Shown: one piece after another, positions 1-64,000 of the stretch
Numbering within the stretch: the first letter of the stretch is position 1
Layout of the letters: the number at the start of each line of letters is the position of its first letter
Made by a program: the position numbers and the translations under genes
DNA from: a virus
DNA length: 64,000 bases
IMG/VR virus record: IMGVR_UViG_3300006947_000003
Coordinates: 58,451 to 122,450 of that record
Strand: one strand, 5' to 3'
The notes under the pieces: model-generated
The model's database searches: none
Told to the model about the DNA's origin: nothing
Seen by the model: only the letters and a program-made list of their open reading frames with translations

Positions 1-409
1 AATTGTTATTAGTAGAATCGTATACTTGCTCTGTTGTGCTAATGCCTGTAATTTTTAGCAAACCTACTGCTGTTGTATTTCTTTTAGGTTTGTATGACAA
101 CAACGTAGCAAGGCGTAATACTGAATCTTGTCGTTGTGCTGTTTCTAAAAAGTTTTCCCTGGCGTTTAAATCTTGCCTATATGCTAAACTCTGGCCAAAG
201 AATGCAATTAAATCAATAAGGGCAATGTATTCCGAGCTTTCAACAAAATCATTGAAATCCTCAGGATATTGTTTCCTAAGGTACGATATCATCGTAGTTC
301 TTAATGTTTCAAAATCATAACTCTGGAAGTCAGCACTTTTAAAAGTTTGATAAACTTTTTTCCAATCCTCACTTACAAATAAATTTGTTTGTCTTGTACT
401 AGTAGCCAT
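1..409 (-). CDS. gp6: Baseplate wedge protein (T4 gp6-like), 5' part only; runs off the window edge
   Basis: Not in the ORF track. Manual translation from ATG at 409: MATSTRQTNLFVSEDWKKVYQTFKSADFQSYDFETLRTTMISYLR...QDLNARENFLETAQRQDSVLRLATLLSYKPKR, the typical gp6 N-terminus. Overlaps the end of gp25. Confidence 0.85.
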   Translation of the reverse strand, partial: MATSTRQTNLFVSEDWKKVYQTFKSADFQSYDFETLRTTMISYLRKQYPEDFNDFVESSEYIALIDLIAFFGQSLAYRQDLNARENFLETAQRQDSVLRLATLLSYKPKRNTTAVGLLKITGISTTEQVYDSTNNN

Positions 410-806
410 TTGCTGTTCCTGTGTTTGAAGATCCTAACGAAACACTAGATGCTTCTTTGTTAAATGTAAATAACATTTTTTCAACTTGGTTAGTTGGAAT
501 ATATTTAAGCGTCATTGAAATCTTTATTCCGTGTTCGTGTGTTGTAGGCGTAATATTTAGCAATGATAACCTAGGATCATTATTTCCTATCGCTGTAATG
601 TTTTCAATTAAGGCATCATACATTTCGTCCGTAAATGGATCGTATAACATGTCCCATACTATACAACCAAAGTCAGGTCGCATAATTCTTTCACCTCGAC
701 GAACATTTAAATTATTTTGTAAGTCGATTTTAGCCGCTAAATAGTCAGTTACGGTCGGTGTAGCAAAATCGCTACCAGTTGTTGAAAAGCCTCTGTATAT
801 ACTCAT
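399..806 (-). CDS. gp25: Baseplate wedge subunit, gp25/GPW family
   Basis: RRGERIMRPDFGCIVWDMLYDP motif typical of gp25; lies upstream of gp6. Confidence 0.9.
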   Translation of the reverse strand: MSIYRGFSTTGSDFATPTVTDYLAAKIDLQNNLNVRRGERIMRPDFGCIVWDMLYDPFTDEMYDALIENITAIGNNDPRLSLLNITPTTHEHGIKISMTLKYIPTNQVEKMLFTFNKEASSVSLGSSNTGTANGY

Positions 807-819
807 ATAAATATTTATC
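806..819. promoter_or_regulatory. Overlapping divergent late-promoter boxes: TATAAATA (+, 806-813) and GATAAATA (-, 812-819)
   Basis: Match the T4 gp55 late promoter consensus; lie between divergent gp25 and the radical SAM gene. Confidence 0.6.
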
Positions 820-847
820 GTAATAGTAAAGTGAGCACTTAATTTTT

Positions 848-2005
848 ATGTTCGATTTTAATAAAATAGATTCTTTTCAGGTAGAAACGTCAACATATTG
901 TAATGTAGCGTGTCCATTGTGCCCTCGGCACTTCATGGGTACTAGTATTGTTCGCCCTACTTTACGCCAAAGACACATACTTGCTCCTCAATGGAACAAG
1001 TTTTTAGCAGATATGGACCATATTGCTACTACAACGCACCCTGTTAATATGGTTTTCTGTGGATGTCACGGTGATCCACCTATGACTCCTGACTGGGAAG
1101 AAATTATTATTAACACAGCAAATAGAAATTATATCATTGATGTTGAAACAAATGGTAGTATGCGAACACCAGACAGCTGGGCAAGAGTAGGGAAAGCAAT
1201 GGGCGAAGCTGAACAGCGCCTAGGACAAGAAAAAATAGTATCATTTAGCATAGATGGACTACAAGATACAAACAAATTATATCGTATAGGCATTAAACAC
1301 GAAAGAACAATAGCAAATGCAAAGGCATTTATAGATGCGGGCGGTAAAGCAAGGTGGAAGTTTATTGTATTTGAACACAATAAACACCAAGTAGAAGAAG
1401 CACAGCAAATAGCAAAGGATATGGGTTTTTGGGAATTTGATAAACATGTTTCAACAAGAAACTTTGAATACAACCACACAGAAGTTGAAAATAAAAACAC
1501 CGAGGCAAGAAGAAGTAATGCTGTGGAATTAAATGTACCTCAATCGATAGAAGTAGAAACAGATATTAAAAAAGCAAAAAGAGGAACAGGTGGTAAAATA
1601 TCAGACACAAAAAAAGAGTTAAACATTACTGATGAGGGTGCTAAAATTTATAGAGAAGTAGTCGAATCGTCTGATATGTCAAAAATTACCTGTGATTTTA
1701 AAGAAAGCAAAATGATGTATATTGATAGTGAAATGAATTTGTGGCCCTGTAATCATATTGCGGCAACAAAGCAAGAAGATATGACACATTATAATAAGTT
1801 AGAAAAAGAATACGGTGTAGGATGGAACAATTTAGAACATCATACAGCAGAAGATATATTTTATCACGAGTATTTTCAAAAGATTTTACCTACTACATGG
1901 AAAGATCCAAGTCACAAGTTATGTACTTACGAATGTCAAGAAATGTGTGGCGGTGGGTTACATAGTAAGGCTTGGGTGGCTAGTACAAATAGAGAAGAAT
2001 TATAG
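848..2005 (+). CDS. Radical SAM enzyme with Cys-rich C-terminal (SPASM/twitch-like) domain
   Basis: CNVACPLC (CxxxCxxC), ETNGS and FSIDGL motifs; C-terminal C...WPC...CxxECxxxC. Confidence 0.85.
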   Translation: MFDFNKIDSFQVETSTYCNVACPLCPRHFMGTSIVRPTLRQRHILAPQWNKFLADMDHIATTTHPVNMVFCGCHGDPPMTPDWEEIIINTANRNYIIDVETNGSMRTPDSWARVGKAMGEAEQRLGQEKIVSFSIDGLQDTNKLYRIGIKHERTIANAKAFIDAGGKARWKFIVFEHNKHQVEEAQQIAKDMGFWEFDKHVSTRNFEYNHTEVENKNTEARRSNAVELNVPQSIEVETDIKKAKRGTGGKISDTKKELNITDEGAKIYREVVESSDMSKITCDFKESKMMYIDSEMNLWPCNHIAATKQEDMTHYNKLEKEYGVGWNNLEHHTAEDIFYHEYFQKILPTTWKDPSHKLCTYECQEMCGGGLHSKAWVASTNREEL

Positions 2006-2016
2006 TTGTTGTATTT

Positions 2017-4035
2017 TTACAACAATCTCCTATTTAATTTCATCACATCTCTCATTTCTATATCTACATTTTCAGCATCACGTTCGGGTATTGTAATAGG
2101 AACACCGTTTATGAGATAATTGTATTCGTTGATTAACCATGCTATATCTTTTTTAAATCCTATACATCTATTAGTACACATCATCGAATATACTCTAGCT
2201 AGAAATTCATCTTCGCGTTTCACTACAGGCTTATCTTTATAAAGCTTCAAACCACTTAAATGTTCTAATAATGGGAAATTTGGGTTGGCCATAAAATTTT
2301 GATGTCTAAAATAGTCAGCATCAGACCATTGTCGATTATAAGGACCACCTAGTGATCTAATTCTATCTTCTTCCATCCATTTCCTACTTCCTGCGGTATG
2401 CGTGCCACCGAGGCGATTACAGTACTTTAAGCTGGCATAGATACCGCTGTGCTGATGTGTTCCTTTTGGCTTACCGTTTACAGAATCAATTGTGCCACCT
2501 ACACATGTTTGAGGTGTTTGTTGATAATGTATTAAATTCCTAGGCGCTACAATAAAATTATCTTGATTCCAAAACGTGTGTAACCTGGCCATTGTTTCTT
2601 GTGAAAGCATATTGAAGCCAGGATTCCATACTGAATATCCGCCGGTCATGCCGGTGAGTACTGAGCCTACGACTCCGTGGACACTACTGCTGGGCGGCGT
2701 TGTCACTGTGCCTGGAACATCGCCAGATCCCCATTTTGCTTCTTTAAGGAAATGAGCTGATTCATGCATTGTTGTAATTAAATGATCCCCAAAATCAGGC
2801 GAGGGAGCCGCCATTGAAATAGTCATCGAGTCTTGGGGGCCACGGATGTTCCTGCTTGAATTGCCTGAGGTAAACCCATACAGAATTGTTTGATTATTCA
2901 TATCTGCTTTGTTGATTCTTCCAGCAATGTAGTCGTCTACCCAGGTTAAATTCCCAGGATCAATCGAAAATTCATAGTCTATAATATAAAATGGAATTTT
3001 CTTAACATCAACGCCGCTATTTACTTCAGTTAAGTAAGGAGAAACTGGGCAATCCCACGAATCGATTGATTGTTTTAATTCTGACAGGTTAATATATTTG
3101 TTATCATGTCCATCCTGTAATGCTAATTTTATTGAAGATATGAACTCATTTTTTAAGTGATCTGATCCTATTCTATAAACCGTAATCTTTCCGCCATCTC
3201 GAGCCACATTGGAGTAGTAATGTTGATATACTTTTACAGTAGTATTAACCGATCCAATTGGCAGGCTAGCTAGCCTTGAAGCCCAAGGAACAAACTTGTC
3301 AAAATTTAATTTTGTGTCAACAACAGTAGTGCCTACCATAGCATTCTTGGTTACTTCAGGACCCATTATAGCAGTTATATCTATCGGAATTGTGTATAGC
3401 GATGGTTGAGTGCCACGCCAAGTTAAGTGTTCTATATATTTGTCGCCATCAAGTACTTCTATTTTAGACCAAAGAGATGTTAATACTTGGTCAACTGTAG
3501 TTCCGTCGTCTACCCATGTACATGGTGTACTTGCCCATCCTGTACCAATAGTCTGGTTGGACATTAGCATATCAATGTTAGGGATAGCTTTTTGTTTTTC
3601 CTCTGTGTCGGCGTTGTCAACTAACGCTTTTATTCTAGCTTGTTCTCTAGTTCTTACTGCTTGAAGCTCGTTTATTTTTATTTCTTCTATTTTGTCTGGC
3701 AGAACTGATGCTGGATTATATACAGTATAAACAGTATTATCGTCACCGATAAACACATTGTCACTACCACTAGCAGATTTATTAGGTACCCAACTAGAAT
3801 GGCCACCTGTAGGATCATCTTTTCTATGAACTTCTAAATCGTTTATAAAGACATTTGAACTGCCGCCAACCGCAGGGTCGCCACAAGAAGTTGTGTCGCC
3901 TATTCTTACAGTATTTTGATCATTTGTTATTACATCAGCTGACCCTGTAGCATATAGGTTTTGATGAAATGGATTTGGTGTGGGTGATGCATGGCCGACA
4001 TGTTTATCAACCCCTACCCTAGTTACTGCGGCCAT
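2017..4035 (-). CDS. PAAR spike-tip protein (gp5.4-like) fused to a long C-terminal domain with an HExxH metallopeptidase motif
   Basis: First ~98 aa are PAAR-like (VRIGDTTSCGDPAVGGSSNVFIND..HRKDDPTGGH..GSDNVFIGD); TMHESAHFL and a later EDEFLAR; directly downstream of the gp5-like gene. Confidence 0.8.
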   Translation of the reverse strand: MAAVTRVGVDKHVGHASPTPNPFHQNLYATGSADVITNDQNTVRIGDTTSCGDPAVGGSSNVFINDLEVHRKDDPTGGHSSWVPNKSASGSDNVFIGDDNTVYTVYNPASVLPDKIEEIKINELQAVRTREQARIKALVDNADTEEKQKAIPNIDMLMSNQTIGTGWASTPCTWVDDGTTVDQVLTSLWSKIEVLDGDKYIEHLTWRGTQPSLYTIPIDITAIMGPEVTKNAMVGTTVVDTKLNFDKFVPWASRLASLPIGSVNTTVKVYQHYYSNVARDGGKITVYRIGSDHLKNEFISSIKLALQDGHDNKYINLSELKQSIDSWDCPVSPYLTEVNSGVDVKKIPFYIIDYEFSIDPGNLTWVDDYIAGRINKADMNNQTILYGFTSGNSSRNIRGPQDSMTISMAAPSPDFGDHLITTMHESAHFLKEAKWGSGDVPGTVTTPPSSSVHGVVGSVLTGMTGGYSVWNPGFNMLSQETMARLHTFWNQDNFIVAPRNLIHYQQTPQTCVGGTIDSVNGKPKGTHQHSGIYASLKYCNRLGGTHTAGSRKWMEEDRIRSLGGPYNRQWSDADYFRHQNFMANPNFPLLEHLSGLKLYKDKPVVKREDEFLARVYSMMCTNRCIGFKKDIAWLINEYNYLINGVPITIPERDAENVDIEMRDVMKLNRRLL

Positions 4036-4037
4036 AC

Positions 4038-5423
4038 CTATTCTCCTGTGCTACTAGTACCGACTACTAATACGCCGTCTACACCTATTGTAACACTTAC
4101 TTGACTAGTTAAGCCAGCGGCTGTTTTGTCTTGTGTAAAAGATGCCGGATCATAATCTTCATGTTGTCCCCACGGTTCGTGGTTTGGTATTCTTGCTGTT
4201 GCTGATCCTGTATGTTCTGGCGGTAGATTGCCGCCAGAGTTCATGTGAATTAACGCACCTTTTTGTAAAATGTTTCCTGTTGATCTTATTCCTATAGTCC
4301 CAACAGAGTCGATAGATGTAATACCTGTTGTTACTATATCAGTGTCACCACTTGCCATCATATTAATATTCTTTGCTTTTACATTAAAGTTTTCATCTGC
4401 TGTAATATTATAATCGCCTTTTGTGTGAAGACTAACTGAGTCAGTAGCAAATATATCAATTTTGCCTTCTGAAGTTATTTCAACCCAAGATGTACCTTTT
4501 GAGTTTGCTATGTATATTAAATCTTTCTTATCGTGTAATAGTATTTGAGCGCCTTTACCAGAACGTAATCTAATTAAGTTATTGTTGCCATCAATTGTTC
4601 CGTCATCCATACTAAACGAATGCCCTGGCTTCCTGTTCAAAATATCTATCTCACTTAATGTTAATGTGTCTGGGGAGTTTTTATATTTTTCTAATATAGC
4701 AGGATTGTCTTCTGGGTCAGGCACTGGTCTTCCTTTGGTCGACATACCTAATACACTAGCAGGTGCTTCTCGTTCGATACTAGTTATGGTTGTTCCTCTA
4801 GTAGTATCAAATAACAATCCTTGGGTTTTAAGAGTAGTTGCCATCAGTTTATCAAATGCCCATTTTACTTTTTGTACTGCTTCTAAACTTGCTTGTTTTA
4901 TTGATTTTAAGTTTTTCTCTAATACAGGAAAGGTAATACCTGTTTCATAAAACGTGGCCTTGTCGGCATCACTAAATGATATATTTCCTTTATGTTTAGA
5001 ACTGCCCCTTCCTATTGTTGTTGTATTTTGGAAAGCAGTTGGAATAAAAGCAATTATATAACCCTGTGCCCGGTCACCATTAGCAAACACAACTAAACAA
5101 TTTGTGCCAACATCAGGTGCTGATATAGTTATGCCGTAACTTGAACTGCCGTCCCAAGTTTCTTTAGATCGTGTATTACTTCCGGTAGTGTACGGTGTAT
5201 TGCCATAATGCGGCAATGCGATTGTAACATCGAGCCATGTATTTGGATTGTCAATTGAAGTATTGCTTGTAGCATCTATTAATGCTACAGACACTCTGTT
5301 GTTTTTTGTGGGATCACCCACAGCTTTTATTTCAGCAACAAACGGGCCTGCTTGGTCAGTCGGGCCGTACTGTTTGCCTGTACGAGTTTTATCTGTTTTG
5401 TAAACTGGTACTCTATTTTCCAT
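4038..5423 (-). CDS. gp5: Baseplate central spike (gp5/VgrG-like); no recognisable lysozyme domain
   Basis: N-terminal OB-fold motifs (DPTKNNRVSV..PDVGTNCLVVF); GHSFSMDDG..LIRLRSGKGAQILLHD; beta-helix repeats; RIPNHEPWGQHE end. Confidence 0.75.
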   Translation of the reverse strand: MENRVPVYKTDKTRTGKQYGPTDQAGPFVAEIKAVGDPTKNNRVSVALIDATSNTSIDNPNTWLDVTIALPHYGNTPYTTGSNTRSKETWDGSSSYGITISAPDVGTNCLVVFANGDRAQGYIIAFIPTAFQNTTTIGRGSSKHKGNISFSDADKATFYETGITFPVLEKNLKSIKQASLEAVQKVKWAFDKLMATTLKTQGLLFDTTRGTTITSIEREAPASVLGMSTKGRPVPDPEDNPAILEKYKNSPDTLTLSEIDILNRKPGHSFSMDDGTIDGNNNLIRLRSGKGAQILLHDKKDLIYIANSKGTSWVEITSEGKIDIFATDSVSLHTKGDYNITADENFNVKAKNINMMASGDTDIVTTGITSIDSVGTIGIRSTGNILQKGALIHMNSGGNLPPEHTGSATARIPNHEPWGQHEDYDPASFTQDKTAAGLTSQVSVTIGVDGVLVVGTSSTGE

Positions 5424-5426
5424 AAT

Positions 5427-8015
5427 TTATCCCACGTTGTTCCAATCTATGTCCATTGCCACAGTAACGTCGCCATCAGGAACATTTGTTTTCCAAGCTT
5501 CATATCCTGTTGTGCCTGGTTGGATATCTGCATGTATAGTAGATTCGCCTTCAGGCTCTTTTTCAATTTCTTGATTAGTTACCCGTATTATTTCTAATTC
5601 TTGTTTAAATGTGTTATTTTCTATCGTTGTTTTAATTAACGTAATTTTGTAATAACCACTAAACAAACTAATACTATTTCCATACTCGGTGTCGCCGCTG
5701 TGCGTTGCCATTAATCCTGTTTCGGTATCAATGTCAGGCGGCGTCTTAAAATTAATTTGAATAGTAGGATCTCGGTGTGTATTAACTGAACCATTTACAT
5801 ACAGTGAATTATTTACTGATAATCCAAATCCCTCGTCTTGTGTGATCCAATCCGGGTCACCGACGATTGTTATCTTTCCAGTCATTGCGTCAACACCTTT
5901 CGAGTATATCTGCGACATAAAATTCTGGGCCATAACAGTTCGATAATCTGATTTACTACCAGCACTCCAATCGTTTTGGTCAGTTCTAGTAAGGCTATAA
6001 GCTCTGTGATCAAACACTACATGGCCTTGGGCATCTCCAAATCTATAAACTGGAACTATTGAAGTACCTAGGGGTGTTGCGCCTTTGTCGATGGCATTTT
6101 CAAGCCCTGACGCATATCCGCCTATCATCTTCTTTTGAAATCCTGCGGCACTAAAATCTAAATCAAAATCTAATACATCTTTATTTTGGCCGGTATATAT
6201 CCAATTGTACTTCTTAACAATATCCGTTGTACCGTACGAAGGTAACGAATCTGGAGAATTACCTTTCGATTCGTGTAACGTTATAACATATTTAATTTTT
6301 TTCTGGTATTGTCCTCTAGTATTATCCCACTCTCCTACTGTTACAATTGGTGTTATTTTATAAAGTAAAATCGGTGACTTTTCTGATTCTATTAATTTAT
6401 ACGTTGTTGCAGGATCATTGAACATAGGTCCAGCTTTTGTTTTTTCATATCCCGGCTGTACAGTAACCTGGTCAGTCATAAATGAACTAGATGAAATTAT
6501 GGTATGAATAACATTAACAATTGACACACCAGCGTTTAATTGAATTGATTTGCTACCCTTTGGGTTAACTGCTGAAATATTGCTTTTATACTGTAGAATT
6601 CCTGGTGCATCTAGCTTGCCGGTGTATACAGCGTAATTATTAATATCTAGAGAATCAGCTTTTAGGATTTTAGCATTTAATAATTTTTTCATGTTTTCGG
6701 GGCCGCATCCATTGTCTATCGAAAAAGAATACTCATCCGGGAAATCAGGCTTTGTTATATTTCTGCCGGCATCTTGGATATTTTCGGTCCATTGTTGATT
6801 TATAATATCTGGGAAATCCTTAAAGCCTAAGCCTTTTTTAGCAACTGTAACTGTTTTATTTTGATAACCTAATTGAGGTACGCCAAGTTGCGTCACTTGT
6901 TGTCTGTTAACATACTGAATACCCTGACTTGTATTATTATCTACAGCATATCCTACTTCAGTAATGCCGAAAAAATCAGCTATAGTTTCACAGTTAACTT
7001 GTATATCATTTGGCAAAGAACCAGTAGTTTCACTAAATGCCGAATCGGAATATTTATACAATGATACATTATACTCTGATCCGTTCTGTGAAACATTGAA
7101 GTTAATGTCGCCAATTTTTAACATTAAATATTTTGTGGAATTGTCTAGTGTTACTGGTCTCCCTGAATCGTCGACGCCTTTAAAACTTATCTTTAACATA
7201 TAAGGCATTTCAATATACCACTTGCTTTTAAACCCAACTGCCGCTTTTATTAAGTTCTCTAATAATGTAGCCCCGTAAGGCTCAGATATTTTCATACTTA
7301 CGTTAGTTACTTTTGCTCCAGCGTGTGATTTTGTGCCAACATAACTATCAATGCTAATATCGTCAATATGATAATTTTTTTGAAAGAATCGATTATGATT
7401 AGAATTGCCGCCTGTTAATGTTCGTTGAACACCAGCTGAGCTCATTAATAATCTTCCTGGTTTTTTAGCGAAATTAAATGCTAACGTAGAGAAACTATCT
7501 GTGGGGTTTGTTGATATTAATGTATCTTGAATGTCATTAAAATCCTCAAACGGCATCATATAAAAGTCATATTGAATACTATATGATGCTAGTGTGTGTA
7601 ATTGATTTGGTCTGATATCTACTCGCTTTTTAGATGTCCCTTTTGCTGTGGCAGATGCATCTGTGTTTTCAACAATAACTTGATCTTCTACATCGGCCTC
7701 TTGCCCAACACCAACCTCAACAGGTGTCGAAACAGCTACAACTGGCGGAGTAAGAAAGGCTGTACCACCATCTTCATCGTTCAGATGTGTCTTCAGAATT
7801 TCGAGCTCGTCCTCAAGAAGTTCAACTCTATCCTCATGATCGACCATCTCGTCCGCGTCATAATATTTTGTTACGCCATCGGCTTCATATCCACCGAGTA
7901 CACCGTCTTCCCATAAAAGCTTCGAATCACCTACATTGTTGCCATACTCATCTACCGCAATAAAGGCGGCAAGTTCTGCCTCGGATTGCTGAATCTCAAG
8001 TTCTATGGGTGTCAT
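5427..8015 (-). CDS. Large baseplate hub/tail protein (gp27-like position)
   Basis: 862 aa between gp53-like and gp5-like genes; ITIVGDPDWI and FSGYYKITLIKTTIENNTFKQELEIIR resemble the C-terminus of hub proteins. Confidence 0.55.
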   Translation of the reverse strand: MTPIELEIQQSEAELAAFIAVDEYGNNVGDSKLLWEDGVLGGYEADGVTKYYDADEMVDHEDRVELLEDELEILKTHLNDEDGGTAFLTPPVVAVSTPVEVGVGQEADVEDQVIVENTDASATAKGTSKKRVDIRPNQLHTLASYSIQYDFYMMPFEDFNDIQDTLISTNPTDSFSTLAFNFAKKPGRLLMSSAGVQRTLTGGNSNHNRFFQKNYHIDDISIDSYVGTKSHAGAKVTNVSMKISEPYGATLLENLIKAAVGFKSKWYIEMPYMLKISFKGVDDSGRPVTLDNSTKYLMLKIGDINFNVSQNGSEYNVSLYKYSDSAFSETTGSLPNDIQVNCETIADFFGITEVGYAVDNNTSQGIQYVNRQQVTQLGVPQLGYQNKTVTVAKKGLGFKDFPDIINQQWTENIQDAGRNITKPDFPDEYSFSIDNGCGPENMKKLLNAKILKADSLDINNYAVYTGKLDAPGILQYKSNISAVNPKGSKSIQLNAGVSIVNVIHTIISSSSFMTDQVTVQPGYEKTKAGPMFNDPATTYKLIESEKSPILLYKITPIVTVGEWDNTRGQYQKKIKYVITLHESKGNSPDSLPSYGTTDIVKKYNWIYTGQNKDVLDFDLDFSAAGFQKKMIGGYASGLENAIDKGATPLGTSIVPVYRFGDAQGHVVFDHRAYSLTRTDQNDWSAGSKSDYRTVMAQNFMSQIYSKGVDAMTGKITIVGDPDWITQDEGFGLSVNNSLYVNGSVNTHRDPTIQINFKTPPDIDTETGLMATHSGDTEYGNSISLFSGYYKITLIKTTIENNTFKQELEIIRVTNQEIEKEPEGESTIHADIQPGTTGYEAWKTNVPDGDVTVAMDIDWNNVG

Positions 8016-8016
8016 G

Positions 8017-8316
8017 TTATAGTCCTAATGCCGTAGTAACCGTATTCCTCGTTGGCAATCGTATTATAGTGCCGGCAGTAAAGTCCCATATAGGATCTTT
8101 AATTATGTCTCGGTTACGGTTAACAAACACCCACCATAATCCTACGTTACCGTATAAATCAAATGCTAATAAATCTGGTCGATGTTCGTATTTTTTCATA
8201 ATAGTATATGATGGATCGTCATCTTCGTTGGGAATAGTTCGCATATTTAAGATATCTAATTCGTTATTAAATTGTGTTGTTTCTAGATAAGGGCTAGAAT
8301 TTGAATATGTTGCCAT
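8017..8316 (-). CDS. gp53: Baseplate wedge protein gp53-like (LysM/tail X type)
   Basis: YEHRPDLLAFDLYGNVGLWWVF..N..IKDPIWDFTAGTIIRLP motif. Confidence 0.75.
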   Translation of the reverse strand: MATYSNSSPYLETTQFNNELDILNMRTIPNEDDDPSYTIMKKYEHRPDLLAFDLYGNVGLWWVFVNRNRDIIKDPIWDFTAGTIIRLPTRNTVTTALGL

Positions 8317-9086
8317 TATAGGAATCCACCTTTATCTGAAATCATTTGGCCGGTTGCTATGTCCTTCATACTAAATTTCGATAACTGGTCCCTACTGTAT
8401 ACTGGCATCATTGTTATAGATACATCTGTCATTGTTGGTACATTATCAGTGCCTATTGTTATATAATCAACTTCTCTAGGTAATGTTAAATCAAATGATG
8501 TTATAACAACTGGAACATTTGGAAGTATGTTTTGGCCGTGTCCTGATAACCTAAGGGTAATAGGAGGGTTTCCAGCATGTGGGTCGTCGTTTCTAAAACT
8601 CTTTGTTACTAATCGCATAAACGTAATAACTGCTAACACGTATTCTGCTTCAGCAACAGTTTGTGCTGTAAACTGGCCAAATATGTTAATTGTTCCGACA
8701 GATGAATTTTGATATACCTGATATGCATAATTTGTGTGTGCCGGTGACATACTGCTATAAGATGCTGTATTGTTTATAACTATTTGCGGCACAAACGGGA
8801 ATACTACACCGTTAGATGCCCGTAAGGGCTCCAACAGCCAATTTTTCTTATTATTGTAGAACATGTTCTTTGCACCAGGTGGCAGTGACAATCTTACCCG
8901 ATTGTCTCTACGGTCATGTAGTGTAGCACCTGTATCATACGAAACCGGGGTAAACCAGGACTCTATCGGATATCCTTCTACGCCAACGCCAGTTAGTTCT
9001 GCGGGATCTGTAAAAGGTGTTCCTTCCCAGGTCCAATAACGACTTCCATAGACACGGTCGTCTTGTGTTGGGTTATTATCTGCCAT
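8316..9086 (-). CDS. Tail tube initiator / baseplate-tube junction protein (gp48/gp54-like)
   Basis: GVVFPFVPQI and GNPPITLRLSGHG..LPNVPVVITSFDLTLP motifs. Start moved from 9143 to ATG 9086 (AGGA RBS; late box at 9115-9122 lies inside the longer ORF). Confidence 0.6.
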   Translation of the reverse strand: MADNNPTQDDRVYGSRYWTWEGTPFTDPAELTGVGVEGYPIESWFTPVSYDTGATLHDRRDNRVRLSLPPGAKNMFYNNKKNWLLEPLRASNGVVFPFVPQIVINNTASYSSMSPAHTNYAYQVYQNSSVGTINIFGQFTAQTVAEAEYVLAVITFMRLVTKSFRNDDPHAGNPPITLRLSGHGQNILPNVPVVITSFDLTLPREVDYITIGTDNVPTMTDVSITMMPVYSRDQLSKFSMKDIATGQMISDKGGFL

Positions 9087-9114
9087 ATTAATTCCTTTTT
9101 GTTCTTGCTCTTTG

Positions 9115-9122
9115 TATTTATA
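9115..9122 (-). promoter_or_regulatory. T4-type late promoter TATAAATA for the baseplate operon
   Basis: Exact consensus about 30 nt upstream of ATG 9086. Confidence 0.7.
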
Positions 9123-9161
9123 TATGTTATTATATGAGTACATAATAAAAGGAGTTGATTT

Positions 9162-10073
9162 ATGGCTAGGAAAAAGTATTTAAATAATAGAGATATTTTA
9201 AAACAAATACATATTAGTAAGAATAGTTACAATTCGTATATTGATGACCAGACTGATTCACAATTTGATATCATTTTGCTCAGTGTGGATAAAATTAATA
9301 TTAGAACTACAGCAGAGGGCAAACGTAATCGTGCCGCTCGAATTCAAAAATTGGCCTACACAGCCGCAGTCGAAAGCGGGCAAAAAGTCAAGCAGGCTGA
9401 ATTTGCTGTTGATTGGAAGAAGATTAAAAAGCACGAAGTAGTATTTCGTGTAATGACGTTTGAGCATATCCCACTAGAACCAGGCAGGAAAAAGAATCCC
9501 AAAACATTAGCAGATCATCACACTAGATGTAATTTCCCGCCATTTAATCATTATCGATTTGACGAGAAGTCTGGAGAATTAATACGTGTAGGCAAATCTC
9601 ATTGGAATGGTGGATTAGAAAACGGTAATTTCGATAAAGAACACGGTAGTGTTAATCGGGAATTAGCAAAGATGTTTATGAAGTTATGTGAACGTTATGC
9701 TACTAGATCTAACTGGCGAGGGTATACGTATAACGACGAAATGCGAAGTACTGCTTTACTACAATTAGCACAAATTGGATTACAATTTGACGAATCTAAA
9801 TCAGAAAATCCGTTCGCATATTACACAGCGGCAATCACTAATAGTTTTACTAGGGTGTTAAATTTAGAAAAAAAGAACCAAATTATCAGAGATGATATAC
9901 TAGAAGAAGCCGGGTTAATGCCAAGCTTCACTAGGCAAACAGAGAATGAGATAGCATCTGGTAAAATGCAAATGTCTGGCAAAAACGGCCCTGTTACTAC
10001 GTTTAAAGCTGAAGATTTAACTGAAGAAGAACTAAATGTGCTGTTGACTGAACGAGACGGCGACGAAGATTGA
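9162..10073 (+). CDS. gp55: Late transcription sigma factor (gp55-like)
   Basis: KYLNNRDILK; NWRGYTYNDEM; QFDESKSENPFAYYTAAITNSFTRVLNLEKKNQ. Lies next to gp47/46 as in T4-like phages. Confidence 0.85.
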   Translation: MARKKYLNNRDILKQIHISKNSYNSYIDDQTDSQFDIILLSVDKINIRTTAEGKRNRAARIQKLAYTAAVESGQKVKQAEFAVDWKKIKKHEVVFRVMTFEHIPLEPGRKKNPKTLADHHTRCNFPPFNHYRFDEKSGELIRVGKSHWNGGLENGNFDKEHGSVNRELAKMFMKLCERYATRSNWRGYTYNDEMRSTALLQLAQIGLQFDESKSENPFAYYTAAITNSFTRVLNLEKKNQIIRDDILEEAGLMPSFTRQTENEIASGKMQMSGKNGPVTTFKAEDLTEEELNVLLTERDGDED

Positions 10074-10075
10074 GT

Positions 10076-10104
10076 TTGACAATTAGTCTTATATGTAGTA
10101 TAAT
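10076..10104 (+). promoter_or_regulatory. Sigma70-type early/middle promoter
   Basis: TTGACA-17 nt-TATAAT, perfect consensus, upstream of gp47. Confidence 0.8.
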
Positions 10105-10124
10105 GATATAAACAAGGTAGGTAT

Positions 10125-11141
10125 ATGACAGATAATTTATTTAAAAAGGCAATTGCCTTTACAGATATTCATTTTGGCAATAAGTCTAACTCGACATTAT
10201 TTAATGACGATTGTTTAGAGTTTGTTCAATGGGTAATTAAGCAAGGTAAAGAACAAGGATGCGACACTTGTTTATTTCTAGGTGATTGGCATCATCATAG
10301 AGCGGCAATTAACGTTGCTACGCTCAATTATAGCATTAAAGCCATTGACTCATTAAGCAAAGCATTTGAAAAAATTGTGTTTATTCCTGGTAATCATGAT
10401 GAATACTATCGTGATAAACGAGATTATAACTCTATAGCATGGATTAAAAATTATTCCAATATTACAATTTACAATGATGTTACTATTGACGGCGATGTTG
10501 CTATTGTGCCGTGGCTTGTTGGTGATGAACATAAAAGCATTAGTAAATTAAAAGCCAAATACATGTTTGGACACTTAGAACTCCCTCACTTTTATATGAA
10601 CGCCCAGGTAAAAATGCCTGATACTGGTGTATTAAAAGACAAAGATTTTGGTGGTGTAGAACATGCTTTTAGTGGGCACTTTCATAAACGACAAACAAGA
10701 GGAAACATTACATACATTGGTAATGCTTTCCCCCACAATTATTCTGACGCTTGGGATGATGAACGCGGCGCGATGGTTTTAGAATGGGATAAAGAGCCAG
10801 AATATTTTGCTTGGCCTGATGCTCCGAAATATAAAACACTAAAATTAGGACAATTATTAGACGACCCGGACAAATATTTGTTGCCTAAGACATATGCTAG
10901 AGTCATGCTAGACATTGAAATTAGCTACGAAGAAGCAAATTTCATACGAGAAAACTTCATGGACAAATACCCAATACGTGAATTGAGCTTAATTCAGCAA
11001 AAGTTAGAAGATACACAAGTCGACGAAACAATGGAAATTAATTTTGAATCAGTTGACAGTATTGTTTACAGCCAGCTTGACGCTGTACAGAGTGATTTTT
11101 ATGATAAAAACCTCTTAACCGAAATATATAGGAATCTTTAA
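10125..11141 (+). CDS. gp47: Recombination endonuclease subunit (Mre11/SbcD-like)
   Basis: Metallophosphoesterase motifs DIH, GDWHH, GNHD, GHLE, SGHFH. Confidence 0.93.
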   Translation: MTDNLFKKAIAFTDIHFGNKSNSTLFNDDCLEFVQWVIKQGKEQGCDTCLFLGDWHHHRAAINVATLNYSIKAIDSLSKAFEKIVFIPGNHDEYYRDKRDYNSIAWIKNYSNITIYNDVTIDGDVAIVPWLVGDEHKSISKLKAKYMFGHLELPHFYMNAQVKMPDTGVLKDKDFGGVEHAFSGHFHKRQTRGNITYIGNAFPHNYSDAWDDERGAMVLEWDKEPEYFAWPDAPKYKTLKLGQLLDDPDKYLLPKTYARVMLDIEISYEEANFIRENFMDKYPIRELSLIQQKLEDTQVDETMEINFESVDSIVYSQLDAVQSDFYDKNLLTEIYRNL

Positions 11142-12904
11142 TGTTCAATTTGAATAGTATTACTGTTAAGAATTTCATGAGTGTAGGTAACAGTACACAA
11201 GCAATAGATTTTAATAGAGAAGACTTAACACTTGTACTTGGTGAGAACTTAGACTTAGGTGGAGATGATACAGGCGCTAGAAATGGTACTGGTAAAACTA
11301 CAATCATTAATGCTTTAAGTTATGCCTTGTACGGTCAAGCACTTACTAAGATTAGGGTTGACAATTTAATTAACAAAACAAACGGCAAAAACATGCTTGT
11401 TTGTTTAGAGTTTGAAAAGAATAACAAAAAATATAAAATTGAGCGTGGAAGAAGGCCAAATTTATTAAAATTTTATATCGACGAGCAAGAATTAGAAGTA
11501 GAAGACAATGCTCAAGGCGATAGTAGAGAAACACAGCATGAGATAATTCGTTTACTTGAGATGGGTCACGAAATGTTTAAGCACGTGGTTGCTCTTAACA
11601 CTTACACAGAACCTTTCCTAAGTTTAAAAAATAACGACCAACGTGCTATCATTGAGCAACTATTAGGTATTACTCTATTAAGTGAAAAAGCAGAAACGCT
11701 TAAAGATCAGATGAAGCGAAATAGAGATGATGCTAAAGAAGAAGAATTTAGAATTAAAGGTGTAGAGTCTGCTAATGAGCATATTAAAGAACAAATAGAA
11801 AATCTCAAACGCAGAAGTAAATTATGGGAAAATACTAAAGACGAACAAGTACAAAAGTTAGAGAAAGCAATTATCGATTTAGGTGATGTGGATATTAACA
11901 ACGAACTAGAACAACATACAAAATTATCTGATTTTAGGGACCTTAGACGACTACAAACTACGCTTGAAAGTGACATTGCTAGTAGTGAACGTCAAGTAGA
12001 TCGCCTTATTAGCACATCAGAAAAAGTTGCTAGTAGTTTAAAACATGTTGAAAATCATACATGCGATAGTTGTGGGCAAGACATTAAACACCTAAAAGAA
12101 TACGAAGAAAAATTAAAACATCTCAAACAAGAACAAGAAGATACCGCAATAGAATTACAAGAAGTAAACAAAAATCTTGCTTTACAAATCGTATTAAGAG
12201 TTGATGTAGGAGAGAAACCAGAAACATTTTATGCTGATTCTACAGAAGCACACAATCATAAAAGTACTTTAACAACACTTGAAAACCAGCTAACAAATAA
12301 ACTAGCAGAAGAAAATACATACAACGAACAGATAACTGAAATGCAAGTATCGGGAATTCAAGAAATTGATTTTGTAATATTAGAGCAGTTAAATAATGTT
12401 AAAGAACACCAAGAGTTTTTACAAAAATTACTTACTAGTAAAGATAGTTTTGTTCGTAAACGTATTATTGAGCAGAATTTAGCATTTTTAAATAAACGTT
12501 TAACATACTATCTTGATCGAATTGGATTACCACATAAAGTGTTATTTCAAAATGATTTATCAATAGAGATTACTGAACTAGGGCGTGATTTAGACTTTGA
12601 TAACTTATCTAGAGGCGAACGTAATCGACTAATTTTATCATTAAGTTGGGCATTTAGAGATGTATGGGAAAACTTATATCAACCGATAAATTTATTGTTT
12701 ATCGACGAGCTAGTAGACTCAGGCATGGATACATCGGGTGTAGAAAGTTCGTTGGCTGTGTTGAAGCAAATATCTAGAGACAGAAAAAAGAGCATATGGC
12801 TTATCTCACATAGAGACGAGTTAGCTGGCAGAGTTAATAATGTTCTTACAGTAACTAAAGAAAACGGATTTACTAGTTACAACAACGACGTCAAAATCAA
12901 TTAA
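11141..12904 (+). CDS. gp46: Recombination ATPase subunit (Rad50/SbcC-like)
   Basis: Walker A NGTGKTT, CDSCGQ zinc hook, LSRGE signature, LFIDE Walker B, ISH. Confidence 0.93.
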   Translation: MFNLNSITVKNFMSVGNSTQAIDFNREDLTLVLGENLDLGGDDTGARNGTGKTTIINALSYALYGQALTKIRVDNLINKTNGKNMLVCLEFEKNNKKYKIERGRRPNLLKFYIDEQELEVEDNAQGDSRETQHEIIRLLEMGHEMFKHVVALNTYTEPFLSLKNNDQRAIIEQLLGITLLSEKAETLKDQMKRNRDDAKEEEFRIKGVESANEHIKEQIENLKRRSKLWENTKDEQVQKLEKAIIDLGDVDINNELEQHTKLSDFRDLRRLQTTLESDIASSERQVDRLISTSEKVASSLKHVENHTCDSCGQDIKHLKEYEEKLKHLKQEQEDTAIELQEVNKNLALQIVLRVDVGEKPETFYADSTEAHNHKSTLTTLENQLTNKLAEENTYNEQITEMQVSGIQEIDFVILEQLNNVKEHQEFLQKLLTSKDSFVRKRIIEQNLAFLNKRLTYYLDRIGLPHKVLFQNDLSIEITELGRDLDFDNLSRGERNRLILSLSWAFRDVWENLYQPINLLFIDELVDSGMDTSGVESSLAVLKQISRDRKKSIWLISHRDELAGRVNNVLTVTKENGFTSYNNDVKIN

Positions 12905-12914
12905 AGGAGAATAA

Positions 12915-14330
12915 ATGAGACCGTACCACTTACTAGTACCATCGGATCGTGTCGCCCTGAGTGATAAAAATACCAAATTAACTTACAACGAATTTATTAA
13001 AGAAATACACAGGATTAATACCTGGTATAAAGAACAAGGATATCATGCTGGGCACAGAATTAGTGTAGTAGGTATTAACTCTGTTCAAACTTATTTGTAC
13101 CTTTTCGCCGCGGCATTAGATATGTGTGCTACAACATTGCCATGGGGTGATGATTTGAAACAAGCATATAAAAACGGCGAAGAAGGTGACTGGAAATTTA
13201 GGTTAGACGCTAACAAATCTAATGCTATTGTTTATGTTAACCTAGATGGTACTGTTGATTTAGAACATTTACATTATGAAAAAAGTACAGTTCTTGACAA
13301 AGAAATAATGCTTTACTATAGCAGTGGAACAAGTCACCCGTACGGTTGGACTAAAAGTTATCCAGTACCTTATGAACTAGATGAAAATAATTATGGCACT
13401 AGCCAAGATGTTACACATTATTATAGAGAACGTGGAAACAAATGGTATGGTAATCCAGAAACAAACAGAACAATTAATTCTATGGGTCCTTATATAGGTT
13501 GGGGACAAGAAGTTACATTTACAACAATAGCAAAAGGTGGGCATTGTCATCTTATATACGAACAAGAAGAATATGCCGAAGCGGCTAAATGGGTTAAGCC
13601 TACATGGTTGGCAGGGTTTCCACTAGCATGGCAAAAAGTAATCGACAAAGGTGACAACGGTGGACACAGCATTGAGGTATTTGAGTATAGTGGTGCCGCA
13701 CTTATCGATGGACAAAAAGAAGAATTTGAAAACTTCTTTGGGCATAGTAATTGGATATGTGGTTACGGTGATGCCGCAACTGGTATGACACTTGTTAACT
13801 ATTCAAATAATTTTGATACAATTGGTAAGCCAATTGATTGTCTTGTAAACTCTGGTGCTGAATATCGATTATCAAAAGAAAATAGTACTATTGAATTTAG
13901 AGGTCCAATGACACCGGATGGTGATTGGTGGGACACGGGCGATATTGCTGAAATAAATGAAGACGGTAACTGGATATTAAAAGGTAGAGCAAATGAACTT
14001 ATTATTGTAAGAGGTGGCGGTAAAGTATATCCGTTTGAAGTTGAGCATATGATTTCACAGCATCCAGGTGTTAAAGAAATTTATGTTTATCCACAACCTG
14101 ATGAGAATTTACATTTTGTACCGGCTTGTATATACAACGGCGATGTTTCGCCTGAAGATTTACAAGAATGGTGTAAAGATAAAATACAAACATTTAAGCA
14201 ACCTGTAAAATATACAAGGCTAGTAAGCACCGTAGCAATATTACGTCAGGCAACATGTATTCCTAAAGTAAGTAGAGTAAATATACATAACACATTAATA
14301 GATAACCCGGATTGGATTAAAGATGAGTAG
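12915..14330 (+). CDS. Adenylate-forming (AMP-binding, acyl-CoA synthetase/ANL family) enzyme
   Basis: YSSGTS (A3-like), GYG (A5), WDTGDI (A7), KGRANELIIVRGGGKVYPFEVE (A8), PKVSR (A10-like Lys). Confidence 0.8.
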   Translation: MRPYHLLVPSDRVALSDKNTKLTYNEFIKEIHRINTWYKEQGYHAGHRISVVGINSVQTYLYLFAAALDMCATTLPWGDDLKQAYKNGEEGDWKFRLDANKSNAIVYVNLDGTVDLEHLHYEKSTVLDKEIMLYYSSGTSHPYGWTKSYPVPYELDENNYGTSQDVTHYYRERGNKWYGNPETNRTINSMGPYIGWGQEVTFTTIAKGGHCHLIYEQEEYAEAAKWVKPTWLAGFPLAWQKVIDKGDNGGHSIEVFEYSGAALIDGQKEEFENFFGHSNWICGYGDAATGMTLVNYSNNFDTIGKPIDCLVNSGAEYRLSKENSTIEFRGPMTPDGDWWDTGDIAEINEDGNWILKGRANELIIVRGGGKVYPFEVEHMISQHPGVKEIYVYPQPDENLHFVPACIYNGDVSPEDLQEWCKDKIQTFKQPVKYTRLVSTVAILRQATCIPKVSRVNIHNTLIDNPDWIKDE

Positions 14331-14934
14331 CCTTAATAAAAATTTAAGTGATAGTTATAATAATGGTTTCGACAACAAACAAGAACAAAGAAAACTTTAT
14401 GATCATTGGGAAACATATACCCAAGATATATGCGATGAAGCAGGCTGGCTAGGACCAGTTAAAACAGCTAGATATGTAGTAGAAAATTATATTATTAAGT
14501 CTGTAGAAATTGCTGACTTAGGTTGTGGCCCTGGGCCAGTTGGCGAGATTCTTAAAGGTGCGGGCTACGTTAATGTAGATGGGTACGACTTAACAGAACA
14601 CTTTGTAAGTAAAGCAAAACAGTTTTATAGAGATGCTACAGTTATAGATATTACACAAGAATTGTTTCCTAAAAAATACGATATTATTATAGCAAGTGGT
14701 GTTTTTACCAAAGGACATTTAAGTTCGGCACCTGCTGAAAACATTGCTAACAGTTTAAAAGAAAATGGTATGTTAGTTATAACAACGCCCGATATGGATA
14801 ACTACAACTATATGGAAGAAGCAGGCTGGAACGAACAGCAATTCTTAACTGAGGTTAAACGTATCGGTCCTTGGCCCAGTTTAGTTACAACACATCAACA
14901 CTATCATTCCTTGAGGATATTTAAGGCAACATGA
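14323..14934 (+). CDS. Class I SAM-dependent methyltransferase
   Basis: IADLGCGPG motif I, VDGYDL motif II, YDIIIASGVFTKGHL. Confidence 0.85.
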   Translation: MSSLNKNLSDSYNNGFDNKQEQRKLYDHWETYTQDICDEAGWLGPVKTARYVVENYIIKSVEIADLGCGPGPVGEILKGAGYVNVDGYDLTEHFVSKAKQFYRDATVIDITQELFPKKYDIIIASGVFTKGHLSSAPAENIANSLKENGMLVITTPDMDNYNYMEEAGWNEQQFLTEVKRIGPWPSLVTTHQHYHSLRIFKAT

Positions 14935-16787
14935 AAAACGTTTATCTAGCAAATTTTAGTATGACAATAAACCCGGGCAATCATAAATTCTTGCCTTATA
15001 GTGTTGCTGGGTTGTGGAGTTATGCTGAGCAAGATGAACAAATTAAAAACGATTATAAACTAGCAGGTCTTTATTACGAAAAGAAAGACATGGATACAAT
15101 AGTAGATGAACTAGTAGATCCGTTTATATTTGGATTTAGTGTTTATATTTGGAATGAAAACTATACAAATGAATTAGCAGAAAAAATTAAAACACGCTGG
15201 CCAGAGTGTATGATTATTTACGGCGGTCCTCAAGTTCCACAGGACAGCAAACACGAATGGTGGAATGGTCACAAGTATGTAGATGTTGTTGTGTTTCAAG
15301 AAGGTGAAGAAATATTTAGAAATATATTACTAAACCCTAGCAAGGAATATATTGATACTCAGCCCAATACTGCTGTTAATTTTGGCACACATTGGAAAAA
15401 TAATGTTGCGGGTAATAAAAGAAAAACAAGACAACGTGATTTAAGTAAATTACCAAGTCCTTATTTGTCAGGCAATATGCCTAAAATAAAACCACACCAT
15501 GCTATGCTTTTTGAAACAAACAGAGGATGTCCTTATGCTTGTTCATTTTGTGATTGGGGCGGACTTACTTACAGTAAATTAGTTAATCATGATATTAATA
15601 GACTAGAAGCAGAAATAGAATACGCTGGTAAAAATAAAATTGGCTTTTTATATAGTGTTGATGCTAACTTTGGTATTTTAAAAGATCGAGATAGTGCTAT
15701 TGCTGATATGATTATTGCCACAAAAAAGAAATATGGCTATCCTAAAACTTTCTTTGTTAACTGGGCAAAAAATGCCAATGAAGAAATTTTAATAATAGCA
15801 AAGAAAATGTTTGATGCTGGACTTATTAAAAGTTTTATTATGAGTTTACAAACACTAACACCATTAGCATTAGAACTTATAAAGCGTGATAACATGGATA
15901 GTAACGACTACGAATTCTTTGCTAAACGTTGTGCTGAATTAGGTTTGCCATTTGACTGTGAACTTATTGTTGGTAACCCTGGTGAAACTGTAGACAGTTG
16001 GAAAGATACTTACATAGAAATTACAAACTACCAAGAACTAACAACATACTTGTATCCTTTAGCATTATTACCTAATGCTGAATTAGGCAGTACAGCAAGT
16101 CGAGAAGAATTTGGATTTAAAACTATCCGTAGGCCTTTTCCTGGAGTACTAAATGAGGAAACAAAAGAAGATATAGAACTTGTAGTTTCCACAAAGTGGT
16201 TATCTGAAGATGACTTAAAACACATTTGGGAATGGACATGGACTACTAGAACAGGGCATGAATTTAATTTTTTACGTGATGCCGCAGATTATTTAGATAG
16301 AAAAAAAATTGTATCTAAGAAACAATTTTATGATGATTGGTATTTGTTTGTTATTAATGGTAACGGGTTAATTAAAAGACATTTTGAAAAAGCAAAAGGA
16401 AGAATTGACGAATATATATTTGGATTAGCAAGTCAAAGTTTAGGTTACAGAGAAAACTTAACAGAAAAACGAGATGAGTTTTATGCCGAAGCAAGGACTT
16501 TCCTTGAACAGTACAGCATAGATAAAGACATCTTAACTGAACTTATTAAGTATTGTGATGCTAGGCTATTTGACTATGATGCTAATTATCCTATTACTAA
16601 AACATTTAACTACGACTTTATACATGATGTAAAAAGGAAAACAACAATAGAATTTACACCAACACTAAATGGTGCTACTACTACAACTGCTCATTTACTT
16701 TTAGAAGGAAGTGATAGAGTTAGTGACAACTTTAAAATAAGGCAGACATTAACATGTACTCTGAACGATCCAAAGATAATTTTGTAG
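14931..16787 (+). CDS. Cobalamin (B12)-binding radical SAM enzyme
   Basis: N-terminal LPYSVAGL / GFSVYIWN / IIYGGPQV / QEGEE; ETNRGCPYACSFCDW; DANFG; IVGNPGET. Confidence 0.88.
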   Translation: MKNVYLANFSMTINPGNHKFLPYSVAGLWSYAEQDEQIKNDYKLAGLYYEKKDMDTIVDELVDPFIFGFSVYIWNENYTNELAEKIKTRWPECMIIYGGPQVPQDSKHEWWNGHKYVDVVVFQEGEEIFRNILLNPSKEYIDTQPNTAVNFGTHWKNNVAGNKRKTRQRDLSKLPSPYLSGNMPKIKPHHAMLFETNRGCPYACSFCDWGGLTYSKLVNHDINRLEAEIEYAGKNKIGFLYSVDANFGILKDRDSAIADMIIATKKKYGYPKTFFVNWAKNANEEILIIAKKMFDAGLIKSFIMSLQTLTPLALELIKRDNMDSNDYEFFAKRCAELGLPFDCELIVGNPGETVDSWKDTYIEITNYQELTTYLYPLALLPNAELGSTASREEFGFKTIRRPFPGVLNEETKEDIELVVSTKWLSEDDLKHIWEWTWTTRTGHEFNFLRDAADYLDRKKIVSKKQFYDDWYLFVINGNGLIKRHFEKAKGRIDEYIFGLASQSLGYRENLTEKRDEFYAEARTFLEQYSIDKDILTELIKYCDARLFDYDANYPITKTFNYDFIHDVKRKTTIEFTPTLNGATTTTAHLLLEGSDRVSDNFKIRQTLTCTLNDPKIIL

Positions 16788-17314
16788 CAGAAACTTCTAT
16801 AGGATATAACATAGATGAGTTCTCATACTTGTACGACAAGTACGATAGAGAATTTGAAATGTATCACAGTAAATATGGGATACCTTTAGGACTAGAAGTT
16901 GTATATAATCCAAATATTCTAAAAGAACCTATTATACAATATTGGATTGGATACTTTGAAAAATTTGGTTTAACATTTAATTTTGAAAAAGATGAAAGTA
17001 TGCCCGGCAGTGGCCAAGCAGGGTTCCAACTAGTAAGAACTAATTTTCAAGAAAAAGCTACCAGCGTTGATATCCATCAAGATAACTTTAGAACAGCCGG
17101 ATTAATAATTCCGTTATCATTCCCTCAGCGTATACAATGGTATGACGACGAAGATAATTTGCTTTATGATCACAATTATACAAAGATTACTTTTATAAAT
17201 GCTGGCGGTCATAGACACGGGGTAAATTATTCACCAGAGCCTAGATGGCAATTTCAACTAGATTGTTTCAACAGTTGGGAAGAAATCAACAATATAGTCC
17301 TAAAAAATTTATAA
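16754..17314 (+). CDS. Putative 2OG-Fe(II) oxygenase (double-stranded beta-helix fold)
   Basis: HxD (IHQD..RTAGLIIPL), distal H (RHGV) and PRWQFQL arginine. Confidence 0.6.
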   Translation: MYSERSKDNFVAETSIGYNIDEFSYLYDKYDREFEMYHSKYGIPLGLEVVYNPNILKEPIIQYWIGYFEKFGLTFNFEKDESMPGSGQAGFQLVRTNFQEKATSVDIHQDNFRTAGLIIPLSFPQRIQWYDDEDNLLYDHNYTKITFINAGGHRHGVNYSPEPRWQFQLDCFNSWEEINNIVLKNL

Positions 17315-17409
17315 ATCTCTTATTAGTTCAGAAACCTTTACTGTAGGTACCTATAACTGTAAATAACATTGACTGTAGAATACAGTCCTTATTAATAAAG
17401 GAGAAAGTA

Positions 17410-17589
17410 ATGTCAACATTACACGACCAAATAACAGAAGCATATGTAAACTATATTGCAGAAGCAGAAAAGTTTGATACTAAAGGAAATAAAGCCGCGG
17501 CGACTAGAGCTCGTAAAGCACTAGGAGATTTATCTAAGCTAGGTAAGTCACGTAGAGCCGAAATACAAGAAAAAAAGAACGCTATGTAA
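17410..17589 (+). CDS. Small basic histone H1-like (Hc1-family) DNA-binding protein, 59 aa
   Basis: Below the ORF-track cutoff. MSTLHDQITEAYVNYIAEAEKFDTKGNKAAATRARKALGDLSKLGKSRRAEIQEKKNAM with AAGGAG RBS; GNKAAxxRARKA motif. Confidence 0.75.
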   Translation: MSTLHDQITEAYVNYIAEAEKFDTKGNKAAATRARKALGDLSKLGKSRRAEIQEKKNAM

Positions 17590-17628
17590 TTAGAGTTCTT
17601 TCTTAATTAAGAAAGATAATATTAATTT

Positions 17629-18141
17629 ATGCCAAGCCCACAAAAAGCAAAAGGATCAGGTTGGGAACGAGATGTCGCAAGATTCTTGTCCGGACTATAC
17701 GGTGAAACGTTTATAAGAGCACCTGGTTCTGGTGCTTATGTGGGTGGGGTTAATAAAGCAAGAAAAGAATATTTACACGAAGGCCAAATCAGAGCTTTCA
17801 AAGGAGACATTGTACCTGGACAAAGTTTTCCTAAACTAAATGTAGAATGTAAGTTTTATAAGCAATTCTCATTTCACAGACTGTTACGACCTGAACCACT
17901 TCCTCAATTAGAAGAATGGATATCACAACTTATGGATGTAGCAGATCCGGACGATTTCAATATGTTAATAATGAAATTCAATCAAGTAGGCAAATACATC
18001 GCTATAGAATCAAAATACAAATCAAAATCAAAAAATTACATAGACTATTGGTCAAACACTACAGGTTCAAACTGGCGTATATCAGACTTTGAAGAATTTT
18101 TCACAAGAAATTCAGATTTAGTTAAAACGCTTTGTGCCTAG
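17629..18141 (+). CDS. Holliday-junction-resolvase-like PD-(D/E)XK nuclease
   Basis: KAKGSGWERDVA...RAPGSGA...GDIV...NVECK pattern of Hjc-type resolvases. Confidence 0.75.
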   Translation: MPSPQKAKGSGWERDVARFLSGLYGETFIRAPGSGAYVGGVNKARKEYLHEGQIRAFKGDIVPGQSFPKLNVECKFYKQFSFHRLLRPEPLPQLEEWISQLMDVADPDDFNMLIMKFNQVGKYIAIESKYKSKSKNYIDYWSNTTGSNWRISDFEEFFTRNSDLVKTLCA

Positions 18142-18154
18142 CATAATATACTAT

Positions 18155-18206
18155 TAACAACAACTTTTAATCGCAACTCTTAACCGCAACTCTTAACCGC
18201 AACCAA
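18155..18206 (+). repeat. Four degenerate 13-bp tandem repeats (consensus TAACCGCAACTCT)
   Basis: Units taacaacaacttt / taatcgcaactct / taaccgcaactct / taaccgcaaccaa read directly. Confidence 0.85.
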
Positions 18207-18209
18207 ATA

Positions 18210-18620
18210 GCTACCTCGAAATCATGCCCTTGAGGGCATACGACATCGTATGTTCGGAATCTGGGTTGTAGCAAGTAAAGGCATTTACTTCAAGTGCTAA
18301 AAGATAGAGGCTCTGTGAAACAGATACAACCTCAACAATTGATATGTTGGATATCTCGGTATATCAAATGTTCCGTGACTAATGTGAAGCTGAAGTAGGG
18401 GGTTAGCGGGTCGCCGCCTCCGATAGTAGAAATACTAAATCTTCTTATGATATGATGGGTGAGTTACTCGAATGATGAACAATCCTTACTTTGCCCCTAG
18501 CGGGTGAAGTATGGGCAAAATATCTGAATGATAAACTAACTGTATTCCATTAATTAAAAAAAAAATGTTTTGAACGACAGTGATAAAACTTATCAACGGA
18601 GTTGATAACATTACAATACT
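18210..18620 (+). ncRNA. Candidate large structured non-coding RNA (family not recognised; boundaries and strand approximate)
   Basis: ORF-free gap of 567 nt with raised GC and at least 8 hairpins, including TAGTA-GAAA-TACTA, GCGG-GTCG-CCGC and TACTTTGCCC-CTAGC-GGGTGAAGTA (G-U pairs fit the + strand). Confidence 0.5.
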
Positions 18621-18708
18621 TTATTGTTATTATGTTTCTGAAAGCTCTGATAAAAATAGTTTGCTAACATATTCTTATTGATTCCATTAATAATACTAAG
18701 TGTATCTA

Positions 18709-18927
18709 TTACATTAGTGGAAGTTTTGAGCTCTCAGTATTTTTGATATTTTGTTTGATTATTTCGTGTATTTGTTCACGTTCAGATGGTGATAGTGCCA
18801 TAGCTTCGGTATACGATATGCCACCTCGCATATACCAAGTTGTCTCCAACAAATCTTTTTGTAAGGCTTTTGACTCATTGTCAAAACTTTGGAGTAATTT
18901 GACAATGTTGTCATTGTCTAGTGCCAA
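18709..18927 (-). CDS. Small baseplate/tail assembly protein; probable -1 frameshift extension of the upstream gene
   Basis: WYMRGGISYTEAMALSPSERE motif; only a TTG start with no clear RBS; frame is open back through a TTTTTTC site. Confidence 0.6.
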   Translation of the reverse strand: MALDNDNIVKLLQSFDNESKALQKDLLETTWYMRGGISYTEAMALSPSEREQIHEIIKQNIKNTESSKLPLM

Positions 18928-18932
18928 AAGCC

Positions 18933-19859
18933 TTATCCGAAAAAAGTTGAGTTGTCAATAGTAAACGGTTGCGACCATTTCTCCCCACAAGGGGTATTGA
19001 CACCTTCTAAATCAGTAGCACCATCACACTCGAATTGAATAGGTTTGATGGTTGATTGATTCTTATTCTCTTCTAAATGTTCTTTAATACTATTGTATAT
19101 ACTTCGATCACAGTTTGCTACAAATTCTTTTAGTTGTTGCCGATCAGTAACAACTGTGCTGTCTGGCAATTCGATTTTAAGAATTGCCTCTGATAAAATA
19201 CCAACTGAATATACAGTTAATCTAACAAACGCATCTTGAAACTTGTCAATACGATCTTGTTCAGTCATGCCGTCGTCAGTAGCAATACCTTGTATTAGTC
19301 GTTGCTGTTCAAAGTTCTTAATAGCTTCTTTAGTAACTGCTTCGTATGTTAATGGTTGAAAGTATATCTTTAAATCACTAACATTAATTAATGGCTTATA
19401 TGATGGTACTGTAACCCTCTCTATAATAGTTTTAAGATCTAGTTCAAACTCGTTTTCTTCGCTACATTTAGGACACACACCTTTAAGTGTTGTTGTTTCG
19501 CCATATGTAGCAATTCTAATACTAACAAGAATCATGTCAACATCTAATGCACAGACTTTCCAGGCATTTTTAATTCCTGGAATACAACTTTGAATAACTT
19601 CAACAGTAGTAGCACCGTTCATTAATGCGTCTGGTGTTCTCATTAGAATTTCGTCTTTAGCTGTCATTGGATAAACAGCCAATTCTCCGTTAACTGGAAT
19701 TTCAATTTCATCCGGTGTATTAAATTCACCTTTGCTTGGCAATGAAATATAAAGTGCCGGTCTACGAAAATATGCTTGTAATGGATTAACCGGTGTTTCC
19801 GGTTTTGTTACCTTAGTTGCCATTTCTGGAACTTTATTATTTGTTTCTATAGTACTCAT
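18933..19859 (-). CDS. gp26: Baseplate hub assembly chaperone (gp26/gp51-like)
   Basis: NPLQAYFRRPALYISLPSKG, PMTAKDEI..TPDALMNG, IRIATYG, CPKC. Start moved to ATG 19859 (GGAGG RBS). Confidence 0.7.
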   Translation of the reverse strand: MSTIETNNKVPEMATKVTKPETPVNPLQAYFRRPALYISLPSKGEFNTPDEIEIPVNGELAVYPMTAKDEILMRTPDALMNGATTVEVIQSCIPGIKNAWKVCALDVDMILVSIRIATYGETTTLKGVCPKCSEENEFELDLKTIIERVTVPSYKPLINVSDLKIYFQPLTYEAVTKEAIKNFEQQRLIQGIATDDGMTEQDRIDKFQDAFVRLTVYSVGILSEAILKIELPDSTVVTDRQQLKEFVANCDRSIYNSIKEHLEENKNQSTIKPIQFECDGATDLEGVNTPCGEKWSQPFTIDNSTFFG

Positions 19860-19937
19860 GAATTTTCCTCCGCTAAATACAATATAATAGTAGTTAGTCA
19901 TATTATTTATATGAGTATATAATGGTGAAATGAAAAC

Positions 19938-22835
19938 ATGGCAATAAGAATTAATACAGAAGATAATGAAATTATAGTCAGTGATGTAGCAACAGAAGAC
20001 ACTCTACTGGAACTACTAAAAGCAGTTGAAGGCCTTAAGAAAAAAGGTAACAACACTACTGACGCATCGAAACAAGCAAAAAATACCGGCGAAAAACTTG
20101 AAAAACTCGCCAAATCTGTAGATAAACAAACAATTACGTTAACTGACTGGGCTGGAAATATGGATGACGCCTCTGCAGACTTGTCTGCCGATATGGCTGC
20201 AAGGAGTAAAGCAGTAGCTGGCGCTTTGGGCAAAGTTGTAAAAAATACAGGTAATGTAATAAGTGATCTTATAAGAGGCCCGGCTAGTTTTGAATCACTA
20301 GGTAGGGCAATTCAGCAAGGTGCTGGGTTCTTAGGTGACGGATTAGGAGCCGCTGCAGACAGTATATCAGTTTTAGGCACTAAACTGCCAGGTGTAGGTG
20401 CTGGACTATCGATGGTTGGTGCCGCCGCAGGCGCGGCCGCAATGGCTATTGCCGCATATGCTCAAAATATGTATGACGGATTTATAGCATTAAGTCAAAG
20501 TGGAGCAAATTACAACGGTGACATAGTTAGGACAGCTGGCCAGGTACAGGGGTTAGGCATAACAATGAATGCCTTTACTCAGATTGTTCAACAAAATGCA
20601 GCCGGACTAGCAAACTTTGGCGGAACAGTTTCAGCTGGTGCCAAACGATTTGTAGAATTAGCAGATGTAATGCATGGGAAATTTGGTGGTGAGCTGTATG
20701 CTTTAGGTATCACATTTGACGAACAAGCAGAGCAAATGGCTAAGTTTACTCAAACACAATCGAGAAATACAAATTTTCAAAATTTGAGTTATGCTCAACA
20801 AAGTGTTCTCTTTAAAGATTATATAACAGACTTAACTAAGTTAACAGGACTCACAGGCAAGAGCAGACAGCAACTATCAGAAGAACTAGCACAGAACGAT
20901 TTAAGAGCTGATGCTAATTTGCGATTGGGTGGTGCTACAGTTGAGGCACGAAAAGCATTGGAAATGGCATTTAGTGCCTCAGGCGGACAAGATTCGGCCA
21001 TTTCACAATTGTTAATGGCAGGTATTGCAGGTAAAGATTTAGCCCAAGAAATGGCCGCTGGCAACACAACAATTAAGAATTTTGTAGCTGGTAACAGTGA
21101 AGCGGCTAAAAAGATACGCGACTTAGGTGATGCTGTAGCAACAGGAAAAATAACACAAGACGAATTTCACAAGCAAATGGCCGCTATAACACCGGCTATT
21201 GAACGAAGTGGCAAAGAATTTCAATCATTATACGGTATAAATGATGTTGCTACTACTATGACAGAAGCAGGTTCTAGTGTTCAGAAGTATAATGTTCAAA
21301 TTGAACAACTAAGGAAAGCAGAAGCTGATGGAATAGACACTACAACTAAATCAGCAGAAGGCGCCGGTGGTGCCATTATGGACCTTTCTGCACAGTTAGT
21401 ATCAGCTACATCTAGTATTAAGTCTGGTGTTAATACTGGAATAGCAGATTTTGTTGAATCTATGGGTTTCTCAGATGCTAAAGACTTAGGCGCCAAAATT
21501 CAAGGTAGTATTGATAAGTTTGGCACGATGGCTGACTTAATAATTGACGCATTTTCGGACTTTTACACACAGTTTAGTATAGTTGCCGCGGCACCGTGGG
21601 ACTACTTATTAGGTGGCACAAGTACAAAAGAATTACGAAGCCAAGCATCAGGGCATATAGAGAGATTGGGATTAGGCGACACTATAACCCCGGACTTTAT
21701 TAGCAGTTTGTCAGGTGAGGATGCTACAGCATTAATAAAAGGCTCCCTTCAGGGTAAAGACCAAGCGTTAGCGACCTACGAAGCCATTAAAACACGAAAA
21801 GGCGAGGAAATTGCAGTAGAGAAAGAAGAGATCGTTAAGGCTTCAACTCTGGGTAACGTAGAAACTGATAGCAATACTCTTACTACAGAGCAAATAGAAG
21901 CTGACCTCAATCTGAAGAAAACAGGTAACGTTGACGCTAACGGAACTTCTGCTACTACGGGTAACGTTGCCACTTCAGGAAGTGAAGTTACTTTAGAAGC
22001 TGACCTCAATCTGAAGAAAACAGGTAACGTTGACGCTAAAGGAACTTCTGCTACTACGGGTAACGTTGCCACTTCAGGAAGTGAAGTTACTTCTTCTACA
22101 CCTTCGTTTAACGCTGATAGTTATAGTGATTTGTTTAGTCAGAAACCTCTAGAAAATGGTGTAATATTACCAAACGGTAATATTCAAATGGAAGCATACG
22201 GTCACGATTCGCCTATAGCTTCTATGCTAACTCAGTGGTCTAATGCTACTAACGGCTTAGGTACCGGATCGGCGTACCAATATGCCGCACATCAGTTTGC
22301 AAATAATGTATCAGATTTGATGGGAGACAATGACGGTATAATGCCTGACAGCATGTCAGCAACAATCGCCGAAATGCAGAAAATATTTAATACAAACGAC
22401 ATTGGATTAGCGGCTGACGGATTTGAAGGAATGCTAGGAAAGAGCGGCAAGCTACAAGACTTGTGGCACATACGGTCGATGATAAACAACAGAATATCAA
22501 GTAACGGCCTAACTCCACCGTTTAAGCAATATGGCGGAGCTGTCGGAATGGGCAATCCATATATTGTTGGCGAGCGTGGCTCTGAATTATTTACACCAAG
22601 CGCCGGCGGCACTATAACACCTAATGAGGAACTGTCAACAGCACAACATTCTGAAAATATATATAAAGCCTTAAAAGAAAGCAATAAAATTAATGAAGGA
22701 ATAGAAAATAAAATATCTAAAAATGCTGAATTATATGCTAGTCTTACTAGCGAACAAATTGATAAGTTAAATACGTTAATTAAATTAACTACAACAGGAA
22801 ACAAGATAGCAAATACGATATCAGCTAATTCGTAG
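19938..22835 (+). CDS. Tail tape measure protein
   Basis: 965 aa, Ala/Gly-rich helical; C-terminal GGAVGMGNPYIVGERGSELFTP..GTITPN motif typical of tape measure proteins. Confidence 0.7.
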   Translation: MAIRINTEDNEIIVSDVATEDTLLELLKAVEGLKKKGNNTTDASKQAKNTGEKLEKLAKSVDKQTITLTDWAGNMDDASADLSADMAARSKAVAGALGKVVKNTGNVISDLIRGPASFESLGRAIQQGAGFLGDGLGAAADSISVLGTKLPGVGAGLSMVGAAAGAAAMAIAAYAQNMYDGFIALSQSGANYNGDIVRTAGQVQGLGITMNAFTQIVQQNAAGLANFGGTVSAGAKRFVELADVMHGKFGGELYALGITFDEQAEQMAKFTQTQSRNTNFQNLSYAQQSVLFKDYITDLTKLTGLTGKSRQQLSEELAQNDLRADANLRLGGATVEARKALEMAFSASGGQDSAISQLLMAGIAGKDLAQEMAAGNTTIKNFVAGNSEAAKKIRDLGDAVATGKITQDEFHKQMAAITPAIERSGKEFQSLYGINDVATTMTEAGSSVQKYNVQIEQLRKAEADGIDTTTKSAEGAGGAIMDLSAQLVSATSSIKSGVNTGIADFVESMGFSDAKDLGAKIQGSIDKFGTMADLIIDAFSDFYTQFSIVAAAPWDYLLGGTSTKELRSQASGHIERLGLGDTITPDFISSLSGEDATALIKGSLQGKDQALATYEAIKTRKGEEIAVEKEEIVKASTLGNVETDSNTLTTEQIEADLNLKKTGNVDANGTSATTGNVATSGSEVTLEADLNLKKTGNVDAKGTSATTGNVATSGSEVTSSTPSFNADSYSDLFSQKPLENGVILPNGNIQMEAYGHDSPIASMLTQWSNATNGLGTGSAYQYAAHQFANNVSDLMGDNDGIMPDSMSATIAEMQKIFNTNDIGLAADGFEGMLGKSGKLQDLWHIRSMINNRISSNGLTPPFKQYGGAVGMGNPYIVGERGSELFTPSAGGTITPNEELSTAQHSENIYKALKESNKINEGIENKISKNAELYASLTSEQIDKLNTLIKLTTTGNKIANTISANS
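21895..22092 (+). repeat. 99-bp in-frame tandem duplication inside the tape measure gene
   Basis: 21895-21993 and 21994-22092 differ at one position (AAC vs AAA). Confidence 0.9.
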
Positions 22836-22906
22836 TATATTAAACCAAGATAATTTAACCGTGGTTTAATATGTACTAAATAGCAGTATATAATAGGAAA
22901 AAGAAT

Positions 22907-24574
22907 ATGGGTTGGAAAAAATATTTTAAAACAGTAGATACGGGCAGTCTTAGTCCATTAAGCGGAAAAGGCTCAAAACCTGATATGGGTTTTAAGAATT
23001 ACCAAAGTCAACTTCCGGAAGTGTATATTGGTCATCCAAACAGGATTGAAAGATACACTCAATACGAATCTATGGATATGGATTCTGAAGTTAACACAGC
23101 AATTGATATTTTAGCAGAATTTTGTACAATGAAGTCACCAGAAAATGGTACTCCATTTACTTTTAATTTTAAAGAAAGCCCTACAGAAACAGAAGTAAAA
23201 GTTTTAAGTGAACAACTTAAAAATTGGAACAGTTTAAACGATTTTAACAAACGAATTTTTAAAGTGTTTCGTAATGTATTAAAGTACGGCGATCAAACAT
23301 TCATTAGAGACCCAGAAACATTTGAATGGTTTTGGGTAGAGCCGCAAAACGTAACAAAAGTTGTAGTTAATGAAGCAAAGGGTAAAAAACCAGAAGTTTA
23401 TATATTAAAAGATCTTGCCCCCAACTTTGAAAACTTAACAGTTACAGCACCTCAACACACAGAAACAGCAAACATGTCGCCTAGTTCGACTACGGGGTCT
23501 AACAACGGTGGACATTACAGCGGCAGACAGACAGAAACTACTGAAAACTCCATAGACGCAGAAAATGTTGTACATTTAAGTTTAACAGAAGGCTTAGATG
23601 CTAACTGGCCCTTTGGTACAAGTGTATTAGAAAATATATTTAAGGTATACAAGCAAAAAGAATTACTAGAAGATGCTATTATTATATACAGGGTACAACG
23701 AGCGCCAGAGCGTAGAGTATTTTATATTGACGTAGGTAACATGCCAACACATATGGCAATGGGCTATGTTGAAAGAGTTAAAAACGAAATTCATCAAAGA
23801 CGAATCCCAACATCAACAGGTGGCGGACAAAGTATGATGGATGCTACTTATAATCCGTTATCAATTAATGAAGATTATTTCTTCCCTCAAACAGCAGAAG
23901 GCAGAGGTTCTAAAGTTGAAACATTACCAGGTGGAGAAAACCTTGGTGAGATATCAGACTTAAAATACTTTACTAATAAGTTGTACAGAGGATTAAGAAT
24001 ACCAGCAACATATCTACCTACATCAGGTGATGATGCTACTAATACAGTAGCAGACGGTAAAGTAGGCGTAGCATTAATACAAGAACATAGATTTAATCAG
24101 TATTGTATGCGGTTACAAAGTTTAGTAGCTAGTACCTTTGACGATGAATTTAAATTGTTTTTACGTTGGAGAGGAGTTAACATTGATAATTCGATCTTTG
24201 ACATTGAACTTAACGAGCCTCAAAACTTTGCTAGTTACAGACAAAGTGACATAGATGCTAGTAGAATTAGTAACTTTACTCAAATGGAAGGTGTCCCGTA
24301 TATTAGTAAAAGGTTTGCTTTAGAACGATTCTTAGGCTTAACTGAAGAAGAAATGAAAGATAATGATATAATGTGGCGAGAAGAACAAGGTGATTCAGAA
24401 AACTTACTAGGCGGTAAATCTCTTAGAAGTGCTGGAATTACACCAGGCGGATTAGGCGCTGACATAGATTCTTTAGGTGATCCTGGAGATTTAGGTGGAG
24501 AAGAAGGCGACGATTTAGGTGGAGAAGAAGGCGGCGACGCTGACTCAGGAGCAGAAGAGGATATATCGATTTAA
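22907..24574 (+). CDS. gp20: Portal vertex protein
   Basis: LLEDAIIIYRVQRAPERRVFYIDVGNMP, EDYFFP..GRGSKVETLPGGENLGEISDLKYF. Confidence 0.95.
   Translation: MGWKKYFKTVDTGSLSPLSGKGSKPDMGFKNYQSQLPEVYIGHPNRIERYTQYESMDMDSEVNTAIDILAEFCTMKSPENGTPFTFNFKESPTETEVKVLSEQLKNWNSLNDFNKRIFKVFRNVLKYGDQTFIRDPETFEWFWVEPQNVTKVVVNEAKGKKPEVYILKDLAPNFENLTVTAPQHTETANMSPSSTTGSNNGGHYSGRQTETTENSIDAENVVHLSLTEGLDANWPFGTSVLENIFKVYKQKELLEDAIIIYRVQRAPERRVFYIDVGNMPTHMAMGYVERVKNEIHQRRIPTSTGGGQSMMDATYNPLSINEDYFFPQTAEGRGSKVETLPGGENLGEISDLKYFTNKLYRGLRIPATYLPTSGDDATNTVADGKVGVALIQEHRFNQYCMRLQSLVASTFDDEFKLFLRWRGVNIDNSIFDIELNEPQNFASYRQSDIDASRISNFTQMEGVPYISKRFALERFLGLTEEEMKDNDIMWREEQGDSENLLGGKSLRSAGITPGGLGADIDSLGDPGDLGGEEGDDLGGEEGGDADSGAEEDISI
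24488..24533 (+). repeat. 24-bp period direct repeat (DLGGEEG x2) in the acidic portal tail
   Basis: gatttaggtggagaagaaggcg at 24488 and 24512. Confidence 0.75.
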
Positions 24575-24602
24575 ATTTTATTGAAATCGATTAAATACAA
24601 GT

Positions 24603-24833
24603 ATGAAATTATTCGAATTAAACCAAGATCAAAACGATCAAAAAGATTTTTATAATGCTGAAAATGACCAAAGCATTTTAGTACAAGGTAATACTCGTAA
24701 GAGTAAACTGACACTAGGTCAAATTAACGGCTTGAGAAAGATGTATGATGCTAAAAAGTTTGAAAAATCAAAAATGATAGAAAAAATTAAGGCACAATAC
24801 GGGCAAGAAAACTCAGGCAACGACGAATTATAA
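24603..24833 (+). CDS. Small conserved prohead-region protein
   Basis: Between portal and core genes, behind a TTAAATA box; TRKSKLTLGQINGLRKM. Confidence 0.55.
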   Translation: MKLFELNQDQNDQKDFYNAENDQSILVQGNTRKSKLTLGQINGLRKMYDAKKFEKSKMIEKIKAQYGQENSGNDEL

Positions 24834-24978
24834 CCCCAGGCAACTAATAAATTAAAACGTGTTACATATTTCACCAAAAGGTGCGATTATCTGACGTTTT
24901 AACGAATTAAACTAGCATATTTGTAAATACTATTACGAAAATGCGCCATATCTCGTGTATTAACAAGGAGTTCAAAAC

Positions 24979-25848
24979 ATGAACAACAAATGGAAATCAC
25001 TTATTGAACTAGTAGTCAATGAGGAAGAAGACAAAGCAAAAGACCTCTTTCATGAGATCGCTGTTGATGAGTCTCGTAAAATTTACGAAAACTTAATCGA
25101 CGAAGAAGATCTTGCTGATATCGACGAAGCGTCAGAAGAAGACGAAGTTGATGAAGCGAAAGAAGTAGACGAAACAGAAGAAACAGTTGAAGAAGCAACT
25201 GACGAAGAAGTAGATGAAGCAAAGGACGAAGTTGAAGAAGACTTCTCTAGAGATCAAACTGCTGATTTTGTAGATGACATTAAAGCTGATGAAATTGGCA
25301 TGGGCGAAGACGATGACGAAGGTGAAGATCCTGAAGCAGACGCTGGCGACATGGCTGACGACATGGGTTTAGATGCAGGCGAAGAAGAAATGGATCCGGA
25401 AGACGCTGAGCGTATGGAAGATGAAATTTTAGACCTTCAAACTGCAATCGACGATTTAAGATCAGAATTTGAAGCAATGACTGGTGATGAAGAAGCACCT
25501 GCAGACGGTGAAATGGACATGGAACCTGAGATGGAACCAGAGATGGAACCAGAGATGGAACCTGAATTAGCACCTGAAGAATCTGTACGTTACGAAAGTG
25601 ACGACGTTGAAGAAGCTGAAGAAGTTGTAGAATACACAAAAAATGTGTCTGCTCCAACAAACTCTGAAGGCGGAGACGGATCATCTGGACCAGTTGCAAA
25701 GCAACAAAAGGGCGGACTAACTACACCTAAGAAAGATGAAACAGGTGGAAAAGTTTCAGCTCCTAAAGTTAGTGATGCTGGTAATGTAAACACAAAGGGC
25801 GGCGGCAAACATAAATTGTCTCCAGCACCTAAGCCAGTAACAAAATAA
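24979..25848 (+). CDS. Highly acidic prohead core/scaffold protein (gp67/68-like position)
   Basis: Glu/Asp-rich, AAGGAG RBS, between portal and protease. Confidence 0.6.
   Translation: MNNKWKSLIELVVNEEEDKAKDLFHEIAVDESRKIYENLIDEEDLADIDEASEEDEVDEAKEVDETEETVEEATDEEVDEAKDEVEEDFSRDQTADFVDDIKADEIGMGEDDDEGEDPEADAGDMADDMGLDAGEEEMDPEDAERMEDEILDLQTAIDDLRSEFEAMTGDEEAPADGEMDMEPEMEPEMEPEMEPELAPEESVRYESDDVEEAEEVVEYTKNVSAPTNSEGGDGSSGPVAKQQKGGLTTPKKDETGGKVSAPKVSDAGNVNTKGGGKHKLSPAPKPVTK
25519..25566 (+). repeat. 12-bp tandem repeat x4 encoding MEPE
   Basis: atggaacc(t/a)ga(g/a) four times. Confidence 0.85.
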
Positions 25849-25860
25849 GGATTATAGGAA

Positions 25861-26493
25861 ATGAGACCTTTACTACAAGAAAACTTAACGTTCGATCAAG
25901 CGAATCTAATTATAGAATCTGCTAACGACGGCAAGGACTTGTATATGAAAGGGATTTGTATACAAGGCGGGGTAAAAAACGCTAACGAACGTGTATATCC
26001 TGTAAACGAAATTGCTTCGGCAGTAAAAACATTGAATGATCAGATCACAACGGGCAATAGTGTCCTTGGAGAAGTAGACCATCCGGAAGGGTTACAAGTT
26101 AACCTAGATCGAGTATGCCATATGGTAGAAAGTATGTGGATGGATGGTCCAAACGGATTTGGTAAATTAAAGATTCTCCCAACACCTATGGGACAACTAG
26201 TGAAAACTATGTTAGATAGTGGTGTAAAATTGGGAGTAAGCAGTCGCGGAAGCGGCAACGTCAATGAAGCCACCGGACAGGTGAGCGAATTCGAGATAGT
26301 CACAATAGATGTTGTGGCACAACCTTCTGCACCTAATGCTTATCCTACAGCAATATACGAAGGACTTTTGAACATGAAACATGGTCATAGAGTTTTAGAA
26401 ATTGCCAAAGATGCACAGCATGATACTAAGGTACAGAGGTATTTAAAGGATGAAGTACTTAAACTCATCCAAGACTTAAAAGTAAGGAGTTGA
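25861..26493 (+). CDS. gp21: Prohead core protease
   Basis: KNANERVYP, LGEVDHP, TPMGQLV, GVSSRGSG, DVVAQPSAPNAY. Confidence 0.95.
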   Translation: MRPLLQENLTFDQANLIIESANDGKDLYMKGICIQGGVKNANERVYPVNEIASAVKTLNDQITTGNSVLGEVDHPEGLQVNLDRVCHMVESMWMDGPNGFGKLKILPTPMGQLVKTMLDSGVKLGVSSRGSGNVNEATGQVSEFEIVTIDVVAQPSAPNAYPTAIYEGLLNMKHGHRVLEIAKDAQHDTKVQRYLKDEVLKLIQDLKVRS

Positions 26494-26498
26494 CCAAT

Positions 26499-27581
26499 AT
26501 GTTAGACGTCATCAAACCATTGCTTGATAGTGATCTAGTAAATGAGGAAACTCGTAATCAGATTACTGAAGCTTGGGATACCAAGTTGCAGGAAATCCGT
26601 GAAGAAGTTACTCAGGATCTACGCGAAGAATTCGCTGGTCGTTATGAGCATGATAAACAAACAATGGTTGAGGCTCTCGATAGAATGGTTACAGAAAATC
26701 TTAGTGTTGAAATTAAGCAAGTAGTTGCTGAAAAGAAAGCACTAGCAGAGGACCGTGTTAAATTAAACACAACGATGAATGAGTCTGCTGAAAAGTTTAA
26801 TAATTTCCTAGTTAAGAAATTAGCTGAAGAAATTAGCGAACTTAGAAGCGACCGTAAGTCACAGTCTGTGACAATAGAAAAACTTGAACAGTTTGTAATT
26901 AATAATCTTGCTGAAGAAATTAGCGAGTTTCATAAAGACAAGAAAGACGTCATTGAAACGAAAGTTAAGCTAGTTGCTGAAGCGAAGGATCAATTAGATT
27001 CTCTTAAGAAGAAATTCATAGAGAAATCAAGCAAACTTGTAAAAGAAGCTGTAACTGGCACTTTAAGAGAAGAACTTTCTCAACTAAAAGAAGACATTAA
27101 ACAAGCTCGTACAAATAACTTTGGACGCAAATTGTTTGAAACATTCGCCGCTGAATACTCTACTAGTTACTTGAATGAAAATCAAGAAATGAAAGAGCTA
27201 GAGGCAGTGATTGTTGCTAAAGACAAGCAATTAAAAGAAGTTACTGAGAAATCAGAAGCATCTGCTACTGAAGTTAAAGTCCAAACGGCAAAAATTGGAC
27301 GTATAAACGAAGGAATCGAAAGAAAAGCTAAAATTGACAGTTTACTAAAGCCACTTGCTTACAAGCAGGCTGACGTAATGACAAGTTTGCTTGAAAGCGT
27401 CAAAACTGATAAACTACAATCAGCGTATGACAAATATTTGCCAGCAGTACTAAAGAACGAAGCTCCGAAAAAAGAAGTTTTAGCGGAATCTCGTAAAGAA
27501 GTTACTGGAAATAAAACTAAACACAGCCTAACAGATGCAGAAGATAATATCATTCTTCTTCAAAAGTTAGCTGGAATGTAA
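26499..27581 (+). CDS. gp22: Prohead core scaffold protein
   Basis: Coiled-coil protein between gp21 and gp23; ATG 26499 follows AAGGAG. Confidence 0.8.
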   Translation: MLDVIKPLLDSDLVNEETRNQITEAWDTKLQEIREEVTQDLREEFAGRYEHDKQTMVEALDRMVTENLSVEIKQVVAEKKALAEDRVKLNTTMNESAEKFNNFLVKKLAEEISELRSDRKSQSVTIEKLEQFVINNLAEEISEFHKDKKDVIETKVKLVAEAKDQLDSLKKKFIEKSSKLVKEAVTGTLREELSQLKEDIKQARTNNFGRKLFETFAAEYSTSYLNENQEMKELEAVIVAKDKQLKEVTEKSEASATEVKVQTAKIGRINEGIERKAKIDSLLKPLAYKQADVMTSLLESVKTDKLQSAYDKYLPAVLKNEAPKKEVLAESRKEVTGNKTKHSLTDAEDNIILLQKLAGM

Positions 27582-27599
27582 CTAAAAGGAGACATAAAA

Positions 27600-28769
27600 A
27601 TGTCAGATACATTAATTGAAAGCCGTTGGGATGATACTAAATCGGCACTTATGGAAGGCTTGCAAGGTAAAGCTAAGACTACCATGGGCGTTGTTCTAGA
27701 GAACACCCGTAACTACTTAAAAGAGGCTGCAACTGCTGGCGCTACATCAGCCGGCAACGTAGCAACTTTAAATCGTGTGATACTACCAGTAATCAGACGT
27801 GTAATGCCTACTGTGATCGCGAACGAAATCGTTGGTGTTCAGCCAATGCAAGGTCCAGTTGGTCAAATTCATACTCTTAGAGTAAGATATGCTGATGCTT
27901 CTTCAGGCGCTACTACAGTGACTGCAGGCGACGAAGCATTAAGCCCGTTCAAAATTGCTGAGCAATATTCAGGTAACGATAGTTCACCTGGCGCAGGCTC
28001 AAGCACAGCAACTTTAGAAGGTGCTCCAGGTAAGAAATTGAACATCCAGATTTTAAAGCAACCAGTTGAAGCTAAGACAAGAAAACTTTCAGCTCGTTGG
28101 ACTTTTGAATCAGCTCAAGATGCTCAGTCAATGCATGGAATCGACGTTGAAGCAGAAATTATGGCTGCTTTGGCTCAAGAAATTACCGCTGAGATCGACC
28201 AAGAAGTTCTTACTTCTCTTAGATCTTTGGCTGCTACTGAAGAAACTTTCAATCAAGCGGCTGTAAGTGGTACTGCTACTTATGTTGGTGATGAGCATGC
28301 CGCTCTAGCTGTTTTAATTAACAGAGTTGCTAACAAAATTGCACAAAGAACAAGACGTGGTTCTGGTAACTGGGCTGTGGTTTCTCCACAAGCTCTTACT
28401 GTACTACAATCAGCATCAACTTCAGCGTTCGCAAGAACAACTGAAGGTACGTTTGAAGCTCCAACAAACAATAAGTTTGTAGGTACTTTGAATGGCGCTA
28501 TGAAAATCTACGTAGACACTTATGCCGCTGATTCTTCAGCTGTGCTAGTTGGTTACAAAGGTTCTTCAGAAGCTGATGCGGCTGCGTTCTATTGCCCATA
28601 CGTTCCTCTTATGTCTTCAGGTGTTGTTTTAGACCCTGATACATTAGAACCAGTTGTTGGCTTTATGACAAGATACGGATATGTTGAGTTAACTAACACA
28701 GCATCTTCACTTGGTAATGCAGGCGACTACTTAGGCGAAATTGCAATGTCAAACATTAGCTTTAGCTAA
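27600..28769 (+). CDS. gp23: Major capsid protein
   Basis: RRVMPTVIANEIVGVQPMQGPVGQI, AKTRKLSARWTFESAQD, YCPYVPL, GFMTRYG. Confidence 0.97.
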   Translation: MSDTLIESRWDDTKSALMEGLQGKAKTTMGVVLENTRNYLKEAATAGATSAGNVATLNRVILPVIRRVMPTVIANEIVGVQPMQGPVGQIHTLRVRYADASSGATTVTAGDEALSPFKIAEQYSGNDSSPGAGSSTATLEGAPGKKLNIQILKQPVEAKTRKLSARWTFESAQDAQSMHGIDVEAEIMAALAQEITAEIDQEVLTSLRSLAATEETFNQAAVSGTATYVGDEHAALAVLINRVANKIAQRTRRGSGNWAVVSPQALTVLQSASTSAFARTTEGTFEAPTNNKFVGTLNGAMKIYVDTYAADSSAVLVGYKGSSEADAAAFYCPYVPLMSSGVVLDPDTLEPVVGFMTRYGYVELTNTASSLGNAGDYLGEIAMSNISFS

Positions 28770-28797
28770 TCACTGATGTAGTATTTTTTACTATTTT

Positions 28798-28826
28798 AAG
28801 AAAGGGTCTTAGGACCCTTTCTTTTT
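28798..28826 (+). terminator. Rho-independent terminator after gp23
   Basis: AAGAAAGGGTC-TTAG-GACCCTTTCTT followed by T run. Confidence 0.85.
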
Positions 28827-28845
28827 GACTGCTATAAATATTAAT

Positions 28846-29451
28846 ATGAATCTAATAGTATACGGCGATCAATTAGTAGCCAGTCCAGGAACATACAACG
28901 GTTATAATGTACAACCAGGTGAGCATTGGTGGGAATTATTAGCAACTGAACTAGGAAGTAATCCTGTTATTTTAAAAACCCCTGATAAATGTGTGGGTAT
29001 TAGTCCGTTATATTATGCCAGTAATATTATAAAAACTACACAAAACAGTGATGATTTCTTTATAAGTGTAGTACCGTCGCCTTCTAGATCTTTAAATTGG
29101 GATTCCACAGGACCATTACATGCTATTACAGAAAACTTAGGTCCTCATCATACAGATGAATATTGTGAATGGCAATCTAATTTTACTTACAACATATTAA
29201 ATGAATGGGCAAAAGATAAACATTGTTTATTCTTTGTACAAGAAAGTACAAAACCGTCTACTGACAAACTTTTTGTTTTACCTAGTATTAACAGAGATAA
29301 CATTAATCAATTTTGGGGCTGGGTAATGGACCAACATCCTGATTTATCGCACCCTGGACATTTTTATCAAAAATGTGCTCCTGATAGGAAATTAAATGCT
29401 TATGGTCATAAATGTGTTTATGAGGTAGTAAGAAAGTATATTATTAGATAA
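28846..29451 (+). CDS. Hypothetical protein, divergent SGNH/GDSL-like fold
   Basis: LIVYGDQ N-terminus and LNAYGH C-terminal block. Start moved to ATG 28846 because TATAAATA lies at 28833-28840. Confidence 0.4.
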   Translation: MNLIVYGDQLVASPGTYNGYNVQPGEHWWELLATELGSNPVILKTPDKCVGISPLYYASNIIKTTQNSDDFFISVVPSPSRSLNWDSTGPLHAITENLGPHHTDEYCEWQSNFTYNILNEWAKDKHCLFFVQESTKPSTDKLFVLPSINRDNINQFWGWVMDQHPDLSHPGHFYQKCAPDRKLNAYGHKCVYEVVRKYIIR

Positions 29452-29460
29452 ATACTATTG

Positions 29461-29535
29461 TCGTAAATCGTGCTACAATAGGTGTAGACTTATGCGGAAT
29501 TGACCCACCGCGTATTACATAGAACGTAACTTAGG
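29461..29535 (+). promoter_or_regulatory. Structured 5' leader (three hairpins) upstream of the MGRP gene
   Basis: CTACA/TGTAG, TATGCGG/CCGCGTA and TTAC/GTAA stems between ATAAATA (29448-29454) and the AGGAG RBS. Confidence 0.5.
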
Positions 29536-29543
29536 AGAAAAAA

Positions 29544-29921
29544 ATGGGACGTCCAGTAAATAAAAGTAAATTTGGTGAAGTAGATTCTGATTCAGGCAAC
29601 ATCACAGTTAACTGTAAAGTTAGCTCAAATGCGGCTTCAGTTCAGGGTATGATTAAATCACAAAGATCATCTACAAAATTCAATGTTGATGATGCAAAAG
29701 ATGATTCAGGTAACGAAGGTGTTTGTTCACTAGTTGATAAAGCATCTGAGCAATTAGCGGCAGATGAAATGTCTATTTCTGCTGTAATTAACGGTACTAC
29801 AACTTATAAAAATATTAAAAAGTTGTTTAACAGAACGTGTACTGATTATGATAATGTACGATACACATGGTCCATATCAGATGACTCTGCTGTTAATGTT
29901 ATGACGATTGTTGCTATCTAA
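29544..29921 (+). CDS. Hypothetical virion protein (MGRPVNKSKFG N-terminus)
   Basis: Strong RBS, late promoter, followed by a terminator. Confidence 0.55.
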   Translation: MGRPVNKSKFGEVDSDSGNITVNCKVSSNAASVQGMIKSQRSSTKFNVDDAKDDSGNEGVCSLVDKASEQLAADEMSISAVINGTTTYKNIKKLFNRTCTDYDNVRYTWSISDDSAVNVMTIVAI

Positions 29922-29943
29922 TCCAGATACAAAATTGTAATTT

Positions 29944-29982
29944 AAAATGACTGCTAATTAATGTTAGTAGTCATTTTTTTTT
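29944..29982 (+). terminator. Rho-independent terminator
   Basis: AAAATGACTGCTAA-TTAATG-TTAGTAGTCATTTT plus T run. Confidence 0.75.
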
Positions 29983-29993
29983 GAAGGAACATA

Positions 29994-30647
29994 ATGGAAA
30001 GAGCATTTGTAATTGGCAACGGTAAATCTCGTATAGGTTTTGATTTGAATACATTAAGGGGAAAAGGAACTATATATGGGTGTAATGCTTTATATAGAGA
30101 TTTTATGCCTGATGTATTAGTTGCTACAGATGATAAGATACGAGAAGAAATAGAATTGTCTGAATTTAATCCAGATGTTTTAGAAAATATACCTGCTAAA
30201 ATTCCATTTTATACGAGAAGACCTGGAAAAATTATTAAAACGCATCCTGACAGAAAATGGCAAGAGTTTGATCATGTGAATAGACATAGTAGAAAAATAG
30301 ATTATAATTGGGGATATAGTAGTGGCCCTGTTGCTTTAACGTATGCCGCATTTGATAGTCATAGATATATTTACTTTATGGGGTTTGACTTAATGGGGAT
30401 AGGCGATAGGGATAATAATATAAACAATATCTATTCCGGAACAAATGCTTATAAGCCAGATACGGCGGCTGCCACCTATTATATGAATTGGGTTGATCAA
30501 ATTAGACGAATAATGTTAGAGTATACTGATTCTAACTTTACTAGAGTAGGCGCATTGAATAACTTTGTTCCAGAGAATTGGAGAGAATGTCCGAATCACA
30601 GGGAAATCACGTTTGAACAATTTGAAAAAGAAATAAATAATGTATAA
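29994..30647 (+). CDS. Putative glycosyltransferase-like protein (Maf/DUF115/GT42-like Rossmann motifs)
   Basis: AFVIGNGKSR, YGCNALYR..PDVLVATD, SSGPVAL, IYFMGFD. Confidence 0.5.
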   Translation: MERAFVIGNGKSRIGFDLNTLRGKGTIYGCNALYRDFMPDVLVATDDKIREEIELSEFNPDVLENIPAKIPFYTRRPGKIIKTHPDRKWQEFDHVNRHSRKIDYNWGYSSGPVALTYAAFDSHRYIYFMGFDLMGIGDRDNNINNIYSGTNAYKPDTAAATYYMNWVDQIRRIMLEYTDSNFTRVGALNNFVPENWRECPNHREITFEQFEKEINNV

Positions 30648-30660
30648 GGATTATTAAAAA

Positions 30661-31392
30661 ATGGCAAAAATATCAGAAAATCGGTTTGACGGGCATTACA
30701 AAATTACCACTAGTGGTACAGACTCTAATGTCACAGTAACAACACATTCGCTTACAGTAGCAGGAAACCTTGTTGTTTCTGGAACTACTACAAGCATTGA
30801 AACAACTAATTCAGTAATTGCTGATAACACTATTGTTTTAAATAAAAACGAATCAGGCGCAGGAGTTACCGCAGTAACGGCAGGTATTGAAATTGAAAGA
30901 GGATCGCTTACGAATACTACAATGTTATATGATGATAGCATTGATGCTTTTACTTTTAAAGAAGGATCCTCATTAACAAATGTAGCAGGAGCAACACCGA
31001 GCAGTGGTGATCATCTAGCTACTAAAACGTATGTTGACGGAGTAGCAGGATCTGGAATGTCTTTATCAGGTTCAACAAATAATACTATAACAACAATTAC
31101 TGGAGCAAATGCGTTAATAGGCGAGGCAAATTTAACTTTTGATGGATCAACGTTGGCAGTTGCTGGAGCGGCGACTGTGTCGACAACATTAGATGTTACT
31201 GGTAATGTTACAACTGATGGACTTTTGAGATTAACACAAACAAGTGACCCAAGTGCGGTTTCGGGCAAGTCATTAATTTTTGCTAAAGCACCAGGCGGTG
31301 GCGGAACAGGAGTTTATGTTCAGGCGCCAACAGGTAATGCAGAAGAAATGGTAAGTAAGAGTAAAGCAATCGTATACGGATTAATATTTTAG
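30661..31392 (+). CDS. Virion fibre/structural protein
   Basis: GNLVVSGTTT, AGIEIERG, LATKTYVD and EANLTFDG fibre motifs. Confidence 0.65.
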   Translation: MAKISENRFDGHYKITTSGTDSNVTVTTHSLTVAGNLVVSGTTTSIETTNSVIADNTIVLNKNESGAGVTAVTAGIEIERGSLTNTTMLYDDSIDAFTFKEGSSLTNVAGATPSSGDHLATKTYVDGVAGSGMSLSGSTNNTITTITGANALIGEANLTFDGSTLAVAGAATVSTTLDVTGNVTTDGLLRLTQTSDPSAVSGKSLIFAKAPGGGGTGVYVQAPTGNAEEMVSKSKAIVYGLIF

Positions 31393-31401
31393 GAAAACAA
31401 A

Positions 31402-31710
31402 ATGGCGTTAGCAAAAGCAACTTTAGGAACAAGCATAGGTACAGTTTATACTAGTACAAATGACTCTGCTACTACATCAATATTTTTTACAAATGACAAT
31501 GCCGCGGCAAGAACTATAAGTGTTCATCTCGTAGCAAATAGTAGCACAGCAGATGCTACAAATAGAATTATTAAAGAATTATCAATTGATGGCGGAGACA
31601 CATATATTTTAAGTGCTGAAAAAATTGTATTCGCAAACGGTGATACAATACAAGCATTATGTTCAGCGGCAACATCAGTATATGCTAATGTTTCATACGT
31701 GAGTATTTAA
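31402..31710 (+). CDS. Small virion structural protein
   Basis: Beta-rich; EKIVFANGDTIQA motif; lies within the fibre cluster. Confidence 0.55.
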   Translation: MALAKATLGTSIGTVYTSTNDSATTSIFFTNDNAAARTISVHLVANSSTADATNRIIKELSIDGGDTYILSAEKIVFANGDTIQALCSAATSVYANVSYVSI

Positions 31711-31712
31711 AA

Positions 31713-32123
31713 ATGGCTTATCATTTAAAGTCTAAATCATCAGGAGTTCCTACAGCATCTGGTTCTACAGCAGAAAGACCAACTGTTGCTGAAACAGGAG
31801 CAATACGGTTTAACACTGACACTACAAGAATGGAATATTATGACGGTTCAGCTTTTAGGTCTATAACACCTCAAGGTACAGTAGGAATGGTTCTAGATAC
31901 AGCAACAGGTGACGGTACAGCAACAACATTTACTAATTTTTTCACTACAGCACCAGCAGACGAAAATAATGTTATTGCTGTTGTAGGCAATGTTCCACAA
32001 GAGCCTGATCAAGCATATACTGTTTCAGGTAGAGATATTACATTTACATCAGCACCTCCAAATGGGCACAGAATTTATGCTTATGCAGGATTTGATTCTA
32101 CAATTACAAGCACTTTAGCTTAA
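31713..32123 (+). CDS. Small fibre-module protein
   Basis: GSTAERP..GAIRFNT and GDG..VPQEP..YTVSG..ITFTSAP modules. Confidence 0.6.
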   Translation: MAYHLKSKSSGVPTASGSTAERPTVAETGAIRFNTDTTRMEYYDGSAFRSITPQGTVGMVLDTATGDGTATTFTNFFTTAPADENNVIAVVGNVPQEPDQAYTVSGRDITFTSAPPNGHRIYAYAGFDSTITSTLA

Positions 32124-32214
32124 TCTTTAATTCATATAAATAACATTGTAGTAAGATAACTTACTATATTATACCCGGGCTCACCCTGGAATGAAATGAG
32201 GTGGAGGAGATTAG

Positions 32215-35200
32215 ATGGCCATAGGAAGAATATCTGGTGCCATGCTTAAGGCAAATCTTGAGCGATTAGGCAACGACATAGCATTTGAAACAGACTCATT
32301 ATATATTGACGTAGCCAATGATCGCATAGGTATAAACACAGCCTCCCCCACTAAAAGTTTACAAGTAGATAATATTACCCTAGAAGGAAGATCAATCCGT
32401 GCGGTTGGTGGTGACTTAGATTTAGGTGCTATAGAAGACATTACTATTACTGGCGGCGGTGGAGATCAAGTTTTAACAACTGATGGATCGGGCAATTTAA
32501 CTTGGACAAGTGTTGCAGGCGGCGGACTAGTTACTGGTAGAGATGTCACACTAAGTTGGCCAGATGATAGCACGTTATATCCAACAGGCGCTATTAGAAC
32601 TTGGTTAGATACTACTAATCTTAGTACAGCAATTGACGATCTAAACGAATTATCAAATAATATTATTAATAGTACTGCTGTTTCTAATGTTGACTTCACA
32701 GCAGACGTAACATCAGGTGGTGCTGGTATTACAGTAACACTAACAATTACAGCAAACGGTAACCCTACACATTATGACATTGACTGGGGTACTGGAGAAA
32801 CAGCAACAACTAATACAACAGATGCAACACCGTCACACACTTATAATTCAAATACTAATTCACCATTTAGTGTAACAGTAACAGCAAAAAATAATAGCGG
32901 AGCCGGAACAGGTTCTACAAACGCTAAAACAAGAGCAAGTTATATTATTATCTATACGTCTACTCCTATAATGGGATTTGCCGCTTATGCCGCCTCGGCA
33001 GGTGGATCACCTATTACACAATGGGACGACAATGCTACAATTTACTTCCAAAACAATACAACAAATACAAGCGGAGCAACAATTCAATATACTTGGGATT
33101 GGACAGACAGCGAATCAGATAATGTTGTAAATAGTGATTCAGTGGCTGGTGGAGTAGGTGGAGCAAGATTGGCTCATACATTTACAGCAAGTACAGAACA
33201 AGAACAAACACGAACGGTAAGACTAACATTAGACAGTCATACTACAGCACTACCTAGCGAAATACCTAGGAATACTACAACAGCACACAAAATTTACGAT
33301 ACACATACGCCAACTGTTGGGTTGTCTAGTACAACTGGAATTAACGAAGTAGGAACAAGTGGACATCCTGTAACATTTACAAATAATACAGAAAATACTA
33401 TTGGTTCTTATTCAACATACGGAACACAATACAGATATACATTTGGTGACGGAACTACGCAAACAGTTAATGTTGGTAGTGGAGCATCGGGCGACACAGC
33501 TGGCACAATAAGCCACACGTATGCCTTAACAAGTTCTCAAAATGATGCAGGTACTAATGTAGATTATACAGGTAAGTTAGAAGTATTAAGTAGTCACACT
33601 AGTTCACCATTTGCTAGTTCTAACTTCACAGTACACCTTGAACCAGACGTCAGAGCAGACGTAACGGGCACAGCAATTGTTACAAGTGACAGAACTGGCG
33701 ACAACCAATATGACTTATATGATTTTACTGATTTATTTGGAAATAACAGGGCAATGGTTACAACTACTAATGCTACAAAACCAACAACATCTTCTGCTCA
33801 ATATACATTTAACTGGGCAGATGGCAGTTCAAATGATGTAGTTACTGAAAACGGAAGTACGCCAGGTAGTGTAGGGGTAGCATTAACTCATAACTTTGCT
33901 GGAGAATCAACCGGTAATTATAATTTAAATTTAGGTGTTGTTTCAACACCAGACGTAACAGCACAAACAGATAATGATACTGGTATTACATTCCAAATAA
34001 ATGCGACTCCGTCGGTACCTGCTAATTTAAGTGCTAAAACTATATCAATGTCTACTAGTAGCAGTGGGTCAAGCCCGTACTTAGCCGCAAGTGCTACTGA
34101 CAGAAGTGGCGGCAATATACCAGCACAAGGTTCTAGTGTAACAAGATATACAGGTTCTAGTTCAGTACAAACAAGTGTTGCCTCAGATGCCTATAATAGT
34201 TATACAGGAACAGTTACAGCATTGGTTAACAATGGCGCCAGTGGATCAAAATCTTTTTCATCATCAACTGGAGAGACAGGAACATTTACAAGTCTTGTTG
34301 TAACAGCAGAAGGCGATGCCCACGATCAAATATCATCAAGCACATATCCAAGTAATTTTTATCAAGTGTTTAGTGCTAAAGTTAGCCACAGTTTAGGAAG
34401 TTTAAGTACGGGATATAATGATTTAGGTTTAAGCCATAATGCCACAGGTGCTACAAACAAACCAGGATTTGTTTTAGATGATTTAACAGCAACGCCGACT
34501 ACATCAATCGGTACGGTAACAGAGGGAACTGCTGGATCAAAGAGATATATTTCAGGTGTACCGTATTACAATTCGGGATCACCTAGTGTAAATGTTACAG
34601 GAACAACAGTAACAAATCTTGTAGGACAAACTTATAGAAACACAAGTTCACCTCATGAAGTTGATCCAGCAGATAATGACGAGTCGACTAGTGGTAGCGT
34701 AATTAGTAATAACAATTATACATATTCAAATATAGACGGAGCAAGTACGTTCTTAAATTCAAGTGTACCAATAGCAAACACAGGTGTAGGAGGTGCTTAT
34801 ACATTAGGAACTATTGCTGTACCTATTACAAGCAGTTCAGTTAGCTCGGTACAAACTATTAAAGCAAGAACTAAAAACGTTAACGGACAAGGCGGATATA
34901 ATACAGGCTCAACAAAAATACAAGTACATACAGCAACACCAAGCGGAATTGTAGAAAGTGCCATTCCGGTTGCGAATAGCTTAGGTAACGGCAGTACACA
35001 TACAGATGACGGTGTAAGAATCACAGGCTTTGGTGCGGCAAATGACACACCTAGTTTCACAGGAAGTACAAATTATTATACAGCAAATCCTTGGAGTGGT
35101 TCTCAAACAGTAGCAGGAACACAAGAAGCAATTACACGTTGGGGAACAATAAAACACTTTACAACAGATTTAAGTACTGGTTACTTACCAGCAGGGCCTG

Positions 35201-35610
35201 ATTTAAACACAGGTAGAAGTGGAGCACAATATTATACTTTTGCTTTCCGTAGAACACCAGCGGCTAACTTTAAATTTAAGTTTAGTGGAAAATTAACAGG
35301 TGTGTGGATTGCGGCTCCTGGTTCAGCAATAGATAGTGCTAGTGGTTTAAGTGGTTGGCTAGACGCCACAGACACTTATGCTGGTAGTGGTGTTCCTGGT
35401 AGTGATACAGGCAACGGTGGTAACGGTGGTAACGGTTGTGCCCAAACGTCAGGCGACAGAATACCTACAGGGTCAACAGTATCAAATGATAGTAGCACAT
35501 TAACATTGGGTGCTGAAAATATGGCTAACACTACGGGTAATACTGTTTTAGTTAGAATCAAACTAGTAAGTGGCGATTCGTTAACTGCTTTAGAGATTGA
35601 GGATGCTTAA
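32215..35610 (+). CDS. Large virion fibre/adhesin with PKD/Ig-like repeats
   Basis: MAIGRISGAMLKANLER start; repeated YxWDWxD / YTFGDG..SHTY PKD-like units; Ser/Thr-rich. Confidence 0.65.
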   Translation: MAIGRISGAMLKANLERLGNDIAFETDSLYIDVANDRIGINTASPTKSLQVDNITLEGRSIRAVGGDLDLGAIEDITITGGGGDQVLTTDGSGNLTWTSVAGGGLVTGRDVTLSWPDDSTLYPTGAIRTWLDTTNLSTAIDDLNELSNNIINSTAVSNVDFTADVTSGGAGITVTLTITANGNPTHYDIDWGTGETATTNTTDATPSHTYNSNTNSPFSVTVTAKNNSGAGTGSTNAKTRASYIIIYTSTPIMGFAAYAASAGGSPITQWDDNATIYFQNNTTNTSGATIQYTWDWTDSESDNVVNSDSVAGGVGGARLAHTFTASTEQEQTRTVRLTLDSHTTALPSEIPRNTTTAHKIYDTHTPTVGLSSTTGINEVGTSGHPVTFTNNTENTIGSYSTYGTQYRYTFGDGTTQTVNVGSGASGDTAGTISHTYALTSSQNDAGTNVDYTGKLEVLSSHTSSPFASSNFTVHLEPDVRADVTGTAIVTSDRTGDNQYDLYDFTDLFGNNRAMVTTTNATKPTTSSAQYTFNWADGSSNDVVTENGSTPGSVGVALTHNFAGESTGNYNLNLGVVSTPDVTAQTDNDTGITFQINATPSVPANLSAKTISMSTSSSGSSPYLAASATDRSGGNIPAQGSSVTRYTGSSSVQTSVASDAYNSYTGTVTALVNNGASGSKSFSSSTGETGTFTSLVVTAEGDAHDQISSSTYPSNFYQVFSAKVSHSLGSLSTGYNDLGLSHNATGATNKPGFVLDDLTATPTTSIGTVTEGTAGSKRYISGVPYYNSGSPSVNVTGTTVTNLVGQTYRNTSSPHEVDPADNDESTSGSVISNNNYTYSNIDGASTFLNSSVPIANTGVGGAYTLGTIAVPITSSSVSSVQTIKARTKNVNGQGGYNTGSTKIQVHTATPSGIVESAIPVANSLGNGSTHTDDGVRITGFGAANDTPSFTGSTNYYTANPWSGSQTVAGTQEAITRWGTIKHFTTDLSTGYLPAGPDLNTGRSGAQYYTFAFRRTPAANFKFKFSGKLTGVWIAAPGSAIDSASGLSGWLDATDTYAGSGVPGSDTGNGGNGGNGCAQTSGDRIPTGSTVSNDSSTLTLGAENMANTTGNTVLVRIKLVSGDSLTALEIEDA

Positions 35611-36887
35611 TGGCAATTACTGATAGCAAAAAAGTAGATTACCTTTGGAAGAAGTTAGGTTACGGTGCCACTAAAACTGACACTAATGCGGCCAAGAAAG
35701 CACCTAACGAAGCTATATCCTCTCCGTTATTATTAAGAGGTGACAAAGTTTGGCAACAAGCAAGTGATATACCTGCTGTTATGCCAGGATCAAACACAGC
35801 AGTAGTAACAGTCTATCTTACGACAGCTCCGGATGAATGTACAGTAGATGGTTCAGCAACAGCAAATAGAACATGGAAGACGGGTTTAACAGATTGGATA
35901 CCACCTGAGATAGGGTCAACATACCAACTAAAAGTTTATGTACATACATCAGGAAATGCTGGTACGGCCGCAAGTGGCGGTACTCAATTATATGCTACAG
36001 GTTCTGGTAATGATGACGAATGGTTCTTTGATTACCAATCAGGTGTTATACACTTTATCGGTGCTAACTTACCATATGGTGTTAATTTCTCAGGCAAATC
36101 AATTTATGTTTCTGGAGCAAGATACACAGGAACATTTGGTGTAGGTGGAGCAAGTAGTTCTTTAGGAGACATAACAGCAGAAAATACTACACTTTATACT
36201 CCAACAAACTCACACCTTATACTTGAACCTCAAGGAACAGGTATCGTTAAAATTGATTCTACAGGTTCGATGTTGTTACCAGTTGGTACTACAGCACAAA
36301 GACCTAGTTCACCAACAGAGGGTGAAATTAGATATAACTCAACATTAGATGTAGTTGAAGTTTTTACAAATGCTACTTGGGAAGAAGTGGGCGATTCTGT
36401 TTCAGCAACATTAACACATGAAACATTTGATGGTGACTCTAGTGATACTACATTTACTTTAAGTAATAGTGCTTCTACTAATACTGTTTTTGTATCACTT
36501 AACGGTGTAGTTCAAGTGCCAACAACAGATTATACTGTAAGCGGAACAACTCTAACATTTACAACAGCACCGGCAACTGGTGACAAAATTAGTGTAAAAA
36601 CTTTCTCAAGTATTACAACTTTAGATAAGATACAAGATGCTGATGGTGACACTAAAATAGAAGTAGAACGTACAGCAGACAACGATACAGTACATATAAA
36701 AGTAGCAGGATCTGACAAGTTAACGGTGACATCAACAGTAACAACACATGCTCAACTAGTACAATTTGCTAGTTATACTACAACACAACGAAACGCTACA
36801 TCACCTTCAAACGGTACTGTAATATATAACTCCACAGATGACAAGTTCCAGGGATATGCTGGCGGATCATGGGTTAATTTACACTAA
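35610..36887 (+). CDS. Virion fibre/structural protein
   Basis: KVDYLWKK start; PVGTTAQRP and NGVVQVPTTDYTVSGTTLTF modules; YNSTDDKFQGYAGGSWVNL end. Confidence 0.65.
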   Translation: MAITDSKKVDYLWKKLGYGATKTDTNAAKKAPNEAISSPLLLRGDKVWQQASDIPAVMPGSNTAVVTVYLTTAPDECTVDGSATANRTWKTGLTDWIPPEIGSTYQLKVYVHTSGNAGTAASGGTQLYATGSGNDDEWFFDYQSGVIHFIGANLPYGVNFSGKSIYVSGARYTGTFGVGGASSSLGDITAENTTLYTPTNSHLILEPQGTGIVKIDSTGSMLLPVGTTAQRPSSPTEGEIRYNSTLDVVEVFTNATWEEVGDSVSATLTHETFDGDSSDTTFTLSNSASTNTVFVSLNGVVQVPTTDYTVSGTTLTFTTAPATGDKISVKTFSSITTLDKIQDADGDTKIEVERTADNDTVHIKVAGSDKLTVTSTVTTHAQLVQFASYTTTQRNATSPSNGTVIYNSTDDKFQGYAGGSWVNLH

Positions 36888-36976
36888 AATTCTAACTACC
36901 TACATAACTTTGGCCAAAACTGTATAAATAACTATACAAAGAAACCTTACAATCTTTAAATAAAGGAGTTGTGAAA

Positions 36977-39900
36977 ATGGCTGTAACTAGAATAAAAACG
37001 AATCAGATTACTGATTTAGCAGTAACAGAAGGCAAAATTGCAAATAATGCGATTACGGCTGGAAAACTTGCTAATTCAATAACATATGGTTCGAACTTAA
37101 CTATATCTGGTAACTTAACAGTTTCAGGAACTACTACTACTGTAAACAGTACGAATACTACAGTAGCGGATCCTTTGATGGTACTATCCTCTGGAGCAAC
37201 AGGCTCAGCGTCAGTAGACACTGGTTTGATTACAGAGCGTGGAGATGATACAAACGTATTTATAGGTTGGGACGAAAGTGCCGATCAATTCGTTGTAGGA
37301 TCCACGTCAGAAACAGGCTCAACAGCAGGTAATGTTACCATTTCAGCGTATTCGGCTTTACAAGCTGGTTCTTTAATTGTTGACAATACTACTCTTGATG
37401 CTAATGGAATAACCACTAGTTCAGGAGATTTTACACTAAATCCGGCAGGGAACATCGCGGCAGGCAGTAATAGAATTACTGGCGTCACGGATCCATCGTC
37501 GGCTCAAGACGCGGCTACAAAAGCCTACGTTGATTCTCAATTGGGATCAGCTACACGTCTTGTAGAAGGAAATACAACTGTAACAGTAAGCGATAGCGGA
37601 ACTGGTTCTGTAACAATGGAACTTGATTCAACATCAGTATTTACTGCTACGGCTTCCGACGTTACTTTAGCTTCTGCTAAAATAACAGACTTAACAGATA
37701 ACAGAGTACTAATAGCAGGTGGATCTGGCGCTGTCGAAGACGACGCTAACTTACACTTTGATGGTACTACGTTCGCAGTTGGCGATGGCAGTGAATTTGC
37801 TGTTGTGGCGGCTACAGGTAATACTACTGTAGGCGGTACATTAGATGTAACTGGCGCGACAAACTTTAACAATACTACTGCTTCATCTAGTGCCACAACA
37901 GGTGCTGTGATTATTGACGGTGGTTTAGGTGTTGCTGAAGATGTTTATGCAGGCGGACAAATAGTAACAACAGGTGCTTTAGACATTGGCGGTAACTTTA
38001 CTGCCTCAGCGGCAGGTGTCGTTGTTGTTGGAAGTACTTTAGACGTAACAGGCGTTACTAACTTTAACGCTACTACAACAGCAACAAGTAACACTACTGG
38101 TGCTGTAATTATTGATGGTGGTTTAGGACTAACAGAAAACCTACATATGGGCGGTCTCGCTGATATAGATGGTGCTTTGACAGTCGCTGGCGCTACTACT
38201 TTAAATGGTGCTGTAACTTTAGGTGACGCAACAGGCGACGCTATAACAATTACTGGTACTATTGGTTCTGACATTTTAATGTCACAATCAGGTGGTTCAA
38301 AGCCTAAATTAACATTGCTTAATACTAATGCTGACGGTGAAGGTGGTAATTTATCTTTCCAAAAGCAAAGTGGTTCAGAAGCAGACGGTGATGCTTTAGG
38401 TTCAATTACGTGGACTGGCTATGATGACGGTGATGCTGATACTCAGTTTGCTGAAATTTCAGGTAAATCTATAGATGTAACTGATGGCACAGAAGACGGC
38501 GCAATTGTACTTAACGCAATGGTTGCCGGTACGTCAACTGACGTTCTAATAGTTGGTGCTACAGCGGCAGGTGCGTTACAAATAAGAGCTCACAGTTCTT
38601 ATTCACCAAGCGACAACTTAGACCTTGCTACTAAGATATATGCGGATAACGCAGTATCAGCGGCAGGTGACACAATCAGCAAACTTAACTCAAGTGTTGT
38701 TGTAACTGACACTGGTGCAGACGGTAAGATTACGTTTACAAATGACGGTGTTGAAGTTGGTAGTTTTGATTCAGCGGTATTTACTGCGGCTGACTTATCC
38801 ATTACTGGTAGCACAATTGCTTCTAGTGGTGCTGATGTTACGGTTGGCGACAACCTAATTGTTACTGGTAACTTAACCATTAACGGTACTACATCTACAA
38901 CTAACTCAACTACAGTAACTATTGATGATCCAATCTTTACACTAGGTGGCGACTCTGCTCCTGGTAGTGATGATGGTAAAGATCGTGGTATTGAATTTCA
39001 ATACTATGATGGTAGTGCTAAAGTTGGCTTTTTTGGATATGACAACTCAGCAGATGCGTTTGTTTACTTAACAGGTGTTACTAACAGTTCAGAAGTAATG
39101 TCAGGAACAGCAGGTAATATAGTTGTTGGTTCTGTAACTTCTAGTGCTTTAACATCAGGACGTGTTGTATTAGCAGGCACTTCAGGTTTACTTGAAGATG
39201 GTGCAGGTTTAACATATGACGGTACTAACTTAACTACAACTGGTGAATACATTGGTGCTACACTTAATATTAGTGGTGTTGGTGATATTGCTGGTGACTT
39301 TAGTGTTGCTACTAACAAGATGACAGTAAATGCTACATCTGGTAACACATTGATTGCTGGTACAACTAACTCTACAGGTGTTATTACTGCTTCGGCAACA
39401 ACAACATCTACATCTAATACGTCAGGTTCGATTGTGACGTTAGGTGGTTTAGGTGTTGGTGAAAACTTACATATGGGTGGACTTTTAGATGTTGATGGAG
39501 CGGCTACAGTTGGCGGTACATTAACAGCTTCGGCGGCTACGGCACTTAATGGTGCGGTAACAGTTGCTGGTTCTCAAGTAGTAAGTATGGGTGCTAACAG
39601 AGTTAGAAACGTTGCTGATCCAAGTTCGGCTCAAGATGCGGCTACTAAGGCGTATGTTGATTCTCAAGATAGTACACGACTAGTAGAAGGTAATACTACT
39701 GCTACGGTTTCAGATAGTGGAACAGGAAACTTTACTGTTGAAGTTGATTCAACTACAGCATTAGTTGCAGCGGCTTCGGGCGTTACAATGAACTCTGCTA
39801 CAGTATCTGACTTAACTAACAATAGAATTACTATTGCTGGTGCAAGTGGTGCTTTAGAAGATGATGCTAACTTAACATTTGACGGAACTACATTTAGTGT

Positions 39901-41965
39901 TTCTTCAAGTTTCACAGTAGCTCATGCTAGTGGTAACACAGCAGTTGGTGGTACGTTAGACGTAACAGGTAAACTTACAGCAAGTGCGGCTTTTGAAGCC
40001 GACGGCGAGGCTACATTAGCTTCTGCTGTAATTGAAGACTTAACAAGTGGACGTGTTGTAACAGCAGGTACAAGTGGTGCTATCGAAGATAGTGCTAACT
40101 TAACATTTGATGGTACTACACTAACTACTACGGCATTAGATGTTGATAACATTGGAATTGATGGTAATACAATTACTGGACAATCTGGAAAACTTATAAT
40201 TGAAGCTCCAGCTGGACAAGAAATTGTGTTTAACGAATCATCAGCTGATGTTGACGTAAGAATCGAATCGGACAATGATGCTAACGCATTCTTTGTACAA
40301 GGTTCAAGCGGTAATATAGGAATGGGAACGGCTTCGCCGACTACCGACGCTACATTACATATCTCTGCTACTGACTCTATGATTATACCAGTTGGAACAA
40401 CGGCACAACGTCCGAGTTCTGCAGTTGCTGGTATGTATAGATTCAATACTACAATTGGTGCTCAAGAAATCTACACTGGTTCTGAATGGAACGCTGGAGC
40501 TGACTTTACGGTCATGACAGCAGACGCATTTAACGGTGATGGATCTGATACTACGTTTACATTAAGTTCAGCTGGAACTACATCGACTACATTAGTAGCA
40601 ATAAACGGTGTGGTACAAATTCCAACTACAGCTTATGCGACAAGTGGAACTACATTAACATTTACAGAAGCTCCGGCTTCCGGCGATGTTATTGATGCTA
40701 GAGTACTAACTACTACAAGTACAATTACTGCTATGCAAGACACTGATGCTGACACAAGCATTAATGTTGAAACTACTGCTGACGCTGACGAAATTCAGTT
40801 TACAGTGGCAGGTACTGCAATTGGTAAATTTACTGCGGCTGGCCTTATACCAAACGTTAACTCCAACGGAACAACAGGTTTTGATTTAGGCGCCTCAAAC
40901 GCCCAATGGAAAGATTTGTATGTATCCTCTGGATCATTATACGTTAATGGTAAGCAAGTACTACAAGATGATAGTGGTACAATTACTATGGGTACTGATG
41001 CTAACCAAAACCTAAGTGTAAACGGTGGTTCTGGGTCTGGTTTATTACAGATGTCAGCAGGTGCTGGAATACAAATACTTAAAACAGCTGAACTAGGAAG
41101 TGGTGTAACATTAACTGCTCACTCAGATCAGAATGCTACAGGTATTTTACTTCCAGATGGTTCTAAGTCAGGAAACGTAACAACAACTGGTAACTTAATC
41201 AGTAATGGTGTTACAGACCAAAACTTAGTACTACAGTCAAATGGTTCAGGTGTTGTTCAGTTAAATGACGATGCTACATGTACAGGAAACATGATTGTTT
41301 CTGGAAACTTAACTGTAAGCGGTGGAACAACTACTGTTAGTTCAACAACAGTATCTGTTGCTGATCCATTACAGATTTGGGCTTCTGGACAAACAGGTAC
41401 TCCTGCTATTGATAGTGGTTGGGTTGTAGAACGTGGTTCAAGTGCTAATACGGCAATGATTTGGGACGAAAGTGCTGATGAATTTGCGGCTATTAATACT
41501 TCAGAAGACGGTACTACATCTGGTAACGTAACAGTTAGCTCATACGCTAATATGCACGTTGCTACACTAACAGGTACTGCTACATCGGCACAATATGCTG
41601 ACTTGGCAGAGATGTATTCAGCAGATGCAGAATACGCTCCTGGAACAGTTGTACACTTTGGTGGAGACCAGGAAGTATCAGAATGTGATACAGATGGTTG
41701 TAAATCAGTAGCTGGCGTTGTAACATCTAACCCTGCTTACTTAATGAATAACGGTCTTGAAGCGGAGCACAAATGTGCTGTAGCTTTAGTTGGTAGAGTA
41801 CCTTGTAAAGTACAAGGATCTGTCAAGAAGGGCGATATGATGGTAAGTGCTGGAAATGGTGCGGCGAGATCTGAAGATGATCCTAAGATGGGCCAAGTAA
41901 TTGGTAAAGCATTAGAAGATCACGAAGGTGAAGGTACTATTGAAGTTGTTGTAGGCAGAATGTAA
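36977..41965 (+). CDS. Long tail fibre with C-terminal chaperone-like domain (YADLAE type)
   Basis: About 1660 aa; DAATKAYVD and GAVIIDGGLG repeats; C-terminal YADLAEMY..GVVTSNPAYLMN..VALVGRVPCKV..IGKALE. TATAAATA at 36923-36930 and AAGGAG RBS. Confidence 0.8.
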   Translation: MAVTRIKTNQITDLAVTEGKIANNAITAGKLANSITYGSNLTISGNLTVSGTTTTVNSTNTTVADPLMVLSSGATGSASVDTGLITERGDDTNVFIGWDESADQFVVGSTSETGSTAGNVTISAYSALQAGSLIVDNTTLDANGITTSSGDFTLNPAGNIAAGSNRITGVTDPSSAQDAATKAYVDSQLGSATRLVEGNTTVTVSDSGTGSVTMELDSTSVFTATASDVTLASAKITDLTDNRVLIAGGSGAVEDDANLHFDGTTFAVGDGSEFAVVAATGNTTVGGTLDVTGATNFNNTTASSSATTGAVIIDGGLGVAEDVYAGGQIVTTGALDIGGNFTASAAGVVVVGSTLDVTGVTNFNATTTATSNTTGAVIIDGGLGLTENLHMGGLADIDGALTVAGATTLNGAVTLGDATGDAITITGTIGSDILMSQSGGSKPKLTLLNTNADGEGGNLSFQKQSGSEADGDALGSITWTGYDDGDADTQFAEISGKSIDVTDGTEDGAIVLNAMVAGTSTDVLIVGATAAGALQIRAHSSYSPSDNLDLATKIYADNAVSAAGDTISKLNSSVVVTDTGADGKITFTNDGVEVGSFDSAVFTAADLSITGSTIASSGADVTVGDNLIVTGNLTINGTTSTTNSTTVTIDDPIFTLGGDSAPGSDDGKDRGIEFQYYDGSAKVGFFGYDNSADAFVYLTGVTNSSEVMSGTAGNIVVGSVTSSALTSGRVVLAGTSGLLEDGAGLTYDGTNLTTTGEYIGATLNISGVGDIAGDFSVATNKMTVNATSGNTLIAGTTNSTGVITASATTTSTSNTSGSIVTLGGLGVGENLHMGGLLDVDGAATVGGTLTASAATALNGAVTVAGSQVVSMGANRVRNVADPSSAQDAATKAYVDSQDSTRLVEGNTTATVSDSGTGNFTVEVDSTTALVAAASGVTMNSATVSDLTNNRITIAGASGALEDDANLTFDGTTFSVSSSFTVAHASGNTAVGGTLDVTGKLTASAAFEADGEATLASAVIEDLTSGRVVTAGTSGAIEDSANLTFDGTTLTTTALDVDNIGIDGNTITGQSGKLIIEAPAGQEIVFNESSADVDVRIESDNDANAFFVQGSSGNIGMGTASPTTDATLHISATDSMIIPVGTTAQRPSSAVAGMYRFNTTIGAQEIYTGSEWNAGADFTVMTADAFNGDGSDTTFTLSSAGTTSTTLVAINGVVQIPTTAYATSGTTLTFTEAPASGDVIDARVLTTTSTITAMQDTDADTSINVETTADADEIQFTVAGTAIGKFTAAGLIPNVNSNGTTGFDLGASNAQWKDLYVSSGSLYVNGKQVLQDDSGTITMGTDANQNLSVNGGSGSGLLQMSAGAGIQILKTAELGSGVTLTAHSDQNATGILLPDGSKSGNVTTTGNLISNGVTDQNLVLQSNGSGVVQLNDDATCTGNMIVSGNLTVSGGTTTVSSTTVSVADPLQIWASGQTGTPAIDSGWVVERGSSANTAMIWDESADEFAAINTSEDGTTSGNVTVSSYANMHVATLTGTATSAQYADLAEMYSADAEYAPGTVVHFGGDQEVSECDTDGCKSVAGVVTSNPAYLMNNGLEAEHKCAVALVGRVPCKVQGSVKKGDMMVSAGNGAARSEDDPKMGQVIGKALEDHEGEGTIEVVVGRM

Positions 41966-41990
41966 GAAGCTAACAAAAACTAAGATATCT

Positions 41991-42019
41991 AAAGGGCGGC
42001 TTTATGTCGCCCTTTTTTT
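41991..42019 (+). terminator. Rho-independent terminator
   Basis: AAAGGGCGGC-TTTAT-GTCGCCCTTT followed by T run. Confidence 0.85.
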
Positions 42020-42063
42020 ACCAATAAACACTACAGCAGATAGATTGGATAATAAGTAATGTT

Positions 42064-42828
42064 ATGCTAGGAAAAAACAGTGACCAGTACGATGGTGAAT
42101 TTTTTATTACATCAATAAAGTACGAAAATAATCAACGTAAAGAAACAAGAGAATGGATACCACGAACGGTATACAACGATACCCATATGGGTTATGCTGT
42201 TGTTATCGGCAACGGTGAAACTAGAAACGGGTTTAATATAAATTTATTATCTGGCCACAGAGGTGGTGTATTGGGGTCAAAAGCAATTCAGACTTACGGC
42301 TGTAATGCTTTGTCTAGGGAGTTTCAATGCGATTTTTTAGTTGCTACTGGTAGGGATCTTACAGAAGAATTAGCCAATAGTACTGAATATTCAGACAAAC
42401 CGTATTCTAAAGAACGTATTGTGTATTCTACCGCCCCTAATTGTTTAGCACACCCGGGTAAATTTCACTTAGTGCCTTACAATGTACAAATGAATGCCGG
42501 CGCAATGGCTCTTTATCTAGCGGCATTTGACAAGCATAAGAATATCTATATGTTAGGTTTTGAAGGACAGCATGCCGGTGAGGGATATAATAGTAATATA
42601 TATTCAGGCTCCCCAGGATATCAACCTCAAAAGCATTCAATATCAAGTGTTAAATGGGAAGCAAATATGTGTCAAATATTTGGAGCATATCCTGATATCT
42701 CATTTACTATAGTTGATAATAACCAAAATGGCTATCCTGATGATTATAAGTGGTATAAAAATGTAAGGTATATACCGTACAGGGAGTTTGTACAGGAATT
42801 AGATATAGGCTCTTTTAAACACAGTTGA
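42064..42828 (+). CDS. Putative glycosyltransferase-like protein, paralogue of 29994-30647
   Basis: AVVIGNGETR, YGCNALSR..DFLVAT, NAGAMAL, IYMLGFE. Confidence 0.5.
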   Translation: MLGKNSDQYDGEFFITSIKYENNQRKETREWIPRTVYNDTHMGYAVVIGNGETRNGFNINLLSGHRGGVLGSKAIQTYGCNALSREFQCDFLVATGRDLTEELANSTEYSDKPYSKERIVYSTAPNCLAHPGKFHLVPYNVQMNAGAMALYLAAFDKHKNIYMLGFEGQHAGEGYNSNIYSGSPGYQPQKHSISSVKWEANMCQIFGAYPDISFTIVDNNQNGYPDDYKWYKNVRYIPYREFVQELDIGSFKHS

Positions 42829-43323
42829 GGTATAAGAAACTCTGTACTGACTTATTAGTGTTTTTAATTTTTCATTAATAGCATCAATATTAAGAGTATT
42901 ATACAATCCAGGATGAAGCGGTTTTGGAAAATGATCTACATCTACCCAAGCATATCCTACGTGTTCGTGATTTAACTCTGGTATAAATTCATCTTCAATA
43001 ATATTAACAAATGTCTCGTACACAAAGTTATTTTTCTTGTGTGTAAATTTTTCTATAGGGATAGTTTTAACAATGTCGGGCAACGATCCTAGTTCTTCTT
43101 CAACTTCTCTACACATTGCTTGATAAACAGTCTCATCAACCTCGACTTTACCGCCAACTAGTGCCCAGGTAAATTTATATGTTTTAGTATTTCTTAAAAC
43201 AAATAGAAAGCGATTTGTTTTACGAGCCCAAAATAAGCAACCAACACTATTTAAAGTACCAGTCGCCATCTTCCCGCTTCGTATTCTCCTTCGTAACTTT
43301 TTATCCATTTTGATCCGTCCCAT
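42799..43323 (-). CDS. NUDIX hydrolase (real start probably near 43269)
   Basis: WALVGGKVEVDETVYQAMCREVEEELG Nudix box; PELNHEH..YAW..LHPG. Confidence 0.85.
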   Translation of the reverse strand: MGRIKMDKKLRRRIRSGKMATGTLNSVGCLFWARKTNRFLFVLRNTKTYKFTWALVGGKVEVDETVYQAMCREVEEELGSLPDIVKTIPIEKFTHKKNNFVYETFVNIIEDEFIPELNHEHVGYAWVDVDHFPKPLHPGLYNTLNIDAINEKLKTLISQYRVSYTSTVFKRAYI

Positions 43324-44669
43324 TTATATTGAATTCCGGTTATTGTGTTAGTTAGGTAATCAGTACTAGCACTCTTAGTAGAAGCATCGTATACTACTTG
43401 CCAGATATTGTCCTTGTATTGTATTATATCGTTCGCTGTGGCTATCAAATCTTCGTTACTAGCACCCTTCCAAGCATCAGCGCCATCTGTGTTGCTTGCC
43501 GCACCGATATCTGTTATAATTAGGTATCGTTGTCCGTCAGCAGAGGCAACTAACCCCGACCCAGGTCCTTTTTTGCTAGGGTCTACGATAGCATTAATAG
43601 GACCTAATGTGTTTGTAGGAATAGTGTCAGTGTCGACAGTAAACAGCAATGTATCTGGGTTTGTTGGGTGTAATGCTACTGTACCGACTATTTCTGGGCT
43701 ATCAGGTTCTGCTGTAATCGATATTCTTAATTGACTAGTTCCGTTTGCGAGAGTAGCCTTACCTGCCGTTGTTAGTTTGCCCCAGTTGTTAATGACAGAG
43801 GTCCAATCAGGTCTCGCTCCACTAGTGCTTTTACTTACAACAGTCGACGTGCCTGTATTAACAGCATCAGCTGAGTCTGTTAATTGTGCTTGGCCGTTCA
43901 ACAATATAATACCGTATTGATGAGGTGTAATAGAAATCCTATCACCGTATATAAGACCCATATCTAATTCTTTAAGAGAACCAGAGTTGTCGTGTATGCC
44001 ACTAACAATGCTTCTAATAACTCCTAATTTTTTAACTTTAGCAGGCAAACTTAGCCATATAGGCATACTAAATTGTAATGTAGCAATATCTATCTGATCA
44101 TCTGTGCCTGATGGTATGCTTCTGCTAGTAAATGTTTGACCAGTTAACTCGACATAACTTAAACTAGTCCAATCTATATAATTATCGGTGCTTTGTATTT
44201 CTAAATCAGGATTAAATAGTGTTAAAATTTGTTCTAGTAACTGTAATTTTTGTTCAGTGTTTGTTGTCCATATGTCAACGTTCATATTTAATCTGTACGG
44301 AGTAGGCATGTGTCGTTCAACTGTATATGCTTCTCCTTGTTGTTGGGTATATTCGCCAGTGTTTTGGTCTACTGCCCTTGTTCTGACATTTATTTTATCA
44401 ATGTGACTAGGTTGTTGCATTCTGTCTCGATCGTATTGTAGATCGCTAATATAAACAGTCATAAGAGGTGCTGTCGGAATACCGTTTTCACTATTATGTT
44501 TCATAATAGCGGCAGCCTGCCTACTAGAGTCACCGTATCTTACGGGAACTTGGTATAATGTTATCGTACCGTCTCTACCTTTACCAAATTCTACTTGGTA
44601 ATGTGAAAACATTCTAACAAATTGTAGAATAAATCGGCGAATCTGTTGATCGTAAAAAAAAGTTTTCAT
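43251..44669 (-). CDS. gp15: Tail sheath stabiliser/completion protein with C-terminal extension
   Basis: FFYDQQIRRFILQFVRMFS, VPVRYG, MPTPYRL, QKLQLLEQILTLFNP. Confidence 0.8.
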   Translation of the reverse strand: MKTFFYDQQIRRFILQFVRMFSHYQVEFGKGRDGTITLYQVPVRYGDSSRQAAAIMKHNSENGIPTAPLMTVYISDLQYDRDRMQQPSHIDKINVRTRAVDQNTGEYTQQQGEAYTVERHMPTPYRLNMNVDIWTTNTEQKLQLLEQILTLFNPDLEIQSTDNYIDWTSLSYVELTGQTFTSRSIPSGTDDQIDIATLQFSMPIWLSLPAKVKKLGVIRSIVSGIHDNSGSLKELDMGLIYGDRISITPHQYGIILLNGQAQLTDSADAVNTGTSTVVSKSTSGARPDWTSVINNWGKLTTAGKATLANGTSQLRISITAEPDSPEIVGTVALHPTNPDTLLFTVDTDTIPTNTLGPINAIVDPSKKGPGSGLVASADGQRYLIITDIGAASNTDGADAWKGASNEDLIATANDIIQYKDNIWQVVYDASTKSASTDYLTNTITGIQYKWDGSKWIKSYEGEYEAGRWRLVL

Positions 44670-45817
44670 TATTCGTCTGCCTTAGGTTCTAGTGCTTTAC
44701 TTAATCCGGTTTTACCTGATTTTTCTACACCTTTATTGTTTATATATGTTGATGTATTATTAACAAACGTATCTTGTTGTGTAGTTCCGACACCATCTAG
44801 TGTTGTTCGAATAGCATCTTCTACTTTAATCCAACGGCTACCGCTATATCTAAATAATCTGTTAGGCATATAGTCAAGTCTTAACACATATTCACCATCT
44901 AATGGACTTGTAGGGAATTGTATTCCTGGTGTTACACGAAATCCGTTTGGCGCTAATCCATCACCGGTCATATAACCGTTTATGTTGCCTTGCGGTGTAA
45001 TTGCTGTTTCATCTGTTTTTACTGTAGACGAACTTGCTTTAGCTTTTGTAGTATCTGCTGTTTTACTTGTAGCAAGTGCTAAACTACCGTCTGTGTTAGT
45101 AGGCACAACATAAAACTTTTCTGTATCGTATCCTGATTTAGGAACTTCAACGTTAGCCTGTGTTACAATAGCAGTATTGATTTCTAATTCTTTCTTATAC
45201 GTAGATAATAAACTCTTTAAACTACTAGAATCATCATTTGTTCCTAGTATATCTTTGTATTCTTGACTATCAACTAATGGAGTACATTTAACTCTCCATA
45301 AGTGTGGATACCAAGTAGGACTAAAACCCTCAGCCGCTCTAGAACCGTCTTGTACAACGTAAAAACGTTTTAATGCCGCAGGCAGATCTGAGTCTAACGG
45401 ATAAAAATCTTGTAAGTGTGGCAACTCTAATACATCGCCACTCATTAATTTTCTACCTATCAAGTCCATCATGTCAGTTAAGTGGAAGTTTATAAAAAGA
45501 GTATCGTTTGCTAAAAATAAACCAAATTGTGTTAAGTCAAAATCAATATCTTGTACATTGTACAGACCTCTCATTTGATATATTGATTGATCATACTTCC
45601 TATCTCTATTTTCTAAGAATAGTAAGTCTTGTATACGATTTTCTGTAATAGTATCATACTTTGGTTGGGTAGCATCACCTGCCGCTTGTTCAAATGTACC
45701 TAAGTATTTGTGTATGTTAACACCGGTTCCACCGATAGTAAACATTTCACGTATTCGGTTGTCGTGGAAACTATAATCAAACGTTTTGTTTTCTTTCCAC
45801 ATTGAGATTCTTGGCAT
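44669..45817 (-). CDS. gp14: Neck protein (gp14-like)
   Basis: DLLFLENRDRKYD, DFDLTQFGLFL, GDVLELPHL; lies upstream of gp15. Confidence 0.7.
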   Translation of the reverse strand: MPRISMWKENKTFDYSFHDNRIREMFTIGGTGVNIHKYLGTFEQAAGDATQPKYDTITENRIQDLLFLENRDRKYDQSIYQMRGLYNVQDIDFDLTQFGLFLANDTLFINFHLTDMMDLIGRKLMSGDVLELPHLQDFYPLDSDLPAALKRFYVVQDGSRAAEGFSPTWYPHLWRVKCTPLVDSQEYKDILGTNDDSSSLKSLLSTYKKELEINTAIVTQANVEVPKSGYDTEKFYVVPTNTDGSLALATSKTADTTKAKASSSTVKTDETAITPQGNINGYMTGDGLAPNGFRVTPGIQFPTSPLDGEYVLRLDYMPNRLFRYSGSRWIKVEDAIRTTLDGVGTTQQDTFVNNTSTYINNKGVEKSGKTGLSKALEPKADE

Positions 45818-45853
45818 ATTTTTTTCCTATCCTGTAGTAACATTATTTATCGG

Positions 45854-45881
45854 TTGACAAATTTCCTAATGATGTTATAGT
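45854..45881 (+). promoter_or_regulatory. Sigma70-type promoter (extended -10)
   Basis: TTGACA-16 nt-TATAGT with TG before the -10; back-to-back with a minus-strand GATAAATA (45844-45851). Confidence 0.55.
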
Positions 45882-45962
45882 ATGTGTAAATAGTAAAAGA
45901 TTACACATTATTGCCCTATTTTTTAATAACCTGACTATATAAACATTAAACAGGAGAACAAC

Positions 45963-47225
45963 TTGGCTAAACGTAAGAAAACAGCTCAAAGAGTAACAGC
46001 GGCAGATAAGCTGTTAGAACCATCATGGGATGGCTGGGAAGAAATGTCCGGCAAGGAGTTCCATACCTTTAAGCAAGGAGCCAGTGCTTGGTATTATCAT
46101 ACATTTAAACCAGATGAACTAGCTAAACATACATTTGAATGGATGAAGGCAAATGGTTATAGCACAGAAGATATAAAATGTGCCAAAGAAACACCTAGTT
46201 ATGTTATAGGTACAACAGCACATATAACTTGTCGTATGTTAACAATTGGAATGCCTGACTTTAATGCTAAAGAAGATGAATATTGGCAAACTCTATCCGG
46301 CACTATGGGAAATATTAATCCTTCAATTGTTTGGATTAAAGTTCAAATAGCAAAAGGCATAGAAAAAGGTAAAACTCTTGTAGAAGAAAAAGCAAAACAA
46401 GAAAAATCAAAGATTAATGTTTATCAGCCCACAATACAAGAAAGACTATATCAAGCGGCTATTAATATGACAGTAGAAATTGACGATGTCATGGAAGCAG
46501 GCGCCGGCATTATAGATTTAACAGAGTTTAAACCTTTAAATTGGTTAAAAGTACATGAGTGTAAAGGCAACCATGCTAAAATTATTAAAACTTTTTACGA
46601 ACCAGGCTTTAACGAATTACACGAATTACTTAATCCTCCTACTCGTAAGCAACGAGATCAACTAACAGAACAAGAGCAAGACTGGAGAAGTCAATTAGAG
46701 GAATGTTTTAGTGCCTTTACTAAAGCAGAAATAAAAAGTAGGTATGATGCTTATAAATTAATTGTAGATGCTTGTGACATGATGCTTGATACTGCTAAAC
46801 TTACTAGAAAATCTCGTAAAGTAAAACCTAAGAGTGCTGAAAAATTAATAACAAAACTAAAATATAAAGCGTCTGATGAAAAAACTGCTCTTGTAAGTAT
46901 TAATCCTGTTAACATTATTAAGGCTAACGAGCTTTGGGTATATAACACAAAAACAAGAAAGTTAGGATATTACGTTACGACATCGAAAGATCCTCTTAAA
47001 CAGCAACGTGTTGGTACTGGATTAGAGGTTAAAGGAACAACATTAATACGTTTTTCTGAGATAGAAAGTGTACAGAAGACCCTTCGTAAGCCAATAGAGC
47101 AAATGGCTGAATTTAAGAAACTTGGTAAAATACAACGCAAAAAATTCTTTGAGTCACTTAATGTTACTGAGACTAAACTAAACGGTCGTATAAACCTCGA
47201 TACAATCCTTTTGCTAACGAGCTAA
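45963..47225 (+). CDS. Conserved hypothetical T4-like phage protein
   Basis: TTG start after AGGAG; ELWVYNTKTRKLG..VKGTTL..SVQKTLRKP..LNGRIN motifs. Confidence 0.6.
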   Translation: MAKRKKTAQRVTAADKLLEPSWDGWEEMSGKEFHTFKQGASAWYYHTFKPDELAKHTFEWMKANGYSTEDIKCAKETPSYVIGTTAHITCRMLTIGMPDFNAKEDEYWQTLSGTMGNINPSIVWIKVQIAKGIEKGKTLVEEKAKQEKSKINVYQPTIQERLYQAAINMTVEIDDVMEAGAGIIDLTEFKPLNWLKVHECKGNHAKIIKTFYEPGFNELHELLNPPTRKQRDQLTEQEQDWRSQLEECFSAFTKAEIKSRYDAYKLIVDACDMMLDTAKLTRKSRKVKPKSAEKLITKLKYKASDEKTALVSINPVNIIKANELWVYNTKTRKLGYYVTTSKDPLKQQRVGTGLEVKGTTLIRFSEIESVQKTLRKPIEQMAEFKKLGKIQRKKFFESLNVTETKLNGRINLDTILLLTS

Positions 47226-47252
47226 ATACTACTATTAAAGTAGGAATCCAAA

Positions 47253-48014
47253 ATGGCAAACACAGAACTCCAGACTGAAAAGCAATCTCTCATTGATTAT
47301 GTTCGATTTAGCTTAGGTGATGGCATGGTGGATGTGGAATTAGATCCACAACACTATGATATAGCTTTTAAAAAGGCAACCTCAGTATATCGTCAACGTA
47401 GTTCTAATGGCGTAGAAGAGAGTTACGGCTTTTTAGAGCTAGTAAAGGAAACACAAGAATATACACTACCTAGCATTGTAACTGAAGTTAGGCAAGTGTT
47501 TCGTAGAACTATTGGATCAAGTGACGGCGACGGTGCTAACAGCTTTGAACCATTTGAAGCAGGATACGTTAACACGTATTTGATGCAAGCGGGACGAGTA
47601 GGCGGTTTAGCAACGTATGAAATGTTTAGTCAATACCAAGAACTAACTGCTAGAATGTTTGGCGGCCATATTAACTTTACATTTAATCCAGTATCTAAAA
47701 AACTTACAATAGTTAGGAAAGTAAATGGAACAGGTGAATCTGTTTTACTTTGGCTTTATAACTTTAAACCAGATTTAACACTTTTAAAGGATCATAGAAG
47801 CCAACCTTGGATATATGATTATACAAAAGCACAATGTAAGTATATGTTAGGTGAAGCTAGAAGCAAATTTGCCACTATTGCAGGACCGCAAGGCGGCACC
47901 ACTATGAACGGCGACCAATTAAAACAAGAGGCTATGGCAGAGCTTGACAAGTTAGAGCAAGATCTACTTAACTATGTTGAAGGCGGTTTACCGTTAAGTT
48001 TCGTTATAGGATAA
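47253..48014 (+). CDS. gp13: Neck protein
   Basis: LGDGMVDVELD, KYMLGEARSKF..IAGPQGGTTMNG, LPLSFVIG. Confidence 0.85.
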   Translation: MANTELQTEKQSLIDYVRFSLGDGMVDVELDPQHYDIAFKKATSVYRQRSSNGVEESYGFLELVKETQEYTLPSIVTEVRQVFRRTIGSSDGDGANSFEPFEAGYVNTYLMQAGRVGGLATYEMFSQYQELTARMFGGHINFTFNPVSKKLTIVRKVNGTGESVLLWLYNFKPDLTLLKDHRSQPWIYDYTKAQCKYMLGEARSKFATIAGPQGGTTMNGDQLKQEAMAELDKLEQDLLNYVEGGLPLSFVIG

Positions 48015-48020
48015 TTTCAA

Positions 48021-48176
48021 ATCCAAACATCAAAAGAAACAATTTGGCATTTTACTTGTAAACGCTGTAATGGGTTTTGGTCTATTGCTACTATGGACGA
48101 GTGGATCCCCAAAAAATTATTTTGTCCACATTGCGGTAAAGAGTGTAAAAACGATAAAGATGTAACGTATGTTTAA
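48021..48176 (+). CDS. Small zinc-ribbon protein with no canonical start codon
   Basis: IQTSKETIWHFTCKRCNGFWSIATMDEWIPKKLFCPHCGKECK..; two CxxC pairs; same frame as gp13, just after its TAA. Confidence 0.45.
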   Translation: MQTSKETIWHFTCKRCNGFWSIATMDEWIPKKLFCPHCGKECKNDKDVTYV

Positions 48177-48865
48177 AATACGTTATAAAACTTTTCTAAA
48201 ATATCAGCTGGTATAAGATTATTTTTATAAGCATCTTGCTTATGTAGTGCTTCTATATTTTTCTTTGCCCAATCTTTATAGTTAATTGAGTTGCCATCTT
48301 CTCTATCTATGTTAAAACTGCTATTAGGGAAATATTTACGATAGTATTCTCTATATGATTTAATACTGTTAACAGACCCATTAAAATAATAATCAAATCC
48401 TACGGTAGCACCCTCAGTCCAAAACTCGTCGAGCTTCTGAATTTTAAATGCTGAACATAGACCCCAATGAGTTAACCAATTATCATTATCCCAGTCGATC
48501 CATCGCCAATGGTCTTCCCATAATCCAAAATGCCAATGAGCACATAGCCAAGCATCGTATAGTTCAGTACCCCAATGTGTAAAATCGTTGTGAACTTCTA
48601 TTCCGTTGCTGTGTAAATACTCAACTGCTTCTTTCTGTGTTTTAAAAGTTAACCGTTGTTCAACTGTAAAGTCAGTTGGTAATGGCTGTATTTTTTTCGC
48701 TTCATTTTTTAAAAAATGATCTGCAGGAATCCAATGAAGCACCCACCTATTATTCTCATCAACTAAATGGGCAACAGCTGGTGATTTCATAGAAGCAATA
48801 TATTCACCACCCATACCTGCCTGGTATGTGAGTACTGTTTGGGTTTTTTTAATAAATTCGTCCAT
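48173..48865 (-). CDS. Hypothetical Trp-rich protein with a Gly-rich loop (possibly sulfotransferase-like)
   Basis: TYQAGMGGEYI near the N-terminus; antisense insertion with its own TTAAATA box. Confidence 0.4.
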   Translation of the reverse strand: MDEFIKKTQTVLTYQAGMGGEYIASMKSPAVAHLVDENNRWVLHWIPADHFLKNEAKKIQPLPTDFTVEQRLTFKTQKEAVEYLHSNGIEVHNDFTHWGTELYDAWLCAHWHFGLWEDHWRWIDWDNDNWLTHWGLCSAFKIQKLDEFWTEGATVGFDYYFNGSVNSIKSYREYYRKYFPNSSFNIDREDGNSINYKDWAKKNIEALHKQDAYKNNLIPADILEKFYNVF

Positions 48866-48890
48866 ACTGCTATTTAATCGAATAAACTAC

Positions 48891-48920
48891 TTGACAACAG
48901 CCTACTGACTATAGTATAAT
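48891..48920 (+). promoter_or_regulatory. Sigma70-type promoter
   Basis: TTGACA-18 nt-TATAAT immediately before ATG 48927. Confidence 0.7.
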
Positions 48921-48926
48921 AGTAGT

Positions 48927-49274
48927 ATGATAAAAATAATGATATGTGTTTTTATGCTTTTCGCAACATCAGTAAAAGCAGAGGCTATAGGTGACTCCTC
49001 TTTTTATGTCACAGTAGAAAACGGAATGGAAAGTGATCTTAATTACGGTTATTTTGGGTCTAGTACACCGGTACTAGATGGATTTATGTCAGTTAATCAT
49101 TCGGCAACTTGGCAATTATTTAAGAACGAAGGCGAATGGCAAGAGTTTTCTAGTCAAACATTAGGTGTTAGTAAAGTGTTTGGAGACTCTGGCTTTAGTG
49201 GGTATGTCAGTAATACATTAACAAATACATTTGCTAGAACAGAAACTTGGGTAGGAGTAACATACGCATGGTAG
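48927..49274 (+). CDS. Exported protein, small outer-membrane beta-barrel-like
   Basis: Signal peptide ending VKA-EA; alternating beta strands; C-terminal WVGVTYAW aromatic signature. Confidence 0.5.
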   Translation: MIKIMICVFMLFATSVKAEAIGDSSFYVTVENGMESDLNYGYFGSSTPVLDGFMSVNHSATWQLFKNEGEWQEFSSQTLGVSKVFGDSGFSGYVSNTLTNTFARTETWVGVTYAW

Positions 49275-49756
49275 AGAAGATACTTTGGATTTTAGGCTTT
49301 GCTTGTTTGCTTGGGTTGAGTAGAATAATACCACATCCACCGAACTTTACTCCTATACTAGCAGTAGCAATATTTGTTCCTTTAATAATGAAGAATAAAT
49401 TAGTAGCAATACCTGTAACATTAGGTGCTATGTTAATTGGCGATTTATATTGGGGTTTCCATAGCATGATGTTTTGGACTTATGGTGCTGTAATATTAGC
49501 GACTCAATTAAGGTACAGAAATGTGTTTGGTAATGCTGTTTTGGCTAGTATAATATTCTTTATAGTTACAAATTTTGCTGTATGGGCCATGTATGATATG
49601 TATCCTAAAACGTTAGATGGTTTAATATTATGTTATACTATGGCAATACCATTTTTCCAGAATACTTTATTAGGTACATTATTTTATACTAGTGTATTTT
49701 GGTTAATAAGATTAATTGTTTCAAAACGATTAACAAAGTCTTGGATATCATTATGA
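49268..49756 (+). CDS. Integral membrane protein, DUF6580 / ECF S-component-like
   Basis: SRIIPHPPNFTPILAVAIF, SIIFFIVTNFAVW, CYTMAIPFFQNTLLG; about 5-6 hydrophobic segments. Confidence 0.65.
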   Translation: MVEKILWILGFACLLGLSRIIPHPPNFTPILAVAIFVPLIMKNKLVAIPVTLGAMLIGDLYWGFHSMMFWTYGAVILATQLRYRNVFGNAVLASIIFFIVTNFAVWAMYDMYPKTLDGLILCYTMAIPFFQNTLLGTLFYTSVFWLIRLIVSKRLTKSWISL

Positions 49757-50427
49757 TTATAGGTGTATGTGGGTTAATAGGCAACGGTAAAGGCACCGTT
49801 GCTGACTACTTAGTAGACAAACATAACTTTATAAAATTAAGTTTCGCCGACAGATTAAAGGATGGCGTATCAACTCTGTTTGGCTGGGATAGGGCATTGC
49901 TTGAAGGTGATACAGTTGAATCAAGAGAGTTTAGAGAAGAAATTGATGAGTATTGGTCCACTGAAACAGGTAAAGAAATAACACCTAGAACTGTATTACA
50001 ACTATACGGAACTGAATGTTTAAGACGTGGATTTTATGACGGCATTTGGGTTAGTTTAGTTAAACAACAGATATTAGAAAACCCAGATAAAAATTTTGTA
50101 ATACCTGACTGTAGATTCTTTAATGAACTTGAAATGGTTAAAGGGCTTAAAGGCTTTACATGGGAAGTGTGGAGAGAAAAAGAACCAGAGTATTGGGGAA
50201 TGGCAGGCAAACTTAATAACCTACATACTAATCCACCAGAAGATAATCCAGTAGCAAGAGCACATCCAGATGTACACCGTAGTGAATGGCGATGGGCAGG
50301 CTGGGATTTTGATGTGTTACTTACAAATAATGATACAGTTGAAACACTACAATACTCTATAGATCAGGTGTTAGATCACCAGCAATCTTATTCCACCCGA
50401 TCCGACCAAGAATCACTTTACAGTTAA
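49753..50427 (+). CDS. gp1: Deoxynucleoside monophosphate kinase
   Basis: MIIGVCGLIGNGKGTVA, SFADRLKD, TPRTVLQLYGTE, DCRFFNE, HRSE; ATGA overlap with the previous gene. Confidence 0.9.
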   Translation: MIIGVCGLIGNGKGTVADYLVDKHNFIKLSFADRLKDGVSTLFGWDRALLEGDTVESREFREEIDEYWSTETGKEITPRTVLQLYGTECLRRGFYDGIWVSLVKQQILENPDKNFVIPDCRFFNELEMVKGLKGFTWEVWREKEPEYWGMAGKLNNLHTNPPEDNPVARAHPDVHRSEWRWAGWDFDVLLTNNDTVETLQYSIDQVLDHQQSYSTRSDQESLYS

Positions 50428-50689
50428 GGCAAACGGTTTTAAGGTTTGTTATCCTAGTATTATCTTTATTCCCATCTAAATAATAAATTAAAAAACTTTC
50501 AGGATATCTGCTTTGATGCCCGCAATGATCACAAGTACTTTGCTTTTGATATCCGTGTACTTTGAACAAATTTGGCTTTTTATTTTGTCGTATACAGCTA
50601 TCACAAAACCTACGATAGTAAGTTTTTCCTTTTCTGTTGTAATTAATTGCCGCTGGAGCATTACATGATATACATACTGGCCTAGTCAT
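50357..50689 (-). CDS. HNH-like zinc-binding protein
   Basis: CxxC x4; DGNKDNTRITNLKTVCLNC; TATAAATA at 50695-50702. Confidence 0.65.
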   Translation of the reverse strand: MTRPVCISCNAPAAINYNRKGKTYYRRFCDSCIRQNKKPNLFKVHGYQKQSTCDHCGHQSRYPESFLIYYLDGNKDNTRITNLKTVCLNCKVILGRIGWNKIAGDLTPDL

Positions 50690-50806
50690 ACTAGTATTTA
50701 TACGGCGGTGCCCTTTATAAAGGTGTCTAGTTTAGGCGGTTTTTAAATGAAATCGCTAAATACAATGTATAATAATATAAACTTTTTTAACTGAGGACAA
50801 AATAAA

Positions 50807-53800
50807 ATGGCACTTATATCACCGGGTATAGACGTTACAATATCAGACGAATCACAGTACGCTCCAACGGCGGCTGGAACGATCCCTTTTATTGTTGTCG
50901 CAACAGCCCAAGACAAAACTAGTGGTACTAGCACCGCAACAGCGGCAGGCACAACCAAAGCAACAGCAAATAAAACATATTTAATTGGTTCACAACGAGA
51001 GTTAGTAACAACTTACGGCGAACCAAACTTTTACAAAAATACAAGTGGTACAGCACTTCACGGTAGTGAAGTTAATGAGTACGGACTTATGTCAGCTTAT
51101 AGTGTACTAGGTATTAGTAATAGAGCATATGTATTAAGAGCAGACGTAAATCTAAGCGAAATGATTACTAAGTCAGGAAGGCCAACAGGCGCACCTGCAA
51201 CAGGCACACAGTGGTTTGATGTTAGTAAGACATTATTCGGTGTTCATGTATGGAACGAATCTACACAATTATTTACTAACGTAGTACCTAGTGTAATTAC
51301 TGATACTAATGATGTATCGGGTTCACCTGCTACCCCTAAGACTTCTTACGGTACAGTAGGAACTTATGCGATTATGGCCACCGGAACATCAAATAAACTC
51401 TTTTACAAAAATAGAGATAATACATGGGTACAAACTGGAACACTAGCATGGCAAATAGCACATCCGACATTGTCAGGATCTGTTAGTTCAGCAACAATAT
51501 CAGCAAGTGATACTGTTGTAATTAATTCTACTACAGTTACAGCTTCGGGCACTACAGTAAGTTCATTAGCGGCTGATATTAATACAGCGGCAGTGACAGG
51601 TGTTACAGCGGCAGTTGTTAACAATAAATTAGAACTTTACGCTAATACATCTGCTACAAATCATGCAATAGTTATAGCGGATGGATCGGGACACACGATA
51701 CTAGCTGACGTTGGCATGACTGCTGGCACTTATTATTGTCCTAAATTTGATGTACAGGCACACACAACTATTCCAGAATGGAAAACAGCAGATACTGTTA
51801 CAAGACCAACTGGATCTGTTTGGATTAAGTCAACTACACCTAATAAAGGTGCTAGTTTTAGTCTTAAAACTTATAACGTTACTACTAAATTGTTTGAAGC
51901 AAACGCGGCTAATTTGTATAACAACGATGAATCAGCAAACTTTGCCTTAGATGCATCAGGTGGCGGTGTAAATATTGCGGCTGATACTTTATATGTTAGA
52001 TACGATGTTGAAGATAACAGTAGAGGTAGTTACAAGTTCTTTAAAAGGCTTGTTAAGGGTGCTACTACTGTAACAGGTACAGCAAGTCCAACACTTACAG
52101 CAAGTGATGCATTTACAATTCAAATGTCAGATAAGACAGCAACGTTAACATCAGCAGTGACAGTTACAATGAGTGGTGCTACTGCTTCAACTTTTGTTAC
52201 TGATTTAACAGCAAAAAATATTACTAACTTAACGGTATCAAGAGATACTACTACAAATGCTATTACATTAACACATGATTTAGGTGGTAAGATTGTACTT
52301 AAAGACGGTACAGGAACACCAATAGCAGATATTGGTATTACTTCAGCATTAACTACAGCAAGAGCAGGCAACGCCTCAGATATTATTATATCTAACTGGC
52401 AGGCTTACACTTATTCAGCTAGTATTACACAACCTACAGCTGATCCAGTTGCAGGTACTAACTGGTTCAATGCCGCAGTTTCTGATGTAGATATTATGAT
52501 ACACGACGGAACTAGCACTTGGAAAGCATATCAAAATGTGTCAAGTGATGCTAGGGGATATAACTTATCAAATACTTCACCAAATGGTCCTATTGTTTCG
52601 GCAACAGCACCAACTTTACAGTCTGATTCAACAGCACTAGTACACGGTGATTTATGGGTTGATAGTTCAGCACCAGATACTTTTAAAATCTCAAGATGGC
52701 AAAGTGTTGCATCTGTAGATAAATGGGTTGCTATTGATACAACAGACCAAACTACAGAAGCAGGCATTGTGTTTGCTGACTTTAGATTCCATGATAGTGC
52801 TACTGATGATGTGACAACGTCGTCAATGACAACTGTTAAAACTTTGTTAACAAGTAACTATGTGGATATTGATGCTCCAAAGGCAACTTTGTATCCAAGA
52901 GGTATGTTAGCATTTAACTTAAGACGTAGTTCGAACAACGTTAAAGAGTACAAAAAAGCATATTTTAATGCTACTGATTATCCAGATTCTGTACTCCCTA
53001 CAGAAACAAATGCTTGGGTAACTGTTTCTGGATTACAAAATGATGGTTCTCCTTATGTAGGTAGACATGCTCAACGTAACACTATTGTATCATCGATGAA
53101 ATCAGCAGTTTCTAAGTCGGATGAGATTCGTGAAGAACAGCGTAACTTTAACTTATTAGTTGCTCCTGGATATCCTGAGCTTATGCAGAACTTAGTTGCT
53201 CTTAATAACGAAAGACGTAACACAGGTTTTGTTCTTGGAGATGCTCCAATGAGACTAGCACCAAATAGTACAGACGTACAAAATTGGGCTAAGAACACTA
53301 AACTAGCACTTGACAACAATGACAATGGTTTGGTTACAGCAGATACTTATTTAGGTGTGTTTTATCCATCGGGTAAAACTACAGACTTAGATGGAAACTC
53401 TATTGTTGTTCCACCAACACACATGGCATTAAGAACAGTTTTACGTTCAGATGACGCTAGTTATCCTTGGTTTGCTCCAGCAGGTACAAGACGAGGTGGC
53501 GTAGATAATGCTACAGCGTTAGGACACATAGATAGTGCTACTGGTGAATTCCAAACTACTGGTATTAGAGAATCGTTGAGAGATACTCTATATGAGAACA
53601 AGATTAATCCAATTACGTTTATTCCGGGAACTGGTATACTTAACTTTGGTAACAAAACAAGACATGCTTCTGCTAGTGCTTTAGATAGAATTAACGTAGC
53701 AAGACTTGTAGCGTATATTAGAGAAAGACTAGGCGAAATCACAAAACCATATGTATTTGAACCAAACGACAAATTAACTAGAGATGATGTTAAGGGTGTT

Positions 53801-53992
53801 GTAGAGTCATTAATGAATGACTTAGTTGCTAAACGTGGTTTATATGACTACTTGGTAGTATGTGATGAAACAAACAACACAACATCTAGGATAGACAGAA
53901 ATGAACTATATATAGATGTTGCGATTGAACCAGTTAAGGCAGTTGAGTTTATTTACATTCCGGTTAGAATCCAGAACACAGGATCTATTTAA
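50807..53992 (+). CDS. gp18: Tail sheath protein (1061 aa, with large insertions)
   Basis: LISPGIDVTISDES, PWFAPAGTRRG, RDTLYENKINPI, SALDRINVARL, VFEPND, IEPVKAVEFIYIP. Confidence 0.95.
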   Translation: MALISPGIDVTISDESQYAPTAAGTIPFIVVATAQDKTSGTSTATAAGTTKATANKTYLIGSQRELVTTYGEPNFYKNTSGTALHGSEVNEYGLMSAYSVLGISNRAYVLRADVNLSEMITKSGRPTGAPATGTQWFDVSKTLFGVHVWNESTQLFTNVVPSVITDTNDVSGSPATPKTSYGTVGTYAIMATGTSNKLFYKNRDNTWVQTGTLAWQIAHPTLSGSVSSATISASDTVVINSTTVTASGTTVSSLAADINTAAVTGVTAAVVNNKLELYANTSATNHAIVIADGSGHTILADVGMTAGTYYCPKFDVQAHTTIPEWKTADTVTRPTGSVWIKSTTPNKGASFSLKTYNVTTKLFEANAANLYNNDESANFALDASGGGVNIAADTLYVRYDVEDNSRGSYKFFKRLVKGATTVTGTASPTLTASDAFTIQMSDKTATLTSAVTVTMSGATASTFVTDLTAKNITNLTVSRDTTTNAITLTHDLGGKIVLKDGTGTPIADIGITSALTTARAGNASDIIISNWQAYTYSASITQPTADPVAGTNWFNAAVSDVDIMIHDGTSTWKAYQNVSSDARGYNLSNTSPNGPIVSATAPTLQSDSTALVHGDLWVDSSAPDTFKISRWQSVASVDKWVAIDTTDQTTEAGIVFADFRFHDSATDDVTTSSMTTVKTLLTSNYVDIDAPKATLYPRGMLAFNLRRSSNNVKEYKKAYFNATDYPDSVLPTETNAWVTVSGLQNDGSPYVGRHAQRNTIVSSMKSAVSKSDEIREEQRNFNLLVAPGYPELMQNLVALNNERRNTGFVLGDAPMRLAPNSTDVQNWAKNTKLALDNNDNGLVTADTYLGVFYPSGKTTDLDGNSIVVPPTHMALRTVLRSDDASYPWFAPAGTRRGGVDNATALGHIDSATGEFQTTGIRESLRDTLYENKINPITFIPGTGILNFGNKTRHASASALDRINVARLVAYIRERLGEITKPYVFEPNDKLTRDDVKGVVESLMNDLVAKRGLYDYLVVCDETNNTTSRIDRNELYIDVAIEPVKAVEFIYIPVRIQNTGSI

Positions 53993-54019
53993 CAGCATTA
54001 AGTAATTAAATCATTTAAG

Positions 54020-54046
54020 TAGGGCGGTAAAACGCCCTATTTTTTT
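54020..54046 (+). terminator. Rho-independent terminator after gp18
   Basis: TAGGGCG-GTAAAA-CGCCCTA-T7. Confidence 0.85.
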
Positions 54047-54127
54047 GGTCAGCTATTAGGATAAATAATATTGTAATAATAATATAGAAGATTTTCTATA
54101 TTACAGAAATTTAAAGGAGTACACATT

Positions 54128-54745
54128 ATGGCAATATCGTCATTAAGTAAGTTTACAGTTCCAACAGGAACAGGGGTTTCCGGCACTTCGTCGCAAGGCT
54201 TGTTAATGCCGAAATTAAAATATCGCTTTAGAGTGAGCTTTGAAATGTTTGGAACACCAGGAAGTTCTAAAGTAGAACTTACAAAACAAATTATGGATAT
54301 AACACGTCCAAGTGTTAACTTTGAGCAAATTCCAATTGATGTTTATAACTCAAAAATTAACGTAATCGGAAAACACACATGGGATCCGATCTCTGTTAAT
54401 ATAAGAGATGATGTTAATAACTCAGTATCTAAACTAATTGGGCAACAGGTTCAAAGACAATTTGATTTTATGGAACAAGCGTCAGCACATGCTGGTGTTG
54501 ATTATAAATTCAGAACACGTTTAGAAATACTAGACGGTGGTAACGGTTCGCAAAATCTAGCTTCATTAGAAGAATGGGAAGTTGTAGGTTGTTATATTGA
54601 AAACGTTAATTATAACGACTTGAACTATGCTTCTTCGGAACCTGCTAGTATTACATTGTCAATTAGATTTGATAATGCGGTACAAACTTCAGTTACTCCA
54701 GGCGGAACATCAAACCACACAAGCGGTAAAAACGGCGCAAATTAA
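54128..54745 (+). CDS. gp19: Tail tube protein
   Basis: MPKLKYRFRV, GKHTWDPI..IRDD, ITLSIRFDNA; follows the sheath gene. Confidence 0.85.
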   Translation: MAISSLSKFTVPTGTGVSGTSSQGLLMPKLKYRFRVSFEMFGTPGSSKVELTKQIMDITRPSVNFEQIPIDVYNSKINVIGKHTWDPISVNIRDDVNNSVSKLIGQQVQRQFDFMEQASAHAGVDYKFRTRLEILDGGNGSQNLASLEEWEVVGCYIENVNYNDLNYASSEPASITLSIRFDNAVQTSVTPGGTSNHTSGKNGAN

Positions 54746-54772
54746 TTTTTTAATTTAGGAGGATCGAGTTAA

Positions 54773-55849
54773 ATGTCAAAACATTTATTAGATTACCAAC
54801 ATGCCGCTAGAACGTTTGTTGATGGTGATTTTAGGTTAGCACCAAAACAGAAATTTTTATTTTATGTTGTGTTTAACTTTTCTCCAACAGCACTTAAAAA
54901 ACTCGCAAAAATGCCTAGGGGCGACGAAATACGACGAGAATCAAGTATGTTAGTGAAAGCTATGGAATTGCCAACGTACACATTTGATACAACTATGATG
55001 AACCAGTATAATCGCTGGAGAGCTGTACAGACAAAAATAAATTATCAACCAGTCCAACTACGTTTCCATGACGATATGTCGGATGTTTCAAAACGGTTGT
55101 GGTATGCTTATTTAGATTACTACTATGAAGATCAGAAAAACGGCACAACCTCTAGTTATACAGTAACTCGTGATACATATACTGAACGTAAAGATACTGG
55201 CAAGTGGGGCATGGCTCGACCGAATACTGATTCATTTTTTAAGAGTATTCAATTGTACAGTATATATGGAAAAAAACAGTTCTCAGAATACACCTTAGTT
55301 AATCCTATACTTACTCAATTCCAGCATGATTCACATGACCACAGTCAAAGTGATGTGTTAGAGAATTCAATGCAGATTCAATATGAAACTGTAAAATATG
55401 CTCAAGGCACAATGACATCTTCTAGCAATGACGGTGTAACTGCAGGACCTACAGGATTTGGTGATTTACATTACGATAAAACAACATCACCTGACCATAT
55501 AGGTAATCCTGTTCTTGACGACAAAAGTTCTTGGGAAGATCTAGGCAATCTCAAAGAAGATAGAATGAACATCCAAAACCGCAGTATATTAAAAGAAGTT
55601 AGTAATAGCTCATGGGCTAACGAACATGAGGAATGGCAACGGCCTCCTAAGTATTATCGAGATGGATACTCTCCGTCAAATGCTAAATTAGTAGGAGAAG
55701 AAGTAGCAAAAGCAAAATTGAATCAGCAACAACATTCGTTTCCAGATGCTAAAAATACCGCTGATAAGCGTATGGATAAAGTTGTAGTCAAGTCTGAAAC
55801 AGTTGGCGACACCCAATCTTATAATATGGGTGATATTCAGGAAAACTAA
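54773..55849 (+). CDS. Tail tube-like protein (gp19 paralogue)
   Basis: APKQKFLFYVVF, ELPTYTF..NQYNR..QTKINYQPVQLRFHDD, QYETVKY. Confidence 0.6.
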   Translation: MSKHLLDYQHAARTFVDGDFRLAPKQKFLFYVVFNFSPTALKKLAKMPRGDEIRRESSMLVKAMELPTYTFDTTMMNQYNRWRAVQTKINYQPVQLRFHDDMSDVSKRLWYAYLDYYYEDQKNGTTSSYTVTRDTYTERKDTGKWGMARPNTDSFFKSIQLYSIYGKKQFSEYTLVNPILTQFQHDSHDHSQSDVLENSMQIQYETVKYAQGTMTSSSNDGVTAGPTGFGDLHYDKTTSPDHIGNPVLDDKSSWEDLGNLKEDRMNIQNRSILKEVSNSSWANEHEEWQRPPKYYRDGYSPSNAKLVGEEVAKAKLNQQQHSFPDAKNTADKRMDKVVVKSETVGDTQSYNMGDIQEN

Positions 55850-55850
55850 A

Positions 55851-56237
55851 ATGTCACAAAATTTATACAGCTCAAGCAACATAGGTCAATCAACTCCAGA
55901 TAATGAATTAGATACTAGGCAATTCTTTAACGGGCATTTTGTTCAAAGTGTTGAAATTAACTCTAGTGAGCACCAAGCGGTAAAATCTTTCTTCTTAGGA
56001 AAAACAAACGGCAACGATGAGATATCAAATACGTTAACAGATACATTGTTCGAAATAGGTGCCAGCCAGAATATTAAAGTAATGGAGCTCGTCGATAGAC
56101 TACGATCAGACACAATAGACGATCTTCAATTAACACTAATAACACTGATTAATGGAGAAAGAAAGAAAACAAGTATGTTAGGCTTTGCTAATACAAGAAC
56201 ACCAAATCCGTCAGTATCGAGGAATGTAATTGAATGA
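55851..56237 (+). CDS. Hypothetical protein
   Basis: Operon-linked ORF; ATG 55851 follows the previous stop. Confidence 0.5.
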   Translation: MSQNLYSSSNIGQSTPDNELDTRQFFNGHFVQSVEINSSEHQAVKSFFLGKTNGNDEISNTLTDTLFEIGASQNIKVMELVDRLRSDTIDDLQLTLITLINGERKKTSMLGFANTRTPNPSVSRNVIE

Positions 56238-56680
56238 TAGGCAAGGGAGTTGCCCGCGGTCGATATACAGTTAAAAATCCAGACAAATACGCAGGCGCAA
56301 GGACACCAATATATAGATCGAGTTGGGAACAGGTTTTTATGACCTTCTGCGATAACAATCCTGGTGTAATAAGTTGGGCTAGTGAAGCCATAAGAATTCC
56401 TTATAGAAATCCATTAACTGGAAAAAAAAGCACATATGTTCCGGACTTCTTTGTTCAGTATCAAGACAAAGATGGGAATAGACGATCAGAAGTCGTAGAG
56501 ATTAAGCCTAGTAACCAATCTACAATGGAAGGTGCTGGCAAAAGCAAAAACAGACAATTAGCTGTAGTACAAAATATGGCTAAATGGGAAGCCGCAACAG
56601 CTTGGTGTAAATCAAAAGGCCTAAGATTTAGGGTCGTTACAGAAAACGATTTATTCCATCAAGGAAAACGCCGAGGCTAA
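56234..56680 (+). CDS. gp4: Head completion nuclease (TnsA-like)
   Basis: KNPDKY..IYRSSWE..WASE..IPY..YVPDF..EIKP..AKWEAA..FRVVTE. Confidence 0.9.
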   Translation: MIGKGVARGRYTVKNPDKYAGARTPIYRSSWEQVFMTFCDNNPGVISWASEAIRIPYRNPLTGKKSTYVPDFFVQYQDKDGNRRSEVVEIKPSNQSTMEGAGKSKNRQLAVVQNMAKWEAATAWCKSKGLRFRVVTENDLFHQGKRRG

Positions 56681-56707
56681 ATACCGTATACACTAAGGCA
56701 ACTTATC

Positions 56708-57208
56708 ATGACAAAAAAATTAGAAGAATTATTAAATATGTCATCAATTGATGACGGTAGCACAGACAATCTACCTGAAGAAATAGAGCCAGCACAAGCA
56801 ATTGAGGTTGTAAGCCGAGTAGAAAAATCTCTCAGAGATGTTGACGATATAGAAACAGCATTAGAAGGTGTTACTAATCTTACAGCAAATGATAAAGAGA
56901 TGGATGATATTGCTAATAAGGCAGAGGATACATTTGATAATTTAATGGATTTGGGAATGAATGTAGAAGCTAGATTTAGTGGACAAATATTTGATACTGC
57001 TAGTAAGATGTTAACTATCACACTTAATGCTAAACAGGCTAAGATAGATAAAAAGCTAAAAATGGTAGAATTACAGCTTCGTAAGAAGGCACTTGATGCC
57101 CGAATTGATAGAGACATGGGCAAACTAGACGGTGTAGAAAACGGTGAAGCAACTGTGCTAAGTCGCAACGAATTGCTTGATAGAATTCTTAATAAAGATA
57201 ATAAATAG
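56708..57208 (+). CDS. Probable terminase small subunit (gp16-like)
   Basis: Helical protein near gp17; MTKKLEELL, LMDLGMNVEAR, SRNELL. Confidence 0.5.
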   Translation: MTKKLEELLNMSSIDDGSTDNLPEEIEPAQAIEVVSRVEKSLRDVDDIETALEGVTNLTANDKEMDDIANKAEDTFDNLMDLGMNVEARFSGQIFDTASKMLTITLNAKQAKIDKKLKMVELQLRKKALDARIDRDMGKLDGVENGEATVLSRNELLDRILNKDNK

Positions 57209-57234
57209 TTATATATAATACAATGGAGAGTAAA

Positions 57235-57786
57235 ATGAAATTTTTCAATGAATACTTAGCAGAGTCACTAAAGGAATATAAGTTCAAAGTGAAACTGGCC
57301 ATGAAAGCAGAGCCGGAATTAATGGATGTTATAGAACGGGTGCTAGGTAAATATGATGTTAAGGATATTACATCTCCTAAACAAACACCAATTCAAGAAC
57401 ATCCTATGGACTTTCAAAATCTTCGCAACAGCGAAGTAACAATTTTTGAAATTACATTAACATACCCAAGTACACCACAAATTGTACATTCTGATTTAGT
57501 AAACTTAGCAGGCATTCCGGGCAATCACGTAGTTGTTATTAACAGTGATCATCCAGAAGAAGTTGCTAGAGAAGAATCAGTAAAAACACAAGGTGATGAA
57601 TACGTAGCAAATCTTGGATCAGACTACGCTTCGGGCGAAGCACCTGCAGAATCTAAATTAGGTTTCTTTAAAGAACTACAAAAAGAAACACCTGAAATAG
57701 ATATAGCAGGAGGCAAAACAGAAAAAGCAAAAACAACTAGTGATTTGCCACAAGGTACAACATCACCAGTGGCAGGGAGAACATAA
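57235..57786 (+). CDS. Hypothetical head protein with a capsid-targeting-like N-terminus
   Basis: MKFFNEYLAES resembles the T4 capsid-targeting sequence MKTYQEFIAE; GGAG RBS before ATG 57235. Confidence 0.5.
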   Translation: MKFFNEYLAESLKEYKFKVKLAMKAEPELMDVIERVLGKYDVKDITSPKQTPIQEHPMDFQNLRNSEVTIFEITLTYPSTPQIVHSDLVNLAGIPGNHVVVINSDHPEEVAREESVKTQGDEYVANLGSDYASGEAPAESKLGFFKELQKETPEIDIAGGKTEKAKTTSDLPQGTTSPVAGRT

Positions 57787-58583
57787 TGGAAGATAATAAA
57801 TTAATAGACTTACATAAGGTTGCGAAGCTTTTTAGAGAAATCCAAACAGAGGATTTTAATAAAGTCGAAGCAAAAGAACAATCAGAATTTAAAAAAACAA
57901 TTGAAGCAATTGATTCAGCAGTAGACGAAGCAGTTGAAGAAGAAGTAACAGAAGAATTAACAGCTGCACAGAAAAAATTGCCAGCTGGCTTACGTGATGC
58001 TATTGCTAAAAAGAAAGGTGATTCAGCAGATGATGAAGAAGTTGAAGAAGTTGAAGAAAACATTAATAAAAACGAATCAGTAACTGAATATGAAGAAGTT
58101 GATGAAGAAGTTTCAGATACTACTTTATCAGACATTTTAAAAGCGGCAGGCGTAAAAGTTGTAACAGACGCAGATTTAAATCAAGCAGAAGCACAGCCAG
58201 TTGAAGAAGAAGATACAGAAGAAGCAATGATTCAGCCAGAGATGGAAGAAGCATGTGAAGAATGCAGTGAAACGCCTTGTGTTTGTTCAGTTGAAGAAGA
58301 AGCAGTATCTGAAGAGCCAGAAATGGTTTCTATAGATGCTAATACACTACAGCAAATTTTAAATCTAGCAGGCGTAAAACCTGTAACAGATGCTGATATC
58401 AATCAACCAGAGCCAGTTGAAGAATATTCCAACTCACCAGACGAAGAATATGCTGATACTGATACTCAACTTAATAAAATGTCAGGTGGTCCTAACAGAC
58501 CTAAAGTTATGCCAGCAGTAGGCAATGACGGCCATAACAAATTAGTTATGAAACTGAAAAAAGCATACAGTGACATAGAGTAA
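57786..58583 (+). CDS. Acidic probable prohead core/internal protein with an internal repeat
   Basis: Glu-rich; LSDILKAAGVKVVTDADLNQ and LQQILNLAGVKPVTDADINQ. Confidence 0.5.
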   Translation: MEDNKLIDLHKVAKLFREIQTEDFNKVEAKEQSEFKKTIEAIDSAVDEAVEEEVTEELTAAQKKLPAGLRDAIAKKKGDSADDEEVEEVEENINKNESVTEYEEVDEEVSDTTLSDILKAAGVKVVTDADLNQAEAQPVEEEDTEEAMIQPEMEEACEECSETPCVCSVEEEAVSEEPEMVSIDANTLQQILNLAGVKPVTDADINQPEPVEEYSNSPDEEYADTDTQLNKMSGGPNRPKVMPAVGNDGHNKLVMKLKKAYSDIE

Positions 58584-58606
58584 TAGTTTTCCAGACTATA
58601 CATAAC

Positions 58607-58636
58607 AAAGCCAGGTATATTACAACCTGGCTTTTT
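58607..58636 (+). terminator. Rho-independent terminator
   Basis: AAAGCCAGGT-ATATTACA-ACCTGGCTTTTT. Confidence 0.8.
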
Positions 58637-58653
58637 CTTGAGTAAATACATAT

Positions 58654-60231
58654 ATGGCAAACACTAAATCTCTAGACGGCGTATTAATTAAAAAAGCCAA
58701 CAAAGGCCAGCAGTTTACAGCAGAGCAACTTGACGACTTTGTGTTGTGTGCTGATCCTAAAACTGGTCCTGAGTATTTCCTCGAAAATTATTTCTTTATA
58801 CAACATCCTGTACAAGGCAAAATTAAATACGATCCGTACGGGTTTCAAGAAACACTTGTAAAAAGTTATCATGACAATCGCTTTAGTATTAATTTGTTAA
58901 GTAGGCAAATGGGTAAAACCACTACAGCGGCTGGGTATTTACTTTGGTACGCTATGTTTGTTCCTGATAGTGTTATATTAATTGCGGCTCATAAATATGC
59001 CGGCGCACAGGAAATTATGTCACGTATTAGATATGCCTATGAACTTTGCCCTGATCACATTAGGGCAGGTGTTACAAACTACAACAGAGGATCAATTGAA
59101 TTTGAGAATGGTAGTAGGATTGTGTCACAAGCAACTACTGAAAATACAGGACGTGGTATGTCCATTACATTACTATACTGTGATGAGTTTGCCTTTGTTA
59201 GGAATAATATTGCCACGGAGTTTTGGACATCTATTTCACCTACACTAGCAACAGGTGGTAAAGCAATTATTACAAGTACACCGAATTCAGATGAAGATCA
59301 GTTTTGGTTATTGTGGACAGAGGCTAATAAAACATTAGATAACTTTGGTAATGAAGATCCAAATAGTGTAGGCGTTAACGGTTTTCATGCTTTTAAGGCG
59401 CTATGGGACGAACATCCAGATAGAGATCAGGCGTGGGCAGATGATGAACGCGGAAGAATCGGTATTGAACGTTTTAAACGTGAACACGAATGCGAACCGA
59501 TTATATTTGATGAAACTTTAATCAATCCAATTATATTAGCAAGTTTAGAAGGCCGAGAGCCCGGGTATAAACAAGGCCAAGTTCGTTGGTACCATAAGCC
59601 CAAAAAAGGAATGACTTATGTACTAGGATTAGATCCTAGTTTAGGTACAGGTGGCGACTATAGTGCTATTCAGGTATTTGAATTACCAGGTATGAAGCAA
59701 TGTGCCGAATGGCAACACAACAAAACAACAATACAACAGCAAGTTACTATTATAAAACAAATTACAAAATACATTTACGATATTACAAATGATAATAATA
59801 ACATTTATTATAGTGTAGAAAACAATACATTAGGCGAAGCGGCCCTAGTATCAATAGCAGAAGTAGGCGAAGAAGCAATACATGGTTATTTTATGAGCGA
59901 ACCTGCTAGGAGCGGGCATGTTAGACGCTTTAGAAAAGGTTTTAATACAACACACAAGAGTAAATTAGCTTCTTGTGCCAAGCTAAAAGAACTAGTAGAA
60001 AATCAAAAGCTAGTAGTACACAGTAAGCCGCTTATAACACAATTAAAAACATTTGTTGCTAGTGGTAATAGCTTCTCAGGTAAACCTGGAGAGCATGATG
60101 ACTTAGTTATGGCTCTTATTTTAGCATTACGAATTGCAACATTGTTAGGATCATATGATCCTGCGATACAACAAGACATGAGATCAAGCGAAGATGACTT
60201 TATTGAACCAATGCCGTTTGCTATCATATAA
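58654..60231 (+). CDS. gp17: Terminase large subunit
   Basis: SRQMGKTT Walker A, LLYCDEFAF Walker B, TSTPN, GLDPSLGTGGDYS, HDDLVMAL. Confidence 0.96.
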   Translation: MANTKSLDGVLIKKANKGQQFTAEQLDDFVLCADPKTGPEYFLENYFFIQHPVQGKIKYDPYGFQETLVKSYHDNRFSINLLSRQMGKTTTAAGYLLWYAMFVPDSVILIAAHKYAGAQEIMSRIRYAYELCPDHIRAGVTNYNRGSIEFENGSRIVSQATTENTGRGMSITLLYCDEFAFVRNNIATEFWTSISPTLATGGKAIITSTPNSDEDQFWLLWTEANKTLDNFGNEDPNSVGVNGFHAFKALWDEHPDRDQAWADDERGRIGIERFKREHECEPIIFDETLINPIILASLEGREPGYKQGQVRWYHKPKKGMTYVLGLDPSLGTGGDYSAIQVFELPGMKQCAEWQHNKTTIQQQVTIIKQITKYIYDITNDNNNIYYSVENNTLGEAALVSIAEVGEEAIHGYFMSEPARSGHVRRFRKGFNTTHKSKLASCAKLKELVENQKLVVHSKPLITQLKTFVASGNSFSGKPGEHDDLVMALILALRIATLLGSYDPAIQQDMRSSEDDFIEPMPFAII

Positions 60232-60246
60232 TGGATAAATAATAAT

Positions 60247-62196
60247 ATGGAACTAATTAACAAAATAGCAGATACATTATATCAAAATTTAGCAAGTAAG
60301 TTCGGTGAAGTAAATATTGCTGATGAAGGAGCTGGCTCAGTATTAGAGTCGGAACGTGCTAGATTATTTGATTTTAATTATATTATAGAAGGCGAAAAAT
60401 ACGGCCCAGTAACAATTAGTATAATTGATCCTGCTAACTTCACAATTTATTTTGCTGAAAGTTTAAGTGGTGACTTACCAAAATCAATTCAACGTAGTTG
60501 GTTTGATTTCTTAAAAGAAATGAGATATTTTGCTAAGAAAAATATGATGAACTTTGATGTACGAAATATTGGCAAAAATCAGCTAGATAAACGAGACTAT
60601 GAGGCTATTACTAAAAATAGTTCTCAATACACAACGGATGAAATTACAATGGAATCAGTCAGCAAAATGTATGGTTCAACTAAAACAAGCTATCAAACAG
60701 TTGAATCGGCGAGAATTATAGTAAAACATAGAACCGCAGTAGATGAAGATATACAAGGATCTAGAAGTAGGCAAATACAATCAATCTTTATTGAGAATGA
60801 TGCTAAAGAAAGATTTAAATTTCCTTACAAATATTTGCCAGGTGCTAGGGCAATGGCAAGACACGTAAATGCAGGCGGAAACCCACATGATGAGTTAGGG
60901 TCACATATTATTGAATGTATAAAAGAAATGTATGAGTTAAGAAACTTTGTTAGTAAACTAAAACGTGCTGACGGGTTTGTTAATGAAGATTCTGCTGATA
61001 TTATTTCTGATGCTAAAAAACGTTATAAAGGATTAAAAGAAACAGTAGCAACTCTTAGTAAACCAAAAGGTTACAAGGTGTATGCTGAAAATTTCCAACC
61101 TACAGAATCAGTTTACGATGAATCAGATCTCGATGAGCTTAAAGGCAAATTAATAAGAAATGTTGACCAATCAGAATTAGAAAGTTTATTACCTACTGTA
61201 CTTAAAGCAAGAAGAAAAGTTGCTGAAGATATGGGACCAATACATGATATTATCAAAGGTAAGTCTAAAATTGTTGTTACACCAAATGAAGAAGAAGATT
61301 CATTAATTAGAAAACAACTAGCGTTTGTTAAATCAAACAAGTTTAAAAAACCAAATGACACACAAGGTTTAGATCATACAGAAAACCCTATACATTCGTT
61401 AGTTAGAAGAATTTTAGCTACAATCTCAGTTCGTACAAAAGACGACGATTTAGCAAGAGCTATTTTTAACATTGATGATAGTTTTACTAATAAACATGAT
61501 ACTCAAATGGCAACAGCTATTGCTATGAAATGGTTAAAAGGTGAAGTAGAAGTACAGGACTATGATCCTAAATACAAAATGAAGCCACAAGACGAATCAG
61601 CACAGTTTGAAAAATGGACAGATTCAGTTGTGAAAGAAGGTACATGGCATTTACCATCAAGCGATGAAGATGTAGCAAAATTTAAAGAAATTATGGCAAC
61701 ACCTGTTATAGCAGGCGAAGGCGGCCAAGCCGCAACTGATGAAATAGGTGAAGTATTTGGTGATGATGAATTATTTGATGATTTATATGCTGTTGGAGAA
61801 AAAGATCCAAATGCTGACTGTAGAGATGTTATTAATGCTTGGTTAAAACAAACAATAAATAGAGCCAAAGGCACTGAGCACCAAGAGTATTTGATAAGAA
61901 TGTTAGGCTATGGAGAATCAAAAGAACTACCAATCGAAGCCGAAGCGGCAGTTGAAGAAATTGAAGCAAAAATGTTTGAAGGTAAGCCAATGTCAAATCC
62001 CGAAGAAGTTCTTAAAAAAGGAATGGCAGATGCTCTTGCTGATACAGTTGAAGATGAGTTAGAAGATGAGAAAGATGACACTGATGAGTCTATCAATCAT
62101 ATGAAACATTTAGCAGGTGTTATGTCTAGTAGACCTAAACCTAAAAAATCAGAAAACCAAACTACCCCAAGATCAATCCACAAAAGGAACAAGTAG
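60247..62196 (+). CDS. Large hypothetical (likely virion/head) protein
   Basis: GATAAATA box upstream; ERFKFPYKYLPGARAMARHV motif; acidic tail. Confidence 0.55.
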   Translation: MELINKIADTLYQNLASKFGEVNIADEGAGSVLESERARLFDFNYIIEGEKYGPVTISIIDPANFTIYFAESLSGDLPKSIQRSWFDFLKEMRYFAKKNMMNFDVRNIGKNQLDKRDYEAITKNSSQYTTDEITMESVSKMYGSTKTSYQTVESARIIVKHRTAVDEDIQGSRSRQIQSIFIENDAKERFKFPYKYLPGARAMARHVNAGGNPHDELGSHIIECIKEMYELRNFVSKLKRADGFVNEDSADIISDAKKRYKGLKETVATLSKPKGYKVYAENFQPTESVYDESDLDELKGKLIRNVDQSELESLLPTVLKARRKVAEDMGPIHDIIKGKSKIVVTPNEEEDSLIRKQLAFVKSNKFKKPNDTQGLDHTENPIHSLVRRILATISVRTKDDDLARAIFNIDDSFTNKHDTQMATAIAMKWLKGEVEVQDYDPKYKMKPQDESAQFEKWTDSVVKEGTWHLPSSDEDVAKFKEIMATPVIAGEGGQAATDEIGEVFGDDELFDDLYAVGEKDPNADCRDVINAWLKQTINRAKGTEHQEYLIRMLGYGESKELPIEAEAAVEEIEAKMFEGKPMSNPEEVLKKGMADALADTVEDELEDEKDDTDESINHMKHLAGVMSSRPKPKKSENQTTPRSIHKRNK

Positions 62197-62226
62197 TACA
62201 AGTAGTAAATTATCAAGGAAACTAAT

Positions 62227-62691
62227 ATGAAAGTATCAAGCGAAACTTCAGTAGCAATGCCAATGAGAAATTTAATCTCTATAGTTATTGCTGTAGGATT
62301 AGGAGTATGGGCATACTTTGGAATAGTTGAAAGATTAAACAAATCTGAAACACAGATTATTTTAATAAAAGAAGATATTAGATCTGAAGTAGAAAGAATA
62401 GACGGAGCCCACGAGTCTTTAGTTTCAGGCGATATCGCTCAAAACAACGAATTTAGAATAAAATGGCCAAGAGGAGACTTAGGCTCTCCACCAGCAGATA
62501 GTGAACAGTTTATGTTGATAGAATTTTTAAGTGGACAAGTAGAGAGTTTACAGTTGCAGGCAAAAGATAGGATGAATAACCAAGTAAACATTGAAAGACT
62601 ACAAACTGATATGGACAAGGCCTTAGCAGACATAGAAAAACTAAAAGATAAGATTAGAGAAAACGGAAATAATAAGAATTCTAGCGATTAG
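62227..62691 (+). CDS. Membrane-anchored coiled-coil protein
   Basis: One N-terminal TM (LISIVIAVGLGVWAYFGI) then coiled coil. Confidence 0.55.
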   Translation: MKVSSETSVAMPMRNLISIVIAVGLGVWAYFGIVERLNKSETQIILIKEDIRSEVERIDGAHESLVSGDIAQNNEFRIKWPRGDLGSPPADSEQFMLIEFLSGQVESLQLQAKDRMNNQVNIERLQTDMDKALADIEKLKDKIRENGNNKNSSD

Positions 62692-62700
62692 GAGAATAAA

Positions 62701-63006
62701 ATGACAGCGGCAACACTTGTAACTATTATTACTATGTTTATTATAACTGACAATTCAAGCCACTTTGTAGCATACGATAGCTTAATGGAGTGCATGAAAG
62801 ACAAAAGAGAAATTACAAAAGCAAAAGATGGAAGAAAAGCAATTTGCGGTCCGTCAATGGCAGAACTCGATGACGATGGAAACATAATTACAATTCATAA
62901 CAAAATGCCAGACGCTTCTGGTAGTTTAAAATTGGGCGGAACAGCTATTTCATTATCTGAAAAGAAAAAACAAAAATCCGGACTAAAAGTATTAACAAAG
63001 CCATAG
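62701..63006 (+). CDS. Hypothetical protein with a hydrophobic N-terminus
   Basis: AGGAG RBS; 101 aa ORF. Confidence 0.5.
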   Translation: MTAATLVTIITMFIITDNSSHFVAYDSLMECMKDKREITKAKDGRKAICGPSMAELDDDGNIITIHNKMPDASGSLKLGGTAISLSEKKKQKSGLKVLTKP

Positions 63007-63015
63007 GAAATATCA

Positions 63016-64000
63016 ATGAAAAAAATATTATTATCAATTGCTACATTATTACTAGGTACTTTACTAGTAGGATGTCAAACAGCAAATAAAGTACAAACAC
63101 ACAATACACAAGAAGTTAACTTACTAAAAACTGTAAAAGAACGAGGATATGTTATCTGTGGAGTTAATGCAGGACTGCCAGGTTTTTCAGCCCAAGACGA
63201 AGAAGGTAACTGGAGTGGTTTAGATGTTGATATGTGTAAAGCAGTAGCGGCCGCAGTATTTGGTGATTCTACTAAAGCAGAATATGTTGGCTTAAATGCC
63301 GCACAGAGATTTCCTACACTAGCATCAAGAGAAATTGACTTACTAGCAAGAAACACTACATGGACAATTAGCAGAGATGTTAATTTAATGTTTGAGTTTG
63401 CTGGTGTTAACTTTTATGATGGACAAGGCTTTATGGTGCCAACATCATTGGGTATTACAAGTGCTACAGAATTAAACGGTGCTTTTGTTTGTATTACAAA
63501 AGAAACAACTTCAGAACTAAACTTAAATGATTACTTCACAGAGAATGGTATGCAATATAAAGAAATACCAGTTGAAGGTAATAAAGACGCTAAAGCAAAA
63601 CTATTCGCTGGCGAATGTGATGTATTTACAACAGACGCTTCGGGATTAGCATCAGCAAGAGCTGGAGCAGATAATCCTAGCGATTGGGTTGTTTTACCAG
63701 AAATCATTTCTAAAGAGCCTTTAGGCCCACTTGTAAGACAAGGTGATCAAGAATGGGAAGATATAGTTAGATGGACTATGTTTGCTATGATTAATGCTGA
63801 AGAAATGGGAATTACTTCCGACAACGTTGACGAAATGCTAACGTCAGAATCAAAAGAAGTTTTAAGACTTCTAGGTGAAGATGGTTATATGGGTCCTATG
63901 TTAGGACTTGGAATGAAGTTTGGATATAACATTATTAAACAAGTTGGAAACTATGGTGAGTCTTATGAAAGAAACGTAGGACCAAACACACCTCTTGCTA
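63016..64000 (+). CDS. aapJ: General L-amino-acid ABC transporter substrate-binding protein (AapJ/BztA), lipoprotein; truncated by the window end
   Basis: Not in the ORF track. Manual translation: MKKILLSIATLLLGTLLVGC..VKERGYVICGVNAGLPGFS..GLDVDMCKAVAAAVFGD..LLARNTTWTISRD..YDGQGFMV..LPEIISKEPLGPLVRQGD..IIKQVGNYGESYERNVG. Confidence 0.9.
   Translation, partial: MKKILLSIATLLLGTLLVGCQTANKVQTHNTQEVNLLKTVKERGYVICGVNAGLPGFSAQDEEGNWSGLDVDMCKAVAAAVFGDSTKAEYVGLNAAQRFPTLASREIDLLARNTTWTISRDVNLMFEFAGVNFYDGQGFMVPTSLGITSATELNGAFVCITKETTSELNLNDYFTENGMQYKEIPVEGNKDAKAKLFAGECDVFTTDASGLASARAGADNPSDWVVLPEIISKEPLGPLVRQGDQEWEDIVRWTMFAMINAEEMGITSDNVDEMLTSESKEVLRLLGEDGYMGPMLGLGMKFGYNIIKQVGNYGESYERNVGPNTPLA

What the first reader, a model, noticed from the sequence alone, without database searches (positions are those of the whole stretch)
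18210..18620. Candidate undescribed large structured ncRNA in the biggest intergenic gap
Seen: the only long ORF-free stretch in a gene-dense window, between convergent genes. Stems: ATGCCC/GGGCAT (18224-18239) overlapping CATACGA/TCGTATG (18237-18252); AAGTAAA/TTTACTT (18273-18290); long-range GGGTTGTA/TACAACCT (18263-18270 with 18325-18332); TCTG/CAGA (18312-18324); TTGATAT/ATATCAA (18339-18367); GCGG/CCGC (18406-18417); TAGTA-GAAA-TACTA (18424-18437); TACTTTGCCC/GGGTGAAGTA with an alternative partner GGGCAAA; TTATCAAC/GTTGATAA (18590-18608). G-U pairs and a GNRA loop favour a + strand RNA, and two pairs of mutually exclusive stems suggest switching. I do not recognise tRNA, tmRNA, RNase P or group I/II intron cores. 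Inference: a novel phage RNA such as a scaffold, ribozyme or replication primer.
Basis: partly seen in the sequence, partly recalled or inferred. Interest (0 to 1): 0.78.

Follow-up and report, generated by a model that had tools for sequence, protein, structure and literature searches.

The report
Twin-box pseudoknotted RNA of jumbo phages
The gene-free gap holds a real, intricately folded non-coding RNA of about 400 bases that is shared by hundreds of uncultured giant T4-like phages, and it carries one 7-letter word twice for a purpose still unknown.

Summary
Window 18206-18612 (+) encodes a large structured non-coding RNA.

- **Conservation:** I collected 141 distinct homologues from IMG/VR phage contigs. 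Nine helices show compensatory changes, two of them pseudoknots. One example is helix A, 18375-79/18410-14, which is fully paired in 131 of 141 sequences against about 29 with shuffled partners.
- **Folding energy:** it is not significant on its own (z = -1.57).
- **Rfam:** nothing matches this window, even at E <= 10. In a sister branch the front domain of the same RNA is the orphan motif Polynucleobacter-1 (RF01718), so catalogues hold only a fragment of the family.
- **Twin boxes:** the oddest feature is two 7-nt boxes, N N A U R A W, at 18470-76 and 18526-32. Their letters changed at least 56 times across the family, yet the first letter is identical in both copies in 141 of 141 RNAs. I found no complementary partner in cis.
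- **Function:** unknown. My best guess is a scaffold that presents two identical words to one reader, or to each other.
- **Linkage and relatives:** the RNA travels with the baseplate-hub gene, not with the nuclease gene. Diverged copies occur in the cultured phages XaC1 and UE-S1.

This scan has already found the family on other DNA (46 notes).

The parts
18206..18612 (+). Whole RNA gene as inferred: the conserved structured core 18206-18540 plus two conserved 3' hairpins.
   Evidence: nhmmer and CM homology in 141 distinct sequences. A metatranscriptome contig covers 18146-18540 at 100% identity. The ends were not mapped.
18210..18272 (+). 5' domain. P1 is 18210-14/18268-72 and encloses two hairpins, GCCC-UUGA-GGGC at 18226-37 and CAUACGA/UCGUAUG at 18237-52. 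It corresponds in layout to the 3' half of Rfam Polynucleobacter-1.
   Evidence: P1 changes from GCTAC/GTAGC to GGTAC/GTACC in L003 and L002. The layout was compared with the RF01718 consensus printed. No Rfam hit here.
18307..18333 (+). P2 hairpin (18307-10/18330-33) with the conserved loop CUCUGUGAAAAAGAUACAA, preceded by the conserved AAAAGA.
   Evidence: 98.7% of cells are paired, 3 of 4 pairs have changes on both sides, and there are 4 pair types.
18335..18371 (+). P3 hairpin (18335-46/18360-71). Its apical loop supplies one strand of pseudoknot D.
   Evidence: All 7 pairs predicted by RNAalifold have compensatory changes. In one search all 12 pairs vary on both sides, but the MAFFT register is poor (57.6% paired).
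18375..18414 (+). Pseudoknot helix A: GUGAC at 18375-79 pairs with GUCGC at 18410-14, which lies inside the loop of helix B.
   Evidence: 5 of 5 pairs in 131 of 141 sequences and 4 of 5 in the other 10. There are 15 distinct 3' strands. With shuffled partners the mean is 29 and the maximum 43.
18392..18444 (+). Helix C (18392-95/18441-44) encloses helix B (GGGGG 18398-402 / CCUCC 18417-21) and a variable hairpin at 18424-37.
   Evidence: Helix B is 92-94% paired, with G-C to A-U exchange. All 4 pairs of helix C have changes on both sides.
18351..18355 (+). Pseudoknot D, 5' strand (AUAUC in the P3 loop). It pairs with 18449-53.
   Evidence: The longest complementary run between the P3 loop and the linker is at least 6 bp in 72% of 141 sequences, against 30% with shuffled partners; 0 of 50 shuffles reach the observed mean. 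Many different sequence pairs occur.
18449..18453 (+). Pseudoknot D, 3' strand (GAUAU), just upstream of module 1.
18455..18478 (+). Module 1: RUGR, a short hairpin, CUC, then twin box 1.
   Evidence: Alignment. 18455 and 18458 co-vary by identity with 18511 and 18514.
18470..18476 (+). Twin box 1, GAAUGAU (general form N N A U R A W).
18487..18511 (+). Hairpin H between the boxes (core 18489-96/18502-09).
   Evidence: 97.7% paired in the CM alignment, with 4 of 8 pairs compensatory.
18511..18534 (+). Module 2: RUGR, a loop, UCU, then twin box 2.
18526..18532 (+). Twin box 2, GAAUGAU, identical to box 1.
   Evidence: Concordance with box 1 per letter: 141/141, 0.99, 0.99, 1.00, 0.99, 1.00, 0.95. 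The flanks CUC and UCU are invariant and differ from each other.
18567..18589 (+). 3' hairpin: stem GUUUU/AAAAC around the conserved loop GAGCGNNAGCGA (here GAACGACAGUGA).
   Evidence: The stem sequence differs between relatives while staying complementary (read by eye in the alignment). RNAalifold did not predict it.
18590..18608 (+). Terminal hairpin UUAUCAAC-GGA-GUUGAUAA between the convergent genes; a likely terminator without a U tract.
   Evidence: 7 pairs, each with 2-5 standard pair types, in 37 distinct sequences. The consensus terminator scan found nothing.
17629..18141 (+). Upstream gene: PDDEXK_15 / RusA-like resolvase-type nuclease.
   Evidence: Pfam PF24608, E = 2.8e-23; phrog_244. 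It is linked to the RNA in only 7 of 80 loci fetched through it.
18709..18927 (-). Conserved 72-aa ORF downstream of the hub gene, convergent with the RNA.
   Evidence: tblastn finds it in 117 of 140 RNA-bearing loci. No Pfam or PHROG family.
18933..19901 (-). gp26-like baseplate hub gene, the conserved neighbour.
   Evidence: PF12322, E = 2.2e-12; phrog_150. The RNA is present in 64 of 80 hub-fetched loci and lies on the opposite strand in all 64.

Best explanation
Window 18206-18612 (+) is a stand-alone gene for a large non-coding RNA with two pseudoknots. It belongs to a big family ('twin-box RNA') carried by T4-related jumbo phages, and it sits convergent to the baseplate-hub operon.

**Shown**
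- The RNA is conserved well beyond its protein neighbours.
- It folds into a core of helices P1-P3, A, B, C and D. A and D are pseudoknots.
- Two similar hairpin modules flank a GC-rich hairpin. Each module ends in the same 7-nt word, N N A U R A W.

**Inferred (function)**
The knotted core acts as a rigid scaffold that displays the two identical words side by side. The two words are then read together. My odds for how:
- about 35%: one phage-specific reader binds both words, either a dimeric protein or a nucleic acid. This resembles lambda-type phages, which keep the same boxB in nutL and nutR (recalled).
- about 25%: the two words touch each other directly, like with like.
- about 5%: they serve as donor and acceptor sites for a template jump.
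- the rest: unknown.

The confidence figure below is for the identity claim (a real RNA gene of this family, function not known), not for any one mechanism.
For: **Conservation**
- nhmmer with the window's 461 nt found 73 hits among 160 neighbour-fetched loci, including phages whose hub protein is only 36-41% identical.
All 119 of 119 are full-length homologues, E = 1e-64 to 1e-29.
- In total 177 full-length copies, 141 of them distinct.

**Structure**
- RNAalifold on 26 sequences: 15 of 19 pairs have compensatory changes.
- Named structure on 141 sequences: covariation score 0.251 against 0.142, 0 of 500 shuffles reach it, and register 0 beats all slid registers.
- CM alignment of 100 sequences: 89.0% of cells paired against 79.4%, 0 of 500 shuffles.
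- Helix A fully paired in 131 of 141 against a mean of 29 with shuffled partners.
- Pseudoknot D.

**Strand**
- G-U 303 cells against A-C 86 cells.

**Twin boxes**
- The strongest mutual-information signals in the whole alignment are identity pairs 56 nt apart.
- Concordance is 141/141 at N1, 0.99 at N2 and R, and 0.95 at W, where 0.51-0.61 is expected by chance. The edges are sharp.
- There are 18 box types and at least 56 parsimony changes. N1 flips about 30 times in each copy.

**Presence in an RNA library and genomic context**
- One marine metatranscriptome contig spans exactly 18146-18540 with 0 differences.
- A 99%-complete 345-kb relative carries exactly one copy.
Against: - Folding energy is not significant (z = -1.57).
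- Transcription rests on one low-depth contig (depth 3.5) from an RNA library that may contain DNA. Three other runs cover the flanking genes but not the RNA, and X1 and X2 look like one data set filed twice.
- The ends, the promoter and the terminator are not mapped. Consensus promoter hits are at chance level and there are no terminator hits.

- No complementary word lies in cis within 2.5 kb.
- None in the 122 kb held of the own genome, apart from the boxes themselves.
- No enrichment in a 99%-complete relative: 45 sites, two of them the boxes themselves, against 31 control sites.
- No column of the three conserved neighbour proteins tracks the box letters. The top MI for N1 is 0.24-0.48 bit, against a label entropy of 0.79-0.99 bit.
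- A three-way co-change (two boxes plus a reader), repeated dozens of times, is hard to credit. This is an inference.
Confidence: 0.85

Rival explanations
1. The two boxes contact each other directly in parallel, each letter pairing with its twin (G with G, A with A, C with C, U with U). On this view the identity rule is a structural covariation between two sites, and no outside reader is needed.
For: - Covariation is between positions of the same index, not mirror-image positions.
- It is as frequent as ordinary two-sided compensations (about 30 flips at N1).
- All four like-with-like combinations occur.
- No third partner was found.
Against: - To my recollection, no natural RNA is known to hold a 7-nt parallel like-with-like helix.
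- Purine and pyrimidine homo-pairs are not the same size, yet N2 swaps G for C and W swaps U for A.
- The spacing between the boxes varies from 44 to 67 nt, which is tolerable but not suggestive.
- Nothing here tests three-dimensional contacts.
Confidence: 0.2
2. It is a DNA-level element such as a replication origin with iterons, a packaging signal or a pair of promoters. On this view the two boxes are repeated protein-binding sites in DNA, and the 'RNA helices' are incidental.
For: - It lies between convergent genes.
- It has direct repeats that stay identical, as iterons do (recalled).
- The boxes resemble -10 hexamers (xATRAT), and the RUGAC at the start of most modules resembles a -35 element.
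Against: - Nine helices keep pairing through changes on both sides, and G-U outnumbers A-C 3.5 to 1, which is strand-specific and RNA-like.
- Two pseudoknots are present.
- The -35-like to -10-like spacing is only 10-13 nt.
- The box word is not enriched elsewhere in the window: 9 sites against 9.05 expected.
- A contig from an RNA library covers it.
Confidence: 0.05
3. It is a cis-acting 3' untranslated region, terminator or regulator of the upstream nuclease gene, and not an independent RNA.
For: - It is on the same strand and begins 65 nt after the nuclease stop codon.
- The RNA-library contig starts at 18146, right after that stop.
- Weinberg et al. 2010 list Polynucleobacter-1 as possibly cis-regulatory (table entry seen).
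Against: - Only 7 of 80 loci fetched through the nuclease have the RNA, whereas 64 of 80 fetched through the hub gene do.
- Only 14 of 140 RNA loci have this nuclease nearby.
- In cultured relatives the upstream gene is a different, unrelated nuclease, and extra copies sit elsewhere in the genome.
Confidence: 0.08
4. The boxes are donor and acceptor sites for a polymerase that copies the RNA and jumps from box 1 back to box 2. This would make tandem repeats of about 50-60 nt, as the DRT2 reverse transcriptase or telomerase do with repeated template ends (recalled).
For: - The rule is identity, not complementarity.
- Identity is strictest at the 5' end of the box (N1, 141/141), weakens at the 3' end (W, 0.95) and stops abruptly at N1. 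That pattern is expected if the 3' end of the copy must re-anneal.
Against: - No RVT_1 reverse transcriptase is found in the 122 kb held of the own record or in a 99%-complete 345-kb relative.
- No skipped or repeated joints appear in the four runs laid, but those are contigs and only one of them covers the site.
- A strong hairpin lies inside the would-be template.
Confidence: 0.05
5. It is a diverged member of a well-known RNA class that the searches missed, such as RNase P RNA, tmRNA, a group I intron, 6S RNA, GOLLD or ROOL.
For: - Its size and pseudoknots are of the right order.
- A stretch at 18370-86 loosely recalls the group I 'R' element (recalled resemblance only).
Against: - cmscan against 4227 Rfam families finds nothing in 18000-19000 or 18130-18330 at E <= 10, and nothing family-wide except RF01718.
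- ARAGORN finds no tRNA or tmRNA.
- The helix order A5'-C5'-B5'-A3'-B3'-C3' does not fit the group I P3-P7 order.
- There are no flanking exons.
Confidence: 0.03

Closest known systems
Polynucleobacter-1 RNA motif (Rfam RF01718; Weinberg et al. 2010, Genome Biol 11:R31, PMC2864571). I saw only its table entry; the supplements are closed.
   Same: - In 4 of 15 family loci scanned, the 141-position model matches the front of the same RNA at 88-117 bits, directly upstream of and overlapping my core alignment.
- Its 3' half is a long-range helix around a CC-UUAA-GG hairpin and a second hairpin. That has the same layout as window 18210-18272.
- It is an orphan motif of unknown function from freshwater and estuary data.
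   Different: - The window scores nothing against RF01718, even at E <= 10, and lacks the model's 5' half. The CAGGGAYGGAA signature is present in 34 of 141 sequences and absent here.
- The Rfam model covers about a third of the RNA. It misses P2, P3, both pseudoknots, the twin boxes and the 3' hairpins.
- It was listed under Burkholderiales. Here, all 8 true hits in 'bacterial' assemblies are MAG contigs, and 7 of the 8 carry phage hub, small-ORF, portal or Hc1-like genes next to the RNA.
Large ornate RNAs of unknown function linked to phages (GOLLD, ROOL). Recalled; both are in Rfam.
   Same: Hundreds of nucleotides long, with many helices and pseudoknots, phage-borne, with no known function and found by comparative genomics.
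   Different: - No Rfam match.
- Smaller.
- A fixed position opposite the baseplate-hub operon.
- Twin boxes that co-vary by identity, which I do not recall for those RNAs.
nutL/nutR boxB sites of lambdoid phages, read by the N protein (recalled).
   Same: Two RNA sites per phage carry the same short sequence. The sequence differs between related phages and is read by one phage-specific factor.
   Different: - Here both sites lie 44-67 nt apart inside one structured RNA.
- No reader is known.
- No neighbour protein co-varies with the boxes.
- The words change far more often.
Template RNAs with repeated ends: the telomerase RNA template and the DRT2 ncRNA (recalled).
   Same: A short sequence is repeated in direct orientation at both ends of a segment. 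Identity matters, not complementarity.
   Different: - No reverse transcriptase gene was found.
- No product was seen.
- A conserved hairpin sits inside the segment.
Kink-turn / box C-D type modules (recalled consensus RUGAUGA and CUGA).
   Same: In each module, AUGAUGA-like and RUGA strands flank a short stem. 18458 co-varies weakly with N2 as A-G or G-C.
   Different: - The G expected at the first sheared pair is A in 50 of 141 RNAs.
- No canonical stem forms on the other side.
- No L7Ae-type protein was looked for.
- Membership is untested.

Membership tests
Rfam RF01718 Polynucleobacter-1 | The covariance model reaches the gathering score of 37 bits. | tested here: not met
   There is no hit in the window at gathering level or at E <= 10 on 18000-19000 and 18130-18330. 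Sister-branch loci L018, L012, L037 and L203 score 88-117 bits.
Rfam RF01718 Polynucleobacter-1 | The 5' half of the model: two hairpins including the ...CAGGGAUGGAA... signature. | tested here: not met
   A regex finds the signature upstream of 34 of 141 family RNAs, and the window is not among them. Window 18142-18205 instead holds a 13-nt tandem repeat.
Rfam RF01718 Polynucleobacter-1 | The 3' half of the model: a long-range helix enclosing a CC-UUAA-GG hairpin and a second hairpin. | tested here: inconclusive
   The window has the same layout: P1 18210-14/18268-72, GCCC-UUGA-GGGC, and CAUACGA/UCGUAUG. P1 shows one compensatory change among the 5 close relatives. I compared it by eye with the consensus printed.
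Twin-box RNA family (uncatalogued; defined here and in earlier notes of this scan) | Pseudoknot core CC-GNNNN ... NNNNC-CGCYUCYG, with helix B around the 3' strand of helix A. | tested here: met
   Window: GUGAC/GUCGC and GGGGG/CCUCC. Family: 131 of 141 fully paired; helix B 92-94% paired.
Twin-box RNA family (uncatalogued; defined here and in earlier notes of this scan) | Two identical 7-nt boxes after CUC and UCU, flanking a GC-rich hairpin. | tested here: met
   GAAUGAU at 18470-76 and 18526-32, with hairpin H at 18487-18511.
Twin-box RNA family (uncatalogued; defined here and in earlier notes of this scan) | Position convergent to the baseplate-hub gene and the small ORF. | tested here: met
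   True in the window. The RNA is in 64 of 80 hub-fetched loci, on the opposite strand in all 64. The small ORF is in 117 of 140 RNA loci and the hub gene in 111 of 140.
Twin-box RNA family (uncatalogued; defined here and in earlier notes of this scan) | A significant score against a family model. | tested here: met
   Model R1 gives 117.9 bits, but the window is one of its 35 seed sequences, so the match is partly by construction. Independent support: the window as an nhmmer query finds the family.
tRNA / tmRNA | Cloverleaf or tRNA-like domain with a tag reading frame. | tested here: not met
   ARAGORN finds 0 genes in the window. No Rfam hit.
Group I intron, RNase P RNA, 6S RNA, GOLLD, ROOL and the other 4227 Rfam families | A covariance-model match. 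| tested here: not met
   cmscan at E <= 10 returns nothing for 18000-19000.
Translational bypass element of the T4 gene 60 type | An open reading frame running into a take-off codon that is matched by a landing codon. | tested here: not met
   There is no ORF longer than 41 aa across the region. The RUG-to-URA spacing is 21, 22 or 23 nt in different relatives, and many copies have in-frame stops. Identity spans 7 nt, not 3.
DRT2-like or telomerase-like template RNA | A partner reverse transcriptase. | tested here: not met
   There is no PF00078 match in the own record (34% complete) or in a 99%-complete relative. A host enzyme or another polymerase is not excluded.
Kink-turn / box C-D module | Tandem sheared G-A pairs next to a 3-nt bulge, bound by an L7Ae-type protein. 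| not testable with these tools
   Only a sequence resemblance was noted. No three-dimensional or protein test was possible.

The most novel reading that the evidence does not exclude
The two 7-nt boxes are not read by anything outside the RNA. On this reading they are coupled to each other by an identity rule, in one of two ways. They might form a parallel, like-with-like base-paired helix, a structural principle not known in natural RNAs. Or they might be the take-off and landing sites of a template jump that turns the inter-box segment into tandem repeats. Either way, this jumbo-phage RNA would reveal a new way in which RNA sequence is constrained.
Probability: 0.2. Interest if true: 0.9.

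Novelty: new variant of a known kind. Interest (0 to 1): 0.7.

Why it matters
- **Size and spread.** This is one of the larger and more intricate RNA folds seen in phages, at about 400 nt with two pseudoknots. It is present once per genome in a 99%-complete relative, and it occurs in hundreds of uncultured giant T4-like phages from marine and other aquatic metagenome records.
- **Gap in the catalogues.** Catalogues hold only a 141-nt fragment of one branch, filed as a bacterial motif.
- **An unusual constraint.** The twin boxes give a clean case of two sites kept identical through dozens of changes, with no visible complement. Ordinary base-pairing covariation methods are blind to this kind of constraint.
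- **It can be tested.** Diverged copies in the cultured phages Xanthomonas phage XaC1 and Escherichia phage UE-S1 (genus Asteriusvirus) make the function testable by ordinary phage genetics.

Tried and rejected
**Identity of the element**
- Rfam found nothing for the window or for four cultured-phage loci.
- blastn of the gap and of two relatives against 50,697 phage records gave no match.
- Folding energy as evidence was rejected as uninformative.
- The mini-ORF or leader-peptide reading of each module (RUG ... URA) was rejected. In the window both modules read ATG + 5 codons + TGA, but relatives have spacings of 21, 22 or 23 nt and in-frame TAA/TAG.
- The gene 60-type hop was rejected for the same reasons, and because there is no upstream ORF.

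**Searches for something that reads the boxes**
- Antiparallel pairing of box 1 with box 2, worked out by hand, gives no helix.
- Cis complement of the boxes: exact 7-mers within 2.5 kb show no consistent site.
- With G-U allowed there are 119 sites in 82 of 141 RNAs, about what chance predicts. The clusters at -120 and +120 are constant U-rich strands of other helices that do not co-vary.
- Own-genome complement: none apart from the boxes themselves.
- Box word in the window: 9 sites against 9.05 expected. The longer pattern gives 8 against 7.96.
- Complement in a 99%-complete relative: 45 sites against 31 control sites, so no clear excess.
- Co-variation of the box letters with the small ORF, the hub protein or the Hc1-like protein: nothing beyond shared ancestry.
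- A first, wide-window test of pseudoknot D did not discriminate (7.2 against 6.8). The narrower test did.

**Cultured phages**
- nhmmer gave only one weak hit (UE-S1, E = 0.018).
- Model R1 matches the syntenic gaps of XaC1 and UE-S1 at only 24.3 and 19.0 bits.
- Over whole records, non-syntenic places score as well.
- Reading those places showed that they are further diverged copies with the same core and twin CGUCAA boxes: 3 in XaC1 and 3 in UE-S1.
- PA5oct gave no hit, and the two weak Atu_ph07 hits (E = 0.49 and 0.85) were not convincing; the one I read shows no core motif.
- The four ncRNAs reported for PA5oct lie elsewhere in its genome (passages of PMC7318152).

**Cellular genomes**
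Only 8 are homologues, all on MAG contigs; 7 of the 8 carry phage genes next to the RNA, and the eighth (L335) showed no neighbour-gene match on its 1.2-kb locus. I draw no host from bin names.

**Sequencing runs**
- X1, X2 and X4 have contigs on the flanking genes but none on the RNA. No joints were seen in any run. Because these are contigs, this says nothing about absence.

**Literature**
- 'Polynucleobacter-1' occurs in one paper only.
- 'jumbo phage' + 'structured RNA' + 'covariation' together: 0 papers.
Full report
**Setting.** The window is the right-hand 64 kb of a 122,450-bp IMG/VR virus record that is estimated to be 34% complete. Its genes are those of a T4-related jumbo phage. It has a T4-type portal (PF07230, E = 2e-106), which is 49-50% identical to the portals of Agrobacterium phage Atu_ph07 and Pseudomonas phage PA5oct. 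The finding lies between two genes:
- a PDDEXK_15 / RusA-like nuclease gene at 17629-18141 (+), and
- a gp26-like baseplate-hub gene at 18933-19901 (-).

The right part of the gap, 18709-18927 (-), is a 72-aa ORF that is conserved in relatives. The ORF-free part is therefore 18142-18708.

**Checking the observation.** As a single sequence, however, the region does not fold better than chance. The + strand gives z = -1.57, with 6 of 100 shuffles folding as well, and the - strand gives z = -0.89. Rfam reports only a freshwater-2 motif elsewhere in the window (29472-29546) and nothing in 18000-19000 at E <= 10. ARAGORN finds no tRNA or tmRNA.

**Relatives.**
- I fetched 80 loci through the hub protein and 80 through the nuclease.
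- The window's 461 nt found 73 nhmmer hits among them. These include phages whose hub protein is only 36-41% identical, while the DNA of the gap is about 70% identical.
All 119 of 119 proved to be full-length homologues.
- This gave 177 full-length copies, 141 of them distinct.
- No cultured phage matched by blastn.

**Structure.** RNAalifold on 26 sequences predicted 19 pairs, 15 of them with compensatory changes. From alignments and mutual information I derived this model, in window coordinates:

| Element | Coordinates |
|---|---|
| P1 | 18210-14 / 18268-72 |
| P2 | 18307-10 / 18330-33 |
| P3 | 18335-46 / 18360-71 |
| Helix C | 18392-95 / 18441-44 |
| Helix B | 18398-402 / 18417-21 |
| Pseudoknot A | 18375-79, paired with 18410-14 inside the loop of B |
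| Pseudoknot D | 18351-55 (P3 loop), paired with 18449-53 |
| Hairpin H | 18489-96 / 18502-09 |
| 3' hairpins | 18567-89 and 18590-608 |

- Counted on 141 sequences, the covariation score is 0.251 against 0.142 for shuffles. None of 500 shuffles reaches it, and register 0 beats all slid registers.
- On a model-fitted alignment of 100 sequences, 89.0% of cells pair against 79.4%, again with 0 of 500 shuffles. That alignment leans towards the structure by construction.
- Helix A is fully paired in 131 of 141 sequences with 15 different 3' strands. With shuffled partners the mean is 29.
- For pseudoknot D, a run of at least 6 bp occurs in 72% of sequences against 30% in controls.
- The terminal hairpin has 7 covarying pairs.
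- G-U cells outnumber A-C cells 303 to 86, which fixes the + strand.

The alternative pairing of TTTGCCC with GGGCAAA also fails. So the switching idea has no support.

**The twin boxes.** The strongest mutual-information signals in the whole alignment are not complementary pairs. They are identity pairs 56 nt apart. Anchored on the invariant CUC and UCU, the shared word is exactly 7 nt, N N A U R A W. In the window it is GAAUGAU at 18470-76 and 18526-32.

| Position | Concordance between the two copies |
|---|---|
| N1 | 141 of 141 |
| N2 | 0.99 |
| R | 0.99 |
| W | 0.95 |
| Next position (+7) | 0.35, which is chance level |

- By chance, 0.51-0.61 would be expected at the variable positions.
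- The three letters before each box are invariant but differ between the copies, CUC against UCU, which argues against simple gene conversion.
- There are 18 box types. On a tree built without the box columns, the word changed at least 56 times, and N1 alone changed about 30 times in each copy.
- The spacing between the boxes varies from 44 to 67 nt.

I found no partner for the boxes:
- no cis complement;
- none in the 122 kb held of the own genome;
- no excess in a 99%-complete relative;
- no neighbour-protein column that follows the box letters;
- no reverse transcriptase gene.

**What it travels with.** The RNA is found in 64 of 80 hub-fetched loci, always on the strand opposite to the hub gene. 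It is found in only 7 of 80 nuclease-fetched loci. The 72-aa ORF accompanies it in 117 of 140 loci. So the 'resolvase-RNA' pairing in this window is local gene order and not a partnership.

**Relation to known families.**
- In 4 of 15 family loci scanned, the 141-position Polynucleobacter-1 model matches the front of the same RNA at 88-117 bits.
- The window's branch lacks the model's 5' half and scores nothing.
- The only paper holding the name lists it in a table as a candidate RNA from Burkholderiales and freshwater or estuary data.
- In 'bacterial' assemblies, 8 of the 120 pattern hits returned are true homologues. All are MAG contigs, and 7 of the 8 carry phage hub, small-ORF, portal or Hc1-like genes.

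**Cultured relatives.**
- My model of the 3' domain (R1) hits the syntenic gaps of Xanthomonas phage XaC1 and Escherichia phage UE-S1 (genus Asteriusvirus) only weakly, at 24.3 and 19.0 bits.
- Whole-record searches gave equally good hits elsewhere in those genomes.
- Reading those places showed at least three diverged copies per genome. Each has the CCGUUG...GCAAC-CCGCUUCCG-type core and twin CGUCAA boxes around a GC hairpin.
- PA5oct gave no hit and Atu_ph07 nothing convincing.
- PA5oct's four published ncRNAs lie elsewhere in its genome.
- A 99%-complete 345-kb member of the uncultured branch has exactly one copy. A 100%-complete 367-kb relative has none detectable at E <= 0.1.

**Transcription.** Of the four marine metatranscriptome runs laid, one holds a 395-nt contig covering exactly 18146-18540 with no differences, at depth 3.5. 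The others cover only the flanking genes, and two of them look like the same data filed twice. This shows presence in an RNA library. It gives no strand, ends or level, and DNA carry-over is possible.

**Verdict.**
- The finding is real and interesting, but this scan has met the family many times before (46 notes).
- The RNA's identity as a structured, pseudoknotted phage RNA is well supported. Its function is unknown.
- I favour a scaffold that presents two identical words. I leave open whether a phage-specific reader binds both words or whether the two words are coupled to each other.
- The frequency of concerted changes makes a direct two-site coupling a serious possibility.

Noticed in passing
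window 29472-29546 (+): A freshwater-2 RNA motif (Rfam RF02980, 55.4 bits against a gathering score of 49.9) overlaps by three bases the start of the ORF at 29544-29921. It is the only Rfam hit in the window.
   Followed up: no
window 18172-18203 (+): A 13-nt unit (CGCAACTCTTAAC) is repeated about 2.4 times in tandem between the nuclease stop codon and the start of the RNA. It is not conserved in the close relatives.
   Followed up: partly
window 18709-18957 (-): The conserved 72-aa ORF after the hub gene has only a TTG start, and its frame is closed just upstream. Another first-reader note proposes a -1 frameshift from the hub gene. The ORF accompanies the RNA in 117 of 140 loci and has no Pfam or PHROG family.
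   Followed up: partly
window 17410-17589 (+): A 59-aa protein matches the chlamydial histone H1-like family Hc1 (PF07432, E = 2e-13). A homologue lies near the RNA in 41 of 140 loci.
   Followed up: partly
window 12915-16787 (+): There is a cluster of an AMP-binding enzyme (12915-14330) and a B12-binding radical SAM protein (14931-16787) inside a phage structural and replication region.
   Followed up: no
L413, L416, L419 (Xanthomonas phage XaC1); L414, L417, L420 (Escherichia phage UE-S1): Each of these cultured jumbo phages holds at least three diverged copies of the RNA's 3' domain at widely separated places in the genome. All copies carry the same twin CGUCAA boxes.
   Followed up: partly
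L348 and L366 (two contigs of one MAG labelled Haliscomenobacter), L335 (MAG labelled Polynucleobacter): Jumbo-phage-type contigs of 148 kb and 183 kb (L348, L366), carrying hub, small-ORF and (L348) portal genes, sit inside bacterial metagenome bins. L335, on a 9.2-kb contig, carries the RNA but gave no neighbour-gene match. Such binning may be how the Rfam motif got its bacterial label.
   Followed up: partly
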